From the NCBI GenBank assembly GCA_039545335.1, contig BCIN01000001.1:2607136-2671135 (forward strand): a DNA stretch of 64,000 nucleotides. Direction: 5' to 3'. Under the pieces are notes generated by a model. The model was not told the origin of the DNA and ran no database searches. It saw only the letters and a list, made by a program, of their open reading frames with translations. Positions 1 through 64,000 of this stretch are shown here, one piece after another (position 1 is the first letter of the stretch; each line of letters begins with the position of its first letter). Source of the DNA: Kondoa subrosea (lineage: Eukaryota). Both the position numbers and the translations under genes were made by a program.

Positions 1-580
1 CAGGTGGTCCATGCAGCAGTACACCTCTTGGCGGCCTGACACCCGTATGCAGATAGATTTCAGGATGACATATAGGCATGGCGACGAGTTCAAGTATTTG
101 TTCGATACATTCAGACACTCCTCCTAGATCACATAATCTAGAAGTAGGAGGTGTAGAATCAAGTTTGCTAGAAGATGGTCGTGTTGTACCACCGGTTGAG
201 CGAGAAGATTTGGATCTTTTAGCTGTTGTACCGTTAGTAGAAGGTGAATCTACCCCTGTCCTTGCTTTCCTCTTTGTTGGATTAGGTGACTGAGTGCCAG
301 ATGCGGGTTGAAGCTCTTCTTCATTTAGCAAGACAGCTGCGGAAGTCGAAGCAATAGGTGGTGTAGCAGCTCCAGATGGTAGAGGCTCTTCTATGGGTTC
401 CGCTAACAGACTACCAGCTTCGAAAGCCACAGGCTTAGAGTTGAGATTGATTTTTTGTTTTCGCATAGACGAGTACTTGGCCGTGATCTGTTGATTGAGA
501 AAATTGGTAACCTGTTTCATGTGATTCAGAGGCTGATCCAGTGTCATTGCAGCGTGTCAGCTTGCCTGATTAGGATCCAT
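1..580 (-). CDS. RIX7: AAA ATPase Rix7/NVL (60S biogenesis), N-terminal part; runs off the window start
   Basis: Minus strand translates to ...LCDLGGVSECIEQILELVAMPICHPEIYLHTGVRPPRGVLLHGPP, typical of the Rix7 first AAA domain. Putative ATG at 580 with a GC-AG intron 565-512; further upstream exons cannot be excluded. Confidence 0.88.
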
Positions 581-918
581 TGAATGGTCGACGGCTGAAT
601 AAACACAATCTGAAATTATGCTTGCACTCCTTGGTGCAAGACTGTGACTCGATACATGCTCAGCGGCCGCTCGATTCCACGCTTGCTTGATACCTCTGCT
701 TGATATCCGGGCGTGTTCCTCTCTGGCTTGAAGTGGAAAAGCATTCTGAGCGACTGCTGCAGTCCGTCGCATTCCAAGCTGTACCGTATCTGGGAAGCAG
801 AGTCGGAAATTTCATCTTCTCTGCACTACTCTTTTCGATCAATTCCGTTCTTGTCTTCATTCGCACTCTCTCGCTCGCGTCATCTGTTCTGTACCACGCC
901 AATCAAAGCGCTGTCTAC

Positions 919-3158
919 ATGGACTCTGGACCGCTGTAAGCGACTCGAAAAGCTCGAAAGTCAGCTGCATATTCAAGGACACACAGCTTTCTAGGCATAG
1001 ACGTTGGTTCCACTTCTGCGCGAGCGCTTCTCGTCACGCAAGATGGTAAAATACTCGCAACCGCTATTGAACCGATAACGACGAGAAGAGATGAATTACA
1101 AACTGCAATTTACGAGCAATCTTCTCAGCAAAGTAGGCTCATTTAGAGATCATCCGACTGTTCTCATGATTAATGATAAACCATAGTATGGAATGCTATT
1201 GCTACTTTGTGCAAAGCCGTTCTGGATCAATCAGGCGCAAAGAAAGAGGATATCAAGGGAATAGGTTTCGATACTACTTGTTCTCTCGTCGTTTGCGATT
1301 TCGAGGGCAATCCAGTAGCGGTCTCACCTGATCAAGATCAAAGCGAATATGATGTTATTCTGTGGTGCGATCATCGAGCAACGAAAGAAGCGAAACTCTT
1401 AAATGCTACTGGATCTCATACGCTCAAGTATATGGGTGGATCAGTTGGTGGATTATTTCTGCACACCTAGTGTAAGCTGATTCACTTCCAGGTCATTCCA
1501 GAGATGGCTTTACCTCGCGTGAATAACTGCTGCATCGCTATTGACTTTCCTATAGCTTACCATTTTTTCCAGATCCTTTGGCTCAAGAAACATCTTCCGC
1601 CGAACCGCTTTTCTCAATGTCAATTCTTTGATCTCCCAGACTTCCTGACTTACAAATGTACTGGTAATCCTGTACGAGGAAATTGTTCTTTGATCAATAT
1701 GTGCGGCTACGTTTCTGGTCAAGGTTGGGATAAGAGCATGTTGCGTAAAGTTGGCTTAGGCGAATTAGTGAGCTTTTTTTTCTTGATTTTAAACTGTTGA
1801 GCTAAGTGTTGCAGGTCGATAGAGACTTCGAACAGATTGGCGGAAGTCTTAGACAACCGGTATTGACTGCAGGTCAGCCTGTAGGGAATGGCTTAACGGC
1901 AACAGCAGCGAGTCATCTCGGTTTGGTCGAAGGGACGGCTGTAGGGAGTGCTTTGATCGATTCTTCTTGTGGTTGGACGGGAGTTGCGGCTAGTCAGAAA
2001 GCAGGCGAAAATCCAAGCTTACAAGATGCTGGAAATCGGCTAGTTGGTGTAGCTGGTACATCGACCTGTTTTGTTGTGCAGAGTGAAAAGCCTTGCGAAG
2101 TACCAGGCTGTTGGGGGCCTTATCGAAGCTCTGTCTTTCGCGATTGTGAGCGGCTCTGCTAGGTTCGAACCTCTATAAGCTAAAGTTAGTGCAGATTACA
2201 TGAGCGAAGGAGGGCAATCAGCTTCAGGGCAATTACTGGATTTTATTATCGAAACGCATCCAGCTTACGAAAAGCTCCTTGGCTTGGCTCAAGAAGACGA
2301 TATGCACCCTTTCGAGTATTTAGACCGATATCTTCGACGCCTACAAGAAGATGAAAACAGTCCTTTCCTCACTCACCTCACGCGGAATCTATTCCTTTAC
2401 CCTGACATACATGGTGAGTTCATTCTTCTACCTGCGCAGATCGTACTTATATCCCGGTTAAGGTAATCGAAGTCCTTTGGCCGATCCGACACTCAAAGCT
2501 GTTTGGGTTGGCCTGTCATTAGACAAGACGCTCAAAGACCTTGCTCTCAAGTATCTTGCGGCTTGCGAGTCCTTAGCGTGAGCGATGCTCGCCCTTCCTG
2601 GGCTCCCTTTACTCATCTCAATCGTATTGCAGGCTGCAGACAAGACACATCGTCGAAACACTGAACACAAATGGACAAAGTATCACGTCGATCTTCATGG
2701 GCGGTAAGAATGAAATCAACTGTAAAATGTCCTTGCTCATTTGTGTCCAGGCGGATTGTCACGGAATCATCTACTCATGCAACTTATTGCAAACATCTGC
2801 AATATGCCTGTTCAGCTACCAGCATCTCCGACTCAATCAGTCGTCCTTGGCGCATGCATGCTCGGTGCATGTGCATATTCTCAACAAGGAGTAGACCTAT
2901 CAACACAGTCCAAGATAGAGGAACATGGCATCGCGCTTAGAACAGACTTATGGGATATCATGGTTTGCGATTGCTGTATTTACGTGTTGTTCAAGTCTGA
3001 CATATCCACAGGTCCGAATGTCGCGGCCGGGTACGACTTTACTTCCTTCAGCTAGCCCTCAAGAGAAGAAACTACTGAGGGCGAAGTATCAAATCTTCCA
3101 CGAGATGTTATCGATGCAGAAACGGATTCAGCATGAGATGAATGAAGCAATAGCATAA
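919..3158 (+). CDS. FGGY-family carbohydrate kinase (D-ribulokinase/YDR109C-like), multi-exon
   Basis: Spliced N-terminus FLGIDVGSTSARA; motifs GIGFDTTCSL, VILWCDHRA, FFDLPDFLTY, AGTSTC, VPGCWGPY, EGGQSASGQLLDF, YPDIHGNRSPLADP. Confidence 0.9.
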
Positions 3159-3240
3159 AACTCGTTCCGTGCCTTGCAGTACAGTTACCCACGCATAAAT
3201 CTTTCTCGTACTCGATCAGCCAAATTCCTGTTTTAAGTGT

Positions 3241-5266
3241 ATGCTCCCGCGGCATGCTACATCTTCTAGCATAGACACACATCCACAAACCTCATCACCG
3301 CGTAGAAGATCTCTCACTCTGGCTAACAACTCAGCAAAAGGGAGCGAATACCCATTGGAGGAAGTAGAATCTTTTCTTGAGACTGAAGACGCAGCAGCTA
3401 TGGGAGCTAGCGGTGAATACTCTCGAGGTCGTTATGGCGCGCCTGTCTTGCAGCCTCACAACCAATCAATCCCTTGGTTCAAGCGAAAAGCAGTTCTGGC
3501 AGCTGGTGTAGCCAGTTTGGTAGTCTTGGGCTATCTATTCAGCGGCCCTATCTCTTCTTCTTCTACCTCCTCCCTTTACCCTCCTAATTACGCGCAGGAG
3601 GAACACAAAGCAGGCGCAGGCGTACAGGGGCAGGATGGAGATACAGATTTCTCAGAGTTTGGTTCAGAGGATATCAAAGGTCGACCAGATTTACCTGTTG
3701 CCGACACAAAAGGAGAATGTAGACCAGTACCAGGGAAACCAGAAGGTCAATGGGCTTTGATGATCGATGCTGGGTCAACTGGTTCTCGAATACATATATA
3801 GTCAGTAACTTCCAACCGTCTGCGTTGCTTGATCTGAACGTGATACAACAGTGAATTTGGATGGTGTGCACCTCCGCATTGGAAGCCATCAGATGGAGAT
3901 CCATTACCCACACTCAAACAAGAACTCTTCTTCCAGCTGCAACCTGGACTTTCATCCTATCGTGGCAGACCACAAGCTGCAGCTGATTCTCTCAAACCTC
4001 TAATGGAGGAAGCACTTCAAGCAGTACCTAAATCTGAACAATCTTGTACACCTATTGCCGTAAAAGCAACTGCTGGTCTACGGCTGTTAGGGAAGAAAGA
4101 GTCGGACGCTATCCTAGCGCAAGTGAGGAAAAGCTTAGAGGAAGATTGGCCTTTCTCTGTAATTTCCGAAGCGGAAGAAGGTGTTGCGATAATGGAAGGA
4201 AAAGACGAAGGTGTTTACGCTTGGATCACAATCAACTATCTCTTGGGTTTGATTGGACCTAATGCCAAGAAAGGCGAATCAGCTGCTGTGATGGATCTAG
4301 GTGGTGCATCAACGCAAATCGTCTTTGAGCCTTCTTTCGCTTCCGAAGATGTCACCATTTCTCCTGGTGATCATGTCTACGAGCTCAGCTTGCCAAGTGG
4401 TGACCATACCTTATATCAACACTCTCATTTGGGCTATGGATTAATGCAAGCTAGAAGATCAGTTCACAATCTGATAGCTTTCACTTATGTCTGGCAAGCT
4501 GCACCTAAAGGGAAAGTTGTCGAATGGGAAGATTTAACAGAAGAAGTCGAAATCCCTCATCCATGTATGGTCAAAGATGGACGCAAGAGAGTTGAATTAG
4601 ATCCTCCTGGTCGAGCAACGGTCAATGTTACTTTCGTTGGCACTGGAGCAGGTTTCGATGCGTGTAGAAGGGTTGTTGATGTCATCATGGCAAAAGATGC
4701 GTTGTGTGAAGTGGAACCGTGCGCTTTTGGTGGTGTCTATCAACCGCGATTGATGGAAACTTTCGGAGCTGGTCCAATTTATGCGTAAGTCTTTCGCTAC
4801 CTTGGTCATCTTAGAGATGATTTGAACCTTGATCCCTAGGTTATCTTACTTCTATGATCGGATTATTCCTCTAGGCATTGATTCTTCCCAACCCTTCTCC
4901 ATTTCCGATCTTCGAACATTAGCAATAGATGTCTGTCTTGGTCCAAACCCAGCTTCTGCGCGTCTCAAATCACCTAAAGCGCAAGGCTGGTCAAGATTTA
5001 GGAAATCCAAAGAAGCAATGCATGAACTGAAAGATCGACCTGAGTATTGCTTGGATTTGAGCTTCATGTATAGCTTGTTAAGTTTGGGGTATGAGCTAGC
5101 TGAAGAAAGGACTTTGCGAACGGGGAAGAAGATTGATGGTGTTGAATTGGGATGGTGCGTTCGCAAAATTTTGCAATTGTGATATGCTGATGATGTGTCA
5201 CTTGTTTGCAGGACATTGGGCGCAGCGATAGCGATGCTTGGGGGTGAATTGAAATGCATGGCTTGA
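3241..5266 (+). CDS. GDA1: Golgi guanosine diphosphatase (GDA1/CD39 NTPDase family)
   Basis: N-terminal TM anchor and apyrase conserved regions IDAGSTGSRIH, KATAGLRLL, EGVYAWITINY, DLGGASTQ, and ELGW|TLGAA at the C-terminus. Confidence 0.93.
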
Positions 5267-5325
5267 ATAATGTTCTATTCTGTACAGTAGACATAGGGTT
5301 TGCTATAGACACTTCTATATAGAGG

Positions 5326-5886
5326 TCAATTCTCCTTCCAATCGTGTTTGCACAGACAGCATCTGTCGACACATCAGAGTCTTGCTTTCTTCGGAGCAAG
5401 TAATAACATACTTGTAGAAAGTTGTTGAAGGTTCGTCAGCAGATCTATACAGGATGGTTCGAATGAAGGAAGAGCGCGGCGAGTGATGAGAAGGCATACC
5501 TGATTTGCATTTGAAAGAAGTAAGCTTCCTTGGAATCGCAATCAGGTTTCGGACAGTCAACTATCAACGCATTATCAGCTCAGAGGCGGATGGAAGGCGA
5601 CAATACTCACTCTTGTCCTTTTGAACATTAGTCCAATCCTGAGTCTCACCCATTACATCATCCTTCTCCTTCCGAGCGAATTTCTCTTGAGCGATGTAAA
5701 GCTTGTTGGAAGTAATAGGCCAGCGATAAGGACATGCTTTGCAAATGAAGTATTGCAAGCCTTCGTCTTCGTGACGTTGCACCGTGAGCATGTTAGCGCA
5801 CACAGGGCAGCTGAGCGAAATATAAAAATATAGAAATGCATAAAAACGCAGAACCGAGAGAAAGCAAATAGGACTGACAAGATCAT
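5326..5886 (-). CDS. RPC11: RNA polymerase III subunit C11 (RPC11/POLR3K)
   Basis: Spliced MIFCPVCANML...CKACPY...DDVMG...CPKPDC...AYFFQMQIRSADEPSTTFYKCCLCKHDWKEN*; TFIIS-like zinc ribbon. Confidence 0.93.
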
Positions 5887-6400
5887 CTTGTATAGGTGTC
5901 TCGACTAGGAGATGGACGTGTACAGCGCTAGCAGTGCATGACAGGCGGTTTGCGAACAAGCTCGAGTTGGCGCTGAATTCGTGTATATTAGCCCTGCACA
6001 TCGATGTTGAGGATGTTGGTCTTCTGCGGTCACTCCTTGATCAGATTACCTGAATTCTCGTTTGCAAAGCTTCCCGAAAGGCTTCGCTTAGTCAGCAACT
6101 CAGGTTGACCGCTTTTCGACAAACAGGCTACTCTCTCGTGTTGCGGACAGTACCTACACGTTGCTGGTCTCTCGCATTATCTTCCTGTAGCTAAAGCAAA
6201 AGTGTTTCGTCGACTGCTTTTGTTGAATCGGCTCCCCTGTTTAGTGCATTGAAATCTCGCACCCACTGGTCTCTTCACTTCTACTTCTTCCTGTAATTTG
6301 GTTGCAGGCCACATTGTCTGTCATGTCAAATATCGAGAACAGGTTGAAACTAATGAAGAATCTAATGCATGGATACGAAGTGAGGAAACGTGTGAAAGGA

Positions 6401-7689
6401 CTAGGCTGCCCCTCTTCTAGGCCCTCTCTTTGCTGTGATGTTGCTCTTACTCGAGGTGGCAACATTGCGCGTGGCTCGATTCAATCGTATCTTCTCTAGC
6501 TGTTGCTCCATTTCATCGAGATTTTTTTGCGGAAGAGGCACTTGTCCTCTTTTCAGAGCCTTAGCATTGTGAGCAGTATGCGCAGCGATTATGTCTTCTA
6601 GTTGTTTCGAGGCGTGGCGACTCGTGGGCACCGAACGTCGGTCAGGATTGCATATATCAGCATATTCTATAGGTTCTGGATGGGGTACTTTGTCGTAGGT
6701 GCCCGTAGCGACGCAGTGTCCATGGGTCCAGCTTCGGTGGTCGTGCACGCAATCCCCGACAGGCTTAGCTTCCTTGAGAAATATCCTCTGGAGCGGGAAT
6801 CTATTGTTGCAAGACCTGCAAAGCCATTCTACATCTCGCTGCGATAGAGTAAGCCTTACACTACTGGCGAGCCATCGATCAATACTCACACATTCGGCCA
6901 ACCTTTGATGAAGTTCTTTCTTGACAATGTTCTTGCCTCCGGTCGAACCAGCGGACGAAGCCTAGGACAAGCAATTACAGTATGCTGCGCAGACGAACAG
7001 CAGCGGACGCACAGTATTGATGGCTGACCCTTGAGCAATTGCACCAGGATTCGAGGCAGAAGTCTTTACGGACGAAGCGCATATCAGTACAGGAACTATA
7101 TCTTTGCTCGAAACGCACGGGAATCGATGGAGTATTGGAGGGCAAGACTTGGTTTGTAGCCTGCGCAAGATGTTCTAAAGAAGAGTCCGCTGGGGTATAG
7201 TTAGTATTGTAAGCGGGATTGTGATGAGCTTGAACGATCGACGATGAGGGAGTATGGTTTTGGCCAGGGTACGAGGCTACAGTAGGCGCGATCAGTGCCT
7301 GCGATTATCTCAGCGGAAATTCTACAGCACGTATATAGGGCCTTACAGTGCGCTGGTATGCTTGTTGAGCTACTCGATGAGTTTGCTGGTATGGCGGTCC
7401 GGTAGGTCCGGTAAGCTGTCCATTTGGATTTAGTATTCTAAGCAATGAGAATGCTGCTAATACTGACAGGAGCAGAATGTCTCTGCTGCGCGAGTACGTT
7501 ACTACTAGCTAGACCAGCAGTCGAAAGCGGGTTGTTCTATTGAATACTTCAGATACGGCTAGAGACAGCGAAGCGGCATACCAGCTGTTGAGCAAGCCGA
7601 AGATTTCTCTGAAATTCCTCGTCACTTTCTGGATGCTTCGCAAGCTGAAGAATGCTTTGAAATTCCTTGTCGCTCATTTGGTGATTCAT
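6401..7689 (-). CDS. Orphan paralogue 1 (7 exons): doubled UIM-like motif, low-complexity linker, Cys/His domain, helical tail
   Basis: Six phase-0 GT-AG introns join an open frame MNHQMSDKEFQSILQLAKHPESDEEFQRNLRLAQQL|NNPLST..|LTGPTGPPY..|ALIAP..|TSASNPG..|ASSAG..LAEC|RDVEWLCRSC..GDCVHD..WTHGHCV..PHPEPIEYADI. Shared splice sites are conserved in copy 2. Confidence 0.75.
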
Positions 7690-7761
7690 GTTCGCTGATT
7701 AAGATGTAGCAGAACTGCACAAGACGCAGGAGGGAGAGAGAAAACTGGACAAGACGTAGGG

Positions 7762-7832
<71 letters not shown>
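7762..7832. repeat. (AG)n microsatellite upstream of paralogue 1
   Basis: Perfect AG run ~7771-7823; the equivalent position in unit 2 (~10092-10113) has only a short GA tract. Confidence 0.95.
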
Positions 7833-8901
7833 CAAAATCAAGGCGATTTGGCTGGGTCCACGATTTGGTTAGGCCCGTTCGGCGATAAACGGAATTGCGA
7901 AACGTATGACAGTGCTTGACGAGTAAAGAACAACAAGAACAGATCATATGTACCACGTACAGAGGCATGCTAAAAGCCAGTGATCATATTCGGTATACCG
8001 CATCGATTTTGTACTTCTTTGTGCATCGAGTCTCAGAGTCGCAGCGTGCTCCGTAGACGCCTGGACAGAGGTTGAGGGATACAGACTCTATCAAACGCCA
8101 GTCTTGTAATGGCTCGATTTGACGAATCGCCGCATTGCGAAATCTCCCTTTGACTGCCTTGGACGGCTTTGAGCAGTAGCGAATAACACTTCTCTTCTAG
8201 AGAAACTCGATGCGAGAGAGGAATGAACAATGCTCGCACATACACTTCCGCAAAGGCAAAAGAAACTGCCATTCGCACAGCTAAGAAAGTTCGAGCAGAA
8301 GCAAGCAAACAGCAGAGAGACCATTCGAGAGTTTGACAGATGTAGTAGCAGCGCCAAATAGCAAGATATGCATGCAATGCGATCAGATAGGACAACTAGC
8401 AGTGCATGAAAGGCGGTTTGCGAACAAGCTCGAGTTGACGCCAAATTCGTGTATATTTTGGTATATTAGCCCTGCACATCGATGTGGTGGATGTTGGTCT
8501 TCTGCGGTCACTCCTTGACCAGACTACCTGACAGATTGAATTCTCGTTTGCAAAGCTTCCCGAAAGGCTTCGCTTAGTCAGCAGCTCAGGTTGACCGCTT
8601 TTCGACAAATACTCTCTGGTGTTGCGGACAGTACCTACGCATTGCTGGTCTGTCGCTCTCTCGCATTATCTTCCTGTAGCTAAAGCTAAAGTGTTTTGTT
8701 GACTGCTTTGTTGAATCGGCTCTCCTGTTTAGTGCATTGAAATCTCGCGCCCACTGGTCTCTTGACTTCTACTTCTTCCTACAATCTGGTTGCAGGCCAT
8801 ACTGTACATGGTGTCATTATCGAGAATAGCTTGAAAACAAGAAAGAATCTAATGCATGGATATGATGAAGTGAGGAAGTACATGAAAGAACTAAGCACTA
8901 A

Positions 8902-10051
8902 CTAAGCTACTCTTTTAGAACCTTGTTTTGCTGCGGTTCTGCTCTTGCTTGAGGAGGCACCGTCGCCAAGAGCTCTATTCTCCTGTCTCGCTGCTGCTGC
9001 AGCTAGCTCTTGCTTTATTCGGTCGAGACTTCCTGGCGGAATCTGCCCTCGACCTTGTTTTTTCAGAGCCTCATTTTGAGCGTGATATTGAGCTTCCATG
9101 AATTTCAACGTCTTCTCAGTGTGAGGATTCACAGGCACCAGAGGTCGGTGAGGATTGTGTATATCAGCATAAGCTATAGGTTCTGGATGCGGTACTCTAT
9201 TCCCGGCTTGGTTAACGCAGTGGCCGTTGGTCCAACCTTGACGATCGTGCTTGCATTCTCCAACAGGTTTAGTCTTATTGCAAGCTATATTGTAGAGCGA
9301 GAAGATACTTTTGCAAGACGCGCAACGCCATTTTGTATCTGGCTGTGACAAAGTAAGCCTTGTATAGCACCGGCCATACATAATCCAATACTCACAGAAT
9401 CCTTCAATCGTTCGCGAGCAGGCTTCTTCGGCTCCTGGGCTGCTTCTGCAGGAGTCAAGCGAGGAATCTTTATAGACGAAGCGCATATGAGTACAGGTAC
9501 TATATTTCTGCTCGAAACGTACGGGAACCTTTGGTCTACTAGACGGCAAGACTTGGTTTCTAGCCTGCGAAAGATGTTCTAAAGAAGGGTCTACCGGATT
9601 ATGACCAGCATTGAGAGTGTGATGATGATAAGCTGGAAGGATCGATGATGAGGGAGTATGCTTTTGGCCAGGGTACGAGTCTACACCAGGCGCGATCAGT
9701 GTCTGCGATTATCTCAGCGGAAATTCTACAGCACGTATATAGGGTCTTACAGTGCGCTGGTATGCTTGTGGAGGTCCTTGATGAGTTTGCTGGTATGGCG
9801 GTCCGGTAGGTCCGGTAAGCTGTCCATTTGGACTTAGTATTCTAAGCATTGAGAATGCTGCTACCACTGACAGAAACATGATGTCCCTGCTGCGCGTGTA
9901 CATTACTGCTAGCTGGACCAGCGTTCAAGGGCGCAGAAGAGTTGTTCTATTGAAGACTTCAGATACGGCTAGAGACAGTGAAGCGGCATACCAGCCGTTG
10001 AGCAAGTTGAAGAAATCTCTGAAATTCCTCATCATTCACTTCATCACTCAT
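8902..10051 (-). CDS. Orphan paralogue 2 (6 exons): single UIM-like motif, low-complexity linker, Cys/His domain, helical tail
   Basis: Spliced MSDEVNDEEFQRFLQLAQRL|NNSSAP..|LTGPTGPPY..|TLIAPG..|IPRLTP..LKDS|PDTKWRCASC..GECKHD..WTNGHCV..PHPEPIAYADI. The ORF track entry 8902..9549 reads through two introns. Confidence 0.78.
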
Positions 10052-10878
10052 GTTCGCTGGATAGGATTGGAAAGTACTGAATGGGACTTAGCAGAGGGAG
10101 AGAGAGAGAGGAGAAAATCAAGGGCCCACGATTTGGTTAGGCCCGTTCGGCGATAAACGGAATTGCGAAACGTATGACAGTGCTTGACGAGTTAAGAAAA
10201 GCAAGAATAGATCATACATATCACGTACAGAGGCATGCTAAAAGCTAGTACTTCATATTCGGTATACCGCATCGATTTTGTACTTCTTTGTGCATGAAGT
10301 CTCAGAGTCGTAGCGAGCTCCGTAGACGGCTAGACAAAGGTTGAGAGATACAGACTCTATCCAACGCCAGTCTTGTGATGGCTTGATTTGATGAAGCGCC
10401 GCATTGCGAAATCTCCCTTTGACTGCCTTAGACGGCTTTGAGCAGTAGCGAATAACACTCCTCTTCTTGAGAAACTCGATGCGAGAGAGGAATGAACAAT
10501 GCTCGCACATAGACCTTCCGCAAAGGCAAAAGAAACTGCCATTCGCACAGCTACAGAAAGTTCGAGCAGAAGCAAGCAGACAGCAGAGAGACCATTTGAG
10601 AGTTCGACAAATGTAGTAGCAGCGCCAACTAACAAGATATGCATGCAATGCGATCCGATGGGACAGCGCTGGCAGTGCATGAGAGGCTGTTTGCGGACAA
10701 GCTCGAATGATGTTTTCTCCAGACGGTCATTCGTCGGTGTCAATTCGTCGGCCTCCGCCTGCTTGGCTATCAAGCTTCCATTGACCGTCGTTCAAGCGGG
10801 CAAGCTGGCCTCAGCAGCATCTCTCGCCATCAACTATACAATAAACACAGGATCTTGGTGTCCCGCTTTCTCGTGGTC

Positions 10879-13203
10879 ATGGCCCTTCTGGATGACTTTG
10901 ATCAGGATGCTACACCGCTCAAAATCAATATTCAGTATCGCTGTGAGCTCCATTCATTCATTGCAAAGAGGGTCCAAGCTAAACCTGTCATGCTGCTGTA
11001 GTCTATCTGCCCTTCGCAAAAGAGCCTGGCAGTTCTCTCTTCACTCAACATACCGTGAGCGAGAAGAAAGCCGGCACTGCTTTCAGCAAATGCATAGACG
11101 AGATCATCTCTGCTATGAATGGCTTTTACTCCAAATCACACTATGGCAAACATCAGCCAGAGATTGAACGCGAAGATCTCACTTTTCAGTTTCAGAAGCT
11201 AGCTGCAGCTGGTCAAATTGCTGCTTTTGTGCATAGAAGTGGAGAGAAGAAAGCTTGCACCGAGGGCTCACTTGGGTTTTTCTGGGAATACCACCAGTTC
11301 AACGAGCCAAAGAAGTGTGCACCATGGCAAAGAGCCAATGCACTTGCAGCCAGAACGATAGAACTTGCCGTTCATTTCGATTATCAATCCTACCTTGAAC
11401 GCACTGGAGCAGAAGATAGATCAACAACAAGAAGACCAGCTACAAAGACGAGGAACAGAGTCAAGCGCAAAGTCGAAGACGTCAAAGAGCCAAAATCAGA
11501 TCCTAGCGATCAAGATTTACCTAGAAGGAAGAAAGCAAAGAAGCATCAAAGCCCTCCTCCTGCTCAAGAAGAACCAGCTCCCTTTGACGACGATCTTCCA
11601 GATTTGGCACCTGTCCTCCCTCGTCGAGCTGCTTTGGATGATGCGGAAGAAGCGGATGAATTAGCTCCTAGTGATGGCGAAGATATTGAGTTGGATGATC
11701 TACCGCCACCTTTGGCTAGTGATTTTGGCACACCTGCTCCTGCTGCATCTCTCAACAAAGCACAAGCACAATTGAGTCACAGATCCGCTTCTGCTTCGCA
11801 AGCTGCAAAGTCTACTCCAGGCCAAACAGCTCGAGCATCCACACCAGCTCAGTCATCAACAACGCAGAAAGAGCTCAAATCAAAGACTCCAGTCAGCAAT
11901 TCAACAGTTGAGAATGTCTTGAACACACCTCGAGCTTCCACTTCTGGCACACCTTCCACTTCCATTCTCAAGTCCAGTCGGATCAAGGCTACCCCTTCCA
12001 CTCGTCCTTCTCAAATCGCTACTCCCGCCTCAGCTTCAGTGCGGAATACCATCGTACATCCTGCAACAACATCGACATCGACAAGTATGCCTGCCGCTGG
12101 AATACAGGAAGATGTGAAACCCGATATAGCCTCAATTCGACCGAATATACCTTCAGCTAGTCAAAGCACGTTCAAACCATCTTCACTCAAACAGCCTATC
12201 ATCATCGATGAAACTAGCGACGAAGACGAAAGTCCAGCAACTCCTGCTTTGCCCAAATCAACAGCTTCTGTCAGTCGTATTACCACAGATCCTGCTCCGC
12301 CTGCTTCGTCTATCGCAAAAGGGAAACGTAAGGCTGTCGATGCACCAAAAAATACTCAACCAGTAAAGAAGAAGACCAAAACTCATACGTCAGCAGATAG
12401 CAGAAGCACCATCGATAAAGGAAAAGCGACAGCCAAAGAAGTGGATTTACCTAGAGGATATGCCAAAGCCATTAAAGCAAGAGTTGCAGATAAGAACAAA
12501 GCTGCTGATTTATCATATGAAGTTGGTGATTTGGTTTACTTTACTACTTGGGCTACTTTATCTGGCTATGGTGAACTTCGGAAAGGTGGTGTAACAAAAA
12601 GTCGGAAGGGCAACTTCGATGTTAAACGTAGAGTTATCCCTGCGAACAGATTTTCACCAGAGCTGATAAACTCCGATAGACTTTGAGAAGATGCCTGCTA
12701 ATTATGAGCCACCTCGATCAGAGAATGAATCGCCTTTCCAGCCTAATTCTACTCAAAGCTTCATCAAAGTCAAACCTGATCCAGATCAATCTCCTTCGCG
12801 CAGATCTCCAACTGGTAGCTCAAGAGGTTTCGTCTGTGGTTCCACTACTGTTCCGCGAGCATCTACTTCGACCGCTCGGATGACTTCTGCTTCGGAAGAA
12901 GCTCCTTCTCAAATTCCTTCTCGACCGAATCCTGTTATAAGAAACATCGAATCTTCCTCTGAAGATGATGAAGACGAAGATTTACCCGATATCAGTCAAA
13001 GCACCTTTAATCCTTTCAAACCTTTTGTGAAATTAGAAAAAGTGGAACCTGTCAAAAGTCCAGCTCGACCTACTGCTTCTCAAGCCGAATCACAAATTGT
13101 AAACAGTGCAAGGAAGAGTATATCTAGTCCAGGGAAGCAGAGCATGAGCAAAAGTATTGGGAATTTGAAGAAAGCGACTGTCATTGATTTAACTAGCGAT
13201 TGA
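10879..13203 (+). CDS. Hypothetical protein: N-terminal globular region, long disordered S/T/P/K-rich region, SIM-like motifs
   Basis: ORFs 11055..12686 and 12691..13203 join via intron gtagag..ctgat..tag (~12628-12679) giving DVKHFEKMPA. Upstream exon from ATG 10879. Basic NLS-like clusters; ends TVIDLTSD*. Confidence 0.75.
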
Positions 13204-13581
13204 ATTTTGTATTAACATTTTGTAATCCTGTGTCTCAATCAAGTATACAACTTTGACGGCGAAATGTATCGAAGCCGCTTCGCTTGCTTTTAAAAATAAA
13301 ACTGCGTCGCGGCGCCGCAATGAGAGTCGCGCTTTGACCACATTTCGCCTTCGAGTAATCTTTACGGAGGCCACAGAGGTATGTCTGTGTGCTGGAGCGG
13401 GAGCTGAACGTATATCATAGCGCCACAACACATACACTGAATCTCAATGTGCTTTACTTCTGTTGCCTTCTTACCACCAACTTAAATCACAACAACCTCG
13501 CTTTGCATTCGCTGAGAAGGACAGACGTGAGTCACATCCACTCCTCACTGGGATTGATATTGATCTTTTCAATAGTGAACG

Positions 13582-15559
13582 ATGCCTCCTAAACGTAAAG
13601 CAGCTGCTAAGAAGAAGAAGGTTGTCAGCGATGATGAAATGGACTCCGACTGCATGTTCGCTTGACTTGTAATCACTCATACTCATTCTAGCATATCCAG
13701 ATGATATTCTCGATGGACCAGCCAAGAAACGAGCTGCTGCTGCCAAAACTACCAAAGGTAAAGGCAAGAAAGCCACAGCTGCTCATGAAGACGAGGACGA
13801 AGATGCTGGTGAAGATAAGAAGCCTCTTGCTAAGAAGGCTAAGAAAGTCGTCAAAGCTAAGGTGCGGCCGGACGATGGTGCTTGTTAAGTAGTCCGCTCA
13901 TTGCTGTGCTCCATCTCTCTCTTCTCTTTCTCCGCGCCTCTCCTTTCTGTTTCGCTCCGTCTCTTACTCATATCGTCCGCTCCTCTTGATCCTGAATGAT
14001 CAAAACACGAATGTAGAAACACAAGTGAGTTTCTCGCTGGTGTACTAAGACTCACTTCTCATTAACTCTGTTACAGTTGGAACGAGTAATTCAGCTGTTT
14101 ATAGGCAGTCTCATTGCTAACCGAACGCACAGTATCCCCAAATGGAAGGACGACAAGTCACCTTTGATCGATAAGTCCCCAATCGAAGTGATTGACGCCG
14201 TTCTAGGCGATGAGGGTCTCGTGAGTCTCAAGGCAGACCGTCACCTATAAGCTAACATTGCGAATAGAATATCCGTGATCACATTGCTCTTGCTGGTGAG
14301 CTCTTGTCACATATCAACGACACCTCAGCACTGATAAGGATCTTTCAGCTACCTGCAGAGCTTTCCGTATCGCTTACTCCACCGAAGAAGTCTGGAAAGC
14401 CCTTATGGACACTCGTCAGATTGTTACTGTCGCTGATGACTACTACAACGATTTTCGTGACGAAGTCGGTGACTTGGGCAAATCTAACGACAAGGACGAG
14501 ACTGCTCAAAATCACAAGACTGTCACTCACATCATGAGTAACGCTCGTGAGTCTTCTTTGTGTCGAGTCATAACAACGTCTGACCCACTATATTAGCCTC
14601 TGTTCGCCCTGCTGATTTCCAAGTCATGAACGACGGTCAGCTTGTCGTCGCTCCTTCTCACATCTCTGCTATCTTCAAGGTCTTCAACCAACGCATCAAC
14701 ATGACTACCGCTAAAGTATGTTCAGATGACATGCACTGTCAAAGTAGTCTCATGATCAGCCGAACAGGCTAACTTCAAAGTCAACGAAGCTGCTCTCAAG
14801 AATCTCACCTTCAAAGAGGAATGGAACAGACACAATCCTCAAGTAAGTCGCTGCTTACATTCAGTATACTTTATAGCTGAGCCGGTATACAGGTCCCAAA
14901 GAAGATGTATAGAGAATGTACGTCGGCTACAAATGATAAATTGTCCTCTACTCAAAGCTGTTGCAGACGCTGTTCAGGCTATGGCTTACTTAGTGAGTTT
15001 GGTTTCCGTGTTCGCCTGTGCAAGACTAATTTTGTTTCCTAGGCGTCGGCGCTACTACTTGTCCAGTTGTGTTCAGGCTGATGTTTTCGACAGCCATGGT
15101 GGTCCCATGGAACACGAGCGTCATATGCAGAAGCTCAAAGCCTCAGCTGACAAACGCGCTGCTACCAAAGCTGCCAAGAATTCTGCTGACGGTGTTGTTC
15201 CCAAGAAGAAAGCTCCTGTCATGTACGTTGAATGCATCTCAAGTTTGATGAACAATTCTCAACGCAATTCGATTCTAAAGCAAAGGAGTCAACGGTAGAC
15301 CAGTCGCGTCAGAAACTCAGCATCGCGCTAATTCCTCTTGTACATTGTCATGTAGATTGGCATTTCCCACGCGAAGCGTATCAAAAAGAAGGTACGTATG
15401 CTCTCATTCAGAGAGGCTGTACTCAATCCATATTCAGGTTATGCTGGTTATGTGGGCTACAAAGTAAGCTTTGCCATACAAACGAAGGCATAGAGCTGAC
15501 ATGACGTCCGGCAGGAATACTATCATGGTGATGGGGAAGGTGGATACCGAAGTGACTGA
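13582..15559 (+). CDS. F-box-like protein with XPA-C-like helical domain; many exons including micro-exons
   Basis: Spliced MPPKRKAAAKKKK..KKHNWNDIPKWKDDKSPLIDKSPIEVIDAVLGDEGLNIRDHIALAATCRAFRIAYSTEEVWKAL (F-box-like) ..TTAKANFKVNEAALKNL..RHNPQVPKKMYRE..AVQAMAYLAHGG (XPA-C-like). 3' exons approximate. Confidence 0.7.
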
Positions 15560-15758
15560 GCTGGTCTCGAATCACTTGATGTTGGACGATGAGGGAGAAA
15601 GCTGAAGTTGTACGATCGAAATTTCATGAGCTGCATTCGTATAGAGATTGATAGTGGCTTTCCCACTTGTCATAAGAACCTTCTTCCTGTTATTATCACG
15701 CGGATTGTGCTGTTGAGTCACATCACGTAATCAATACCTCTTTCTTTCGTCAGCAACG

Positions 15759-16803
15759 ATGTCAACTTTCGGTATTTTCCCAGCAGCTGGTGGACTAGGT
15801 GGAGCGACTCTCAAGCACCTCTTGGAGATCGTAGAGCCTTCAAAGGTAGTTTTGGTTTCGCGGCACCCTGAGAAATTGGCGGACGAAGCAAAACAAGGAG
15901 CTGTAGTCAAACAGGCGGATTATGACGAGCCAGAATCGCTCGAGACAGGCTTTGAAGGCGTGGATTTCCTCAATCTCATTTCCTACGTGACATTTGTCAT
16001 TGATCACAGGTTGGTTAGTCTTAAGCTGGAGTGGTCCGAGCTGACTCGAAAGCAGAGTGAAAGTACACAAGCGCGCAATAGATTCCGCGGTAAGATCTGG
16101 TGTCAAGACTGTCAGTCGCAGTCTCGTGCTCCAGCTCGTTTGGAGCTGATCGAAATGATCGACATGCCAGATCATCTATTCCTCCTTAGCTTTCGCAAGC
16201 AACACTTCCTCATCCTCCCTCGCAACAGTAATGCAGGCTCATTTGCAGACCGAAGCGTATTTGCGATCTATACATGAACAAAATCCATCCTTCAATTATG
16301 TGATAATCAGACAAGGTCTCTATTCCGAAAGCGCTCCTCTCTATCTAGGCGGTCTAGATCTGAAATCACCACCGAAGGAAATCCTAATACCTCACGATGG
16401 ATCTGGACCAGGAATCGCATGGGCTAAAAGGGAAGAGCTAGGGGAAGCAACAGCAAAGATCATGAAGGATTACTCACTCGATCCTACTTCATACAACGGA
16501 CGAACGATTCTTTCGTCTGGACCTCAATCCCTCAGTCTATCTTCTACTGCTCAAACGATATCGACATTATTGGGCAAAAATATACCGATACGACAAGTCA
16601 CGGTGGATGAATATGCTGAACGACCTGAGATCAAATCAGCCTTTGATGGAAGAGCTTGGGCTAATGCTTGGGATGCTATAAGAGCTGGAGAAACAGAAGT
16701 TGTCTCTGATGACTTGAAGAAGTATTTGGGCAGAGAGCCTGAATCTTTCAAGACAAGTATAGAGGCAATGTTCAAAAGAGATAGATTCGTAGACACTGAA
16801 TAA
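15759..16803 (+). CDS. NmrA-like atypical SDR, NAD(P)H-binding (QOR2/TMR-like)
   Basis: PAAGGLGG Rossmann motif, ADYDEPESL..GVD.LNLIS, IIYSSLAF, MQAHLQTEAYL, IIRQGLYSE, AWAKREELGEATA. Confidence 0.88.
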
Positions 16804-16884
16804 GTCATTTCTCAAACGCAAGTGACTTCGACTTCTAGTGCGAAATAGTCTTGCTTCGAACGGTTACCTGATCAAACGGAGAAG

Positions 16885-17802
16885 ATGTCCAATCCAGTAC
16901 TCACTGCATTGAACGCTGACCATTCTATGCTGCTCAAGACTGCTACAGGCAAGCAAGTCATCAGTAAGTCAAGAGACGACTCGCAGAGCTTTGCTGACTA
17001 ATCATTTGACGTACTCAGTCGACGCCTGGCTTCATGGCCCGAATGTGCAAGGACACCAATGGATCCATAATGATGAACATGCAATCCCTTCGTGTATCGA
17101 CACTCTTCAAGAACTGGACCGCTTGGATGCTATCATCTGCTCGCTGGAGTTGAATGATCATTGCAACAAGAATACACTACTACAGGCTGATTCTTCTACT
17201 CCTTTCTACGGATCTCCCAAAGCTTGCAAACTCGTTCGCTCCTGGAACCATTTCGATAGCGTGAATGAGATTCCTTTTCTGTCGCCTGCTAGTGGTATAC
17301 AAGATTGGCTTTCTGAAGCAGCTCAACCTTTCCCTGATATGAGACTTTTCCAACTATCAAGTCCTACAAAACATCTTGGTCAACTACACCACACTTTGGT
17401 CATAGCTATGCAGCGGAACGAAACTTCGCAAGCGATACTATACACACCTCATGGTAAATCTCTACCAATCCAGATCTCCCAGCTCTTTCTACTCTTGCAC
17501 CACCTCTTCTACCATTCCTTTTATGCATGGGGTTGAACAAAATGGGTTATCCTTTTCTGTTAGGAGGATGCGCAAACTTGGGTATGGAACAATCTAAAGA
17601 AGTAGCCAAAGTATTACTCCCGAGCTTGAAATATTGGGTTCCGATTCATGATGAGGAGAAGAATTGCAAAGGGTTAACGGGTTGGGCTGCGACTAAAACT
17701 ATTGGCAACTTTGGGAATCTGTCGGAAGAGGATAAGGTGATCTTGAAGGATGTCAGCATGGTCAATCTGGGCAGTGGAGAGAAGATTGAACTGCAGCTTT
17801 GA
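16885..17802 (+). CDS. Metallo-beta-lactamase-fold protein with apparent frameshift at ~17455 (possible pseudogene or sequencing error)
   Basis: LNADHSMLL..IIDAWLHG, AIICSLELNDHCNKNTL, ILYTPHG, then in a second frame GGCANLG and WVPIHDEEK. Confidence 0.7.
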
Positions 17803-18059
17803 GCTGTGCTTACATCGAGGTAAATTTCATCTGTCGTCCCATCACGCTGCTGTTCTGACGAAGCAATTGAGAGAAGTAATTAAGGCGGACTTATGTATTG
17901 TGGTATTTCCTTCATTCGAGACGTAATACCTGCTCATTGTACAGCATGCAACATATATATTCATTTCATAATCAGTCTTCGATCGAACATTGGCTTTTTT
18001 TCATCCCACGAGACATTGCGTGCAAGCTGACGACAGCATGTACACTTTGGGTTGTAGGT

Positions 18060-19135
18060 CTACTTCAACAGATGACCTCCTTCAGTAACATTGGCTTGAC
18101 CGGTGACTGAAGTATCGCGCATGAAGTACAAGCTAGAGCACAGCTGCATCAGCCTGATTGATTGCACGGACGTTAAGGAGCTTACTAAGTTTCAGCTGCA
18201 TCTCCTGGTTGCGCAACTTTCCCGATCAACGAAGCGTCTGCCATCGATTCCATCATTGCTTTGCGTCGATCCTCTGGTAAGCTCGACCAGAGTTCAGTCT
18301 CAACAGGACCACTGTTACGCCGTGATTCAGAATGACATCGGAAGACCAGAGGGGCAAGACAACTTACGGGACAACGCAGTTGCATCGCAAAGGTGCCAAA
18401 TCAACAGCAAGTGCTCGGGTGAGAGAAACCACAGCTCCACCTACACCAGCCGTCTGAGACCAGTTCTTGCCCGGCTTGAGGTATACAGTTCCAGACGTCA
18501 ATACTGCCATTACTTTTAGTCAGAGGTTGATAAAATGTCGTGAAGGTCATACTTACCCATACTGCCGCCTTCATTTAGCAGATCATACTTTTTGATCGCT
18601 TTTGCTGCTGCCATAGCACCAAAGTATCGAACACTGACAATCAAAGGGCATCAGCTCCAAAATAGATCAACCACCTATCAAATGCTTACTCGAAAACAGA
18701 TTGAGCACCTTCCAAGTCCAGATCCTCAATAGCAGGGAATCCTAAACCTTCACCAGCCGAATGAACATAATGATCGAATTTCCCAATAGATTTCAGTAAC
18801 TCTTCAACTCGTTTACCAATTCCTTTAACTCCTTCTTCACCACTGCTGGATCTGAGATCTAAAGTATGACCTGAAACTTTCTCTCCACTTTGTTGTAAAC
18901 GTTTTACAGCTTCATCCACTTTAGTTCGAGAGGAGGAAGCGATAATTACTTCCGCTCCGAATTCTAAACAGGCTTGAGCAACACTGAAACCAATACCGCT
19001 GTTCAGATTTGTTGTTATCAGTATACACGATTGTGCAAGCGCGTAAATTGAAAGGCTTTAGTAAGCTTACCTTGATCCGCCAACAATGACGATCTTCTTG
19101 CCCTGAAGCTTTCCGGTGAAGTTTGATGTGGGCAT
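18060..19135 (-). CDS. Short-chain dehydrogenase/reductase, multi-exon
   Basis: LQGKKIVIVGGS|SGIGFSVAQA, FDHYVHSAG, VRYFGA, LTSGT, SLTRALAVDLAPLRCNCVVP, VTGQANVTEGG. Confidence 0.9.
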
Positions 19136-19420
19136 GATTGAATTTAGACTGAATGGACTGGGTAAGGAGGACTTTAAAGACCTGAAGGTGGTTGAGCAAG
19201 AAAAGAATGTCGAAATAGATTTCGGTCATTGATTAAGTAAGCGGGAAATAAGCGAGGGGGAATCGCAGGCTATTTCGGCAATAATAGTGTTCCAGGTGAG
19301 ATACCGCACGAGAGGCATCAGATTCCGCTCAGAGGGCTCATACGTAGCTGAACTACTCAGAGAGCGCAACGCACGTAGAAAAATGATGAATGAGTTAGTC
19401 CTTTGCGCCATCAAGGCGTC

Positions 19421-20167
19421 TTATTTCAGGTTCATTCGCATAGCTAAAGCATCTTCTCCATCCGCATCTACATTCAGAGATCAGCAAATCATCCATACTC
19501 AAAGACAGATGACGACTGACAATACCCCTTGTCAATTTCCTTGACCGTAAACCCTAGCGTATCCTTATACAGCGCTATTGCCGCTCTATTCGTTTTCCTC
19601 ACGTGCAGCGAAACATAAGCAGCTTGATAAACTTCCTTCATAGCCTTTTCTGTGCGTTAGCAACTTACCCATCAGCATTAAAGCAGAAATAGGGTATGTG
19701 ACAGACTCACGAGACAGTTGCATCAACTTATTAGCTAAGCCTAATCGCCTGTACGTCCGCAGTACTGAAATTGAAGTAACATGTCCATGAGGTTCATCCC
19801 CTTCTTCTAAATCTTCTTCCATTTTCGCTAAGATGTATCCTACTATTCTACCCCTATCATCTGTTGCTACATAAGAGAGTGAAGGCCAGGTTAAGCCATG
19901 GTACAGATCTGCAAGTCTTATTAGCCTTGCTGAAGCATGAAAGTATGCTATAGCGAGGAAGAGACTTGCAATATTTCAATTGATAGTTCTCTAGCATCCT
20001 AATCAGCCTGTTACGGAGCACTAAGTGACAAGGGAAAGACTCACCTGGTAGATTATTCAGATTACAATTCTGCATCCCAGGCAAATCCGCTACCTGCTCT
20101 CTTTCGTCAATACATAGGTCTGGTCTGGCATATAGCTCCAACACACTGTAGCTGGTCTTATATCCAT
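19421..20167 (-). CDS. ARD1: NatA N-terminal acetyltransferase catalytic subunit
   Basis: Spliced [87 protein letters not shown]. Confidence 0.96.
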
Positions 20168-20427
20168 CTGAGATTTACTGTTTGGTCGAAGTAGTCGAAG
20201 TGGAACGTGCTTGCATTTCTTGCTCTTATACCAATACCTCCATTCAATCTTAGATAGCTCAGAGAAGTCGTAGAAAAGTCATCTGAACTCACCTCAACCG
20301 TTGCTAGTTTTTGGATTACTCTACATCCCTTGAAACTCTGTTTCCCCTTTGAAGCTTCTGTCTTGGTCAATCTCCCCTAAAATTGGTCTAGTAGGAAGCT
20401 GATTGTGGTCATATGTATAGTTGAAGG

Positions 20428-21146
20428 ATGTCTACCCAACCACTCTTGCAACGATCTGGGAATAAGAAAATAGCACTTCCAGTCAGAGTGGTGCGTTCTG
20501 ACATTCACATTTCAATCGGGATTTGCCTGATGCTAGTGGATTCATGATCACAGGAACCGAAAGTCTTCTTTGCGTGCGTTCTATGGTGCCTACTTAAGAG
20601 GTTTATAATGAATGCTTGGACAGGAATGAACGAACTTTCCTCTCATGGCTCAAGTAAGTCGTCGCATGCTGCTATGCCTAATGGGGGCTCAGTAGATACG
20701 GACCTTACAGCTTCACTGTTATCCTCTCCGGATTATCGCTAGGTCTTCTCAATTTCGGTGACAAAGTAGGTAGAATCGCAGCTGGCATGTTTACCCTTGT
20801 CGGTCCGTTCCAATGTTTTTTCCGGCTGTATTCTTCAGCTAAAGGTACTTTGGATGTGCACAGCTATGGCCGTGATGCTTTATGCACTGACAACATATCA
20901 TGTTCGTTTCCTATCTGCTTTTTTAGCTGCGTCGGGAGCTTAGCAGATATTGATTCGAACAGTGGAGAGCTGCTGCGATTAGGAAGAGAGGTTCAGGTCC
21001 TTATGATGATCGATTAGGTCCTACGGTTTTATGTTTCGCTTTACTTATCGCTGTGGTCAGTTGCTTCTCGCATTCAGCTTATTTGAAAGCTTATGAAGGA
21101 ACCTGTCTGACAGCTGGTCAACTTCGTGCTGCGTTTCATGGAATAG
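20428..21146 (+). CDS. VTC1: Vacuolar transporter chaperone 1 (polyphosphate VTC complex)
   Basis: Spliced [71 protein letters not shown]. Not in the ORF track because of short exons. Confidence 0.95.
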
Positions 21147-21383
21147 CTTACAGAAGAGAAGAAGAGTTTTTGGAGGAAAGAAGCATATACATCGATTTAC
21201 TTAGCTTCTTCCTATTATTTAATTGCCCTTTGCAGTGTTTAAATGTCATAGAATTCCAGTATCATTCAACTAGGCTTGAATACATTTGCGCATGAAAAAC
21301 CCCACGCGTTATATTCCGCACTTTGTTATTTTCACCTTTATCGACCATTCATATACCCCTCTCTCATCGGTGCAGCAGCAGCG

Positions 21384-24300
21384 ATGACTTCTGCTTCTGA
21401 AACAGAACAAGATTCACCCTCTGCTTCTGCTTCTACTTCTACTAGGGTTCCACCTTCGAATTCATCCAATAGGACGCGTCGATTCAAGAAAGCTAAAAAA
21501 GAGTCTCTGGCTGCTCAATTACCTTCTGATTCCCAACGTGATGAATTAGCAACTCAACAACAACAACAACAAGATAGTGAAGATGATGAGGAAGAGGTGA
21601 ATAGAAGTGCTAAACGAAGGAAATTGAAACGTTCTACTACTTCAACTGAGGATGGGGATGGTTCTGAGCAAGAAAGTGAACCTGATCAACAACGATCTGA
21701 AGAAGAAGAGGATGAGGATGAGGAGGAGGAGAAAGTTGATAAGACTGATGTGAAACGGAAACCTACAAGAGATCCAAAAGATGGGTGCGTTACCCCTTCA
21801 TTACTTCTTGAGCGATAAAGTTGATGGTTTTGGAGGGTCGTAGGTACGAGAAAGGAGCTATAACTAGAATCGCTTGCAAGAACTTTATGACTTATGATTT
21901 CGTTGAATGCACTCCTGGTCCTCATCTGAACATGGTTATTGGTCCAAACGGTACAGGAAAATCTACAATAGTTTCCGCTATCGCATTAGGTCTGGGATAC
22001 TCTCCAAAGGTTCGTCGGCATTCGTCTATCTATACACTTAGCGGTATAGACTGAGACGTGACATTGACGAACAGGAATTGGGTCGAGCGAAGAACATTAA
22101 GGAATACGTCAAGAAACCTTCAGATGGTGAAGGTTGGGTAGAAATCGAATGCAAAAACGATCCAGGAAAGAAGAATATCGTAATCAGACGTTACATGTCT
22201 TCCGAGAGCGATAGTTCTAAATTCGAATTGAATGGTCAGTCAGTTTCGCATTTCATATCGAAATACATTCGATGAGACGTTTGATTGATTGACAGGAAAG
22301 AGCTCTACCCAAAAAGCTGTCAAAGAAGCTGTCTCTGCTTTGAATGTACAAGTCGATAATCTTTGGTACGTCATTCACGATGCTTCAGTTCATGTAAAGA
22401 GCTTAGCGTAGCGGATTATGCACAGCTGTTTCCTTCCTCAAGAACGAGTAGCCGAATTCGCCAGATTGAACCCTGCTAACCTTTTACGCGAAACTCAACG
22501 AACTGCAGGTCATAAGCAATTGACTGAATGGCATGATACTCTCATTCACGATAAACAGCGTCTGATGTCACTTAACATCGTGCGTTCATATCACCTTTTG
22601 CCCTTTTGGGCTCATGGTGACCGTTGAATACGCACAGGCTTTGGACGCGGAAAGAGTTACCCTCAAGCAAGAAGAAGATGCTAATAAATCTAATGAACGT
22701 GATGTTCGTCGATATGAAGAACGTCAAGGTATAGAGAAAGAGGTGCGACATTTCGTTCAACTATGCTCGCTAGTCGTGCTTCGTTGAATTCGATTTGATC
22801 GCACAGATCAATGTCTTGAAAGTCCAAATTCCATTCTCTAAATATTCTGAAGCGAGAAACGAAATCCAAATTGAAAAGGAAGCGATTCGAGAACTCAAGA
22901 TTGCTTTGAAAGAAAAGGAAGCTGAAAATGCGCCTTATGTCGTTGCGAGACAAAAGTTGAAAGCTACTATTCGAGCTACGGAAGCGACCAAAGCTAGTTT
23001 ACAGCAGAAGATGACTAAAAGTGAAGATGAGCAGAGAAAGAAGATGGAGCAATGCAATAGAGCAGTGAGTTTGGCCATTTGAGCTTCCTGTGCGCCAGGT
23101 GTCAAAGTATCCAATCTCACAGAAAAATATGTCGGAAGATATTAGAAACAAGCTTGAAAACGTTGCTTCAGAAGAGAAGCAAAGAATAGATAAGATCAAA
23201 GCGCTTGAAAGACTCGTCGCAAAGCTGGAAGAACAGACTTCGGAGGCAAACAGACCTCAAGTTGACCCAACTGCTGTCAATGCCGAACTTGTGAGTAGTC
23301 ACAACGATTGGATGGCAGCGATCACATTCCTCATCAATTCACCTATTACAGACTCGGGTTGCAGCTTTGATGCGAGGCTTGACACAAGAGATCCATGCAG
23401 TACAGGACCTACAAAGACAAAAGATTGACGAGAAGGGTGTCTTGAACAGACAAATTGATCATCTTAAAGGTCAAGTTGAGCAGCTCAAATCCGTCCAAAG
23501 ACAAAAAGAAGAACATCTCAGAAACGATCGTGGTTTGCTTACTGGACCTCGAGGAAACCAAGTCAACGGTACTTATGAAGCTATGAACTGGCTAAGGCAG
23601 CATCAACATCTTCTCAAAGATGTTGTTTACGAGCCTGTGAGATTGGTAGCCAATTCTGTCAACCCTCAATCGGCGAAATTTCTCGAAGCTTGTATCAACT
23701 TTGATCGTTCCAAGGTAAGAGCTGTCAGAGTGGCGGCGAAAAGACACAGCTGACAGAGTTCTTAGACTTTTCTCTGCCGCTCCAACGAAGACTACGATCT
23801 GTTGGCTGATGAATGGAATAAGAAGCGCAACTGGCGTGTAAATGTAGCTTCACTTGGTAACTGCGGTTCTCTTGAATCCTTCCATGCGCCAGTACCAGTT
23901 GAAGAGGTAGAAGCACTTTTCCGGCCGTGCTGCACTCATGCTGATGCTCCTTAGATCCGACGTCTTGGCTTCGATGGCTATGCTCTAGATTTACTGGAAG
24001 CTCCAGAGGACATCAAGAGATATCTATGTCAGCAATCCAACCTTCATCGTATTGTACGTCGTCTGGCCTGTGTAAAAAGTCGTACCTTAGTGATGAACGT
24101 AGCCTATCTCGACATCTGACCGAGATGTCAATGCTTCGCCTTTCGAAAATGCGACCTCTGGTATTCAACGATATATATACAAAGGCAAATCTCTGCAATT
24201 TGGCTTTTCTGCCTACGGTGCTAGGGCATACTATTCGCAAGAGATCGATGTCAAGCCTCCGCAATGGTGCGGCAAAACATGTCAGTGCTCTTTTATAGCA

Positions 24301-26125
24301 GATAAATAAATTGTTCTGATTGTCTCGAGTAGTCGATGTTGACGCTATGAAGGCTCTTACCGATCAGATCGAGGAAAGACAAGCATCCATCAAAGCCATT
24401 GACGAGGCCTTGCATCCTTTCAGAGTGCAAGAAAATGAGATTCGCAATAGGAGTCCACCTTTGCAAGAAGAAAAGGTTGGAGAACATAATGCTTAGCACT
24501 AACGCTCATGCTAATTTTGATACTGCAGAAACAACTGATGGCTCAGAAGCAAGAGATGGAGAAGCTGCAAGCAGCATATCAACAAGCCAAAACCAAACTA
24601 GGTATGCGATACATGCCTGGCCAAGACACTTGTTGACACAATGCAAACAGTGGCTGATCGAAAGAATTTGGAAAGAGCAAGAGCAGCCCCTTCGGGCGAA
24701 GACAAGAAAAGAGAACTCACCCATAAATTGCGCAAGCTTGCAACCGCCAGATATGAGGTTGCCAAGCAGCTTGCGGGGACCGTCTCTACTCAATTGGCGC
24801 TGCAGTCGGAAGTTTCTTACAGTGTCTTGGAACTACTTGATGCGCAGGCCAAGTATCAAGGTTTAGAAGCTACCGTTTCTGCAGCCAGTTCAGATTTGAA
24901 ATCTATGCAGGAAGATTACGATATTCGTACGCATTCCTGCATCATTGTCTTGCAATCTTGATGCCGTTTGTAGGGCAAGCTACCTACATGGGAACCGTCA
25001 ACGCTGCCCGTGCTATACTTGACAAGGCTACCGAACGACTCAATTCGTCTGATTCCGACACTCAACAAGAATACGAGGATCGTAGACAGAGAGACGGTGG
25101 CCTCAAGCCCGCCGAAGAGCTGGAGGCCTCATTACAAGAGCAACTGATCTTGCTTGAATCTGCTGCAAATGTTGGTCAAGGAGTCATCAAACAGTATAAA
25201 GCTCGACTAGAGAAGATCAATCAGCGCAAAGAAACAATAGAAGCACATGAGAGGAAAGAAGCTATCCTGGCAAAAGCGGTCTCCAGAGTAGAGGTGCGTC
25301 CAGCATACTTCCGTCAATTGTAAAGCTGATGCACTTTTTGCAGAAAAAATACGTACCGGCAGTTGAAAGTCTGGTTGATCAAGTTAACATCGCTTTTGGC
25401 GAAGCTTTCGAGGGTGAGCCTAATATACGGACATTGAGTTCCTTTAGCTGACCTCATGTTACAGCTATGGGATGTTCTGGTGAAGTTGGCATACAGAGAG
25501 ATGAGTAGGTCATACTGTCGCGTGGTTCTATATGTAGCTCATGGAACACTCAAAGGGACTACGCCAAATGGGGAATCCAAGTTTTGGTTTCATTCCGAGA
25601 TGGTGCGCCTCTGGAAGTCCTGACCGGAACAAGACAATCTGGCGGTGTAGGTTCCTCGGCCTTCTTCCTGTGCTCAAGCTGATTATAATGGCAGGAACGC
25701 TCTCTGTCGACTATCCTGTATCTCATGAGTTTGACCAAGATCGCTACCGCACCTTTTTCTCTAGTAGATGAGATCAACCAAGGCATGGACGCTCGTGCTG
25801 AGCGAGCTGTGATGGATCTTATGGTCAAGAAGATTTGCGAAGAGGGAGCGTCTCAGTAAGCCGTCTTTGCGACTTCTACCGACCTCGTGCTTAAGGTCGA
25901 TGCAGATACTTCATCATTACACCCAAACTCTTGCAAGGGCTGACATATGCCGAGCGAATGAAGGTTCTTTGCGTCAATAATGGAGAGGTCCGCAATCCTT
26001 AATTCATAGGCCTGAGAATTCGCTGATCCATCTCGCAGTGGCTGCCGGATGCCTTCTCCATGTCTGAATGGATTGCGAAGAAGCAGCGCGGCACTCCCTT
26101 CAGAGACAGGAGCAATAATGTTTGA
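21384..26125 (+). CDS. SMC5: Structural maintenance of chromosomes protein 5
   Basis: NFMTYD..PGPHLNMVIGPNGTGKSTIVSAIALGLG, FLPQERVAEFA, coiled coils, QSGGERSLSTILYLMSL, VDEINQGMD, SQYFIITPKLL. Confidence 0.95.
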
Positions 26126-26171
26126 TGTTCGATATCAGGCTTCGTCCGATCTTTTGTACCACTGTTTTGTA

Positions 26172-27225
26172 TCAGGATTTCGCCAATAAGGCATGCAAGG
26201 TTTGACACCTTTGTTTTGCTAATTGTATACAATGCTCTAATTGCTTGGTTCCCGGGAGCAGACCTCCCGCTTGCCAAACATGTTTCACTCGATTCTGTTC
26301 GTCTAAAGCTATTGTCACAAATGTCTGACAATGATTTTCTTCGAAAGAATCTGGATCTGATATCAGAGTATTTCTAGGCGATTTTAGTGAAACATTTAAA
26401 GGTGGACATGAAAAGACTGACTGCTGTATCACGCCCATTGAAGCTGAAAGGATGGTACTCCGTATTTGGAGTGATTCTATGTTATCTGATGTAGCATAGG
26501 CAGTTCCAACATCCGCGTCCCATTCAGTCTGAGGTAATCGGGCTATAGGCCAACGAAGACATCTCAGCTTGACATGAAAGCTGTCATATCTTCGGGCCTA
26601 CCGTTTCGACACGCTGCCATTACTGCTAACAGTGCCGCATCCAGCGCATTCCCATCGTAATTTATGCATACTAGGTCGATATGAAGGACCCAAGCAGCTT
26701 TGCCGGGTTCGATGCAGAGAGTATGTAGAGGGATGAAAGAAGATCTGAACAATGATCAGCGTAAACATACAGCAAGTGACAGAGAGAACCAACGACTGTA
26801 TAATGTCCTTTATCCGACTTGCTAAGATTTGTGCTTCATCGCTAGGAGGACCAGGGCGGAATTGAGAAGAAGAAAGAGCAGATAATTCAATATTCGGTAC
26901 TATAGCATTATTCTGAGCTCTGTCTCACTCTCGTACATGGGCTTCGAAAATGCAACAAACCTATGAAACCAGATTTTGGTTTGAGAACATCTGGTTCTGC
27001 TACTTGCGCCCTGACACCGCAGAGCACAGTCGTTTCTCCGATTCGTACTAGAGCGGATCCATTGGCTGTAGAAATGCTGCCTGTGTTTATAGACACATCA
27101 CGAAAATGTTCGAAAGATCTGCCTTGATGTCGGATGTTATGGCTCAAGAAGGCTTCGAGGTATGTCTTTGGCTGTAATCGTTTGAGCTCTGCTGAAGTCT
27201 TGAGCAGAGAAGCTTCGTCGGACAT
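26172..27225 (-). CDS. RRP43: Exosome core subunit Rrp43/EXOSC8 (RNase PH-like)
   Basis: KRLQPKTYLEAFL..GRSFEHFRDVSINTGSISTANGSALVRIG, VPNIEL..FRPGPPSDEAQ, LCIEPGKAAWVLHIDLVCINYDGNALDA. Confidence 0.92.
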
Positions 27226-27322
27226 GATTGTCTGGTAGAAGTCCCGAGTGAAATATCAACAGGCAGCAGAATCTGCTGCGGGGCTACTGCAATTGGATGA
27301 TATTCTCTGGCATTGATATCTA

Positions 27323-30173
27323 CTATGCCTCGCCCTCTTTCTTCCGCTTACTCTTCTTCTTCTTCGAGCCAACAACCCGGACTTTCACTCCCTCTTCAGC
27401 TGTCTTGACTGGTGCTTCGTCAATTACAGGTGTCTGAGGAGTGACTGCTCTGGAGGCTTCTTTTGACGATTCGGCATTGTCGTTCTTTCGCAGTAAATGA
27501 CCTGCAGGTAGTTCACCTTCAGTATCGATAAAGATTGGCGGAGGTGTCGGTACTCTTTCTACCGGTATAGAAGCTTGAGTTGATGCTCTCGAAGGAGAAG
27601 GTCGAACTATGCAGCTATTAGTAACCAGTCATTCGGAAACGAGGGGTTAACTCACTTGGACCAAGATCAATCTTGACAATCGGTATATCGTCAATATCTT
27701 CTTCCTCGGCAGCACGATCTTTGTCTTTCCGCTTCTTCTTCTTCTGCCCATAGTCATCAGTTCATAAGACCATAGTCGCACAAGGATTATTCACCTTTTT
27801 GCCTGAACCTTCTTCCAAGATGTCCTTCTTCTTGCTCTTTTTGGCTTTCGTGCCATATCCGTTCAAATCGACTTCCGAAGGAGTATGAGAGAACCCTCCT
27901 CTCGGTCTTCCATACTCATCCACAGCATTGTCGTGCATAGGTAAAACATTCGGTGGAGCAGGAATAGAAGTAGGTGAGATCCAAGAGTCTAGATCTAATC
28001 CATCTGGAATAGCTACAAGACTTTGAGCTTTCTCGTTGACTGGATTGAGTTCGTGCGCGAAGAAAAGGGGTGGTAACAAGCTAAGACCTAATGGAGCGAT
28101 ATTGCTTTGGTCTTCTTGTTGATTGGCTGTTTCTTCCTCAGCGAACGGGTTAGGTTCATCGTTGTTCACTTGTGTAGGGTATGGTTTTGGGGATGATTGA
28201 GGTGGAAGTGCTAGGTTGACGATGACTGCGCGCATAAGTAGAGGCAATTCGTACATCTGCCAAACATCTCAGCATGAACCCTCTTCACTTAGTGATCGAT
28301 TTACCTGTTCGGAAGGTTCGCAATCCCTCAAATCTTCAGCCCACCTTTTGACTTCCGACAATGTCGCTCGATCTTGCCATTGCCCGCTTTCCTCCAATGA
28401 AGCACACCACCTAGCAAAGACTTTAATAGCAGCATACAATTGACCAGTGCTCATCAAGCCTTGTATAGCTTTCCTCCATTCTTTTGCATCCGAACAATAT
28501 TCACCAATAACCCAAGCACATGCAACCGACATGATTTGATCAGGTAGAAGTGAAAGACAAGTAGTCACAGCGTATGGTCGAACACCCTTTGCTCTGGCGC
28601 TCACATCGATCAAAGTGGATGATACTTCAGATTCTAGTTTTGAATCAGAGAGCGAATTGGCTGTTCTTGCTAAAGTAGCCAAAAGGTCAATGAACCAGTG
28701 AAAATTGGTGATATTGGAATAGGTTGAGGCGGTACACATTTTAAGAATAAGTCGAATTAGAGTAGCTTTGTAAGCTGGAGTGAGAATAGTTGGAGTTGCA
28801 GCTACAGTCGGCGCTGATGATCCTGATGAAGCTATAGAGGTCAGAGCGTCGACTGCAGATGTTTTTGGTGCAGCTGTAAGGTGAGATAAGAGCTTCTTGA
28901 CAACTACTTGCAAATTTGAGCGATCAATCATTCCGTCGAGTAAGTCCAGGGCGCGAGATCGTATCGATACGTCGGAGTCGTCTATTAGAGATAGAATGGT
29001 TGCAGAGTGCTGAGTGATGAGATAAGGATGAGTAGGAAGTAGCTTGTTCAATGCGAGAAGAGCGATATATCGTACTACAATTGCGATCAGCTAGATCTGA
29101 AGCAGACGCACGCGATCAACTTACAATTCTGATCACTGTCTTCCAAGAAGGTAGCCAGCTTGTTGACACAGGTTTTCGCCAAGGGCTCGTTATCAACCAG
29201 CATTCCACCTGCAATGACTGCATGTATGCACTCGTACAGCAAAGACATAGCAGGAGTAGTACTGATGAGAGTAGTCAGAGGTGGAAGCAGCTTTCGAACT
29301 AATCGAGGTTCGACAGGTGTAAGCAAAGCGAAAAGTTTGATCAGTTTGATTAAAGTCCAGTTATTGGTGCTCGAAGTCAGTAAATCGAAGCATTCTGGCG
29401 CCAATCGAAGAAACGGAACTCGATCTTCTTCATTTGCACACGATCGAGCCAATTCTAGCATGACATTGACAGTTGCGCCAACGACAGAGGAGTCTTCGTC
29501 AAGTAGCTTCTCTGCTAGTTTGTCCAGAATCGTTTCTTGTGATACGGGAAGAGTTGAAGATGGAGTCGCGGACCAAAGAGAGCCCAGTACAAGTACTGCT
29601 GCTTTGCGAACTTGAGGACGAGAGTGCGATAATTGGCGAAGGAGTTCAGGATGAAGATCTTCTGATAATTGACTGGAAGAGACGAGCAGAGGTGGTAGAG
29701 AGGTAATAGTCAGCAGGAGAGATGTAGGTACAGGAGAGGGCGTTGATAGATCCTGTTCGATGTCAGCTAGATTTGAAAGCGATTCATTTGTAGCAAACCT
29801 TCTTGATTAGATTATTCGTTAGCAGAATAACCTCATTTCCCTCAGCAAAGCTTTGACTTGCAGCAAGATAACCTATTTGCTTGATGTGGAATCTTGGCGA
29901 CGACATGCATTCGACTACTGTAAACGAGTATTGCGCCAAATGAGAGTGACCGAGCATCTCAAGCTGCGCACATAAGATCAGCACGCCGATTGCATTGGAC
30001 TCAGCTGAACCTACATAGGTCAGCTTGAGGACGGCTCCAGCCTTGATATCCCAATCTGCTGACTTGACTTCCCTTGCGATTTCTGACAAGGCAGAGCGGA
30101 CAACCTTTGCTTCATCATTCTTGGAAGCCCGCAGCCCTTTGATCAATCCGGCGAGACTTTGCTCAAACACCAT
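27323..30173 (-). CDS. APL5: AP-3 complex subunit delta
   Basis: MVFEQSLAGLIKGLRA, KQIGYLAASQSF, TSSTNNWTLIKLIKLFALLTPVEPRLVRKL, EDSDQN, DVSIRSRALDL, ELNPVNEKAQSLVAIPDGLDLDSWI. Confidence 0.95.
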
Positions 30174-30719
30174 ATTTCCTGACCGAGCAACCCTTCAACA
30201 CAGCTGGGCTCGAGTTGTCTTGTTTTACTTGCTAGTGGTGACCAATCTTCTCTGCAGCCCTGCTGCGCTGTCACCGGGCGAAACCAAACAAGCTCAATGC
30301 GACAATTCAAGCTCTTCCTGTATCCGCCAATCGCAACAGGTCTCGCTTCACTTTGCTGGCCAATGCACTGTTGGTCCTATGCTTATCTAGCGTTTGCTGG
30401 CGAATCGCAATTGCATTAATCAGGACGGGTAGAACGAAGCGTTTCTGGACAAGCTACATTTTCACATCATCTCGCTGTTCACGCCCTTCTTCTCCTGATC
30501 TGGCTAGCCTATGTCTCGCTTTGCGTTCTACTTATGCTATTATACTAACTCGTTCTCTCATCTGCCTCGTCACTGGCTCGAAGGCTTGAATACCTTTTCC
30601 GCTTTGCTCTCTTTACTTGAAACGACCGACTTCGTTCTCTTCTCAGCATTGCCTGTTATTACGCGCCTTGATCTGATACGGGAACTACCTGACCCCAGGT
30701 GTTGGAGAGCCTATCTCAA

Positions 30720-32422
30720 ATGGATCAACCTAAACTACGAATCGCTATTATTGGAGGAGGAATCGCAGGTCTATGCACCGCTCTAGCCATACAGAAACAT
30801 CAAGAAGAAGAAAGTGGGGCGAATGTTGAATTCACCTTGTTTGAGCAAAGCGCGAAATGGAGTGAAATTGGAGCTGGTGTTGGATTTGGACCAAATGCTC
30901 AGACAGCGCTCAAAGCTTTAGGACCAAAAGTTGAAGAAGCGGTTACGAAAGTCACGAGGAATGATCAATCGGATCCAGATACTTGGATATGTTTTAGAGT
31001 TGGAGAACAGACGCATCCTCAATGTATGCAAGAGATCTATACAGTGAGATTATTTGGCGCTAGATGTAGAGTCTGCTGATATAATTACACAGGTCAAAGG
31101 CAAACAAAGCGGAGCTGGTAACTGTCATCGAGCCGATCTACTGGAAGAACTGTCTGTATTGATCAAACCAGGCAATTCCCGCTTTGGCTACCGCTGCACA
31201 TCATACTCTACATCAGAAAAAGGCGTTCAACTTCACTTTGAAAATCATCCGAGCGAAACATACGATGTTGCGATAGCTTGCGACGGGGTGAAATCCAGGC
31301 TTCGACGGTGTCTATATAAACGCAAAGGTCTCGATGTACAGAAACAAGCTGCTAGATATTCAGAATGGGTTGTTTGGCGTGGACTAATTCCTATTGAAAC
31401 TTCTGAAGCAGCTTTGGGTAAAGCTACGAAAGTGTCACAGTTGTTTTGCGGTCAGAATCGGTGAACCGAATGTTGAGTTTGCAGGACACAGACTGATGAT
31501 GTGATTCAGACATCTGCTGGTCTTTCCTATTCGAGGTGGAAAACTCATCAATATCGTTGGCTTTGTTCTCGATGAAGAGCACAAGAAATTGGGATCCCAT
31601 GATGGACCTTTCACGGAGTACAGACCTGCGCAAGAAATGCTGGAAGACTTTGCGACCTTCTCAGAACCGTGTAGAAAAGTATTGCAGGTGTGTTGATCGT
31701 GATTTGGTATGGTCGCGATTCTCAATTGGCTTAATAGGCGATAGAAAAGCCAAGCGTTTGTGAGCTTTCAGCTATATGCTTGCGCATTCAGCTCAAAGAC
31801 TACTCAGGGGGCATCTTCACAGTCCCTGAGTTGGAGGTAGCTACGGATGGATGTCTTGCGTTGATTGGCGATGCGGTGTGTTGTTCTCTTCCATTCGCAC
31901 CGCATGGATCTAATATCGCACAGGGACACGCAATGACTCCACGTGAGCTGACATTCGGTCAAATGATGGAGCCTGACTTATATTGCTGTGGAAATACAGA
32001 TCAAGGATCAGGAGCAGGTCAAGCTGTCGAAGTATGGGCTTCACCTTCCAGATGTTCCGCTTGCTGATCGAGGCTTCAGGATGCTGTATTTCTCGCTGCT
32101 CTACTTTGCGATTCTCGAGTAGCCCGGTGTGAAACGTCTAAGCGTTCAAGCAAGATACAAGAAGTCATGCAGCTCTTCCAAGAAGTCAGACACTCGCGAG
32201 CAACCAAAGTACAGTAAGCATTTCCGCATCAGCAGAGATAGCTTAACTCATTGAGCGTTCAGGCGGACCTCGAGGGAAGCTGGTCTACTATACGAGTTTC
32301 GAGGTTTGCAGGATGAAGGCGATTCGCCGGACAAAATCAAAGCTAGTCTATCGGAACGGATGCAATGGATTTGGGATCACGACATCGAAGAAGACATTCA
32401 GAGAGCGCTGAAGTCGATGTGA
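30720..32422 (+). CDS. FAD-dependent monooxygenase, salicylate-hydroxylase-like
   Basis: IAIIGGGIAGL, EIGAGVGFGPNA, HRADLL, ACDGVKS, WRGLIP, LIGDAGHAMTPHQGSGAGQAVEDA, RMQWIWDHD. Confidence 0.92.
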
Positions 32423-32468
32423 ATCATTGTATACAGGAAATTTGTCATTATTGTACATCAATTGGAAA

Positions 32469-33573
32469 CTATTCGTAAAATTCTGGATTCCGACGGAAAG
32501 ACTTGAAAACCTCCCAGTCATGTCCAAAGCAGATGGAAGCATCATATTGCTGAACCAGGCGCTTGATCATGCAGTGTGAGCGATACCAGGAATCTAACAT
32601 CAGATGTTTCAGCTAGAGTTGTGCTACGAATGTTGTGTGGAGACGCACTGTGATCGCGTGCAAGCCAGCCTTGAGGTGTTCCTTCGAAATTCTCTTTGAC
32701 TGTCGAGATCGTTAGCGCGGACAAATACTTCTAGTGGAACAACCTACCATGATATTGATCTGTCGTAAAGATGAAAGTTTTCCCTCCTGCAAGGTGTAAC
32801 ATCATACAGACCAGACCAGGCGTATGTCCAGGTGCATGAAGAAGGTGTAAGCCAGGGAATAACTCCAGTTGACTATCGTTGAAGGTTTGCCAATTGAGGC
32901 CGAGATGCATGTAGTGAGGTAAGTAGACTCCGAGATCATTTTTCGTGGCTATAGCCCAATAAGAGTGCTTTAGTTCTTCCTCGTGCACATAGATGGTGAC
33001 ATCTTTTCGGTCTTTGAAGTAAGTGTCCAATCCGCCAGCATGATCGAGGTGCCTGGACCGAACGCAATGAGCCTGAGATGAAGACTTGAATCAGAGACGC
33101 ACAGATGACCCATAATGACTGTCTTGACATCCTTGATGTCGTGCCCAGCTTTCTTAATCTGCGCTGGCAAAGTTGTCTCTTGGGACAAAGGTCTTGGATT
33201 GGGTGCAAAGACATCTTGGAGCACGTCTCCCCAAGTTGCGTCCATGTTCTCGCCGCAGCCAGTTTCGAACAGGATTAGACCATCTTGACCTGGCATTTCA
33301 ATGAGAGCCGCACAAACGACTAGTTTTCTTCGCTTGTTTTCAGGGTTTGGGCTATCGTATCGTGAGAAGCAGAAACACAGCAGGAGGATAGGACTTACTT
33401 TGAAGCAGTAGAAGCATTTCCGCCTCTCGTGAAGAAGCCTTCATCAGCGTCCAAGTTGCCTATGAGCGTACCATCAGATCCACTTTGGTCCCTATAACTT
33501 CATGCTCACCCAGGTGTAAGAACCACAGTTTCGTGCCAGCAGGACAGGTTCTGGTTGGAGTGAATCCTTTCAT
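32469..33573 (-). CDS. Metallo-beta-lactamase-fold lactonase (AHL-lactonase / fungal gamma-lactamase-like)
   Basis: GLILFETG, spliced MGHLHLDHAGGL (HxHxDH), APGHTPG, FTTDQY, QGWLARDH, FGHD. Confidence 0.92.
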
Positions 33574-34153
33574 GGCCGCGGGTAGTTTGAACACACAGGA
33601 GATCAGCAAAGGAGATTCTTGAACAGCTTCGGTCAACAAGTGTAGAAGGAGGAGAGAAAAAGCAGAATGAGAAGACGCAAGAGAGCTCTCGCTAGGCTGT
33701 ATCCAACGCATTCACCCGAAAACAGATTACGTAATTCTCCGCCCGCATAATCTTCCAATCTTCTAAGGTTCTGCTAACAGCCTACTTCAAGATACTTGAG
33801 GATGTCCAGTACATTAAAGCATACGTATCCTGAGATCCTCTAGAGCTGTTGCTAGCGTGGTCGTCGCCCAAGGGAACCTGTCTTCTTCAACTTGTTATCT
33901 TTTCCCACGTGGTTATACCTGCCACGTCAAATCCGGCAGTGTGCTGACAGCCTGAGCATGAGGGCCAGAACTCCTGTGAGCTCTCATCCTCGGTCACCGA
34001 GAGGATGCATTGCCTTCGCAGGACCGATGACCGATGAACTATATCGCTAGAAGTTTCACTCCAGCTTCTTCCTCTCTGCCTCTTTCTCAGTTTTCTCCTT
34101 TGTCTCCTTGCTCTTGAACAAGCTTCTCTCCTTGAAATACTTTCGCGCAAACA

Positions 34154-35926
34154 ATGTCTGACATTAACGATTGTTCGCTGTTCAACACTGTTGTCGGGAG
34201 CGCAAACCTTTGTACTGGTGAGCTAGCCCTCTTTACAGATTCTACTGCATATTTGCTCATAGACGTGTAATCTCAGGCAAGGTGGAATGGAATGAATGTA
34301 TGTGATCGGAATAGCGTTGCCTTGATCTGTTGAAACAAAACCCCTCCAGTCGACTATCCGGCTTCCAAAGGAGCTTGCTACTTCTTCACTATCGCTTTTG
34401 CCATCAGCTTCTTGATCCACACTGGCCAGGCAATCAAGTTCAGGGTAGGTAAAATTCTTCGAATCTTTGCAGCTGTTTTGAACTTGTCAATAAAAACAGA
34501 CTTGGTCTATGCTATGGACTGCTGCTGCTTGTGCTGCTCTAGAGTGGGTTCAGTGTACTAATGTTGTTAATGTCGCTCACTGATCTTTTCAGATCATTGG
34601 GCTGGTCGGCGAGGTCCATTCACTTTCAGAGACCTGGCTGACAGATAATATCGTATCAGGGGAGGTCGCTTAGGTGTTGCACTCAACGAAGAGTGGTTTC
34701 CAGTTCTCGGGGGTTATTGGAGCAACGTTTCGTAAGTCTGGCTTTAATATCTGTATGCAATTCGTAATACTTATTTTTCACTTTGCCTGACTAGAGACAG
34801 CTTCTTCCTGATGCAGTAGGTCCTCACGACTTCAGATATACAGCCTTCACTGCTGAATATATTTCAGAATCTGCACTCTCATCATCATAAGTTCTTTTGC
34901 TCCCCTTTCAAGTACATCTAGCTGACTTGATAATCACGGACCGGCGTTTTTGGCAGCCGCTTGCTATATTTCGCTGTACGTCTCTCTAGATTTTCGGAAT
35001 TGACCATCATACATCGAGTTCTAGCGGTTGGGTTATCAATTTCCTTGGTCCTCAGTATTCGCCGTTGAAGCCTAGAACATACCTGATACTGTTCGTCACT
35101 GGAGACGTCTTCTCTTTGGTCATTCAAGCTGCTGGCAAGTGTCTTCTTGCCGAGCTTTTACAATGCTTATGGAATAACAAACAGGCGGAGGTATAGCATC
35201 AGCTGCTAGTGATCTTGCCGGAGCGTAAGTCATCTTTATGACGAGGCTGACGTCTGATGATGGGATTACAGCGATGTCGGCGCGCATATAATGGTGTGTT
35301 TTGGCCTAAATACACTGAACCAAATTAATGACTTGCTAGTTGGCTGGTATTGTCTTCCAGCTTGTAAGTTCTATGCTGCTGTTTATTGAGCAGATCTTAT
35401 TGGCATGTCCGCACAGGTCATCATGCTTGCTTTCTTTTCGGTCTACTTCATGTTTTTTACCAAACTTCGTGCTGGTCTCTCTCGTGCTGGTATCAAGAGC
35501 GATCGCAAACCCATGATCCTGCTCTATGGAATTTTTGGCGTAATGCTTTTCATCTTGATTCGTAGTGTCTACGTGAGTTGTATCCTGATGAACGACAGGA
35601 AAGCTAAAATGGTCGATACAGCGTGTGGCCGAATTATCCCATGGCTGGAACAGCTCAATCATTCATAACCAGGGTCTCTTCAATGGCTTGTAAGTCCAAA
35701 GCTTGCTCGGTTGTATTTGTATGCTCATGGCCCGGAACAGAGATGGAGCTATGATGGTAAATTTACCTCTTATATTGTGTACTCCTTCCAACATGCTTTC
35801 CAGATCGTCGCTACCTACCTTATGAACATCTTCCATCCTGGTCAATGGCTACCGAAAGGCAACTACAACGTCAAAGCTCACCCAACCGGAACTGCTATCA
35901 ATGAAAAACCGTTGCGAACTGTCTGA
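34154..35926 (+). CDS. RTA1-like multi-pass membrane protein, many short exons
   Basis: IIGLVGE, FFLMQ..ALIII, YLILFVTGDVFSLVIQAAGGGIAS, AGIVFQL, FILIRSVY, ELSHGW, YDG, LMNIFHPGQWLP. Confidence 0.85.
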
Positions 35927-36293
35927 GCAAATAATGAGGGACTAAAACAGGACAATTTCTTTTCATATACCAAACATGAATAGCATTGGGCTTTTTGCTT
36001 CCGTCTTGCAATTCTAACATGGCATCTCATGCATTTCTCATTCTTACTAGTGACCATGTTTGTACTAACGCGCGAGCGAATAGTGTTGCTCTGGGCTCAT
36101 AGTGATTGCTAGATTAGTGGCCCGAAGCGTTCAGAGCGACAGAAGGGACATCAAGGAATGATACGACGGCAGATGGATCTCTAGTCTAGATTAAAGATTC
36201 AGACCAAAGTCAATCCGCAAATTGAAGATGCAGTTTCCAAAATGTCTTGACATGATAGGCAGACAAAGTATAACAATACAACTTCCTCTCAAA

Positions 36294-38084
36294 TCAAAAG
36301 CGCCTGGCTTTGCCTTGCAGAAGATGCTGGAAAGGAGACTGAGCCAAATTTGGGGCATTCACCCAAAGATCCCTTAGCAGTTGACTAGCGGTCGGCCGCA
36401 TCAGTTTATCGGTTGGAGATCTGCGCAACTTTTCGAGGAAAGCGCGCAGAGGAGTAGTCTGAAGAGTCGGAGCTTGTACGAAAGGACGTAGGCCAAACTT
36501 GCGAAAGATGAATTGATTAGCATCTGAGTGTCTCGATAGAAGCGTTCTGCGAATACCGATCAGACAAGTCAGTAGATGATAGGAACAGCTTACTGATTGA
36601 TTCGAGTCAGTAGAGCTTTACACTGAGGACTGAAGGGCTTTTGGTGGTTCTTTCCAATGAGACCGACTGCTTCTTTGTAAGCGTCTTCGGCAGGTTTCAT
36701 ATCCAAAGGTTTGTGACCAAGCAGCTGCAAGATGATATAGTACAGACATCCGACATCTGCCGAAGGTGACCATTTCAGCTTATTCCATAAGGACTGGTAG
36801 GCTTCGTCAGGCAGATAGAACAAGTGACCGATAAGACCCATATCCGCAGTATGCTCGACACGAGATGGCATAGGGTAAAGCTGGTCCTATACAACTCTAT
36901 TAGCTGAGTTTTGACTGGCATATAGGGAACGAACGAGATTACCAATCTTCAAGGAGCTTGGTATTAACGGACCGGCGGAAATGAAGATGTTATGCGGACA
37001 GAGTTCTCGATGCAGAATGGCACCTCTATCTTTGGTAGGCGTATGAAGGTATTGCAAGCCTTGTAGGATTTCTCGAACAAAGAACTGAACAGTCTTGATA
37101 TCGAAAGCATGATTTGGTTGTTTGTGTAGCAAAACTTCGAGAGTTTGGACTTGATCGTTCTGCGGTGATGCGTATGAGAGGGTACATAGTAGAGAAAGCG
37201 CTGCGGCTTACAGCGTGCGGATGCTCAGACATGCATAGATAAAGCTCCAAGTTGGCTTCACCCTGTGCCGAGTCCAGAAAGCGTTCCGCGAAGGCATAGG
37301 TACGCTGTCTGTCAAGTAATAAAAGACATCAGGATAGAGCGAGAGCAGAGCAGATTAAAGGTCCTACATGTTATCGTGAACCAATTTCAGCTCGAAGGGT
37401 AATCTCTGCTCCAGCATCAGCCAGAGTCGAGTATTGAGCGAAACGATTGACCTTCAGGTGGAAATAACAATCATCTGTACCGCTGATGACAAAGATACGC
37501 TTGACGGCGACTGTTCCAAATGGACTACTCTGGACCAAGCTTCTGGAACCTTTGCCCAAGATCTTTCCTTGAGAATCACAAGCTGACAGATGCATCATTG
37601 TGTCCTGTACAGCTTTCTTCTCTGTTGCATCATCAGGCAGAACACCCCAGGTCGTACGAGTAGAGTAAAGTATAGGATTGAGTTGAGGTTTTGGAAAACG
37701 CGCTTCAACGGGGAAACGCGCTTTGATCACAGACATATCGTTTCTCAAGAGCTTAGACAGCTTCAAAAGTTCCTGTCGGCGGTGTTCCGCAACTAATCTT
37801 TGCTCAAATGCCTTTTGGCGGGTGGCAGTGCCATTCCACCAGAATACTTGTTAGTGATTCATATCAGTATGGTAACTGCTATTTCGAGAGGGAAGCCTAC
37901 CAGCTCTGTTGGCTTTGCGCACCATTTGTTCAGCTTCCAAGATCTCGCGTTGAAGTGCTTTGAGTTTATTCTGGAAGGCAGGTTGATCTAATCCCGCATA
38001 CTGCGAAACGATCTCGGGGGTTAAATCAAAGACTGAAGCTTGTAGACCAGGCTGAAGAGTGGGAATAGCGGTTTTGAAGAACAT
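36294..38084 (-). CDS. Protein kinase-fold protein, probable pseudokinase
   Basis: ILGKGS, VAVKRI, REILQGLQYLH, ILHRELCPHNIFI, LKIGNLD, GHLFYLPDE, SADVGCL, RPTASQLLRDLWV. Start codon uncertain. Confidence 0.8.
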
Positions 38085-38397
38085 TGAAAGTTCAGAACGC
38101 TCGATCTGACAATAAGATAACAGAAAAAGAGATGCAGTAAATGGAAGTCTAGATGAGCGATTTACGAGAAGATACGTAGAAGAGGAAGAAAAGAACGATG
38201 ATAGAGGTAGAAGAAGAGAAAAATAGCATGACAATGGGTGCCAATTCCTGGCAGGCAGTGCGAACTCAGGAGATCCAAGTATTTACAGCGTATCGTATTG
38301 CGTTCTCTGCAGGTAACACTGACAGGCAATCAGAGACTCAGAGGCCAAGATGCAAAGCGACCGTTTCTCGACAAGGTGCCCTCAACTCAAATCAGCC

Positions 38398-41300
38398 ATG
38401 TCGTCCTCTGCTGAATATACTTGTGAGTGCAAGGCGTAGGAAGTCTGTTATATCGCTGACTAGACCTGCTATCTCTGTTTTCCAGACGTGTAAGTTGCTT
38501 TCAAGCTCGCGCTCAAGAAATGCTTATGCTCTAGGCCGGATAGCGTGGACGACGATTCGCAGAATTCGCCTACTACACAAGAGCTCAGGACAGCTTTAGA
38601 GAAAGGAAGCGACGATGTGAAGCTTGATGTATTGAGAAAGGTCGGTCCAGCAGATCTTGCGCGACATAGCAGCCCATTCACGTTGGGAGACAGGTCATTG
38701 TATCAACACTCAATGGACAAGCACACCCTCAGCTTCTTATGCCAATCATTCAACACGTCTTGCCTTCCAAGAACAAAGCCATCAAGAAACTGTTACACTT
38801 TTACTGGGAAGTCTGCCCTAAGCTAGACGAGAATGGCAAGCTTAAACAGGAGATGATCCTTGTCTGGTCAGTGATCGTCGTGTCGGCAAGCATTTGAGAC
38901 TGAATCCCTCGCAGCAACGCTATTCGAAATGACCTGCAACATCCTAACGAATACATTCGCGGAGCAACTCTGCGGTTCTTACAAAAGATCACTGAACCAG
39001 AACTACTAGAACCCTTGATCCCAACATGTCGGTCTTGCCTCGAACATCGCCATTCATACGTTCGCAAGAATGCAGTTTTCGCAGTTTACCAGATCTATCA
39101 ACGCAATGAAATCCTTATTCCCGACGCACCCGAACTCATCCATACTTTCCTCATCGCTGAATCGGATTCTACTTGTCGAAGAAATGCTTTCATCATGTTA
39201 GCTCAATGTGCACCTTCAAGAGCTATTGACTACTTCCTTTCGATTTATGATGGACTAGGAGGCTTAGACGAACAGATGCAATTGGCCGTCATTGAACTCA
39301 TCAGAAAAGACGTCAAGGATACTAAAGGCGAAACGCAGATGAAGGCTAGATATATCAGAGCTATCTTCCAGTTGTTGGGCGACAAGACGGAATCGAGGAG
39401 CGTCAAGTACGAAGCTGCTGGAATGTTGACTTCTCTTACACAAAATCCTGCTGCTGTAAAAGGTCAGCAAGAATGAGGATCTTCATCCTACGGTGCTGAG
39501 TCCCATTGCTTTGTTTGACAGCTACTGCAACTGCCTATATCGATCTTATCGTCAAAGAATCCGACAATAACGTCAAACTTATCGTTCTCGACCGAGTAGA
39601 AGCTTTGCGAGCGAGAAACGATCAAGGTGTACTGGATGATTTAGCCATGGATATCTTGCGAGTCCTCACTTCACCAGATATGGAAGTCAAGAAGAAAGGT
39701 TTGCAGATCGCTTTGGATCTGGTTTCGAGCAGGAATGTGGAAGAGGTCGTTCAATTCTTGAAGAAAGAATTGGTTCGGACTTTGGATGCTCAATTCGAAA
39801 AGGTTCGTGCCTAGACGACGCTCTGTGAGATATTGCTCACTGCCTTGTTTACCGCATCGAACAGAACCCTGAATACCGTCAACTCCTCATTCAATCCATT
39901 CATACTTGCGCCATCAAATTCTCTGAAGTAGCTTCCAATGTTGTTCATGTTCTTCTCGAGTTCCTAGGCGATTCCAACAATACAGCAGCTGTAGATGTAA
40001 TTTCGTTTGTGAGAGAAGTCGTAGAAAAGTTCCCGGATTTGAGAAAAGGCATCGTTGAGAAATTGAGGGATACTTTCGGGGAAATCAAGAGCGGGAAAGT
40101 TTTCCGTGGAGCTTTATGGATCGTTGGAGAGTACGCTGAGGATATGGATGGTCTGTCATCTTTTACACATATTTTATTCATCTAGCTGAAGGTTGTGGTT
40201 AGATCTGGAATTGGCTTTGGAACAAATTCGAAAGGTCATTGGCGAAGTTCCAATCCTTGCTTCCGAACAGGTCAGTTGGCGATTGCATTTTATTTGCCTC
40301 AGTGCTGATGATGCACTCGCCGCCTGACAGAAATTACTCGATCAAGCTGAAGCAGACGCAAAAGAAGCAGAAGAAGAGATTGCTGTCGGGCCAAAATCAA
40401 CCACAAAGGTTCTGGCTGATGGAACTTATGCTACCGAGACTATCTACTCTTCTTCCGCGACTGCTAAGCTGGAAGCTGTTCGATCAGCCACGAAACCTCC
40501 CTTGCGATGTAAGTATGCTTTCTAAGGAGCACTGTTGCAAGCTGACAATTCGTTGCAGCACTCATCCTTGGAGGCGACTACTACACAGGAACTGTTCTAG
40601 CTTCCACCTTGACCAAGATTGTTCTCCGCTTTGCTGAACTTTCGCAAGATCAACATAAAGTCAACCAGCTTCGAGCGGAAGCTATGCTTATCATGACTTC
40701 GATCATTCGGATCGGTCAATCTCCCTTCTCTTCCGCGCCGATTGACGAAGATTCAGTCGAAAGAGTTACCACATGTCTGCAATCTTTGGCTAATGTAGGC
40801 ATCAAGAAAGTCTTCCTGCAAGATACGCAAGCAGCATACACCAATATGATTGCGCATGAGGAGAAGAAGGTACAAGAAAAGAGAGCAAAAGAAGGAAAGA
40901 CAGTCAAGGTTCAAGCAGACGATTTGATTTCCTTCAGGCAATTCTCGAAGAAGGCTGGAACAGATGCAGACGAGGTCAGTCACTATCACAGGTCAGCTAC
41001 TAATTGCTAACAAATGTATGGACCGACAGTACGATGCTGACATCACAAAAGCCACCGGAGTTGCAGAAGCTGCGAAAGACGACTTCTTGTCCAAGCTCAG
41101 CCGTGTGGTCCAATTAACAGGTACGTTCAGGGATGCTAGATCAATCAGTGCCGCCTGATGATTCTGCATTTTTGTTTACAGGCTTCTCTGATCCTGTTTA
41201 CGCCGAGGCTTATGTCAATGTCCATCAATTCGATATCAATTTGGGTCAGTGCTCCGTTCTCTGTTCGCTCGACCAGACTCAAAATATGCTTCAGATGTGC

Positions 41301-42083
41301 TCATTGTCAACCAAACAACCGAAACTTTGCAAAACCTGACTGTCGAATTCGCAACATTGGGCGATCTCAAGATATCGGAACGGCCAGTAGCACATACTCT
41401 CGGTCCTCATTCTTTCCAGAGCATCAAGACCACTATCAAAGTTTCGTCAACAGAAACAGGCGTCATCTTTGGCAATATCTTCTATGATGCGCATGCGACA
41501 GCAGACAGCAAGGCTGTTGTGCTGAATGACATTCACATCGATATTCTGGACTACATCAACCCTGCCTACTGCAATGAGACTAAATTCCGAAGCATGTGGA
41601 CAGAGTTCGAGTGGGAGAACAAGGTCAACGTCAACACAACTATTACAGATTTGCGGACGTGTGAGTCTTTCAACCTGATGTTGTGAATTTACTCATCATC
41701 GGGCGCAGATCTGAATCACATCATGGCTTCGACGAACATGTCTTGTCTGACGCCGGATGCCGCTCTTTCTGGAGACTGTGGCTTCTTATCAGCGAATATG
41801 TATGCAAGGAGTTTGTTCGGTGCGTGCTCTTGATCGCTTCGCTAGGTTATAGCTGACCAGGCGAGCCCAGGCGAGGATGCTTTGGCCAATCTAAGCATCG
41901 AGAAACTAGCAGATGGGAACTTGCAGGGTCATGTTCGCATCAGGTCGAAGACGCAGGGAATTGCTCGTATGTTCAGAGCTTCTTCAGTAGCAACACGTTC
42001 GCTTATGCCTATGCTTCTTTGCTGCTATAGTCTCCTTAGGCGATAAGATATCGACGAACCAAAAGGGGATAGCTCAGCCATAG
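38398..42083 (+). CDS. SEC26: Coatomer subunit beta (beta-COP)
   Basis: [103 protein letters not shown]. Confidence 0.97.
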
Positions 42084-42185
42084 TATGCTGACTTTGTACA
42101 TGAAATTGCATTGTTACAGGTATTTTGATGCAGGTTTTCCCCCTGTTATACATCTCGTTCGCTTCGCTGCTACATACTAAGGATC

Positions 42186-43643
42186 TTACTCTGGTAGCAA
42201 GCTGACGTCGAAGTCGTCGTCTAGCAGATCGTCAAACTCGTCGGCTCCTTCTTCTCGCTTCACTTTCTTGCTCGGACTTGGCTTATCACACAAAAGCGGT
42301 GCAATGACGGGTTTGACATCTGGCTCATCTTTCGGTTTGTGCGTGAGGTGCCGCCGCAACGCGAGCAGATCAGACAGTTTCATTTGTGTCTTCTCGCCCC
42401 AGCCATCTAAGGAACAGTCGTAAATGTGAGTTAAAACGATTGCGTACGAGCTGGCTCTTTGCCTTACCGCCAGCCGGACGAAAGGCGATATATAGACCAT
42501 ATCTATGCAGATTTGAGCATGTGCGGATATTCATGGAGCATTTGCTCACCCTTTTTCATTCAGTTCTTTTGGCGGAAAGGACTCTGCTAGCATGCGCATA
42601 GCACCTGAATCCTAATGATAAGGCTTCCCTTCACACTAAGGCACGGCCAAACTGACTAATCACACTTCCCAATTGTTGACGGAACGATCTTTGCAGATAG
42701 CCATAAGCTTTCGATGGCTCCACCATTTCTCCTTTGACCACTCCTCTCCATTGTTCGTCCGATCGAGAGATGACCGGCACCTGTCTGCCCATCAATTCAA
42801 CGTAGGGTTGCGATTGATTCTCTTCGCCGACGCCTTTCTTTGGTGAATTGTACACGCCTATTGAAACGCCTTTGCTGATGGCGTTAGCTTCAGTGTACTG
42901 TGCATCATCAAGATTCGTCAGAAGATGAGGATTCATATATATGAATCTTACAGCTTGCGCCAGTGACAAAGCTTCTTCCCGATTGAAAGACAGCTGAGCT
43001 GGGATTCAGCAGCAGTCGACATTGTTCTCGGAATGAGAGACTTACTCTCTCCGCTACTACACAACTCCAAGCCATCATGACGGGAGCTCGGTTGATAACT
43101 ACAGACTGCAATTCGAGCACCTATATTCATTGTAAGTAGACTTCCAACTTGATGCTAGAGCAGACCAACATCCTCTTCCGGCTCCTCTTTGAAATCCAGA
43201 CTGATCTGCGATGTGGAAGGACCAGAAGAAGGTAAGGGTTCGTCAAGATCAGCTTCACGACCTCTCTTCTTCGTCTTGCCCGGACTATCTTTCTTGCCCT
43301 TTTTGCCTATAGCCAGCAAGAGTTTTCGGAGCGCTGCATCATCTATTCCCAATTGCACAAGAGCTTCTTCAGTCAATGCAGCGACTCGAGCAGGACTATT
43401 GATCTGATTCTGTTGCGCAAGATTCGTAACCCAGTACGGGGCTACTGTGTGCAAGGACCGACCTTGAGTAGATTTCCTGCGACTGAGACCGCTTGTAGCA
43501 TTGTGAGGCCATTGGAAGTAAGATGGGCAAGAAATCTGCGATCATTCGGGTCAGACATGTACAGCAGCCAGATGACGAATGACCACTTGCTGATTTAACG
43601 CAAGGGGCTCTGTCGATAGCTTAGATTTGGCCTTGGGCGGCAT
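42186..43643 (-). CDS. Uncharacterised protein, probably conserved in fungi; multi-exon
   Basis: Exons with VINRAPVMMAWSCVVAER, REEALSLAQ, YTEANAISKGVSIG, ELMGRQVP, AYGYLQRSF, GWGEK; resembles an unnamed basidiomycete family from recollection only. Confidence 0.7.
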
Positions 43644-43945
43644 GATGAGCAGGCAAAATTGGTTGCAATGAGATGACCGTCCTTGATTATGTAATCAATC
43701 TACAGAGTTGAAGATGCTTAAAATGCCGCGATAGGTATCCTCCTGCGTCTCTTTCGGCATAGCTTCACACGGCTAGATGTAATTCAAGTCCATAATCGGA
43801 GCCAGATAATTTCAGTTCCAAGTGCATATCTTGAAGATATGCAAGCAGATCTTAACAACAAATAGCATAGGGTATTACAATAGCAAAGGTATCGTAAAAG
43901 CGTCATAGCAGGTATATTTCCGGAACAAAACCCATACAAATCTTC

Positions 43946-44975
43946 TTACAGATTGAGCGCAGCGAAGACTTCCAGAACACAACCTAGAAGTATGGGTGCG
44001 GAGTATGACAGCACAAGAGCGGAGGTCTTCTTAGCTATATTAAGCAGTGGAGTGAGCGATTCTACTCTGTCGACAATAAGAATGGACAAACTCCAAGATT
44101 TATACGGTCCAATCTTGATAGACGTCCAGGCGACCAAAGCAACGACAAAAATCCCACAAAAGAAGAATAGCATCATCCCACTGTAAAAAGGCTGTGAGGT
44201 TATCAAGAATACATATTCCACAGAAAAACGCACAAGCCAGGTCCGTTATGTCGAGGCTTAGCTTGAGCTTCGCTAAAGAACGTGACCAGACTATGTTTCC
44301 GCTCCCAGAACGCTAAAGCACATGATAAGAGGACCAAGAAAGCTCCAGCGCCATACACTATAAAAGGTTCAGATTACCATAAAGAAGGATACAAGAGAAG
44401 CGCAACTCACGGCCATAGAAAACCATTTCGAGAGTGTCTCTTGGTTCTCCGTTGACTAGAGCTTGTATAGTAAGGTCGAGTTAGGAAGGAAGAGTCGCGC
44501 GACTTACAGGGAACCGATCTAGCGAAATGCCAACATGAGCGGTCTGTAGTGGAAAATTGAGGACTCTTGCAAACCGTATACGAGCTTTAGATCCTTTAAT
44601 AGGCACGATAACTCCACAACCAAGGACCTGAGCCCATCTAATCAGCTGGTGTGAATTGGATCAGTCCAGGCATACGATCGCTCCAACGCCGAAAAGGACC
44701 TATCGGCCATTATTAGACCACTTCAGACTGGATCATAGAAACCCACAGAATTAAAGAGATGCAAACGAATTGCAGATGGACGCAATGGCTGTAGCTTTAA
44801 TCAGCAAAAAGCGATCTGAGCGTTAGAAACAGAGCAAATTTACAACTTGAGGAACAAGATCGTCATGCTTCTTGTAAAGGGCTGGATCGTATGGGTTCTG
44901 CTGGTAGTATTCACCATAGTAAGGATCGACTTCAGGTTGTACAGGAGGGTAGTAAGGGTTTGCATTGTAGGCCAT
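43946..44975 (-). CDS. Hypothetical multi-pass membrane protein
   Basis: Y/P-rich N-terminus MAYNANPYYPPVQPEVDPYYGEYYQQ followed by several short exons of hydrophobic segments; last exon is within ORF 43946..44233. Confidence 0.6.
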
Positions 44976-45711
44976 CTGCTTTGGAATCTATCAGAGATGT
45001 ACAAATAGGTGAATAGTAGCTCACTGATGTGTGGAGAAGGAGGAAGAGAAGTGATTGTTGAAAGCCAGGTGTGAATAATTCTCTGCTCAATCCGCTTGAG
45101 AAAATCTTCTGATCTGAAAAAAGTGACAAGAGAGTGGCTCTGCCGCCTATTAGGAGTAAGCGATAACCGATAGCCGAAGAGAGCAGTTCTTTGCAGCATT
45201 ATAGCTATATCAACACATAGGCATGAGCAATGTTGACATTTTAAGACGAAAACTGCAAAAGATGTGTTTGCAAGGAGCGTTTGTAGGAGAAGATGTCATT
45301 TAGACTTCTTACATGTGAATTTGGACGCTATGCTAGAAGACTGAAGAAAAAAACATTGGGGCGAGTAGGTAAAGAAGGGCACCGAACAGCCTCGAGGCAA
45401 TTATGGCTCCGACATCCGGACAAAGGTCTAACGGATTGGCTCCAGAGAGTGCATCAAAAGGCGAAAACAGGATAGAAGACAGCTGAGCGGTTGCATTGCG
45501 TCTGAGTAGGGTTTCGCAAGAAGCAGAACAGGATGCAGCCAGAGCGAGGTCCGTATCCGATTGAGTGATAAAAGCCGCATCATAGTTCATAGCTACGTCT
45601 TCGGGCTGCTTGCGCGTTACATCAGTTCGAACCAAAACCGCGACAAGTCTTGGGTACATTAAGTGAGATGAACTGGACCCCAGTGCATAGGCTCACCCTC
45701 TTTCCTGCTAG

Positions 45712-47966
45712 ATGCCAACGAGGTCATTGATACGCAGCTGGCGCTACATTGAAGGAGAAGAAGCAGCTTCGAAGAATAAACATCGAGAACGCAATGTGAG
45801 CTGTGCGAAGCCTGCTCGATCGTCCAGGAAGAAGAGGCCTGCTCTTTTCGGTGAGATATGGTTGGACGTGATCGATTGCATCGAGCAATGGTCATTGGAA
45901 GAGCGCCGGAAGACATTGTTCAGCTTGTGTCTTGTATCTAGTAAGCAGCTCGCAAAGTAGCTTTGAATGCACTCATAGTGTGTGTGTGACAGAGAATATG
46001 TATCACCTTGCTTTGCCAACCCTGTATAAAGAGCTGGACGACAGAAACCTCAGCGACACTCGTTTGCTGAAAACGTTCAGTGCTCAGCCCTGCCTAGGCA
46101 GACATGTTCAAGTAGCGAAACTATGCATCGATGCGCCTAAAGAACAATCTGACGATGCCGACGACACAGCATCGGATTCGTCCTTGGCAAGTCTGCATCT
46201 CCAGCTCGAGGGGAAGTTATCCCTATTGGCATATTGTTCACAGCTACTTTCACTCAAGATGACGGTAAAGAGACGACACACCGGCGAATCGTCTGCATCA
46301 AGACTAATTTCATTGCCCTCTCTGTCAGCATTTGTTGATCTGCCATTTCGAAGCACCCTTCGGCAATTTGCATTCGTCTCGGATACAAGCTCAGCAGTAC
46401 TGGGTTGTATGATCGAGCAATATTTGCAGCAATTGCCCAGCATAAGTAACATCATTTTCATTGGTCCTCGATTCACGCTCAAGCCACAAGAACCAATATT
46501 TGCCTCTGTCCAGCTCTGGGAAGGCCTAAATCGTTTCGTTTACACTACCGGACACTTGTATATGCAGGATAGCAGCTTTGAGCGATCAGCATTGGCAATC
46601 ATTCTCGCTACAGCAAGCCACTTGGCTTCGTTACAACTCACCACCAGTTTCTGCCTGACTGATCTGCTTCGATGGTGTTTGCCAGCTTCGATGAATCATC
46701 TTGTCAGCTTCCATCTCACTTGGACGGAAAATCACCTTTGCGAGATATGCGTCAATTCAATTTCAGTTTCCGATTTCTTTGCCCGGATGCCAAACTTGTC
46801 CACTTTGCATTTTGCCATCTCAAACTTGCCTGAATCACAATTGATTGAGCGACTAGAGGAAGCAGCAACAAATTCACCGCTTCCTGCTCTCGCATCTCTT
46901 TCACTTCAGACCACTTTTGCACCTGCAGCTTTTCGTCAATATGATCATATCAGCGTTTATCAACCTCTGCTTTCCGTCTTTCCTAGGTTGCACCACCTCA
47001 CCTGCTTCATCGAATTGCCAAACTTCACTTCTTTGGCTCAAGCTTTTCCAGATTTTCAGTGCCCGGAGAAAGGAAAGGTGTATTCACCTCGAGATTGCAG
47101 TGAAAGAGTATCATGGGAAATTGCTCAGGAATTCCAAAGCTTCTGGCAACTTGCTCAAGACCAGAACATTTGCGTTGATGTGTCTATCTTGAATTTTATG
47201 CTGGAGATTTCAAGAATGTGTACGGAGACTGACGGACGCTTACGCATCTGTGGCACGTATTGTTACGATCATCCAAGGAATTGCTGAGGTTCTGTCATAG
47301 ATCATTCCAATCAAACGGTAACAAGCAAGTATTTGAGCTCTTCACCACCCTCAAGCCCCATTAGAGCGGAACCGAGTGCAAGCGAGCAACAAGCCAACGA
47401 GGAAGAAGCGGACAAGGAGACAGCTCAGCAAGATCTTGCACCGATAGCTATGCCTTGTGATGATGGTCATTCAATACCTTTACTCGCGCCGAATCCTGCT
47501 ACACCGGTCAAGATGATTTCACGCGATCGTATCAGACGACGAGCACGCAAAAGTGTACTTCAGGCCAAAAGTAAACCGGTTCCTGCTTTTATCCTACCAG
47601 CTCGATTTATTGCATGTCCGTTCACTTTTCGATTCGGTAATGAGAAGAATTTGGAATTCATTAAGCCAAGACCCAAAGTTAGTTGTGGCTCGCACGACGA
47701 ATTGTTTGCTTACTCCCTATTCAGCAAACTGGACACCGGAAAATCGCTGATTTACCTTATCGCGCGAGACGTTTCTCAAAGATTCTGCACATCTTGAGTA
47801 AGTGAGCTGCCTTTTACAGATTCGTTGCATTGATTGCGGCTCAGAACTTGGCGAAAGACCTCAGATTATTTCTTTGTGCAGCATCCAATCGAAGCACGTC
47901 GGTTCAGCTGACACAAAACTACTTGCACTACTACCATTCTACGATTGCCATTGGGAAGAGGTGTAA
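45712..47966 (+). CDS. F-box / RNI-like leucine-rich repeat protein
   Basis: LFGEIWLDVID..TLFSLCLVS..LALPTLY (F-box) followed by LxxLxL repeats in ORF 45932..47287. Plausible splicing into ORF 47333 and a final exon ending at 47966; 3' end uncertain. Confidence 0.7.
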
Positions 47967-48096
47967 GTCGGTGGTGAATAAGCAGGAGCGCTATTGGCAA
48001 TGCATATTGCTGCAGCTTGCTTTACCAGAAGCACGTCGGCAGTGATTTAAATATACATTTTGTGTGCCTCTACAGCTCTGCCCTTCTTCACGCGGT

Positions 48097-49038
48097 TCAA
48101 TCCCAGGGAGACGGCTCTGCATTTGATGCAGACTCCTTTTCCTTCTCAAATGCTCCACTTGCAGCCAATGCTCTTCCTCTTTCTGTGTCTGCAAACGCAG
48201 GTGGTCTGTCCTCATCCATTGCCGACTGATCCACTCTTGCGTTTCCTGTCTTCTCACCAGGCCATGATGCATCTCCTACAGGTAAATCACCTCGTTCATC
48301 ACCGATTCTAGGTTGCTTCCTATCCCAAGAAGCTCTTCCTCCATCATCTCTACTTCCAGAGAATGCTCCACCACCGAAAGAAGCAGGTAAAGATCTTCCA
48401 CCTCTTATTCCTGGACCTAATCCAAACGCATTGCTGACTATCCCAGATGGACCGGAATTGTGATTGCCTTCAGGAGTGAATTGCAAGAAAGCGATATCCA
48501 AATAATCGCCAACAATGAAATTAACTTCGCTTAAAGTTCTAGAAGCTGTTGAACCTCTTAATTCGCCAAAAGATTTAATCAGATCCCTATGATGAATAAC
48601 TCCTAATTCTCGAGATCCAAATTCATTAAGTTGAGATTCGTAATAGACATGTTTGATGGAATAGCGAATCGTTCCTGATGGTGCTGTTCGGGCGGATAAT
48701 AGTAATAAGATAAGATCTCTCAATGCTTTCTCAAACACATTAGCAATTGTAAGCCCCAGAACTTGAAGACATTAACTCACTTGTATCTTTCCATGTATAT
48801 ACATCACAGGCTGCAGAGGAAGGAGGAGTAGAAGAAGAAGTGTATGCAGAGTCTGGGAAATGAGCAGCAGCGCCGCAGAAGAGTTTGATCAAGAAAGGCG
48901 TTGTCTAACAAAACACGATAGAATGCATGAGCGAAGTTTGGCAAAACACACAAAGTACAGGACACAGACTCTGGTTCTGTCTATTGCTGGCGCTCGGTCG
49001 TCCCTATCTGGCCTGGGCTTGCGTTCGTAGTGCGACAT
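48097..49038 (-). CDS. SAP18: Sin3-associated polypeptide 18 (ASAP complex)
   Basis: IDRTR|..TPFLIKLF..VYTWKDT..LRDL..SRTLSEVNFIVGDYLDIAF followed by a Gly/Arg-rich tail. Confidence 0.88.
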
Positions 49039-49799
49039 GCTTGTAAGTGAATGACCAGGGATTTTCGAAATTAGCAAGGTTGTCGCTGTACCATTACTTT
49101 CTGCATTCTTTTTGTCTTCGTCTGTTGTCTGCTGCATCTACATTCTGCACATGCCCGCTACTGCTTCCTTTAGTACTCTCTTGTGATCTTTGTACTGTAC
49201 CATCAGACTTCAAAACTCATGGAGATGTTTGGCTTTCCGCCGCGTTCTTGTGCTATCATATATTCGTTCAAACGCTGTTCTTCCTATTGTACGCTGGGAC
49301 ATATCCTACATCGGGCTGCAGCCATAATGCAAGCGAAATTATGCCCGGAGGATCTAACGCATCTGCTGTATGGCTGTTTCTCGCTGTTCCGTGCTGTTCC
49401 ATCACAATCAGGATTGCTCTTACTTCACTGTCACATTCCGTTGGATGCCATAAGTTTCATTGACCTGAGCTCTCCTCTTTCTTTTGATTCGGGTCCAAGA
49501 CTACATTTCGTCTGATTTGTGCCCGCTGTCGCATATGCGTGGATCCATACTTTTGAATGGATGAAGAGCAGAAGAGAAGAGAAGAGAAGCGAAAGATCCA
49601 GCATTGATTGACTGACTTGCGGGCAACTTCACGATAGTCTCTATACTACTGACTTCGGCTTCCAATATACACCGCATGTATGCAACGCGTATAGACTGAT
49701 AGTGAAACGTAGCAATGTAGACACTTTGCTTCAGCTCGCGCCTCGAAACCTGCTGACTCTCGTCATTGTCCCTATACCACCAATACTCGACTAGCAAAG

Positions 49800-64000: not shown

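Follow-up and report, generated by a model that had tools for sequence, protein, structure and literature searches.

How can two neighbouring copies of one gene carry introns and flanks that are nearly alike, and at the same time encode proteins that have grown far apart? The question is posed by a locus of Kondoa subrosea, within a window of 64,000 nucleotides (the whole stretch of DNA analysed here, and the frame of all positions below). The host fungus of the gene pair is Pucciniomycotina-like. An initial annotation had described two intact multi-exon genes in tandem, and had proposed that a Cys/His domain in their last exon was either under diversifying selection or protected from a gene conversion that homogenised everything else.

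Two tandem units and their genes

The tandem itself was confirmed. Two units of ~2.4 and ~2.3 kb stand head to tail at 5922-8388 (unit A: 3' flank, gene A and 5' flank) and 8389-10662 (unit B), each with one gene on the minus strand, and unit A starts 36 nt upstream of the ATG of an RPC11-like neighbour. BLAST of the window against itself returned three blocks, of 628 nt (90.1%), 586 nt (85.2%) and 1014 nt (74.4%), and self-comparison added a 44-nt terminal repeat, x, which gives the array the form x-U-x-U-x. The first copy of x (5922-5965) has four mismatches against the third (10663-10706), and the junction copy (8396-8433) differs at 1/38 positions from the first and 4/38 from the third; the third copy may be what is left of a third unit since lost, or else the homology from which the duplication started. 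A (GA)35 microsatellite lies upstream of gene A (7762-7832), with a shorter one of about 11 units upstream of gene B (10093-10114). Rfam gave no credible RNA within 5800-11000, and a hidden gene in the flanks was ruled out, since 12 of 14 non-coding indels there break the frame.

Under a GT-AG model, gene A (6401-7689, minus strand) is predicted to encode 328 aa in an open frame of seven exons (7689-7582, 7536-7468, 7415-7347, 7298-7119, 7063-7013, 6961-6890 and 6838-6401), its six predicted introns all being phase-0 GT-AG and 45-55 nt long. Gene B (8902-10051, minus strand) is likewise predicted to encode 298 aa in an open frame of six exons (10051-9992, 9946-9872, 9819-9751, 9702-9523, 9467-9396 and 9342-8902) with five phase-0 GT-AG introns. 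The acceptor of intron 4 is AAG. Exon 1 of A holds an internal duplication of 48 nt (7626-7674, minus strand), in which an acidic helix motif occurs twice and whose two copies are identical at 33 of 43 nt, and a 102-nt segment (6923-7024, minus strand), made up of the 51-nt intron 5 and 17 codons, is confined to A. A ubiquitin-interacting reading of the exon-1 helix, made from recall, was dropped as Pfam support was absent. The two proteins have a predicted pI of 9.4 and 9.6, neither A nor B has a hydrophobic segment (top 19-residue hydropathy mean 0.25 and 0.29, respectively), and methionine is absent from exons 2-6 of A and exons 2-5 of B in the predicted models.

One must consider whether the locus is an artefact of assembly, or a pair of decaying pseudogenes or transposon relics. 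The three codon positions of the last exon are equally diverged (50, 53 and 54 of 143), which is typical of pseudogenes, but every coding indel is in frame (7/7, versus 2/14 non-coding ones; p=3e-4), splice signals are kept and stops are absent. Stop-free frames arose in just 0.7-3.6% of neutral simulations, and both frames are intact despite about 157 substitutions in the last exon; to judge from these patterns, both are constrained. An artefact is countered by contigs from two runs of one sample that cover both copies and the unit junction (8254-8566) with zero differing letters and with a depth over copies and junction near that of the flanks, although these contigs are not independent support, because the sample may be the source of the assembly. 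Against transposon relics, protein, DNA and motif searches for further copies found two in the genome (at least two), unit DNA matched at this locus alone, and neither gene had a match to a Pfam transposase or other family; transposon-derived zinc fingers (SWIM, WRKY/FLYWCH, BED) were equally without a Pfam match, and no multicopy element context was seen. Such explanations are the least probable of those considered.

Two layers of divergence

The contrast that drew attention to the pair survives measurement. Introns 1 and 3, reported as nearly identical, differ at 2/45 and 1/48 positions, introns 2 and 4 at 4/52 and 7/55, and the flank blocks at 17/312 and 35/535 aligned sites (52/847), which corresponds to about 94% identity without gaps and, as had been estimated, about 90% with them. 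The last exon is indeed about half identical in protein over its first residues (37/70) and lower over the remaining aligned ones (26/73), and the last intron is more diverged, as stated (14/51 versus 7/145 for introns 1-3, p=4e-5). One point needed correction: divergence extends beyond the Cys/His part, the helical tail, exons 5 and 6 and the last intron equalling or exceeding it. Two layers can be distinguished within the gene. The old one comprises exons 5-7 and the last intron (6401-7063 in A, with its counterpart at 8902-9467 in B, minus strand), where windows of 50 aligned nt mostly hold 13-26 differences and one holds 8; in the young one (7064-7625, minus strand), introns 1-4 differ at 14/200 sites and the interleaved exons at 62/362. 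The peak extends over the entire last exon, at most about 520 nt away from the 102-nt indel, and has died down by about 125 nt beyond the stop codon, while the identical runs outside the last exon reach 67, 53, 47, 43, 43 and 42 nt.

Silent sites show the same layering, with four-fold sites of the last exon differing at 11/29 positions versus 52/847 sites in the flanks (p=1.4e-6) and 5/44 four-fold sites in exons 1-4 (p=0.01), and with an age ratio of old to young layer of 4.4 (interval 1.8-10.9). As the silent sites of the last exon and its intron are about four times older, the peak cannot be put down to amino-acid selection acting on a young duplicate, and recombination between the copies is needed. 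A young duplication under very strong positive selection on the last exon, with no conversion, would suit flanks and 5' introns that agree on 6-7%, and mixture fits do allow a class with omega near 6; the divergence of the four-fold sites and of the last intron nonetheless goes beyond amino-acid selection alone, and CpG transitions, at 20 of 140 last-exon differences, are too few for CpG decay to account for the peak. To judge by silent-site divergence, this reading is largely refuted, and we regard it as very improbable.

The young layer is itself uneven. Introns coincide with low-divergence patches (circular shift, p=0.009; random placement, p=0.019), and codon positions 1 and 2 of exons 1-4 differ at 47/250 sites versus 14/200 in introns (p=3e-4) and 8/96 in intron interiors (p=0.02), with no significant difference from the exons' own four-fold sites (p=0.29). 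The calibrated ratio of replacement to neutral divergence is 1.8 (interval 0.94-3.5), or 1.4 without one 18-codon island in exon 4. A control, the APA2 tandem of the same genome, shows the ordinary pattern, opposite to that of the A/B pair: 11/464 at positions 1 and 2, 25/157 in introns and 22/98 at four-fold sites.

The explanation we favour, at a probability of roughly one half, is that conversion would homogenise the non-coding DNA while selection keeps the A and B proteins different, the situation found in genes for red and green opsins. A fungal gene restricted to its lineage would have been duplicated in tandem long ago, giving a small array whose units exchange DNA through gene conversion or unequal crossing-over. 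Through this exchange, divergence would have been brought back to about 6-7% in the flanks and 5' introns; exons 5-7 and the last intron, which make up the 3' kilobase, would have stayed outside it about four times longer, and the 5' exons would retain replacement differences in excess of what their introns show. The most likely barrier would be that conversions making the proteins alike were selected against, A and B having different jobs. The duplication, the two age layers, the conserved frames and the contrast between exons and introns are observed; conversion as the homogenising process and selection as the barrier are what we infer.

The main rival dispenses with selection. Old duplicates may have ceased to exchange locally, around the 102-nt indel and with the accumulation of mismatches, and continued elsewhere, the protein being weakly constrained outside a few metal ligands, so that an omega near 1 would mean relaxed selection and the copies need not differ in function. 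The A-only segment is a candidate for such a neutral barrier, as it sits within the old layer and could block conversion. Maximum-likelihood omega is 0.99 for the last exon and 1.12 for exons 1-4, neither differing from 1, the equal divergence of the three codon positions points the same way, and the fit of an age-mosaic model that leaves out positive selection is only slightly poorer (p=0.04 and 0.05). Conversion is reported to be disrupted by large indels and by the build-up of substitutions (PMC3924837). Neutral conversion nevertheless sits awkwardly with low-divergence patches that follow introns (p=0.009-0.02), with a peak that takes in the whole last exon, far beyond the indel, and falls off soon after the stop, and with the retention of both frames under so many substitutions; we consider it possible rather than probable.

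Site-mixture fits to the last exon with a class of omega >1 improve on M1a (p=0.011 and 0.047 under two codon-frequency models) and on the age-mosaic null (p=0.041), but as custom two-sequence fits that conversion confounds, they give borderline signs of positive selection. It had been held that a last-exon dS as high as or higher than dN would leave only old duplication plus conversion. NG86 does give dS 0.64 and dN 0.46, and diversifying selection as the sole cause is unsupported because dS is as high as dN and omega is 0.99, whereas the patchy conversion that had been offered beside it is upheld by the four-fold sites. The comparison is not decisive between the readings, however, because local selection against conversion would be expected to let linked silent sites and introns diverge as well.

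A further explanation begins with alleles. A single-copy locus under long-term balancing selection, of self/non-self or poison/antidote type, may have kept its flanks alike through allelic recombination while the specificity exon diverged, until unequal crossing-over at the 44-nt repeat, or introgression, put two old alleles in tandem. Balanced alleles, too, give a peak of silent and replacement divergence centred on coding DNA; the x-U-x-U-x layout fits a crossover between repeats flanking one unit, and another tandem in the genome has shared blocks around non-aligning middles. Data from one genome cannot show alleles, however, and the third copy of x, as diverged as the flanks (4/44), fits the remnant of a further unit equally well. 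The genes and 88 of the 128 window ORFs of at least 100 aa yielded no homeodomain, receptor or known allorecognition domain, and nothing found points specifically to the allorecognition, defence or drive role that had been suggested. Stacked alleles are improbable in our estimation. About as improbable is the specific form in which A and B would represent two ancient specificity types of a zinc-binding gene, so far undescribed, of the self/non-self or poison-antidote kind in basidiomycete yeasts, selection having kept the types distinct before or while they were stacked as a tandem; if it were true, other strains would carry a single A-type, B-type or further types here.

The Cys/His domain and its relatives

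The motif running from W-x-C-x2-C to YADI stands in the alignment as the initial annotation wrote it. The domain of A (6653-6826, minus strand) reads W-x-C-x2-C-x19-C-x-H-x8-H-C, then VPHPEPI-x-YADI, and aligns with that of B (9160-9330, minus strand). Conserved candidate metal ligands in the last exon are C7, C10, C30, H32, H41 and C42, and the eight C/H/W residues common to A and B were jointly kept in at most 0.4% of neutral simulations; a metal-binding domain is plausible. The VPHPEPI..YADI block has a single silent change among its 11 shared residues, and thus may be a conversion patch, not proof of constraint. C-terminal to the domain of A, a two-helix hairpin followed by a basic tail is predicted (6458-6613, minus strand; last-exon residues 76-127), with AlphaFold2 support for residues 81-120 only (block pLDDT 77-85). 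Mean pLDDT of the two models is 53 and 46, and the Cys/His region has low confidence (block pLDDT 30-57); because of this low confidence, the absence of matches with these models in Foldseek (E <=0.001) and VIA-align (Z >=2) is uninformative on the fold. Tentatively, the proteins may be pictured as soluble, basic and probably nuclear, having an N-terminal half of low complexity, a small module that would bind zinc and a helical hairpin, and binding a nucleic-acid or protein partner with A- or B-specific specificity.

No homologue outside this genome was found in protein, metagenome, viral, profile and structure searches; large databases were searched with parts of the proteins, and the full spliced proteins were compared with the 64-kb window only. 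With phmmer, the last exon had one match among 1.84 billion representatives (P0001, E=6e-5), rejected as a relative, being a 738-aa repeat protein that lacks all of the conserved cysteines. A word-indexed search with the alignment of the two sequences yielded 0/4674 candidates among longer proteins and 0/315 among those of similar length. Metagenome contigs matched in 1/124 stretches (L008, rejected as a chance match opposite in strand to a long bacterial-looking ORF) and viral contigs in 0/17. Among Pfam, NCBIfam, PHROGs and PDB sequences none passed a cut-off, and the match to a known housekeeping or transposon domain that was to have overturned the initial annotation did not appear; the best matches below cut-off were Dof for B (E=0.05, 14 bits versus a cut-off of 26.6, with A lacking a match), VHP for exon 1 of A (E=0.025) and NF041197 for A (E=0.003). 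In the ESM Atlas, the whole last exon of A scored 0.78 at best and residues 1-72 of B 0.85, and a score below 0.9 is a lead only. Among the papers listed, none was relevant to a gene of this kind in red yeasts or in yeasts of the basidiomycetes. As the gene lacks a detectable relative, its Cys/His module may represent a small domain for metal binding that has yet to be described.

Comparison with known systems

Several zinc-binding folds resemble the module in part. RanBP2/NZF zinc ribbons (consensus W-x-C-x2-4-C-x3-N-x6-C-x2-C) and small ascomycete W-x-C-x2-C proteins, the latter from the ESM Atlas at 0.85, share its W-x-C-x2-C start, but A and B have Phe for Asn four residues past the second Cys and continue with C-x-H after 19 residues, then H-C, and PF00641 gave no match at E up to 10. 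Dof/GATA-like fingers follow C-x2-C-x(17-21)-C-x2-C, whereas the second knuckle here is C-x-H. A RING has eight ligands, and in it C/H-x2-C comes 2-3 residues behind the C-x-H; the C-x2-C, the long spacer and P-V-x2-C-x-H resemble its first half, yet ligands 5 and 6 are not conserved, shared Cys/His being absent there, and Pfam gave no match. Basidiomycete HD mating-type genes encode a homeodomain and form a divergently transcribed pair, unlike A and B, which lie head to tail on one strand with no homeodomain match in the exons scanned. If alternative types exist at the locus in populations, it would become a candidate conflict or recognition gene, of which, to our knowledge, few are known in this fungal group.

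The wtf meiotic-drive genes of Schizosaccharomyces pombe are similar in being lineage-restricted multi-exon tandem genes with non-allelic conversion and very diverged proteins (bioRxiv 10.1101/461004). The same paper describes wtf drivers as predicted transmembrane products of a family of >20 copies, and near exon 2 they have a second start codon; A and B differ in having no hydrophobic segment, two copies found (at least two) and no methionine from exon 1 to the C-terminal helices.

The closest likeness is to human red/green opsin exon 5 and Drosophila block Pre28, presented in PMC3924837 and PMC2588116 as selection-maintained peaks of paralogue divergence under interlocus conversion; from these one would expect linked silent sites and introns to diverge wherever conversion is locally blocked. 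Shared with the opsins are close tandem copies, homogenised introns and flanks (14/200 for introns 1-4 and 52/847, both low) and a local peak of coding divergence, seen here in 50-nt windows. The opsin case was proven by comparison of orthologues, whereas the A/B pair is read in one genome, its peak is kilobase-wide and contains a large indel, and the 5' exons show further, smaller peaks. The evolutionary pattern is already known, primate colour-vision genes included, while the gene itself is without detectable relatives, and on present data the pair is a well-supported oddity rather than a new system. Clean fungal cases of this kind, with introns near 7% and adjoining replacement sites near 19%, are flags for products kept different.

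Layout and setting of the tandem array

The array comprises two head-to-tail repeat units (5922-8388 and 8389-10662), each with one minus-strand gene, and sequence comparison places a 44-nt repeat at its left end, junction and right end. Under GT-AG models, predicted gene A (6401-7689, minus strand) has seven exons and encodes 328 aa, and predicted gene B (8902-10051, minus strand) has six exons and encodes 298 aa; all predicted introns are in phase 0 and 45–55 nt long. In gene A, 48 nt of exon 1 are internally duplicated (7626-7674, minus strand), and a further segment without counterpart in B (6923-7024, minus strand) adds one intron and 17 codons; each difference may be a gain in A or a deletion in B. 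GA microsatellites lie just upstream of both start codons (7762-7832, ~35 units; 10093-10114, ~11 units), and their unequal lengths could lead to different expression of A and B.

Contigs from two sequencing runs of one sample (X1 and X2) cover each of the two copies and their junction without a mismatch. In X1, copy-specific contigs had depths of 56 and 60, compared with 54 and 52 for flanking sequence; the corresponding X2 values were 141 and 162, compared with 144. These data argue against assembly error, allowing that the sample may itself be the source of the assembly. When the genome (18.9 Mb in 27 contigs, the window lying on contig C1) was searched by protein, DNA and motif, these two copies were the only ones found, besides one match at E=0.93.

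One border of the array is a minus-strand polymerase subunit gene (ATG at 5886; PF02150, E=1.6e-4, below cut-off), which we take from its motifs to be RPC11-like. The DNA immediately upstream of this gene recurs in unit B (8396-8815), where no RPC11-like gene follows it, yet this second copy of the upstream DNA retains ~94% identity to the working one. The other border is a long plus-strand gene (10879-13203, start near 10879) with a folded-looking N-terminal region, a long, basic, low-complexity tail and no Pfam family in a profile search. At 12358, one X2 contig has a 255-nt loose end that matches nothing within 3000-14000. A GDA1/CD39 gene near the array has its best named match in Rhodotorula toruloides (63%), followed mostly by rusts (50–56%), with other relatives at up to 91%. 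Taken together with the short GT-AG introns, these matches suggest a member of Pucciniomycotina, probably of Microbotryomycetes. Homeodomain, pheromone-receptor and transposase families gave no matches in 88 of the 128 window ORFs of at least 100 aa. A multi-exon gene at 51605-53833 (minus strand) includes an ORF (51877-52518) weakly matching PF18684, the pleurotolysin B C-terminal domain (E=9.6e-6; 25.9 bits vs a cut-off of 27); its product is possibly a MACPF-type pore-forming protein, PF18684 presumably being linked to that family.

Two age layers within the units

Differences between A and B are few in introns 1 to 4 (2/45, 4/52, 1/48 and 7/55) and numerous in the last (14/51), the counts in the initial annotation for introns 1 and 3 being exact. 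Its estimate that the last exon (exon 7 of A, exon 6 of B), which carries a Cys/His domain, is half identical over its first ~70 residues and lower thereafter also holds (37/70, then 26/73). Differences per 50-nt window are mostly 1–8 in the flanks and mostly 13–26 in the last exon, with a peak that begins shortly beyond the stop codon, takes in the last intron and exons 6 and 5, and reaches into intron 4; the old layer proper, comprising exons 5–7 and the last intron, is 6401-7063 in A, and its counterpart in B is 8902-9467. Four-fold sites differ at 11/29 in the last exon and 5/44 in exons 1–4, and flanking sites at 52/847.

As a control, an APA2-family tandem on contig C2 of the same genome (1.1 kb at 90%) shows the ordinary pattern of purifying selection, with differences at 11/464 first and second codon positions, 35/232 third positions, 22/98 four-fold sites and 25/157 intron sites; this pattern shows that short introns in this genome are not strongly constrained. 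This tandem (C2:89669-95670) also has a 0.28-kb block at 85%, and the middles do not align. Calibrated on the APA2 intron/four-fold ratio, the 5' half has ~0.11–0.13 substitutions per site and the last exon with its intron 0.51–0.53, an age ratio of 4.4 (1.8–10.9), and introns and four-fold sites are mutually consistent within each layer. Because amino-acid selection cannot drive silent and intron sites, parts of the units differ in age, and exchange between the copies or capture of older sequence is therefore required. The reading we favour, at roughly even odds (about 0.5), is that the tandem duplication is old, and that non-coding DNA would be reset by conversion or unequal exchange while selection would maintain the difference between the proteins. 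A reading that we rank third and consider improbable is that two old alleles were placed in tandem via the 44-nt repeat.

Constraint and possible positive selection on the proteins

Constraint acts on both A and B. All seven coding indels (48, 6, 102 including a 51-nt intron, 3, 3, 3 and 9 nt) are multiples of three, against 2 of 14 non-coding indels (p=3e-4; terminal alignment gap excluded, 8-nt gap at the stop codon scored as non-coding). Among 5000 neutral simulations of A's last exon, 3.6% (d=0.29) or 0.7% (d=0.57) remained stop-free, and 0.36% or none, respectively, retained all eight shared Cys/His/Trp residues. As a caveat, the VPHPEPI..YADI block, with one silent change in 11 shared residues, may be a small conversion patch.

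The initial annotation had proposed that dS at or above dN in the last exon would indicate conversion only; dS is indeed higher (NG86: 0.64 vs 0.46), but this comparison cannot separate the readings. Where selection removes conversions, divergence shows a local peak (PMC3924837 and PMC2588116). Our inference is that linked silent sites would rise with it, owing to the absence of exchange there. Under a GY94 model that includes transition bias, omega is estimated at 0.99, and differences by codon position number 50, 53 and 54 of 143; because the mean is close to 1 despite invariant residues, some sites with omega above 1 are suggested. Custom-made two-sequence mixture fits, whose chi-square values are rough, weakly favour M2a over M1a (p=0.011 with F3x4, p=0.047 with equal frequencies) and a class with omega above 1 over a two-age null (p=0.041). 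In the 5' half, introns coincide with low-divergence patches (p=0.009 in a rotation test, 0.019 in a random-placement test). First and second positions there differ at 47/250, more than introns (p=3e-4) and not significantly more than four-fold sites of the same exons (p=0.29); the calibrated replacement/neutral ratio is 1.8 (0.94–3.5), or 1.4 when a single 18-codon island in exon 4 is left out. These results thus hint at positive or diversifying selection but do not establish it. Neutral patchy conversion, with a weakly constrained protein, ranks second, as a tentative alternative: conversion is also disrupted, with no need for selection, by large indels and by the build-up of substitutions (PMC3924837), and the 102-nt indel sits within the peak.

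Predicted protein and comparison with known systems

Both products are basic (pI 9.4 and 9.6) and predicted soluble, no hydrophobic segment being found in either, and their N-terminal halves are rich in P/S/T/Q/A/G/N/H. The last exon encodes, in order, W-x-C-x2-C-x19-C-x-H-x8-H-C, VPHPEPI-x-YADI, two predicted helices (block pLDDT 77–85, residues 81–120) and a basic tail. Sequence, profile and structure searches returned no credible homologue, family or structure match. The only lead is a set of small ascomycete proteins (language-model likeness 0.85), one cluster of which is automatically named RanBP2-type; the A/B motif does not match the RanBP2 pattern itself. We infer that the domain is a zinc-binding interaction module in a probably nuclear protein, with a partner differing between A and B.

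Literature searches, covering mainly freely accessible journals, turned up no account of a comparable red-yeast gene. By the features tested, A and B fall outside the wtf (as characterised in bioRxiv 10.1101/461004), HD, RanBP2 and RING families. On the favoured reading, the pair would work like the red/green opsin case. It represents a real, well-supported new case, in an orphan gene, of an evolutionary pattern that is already known.
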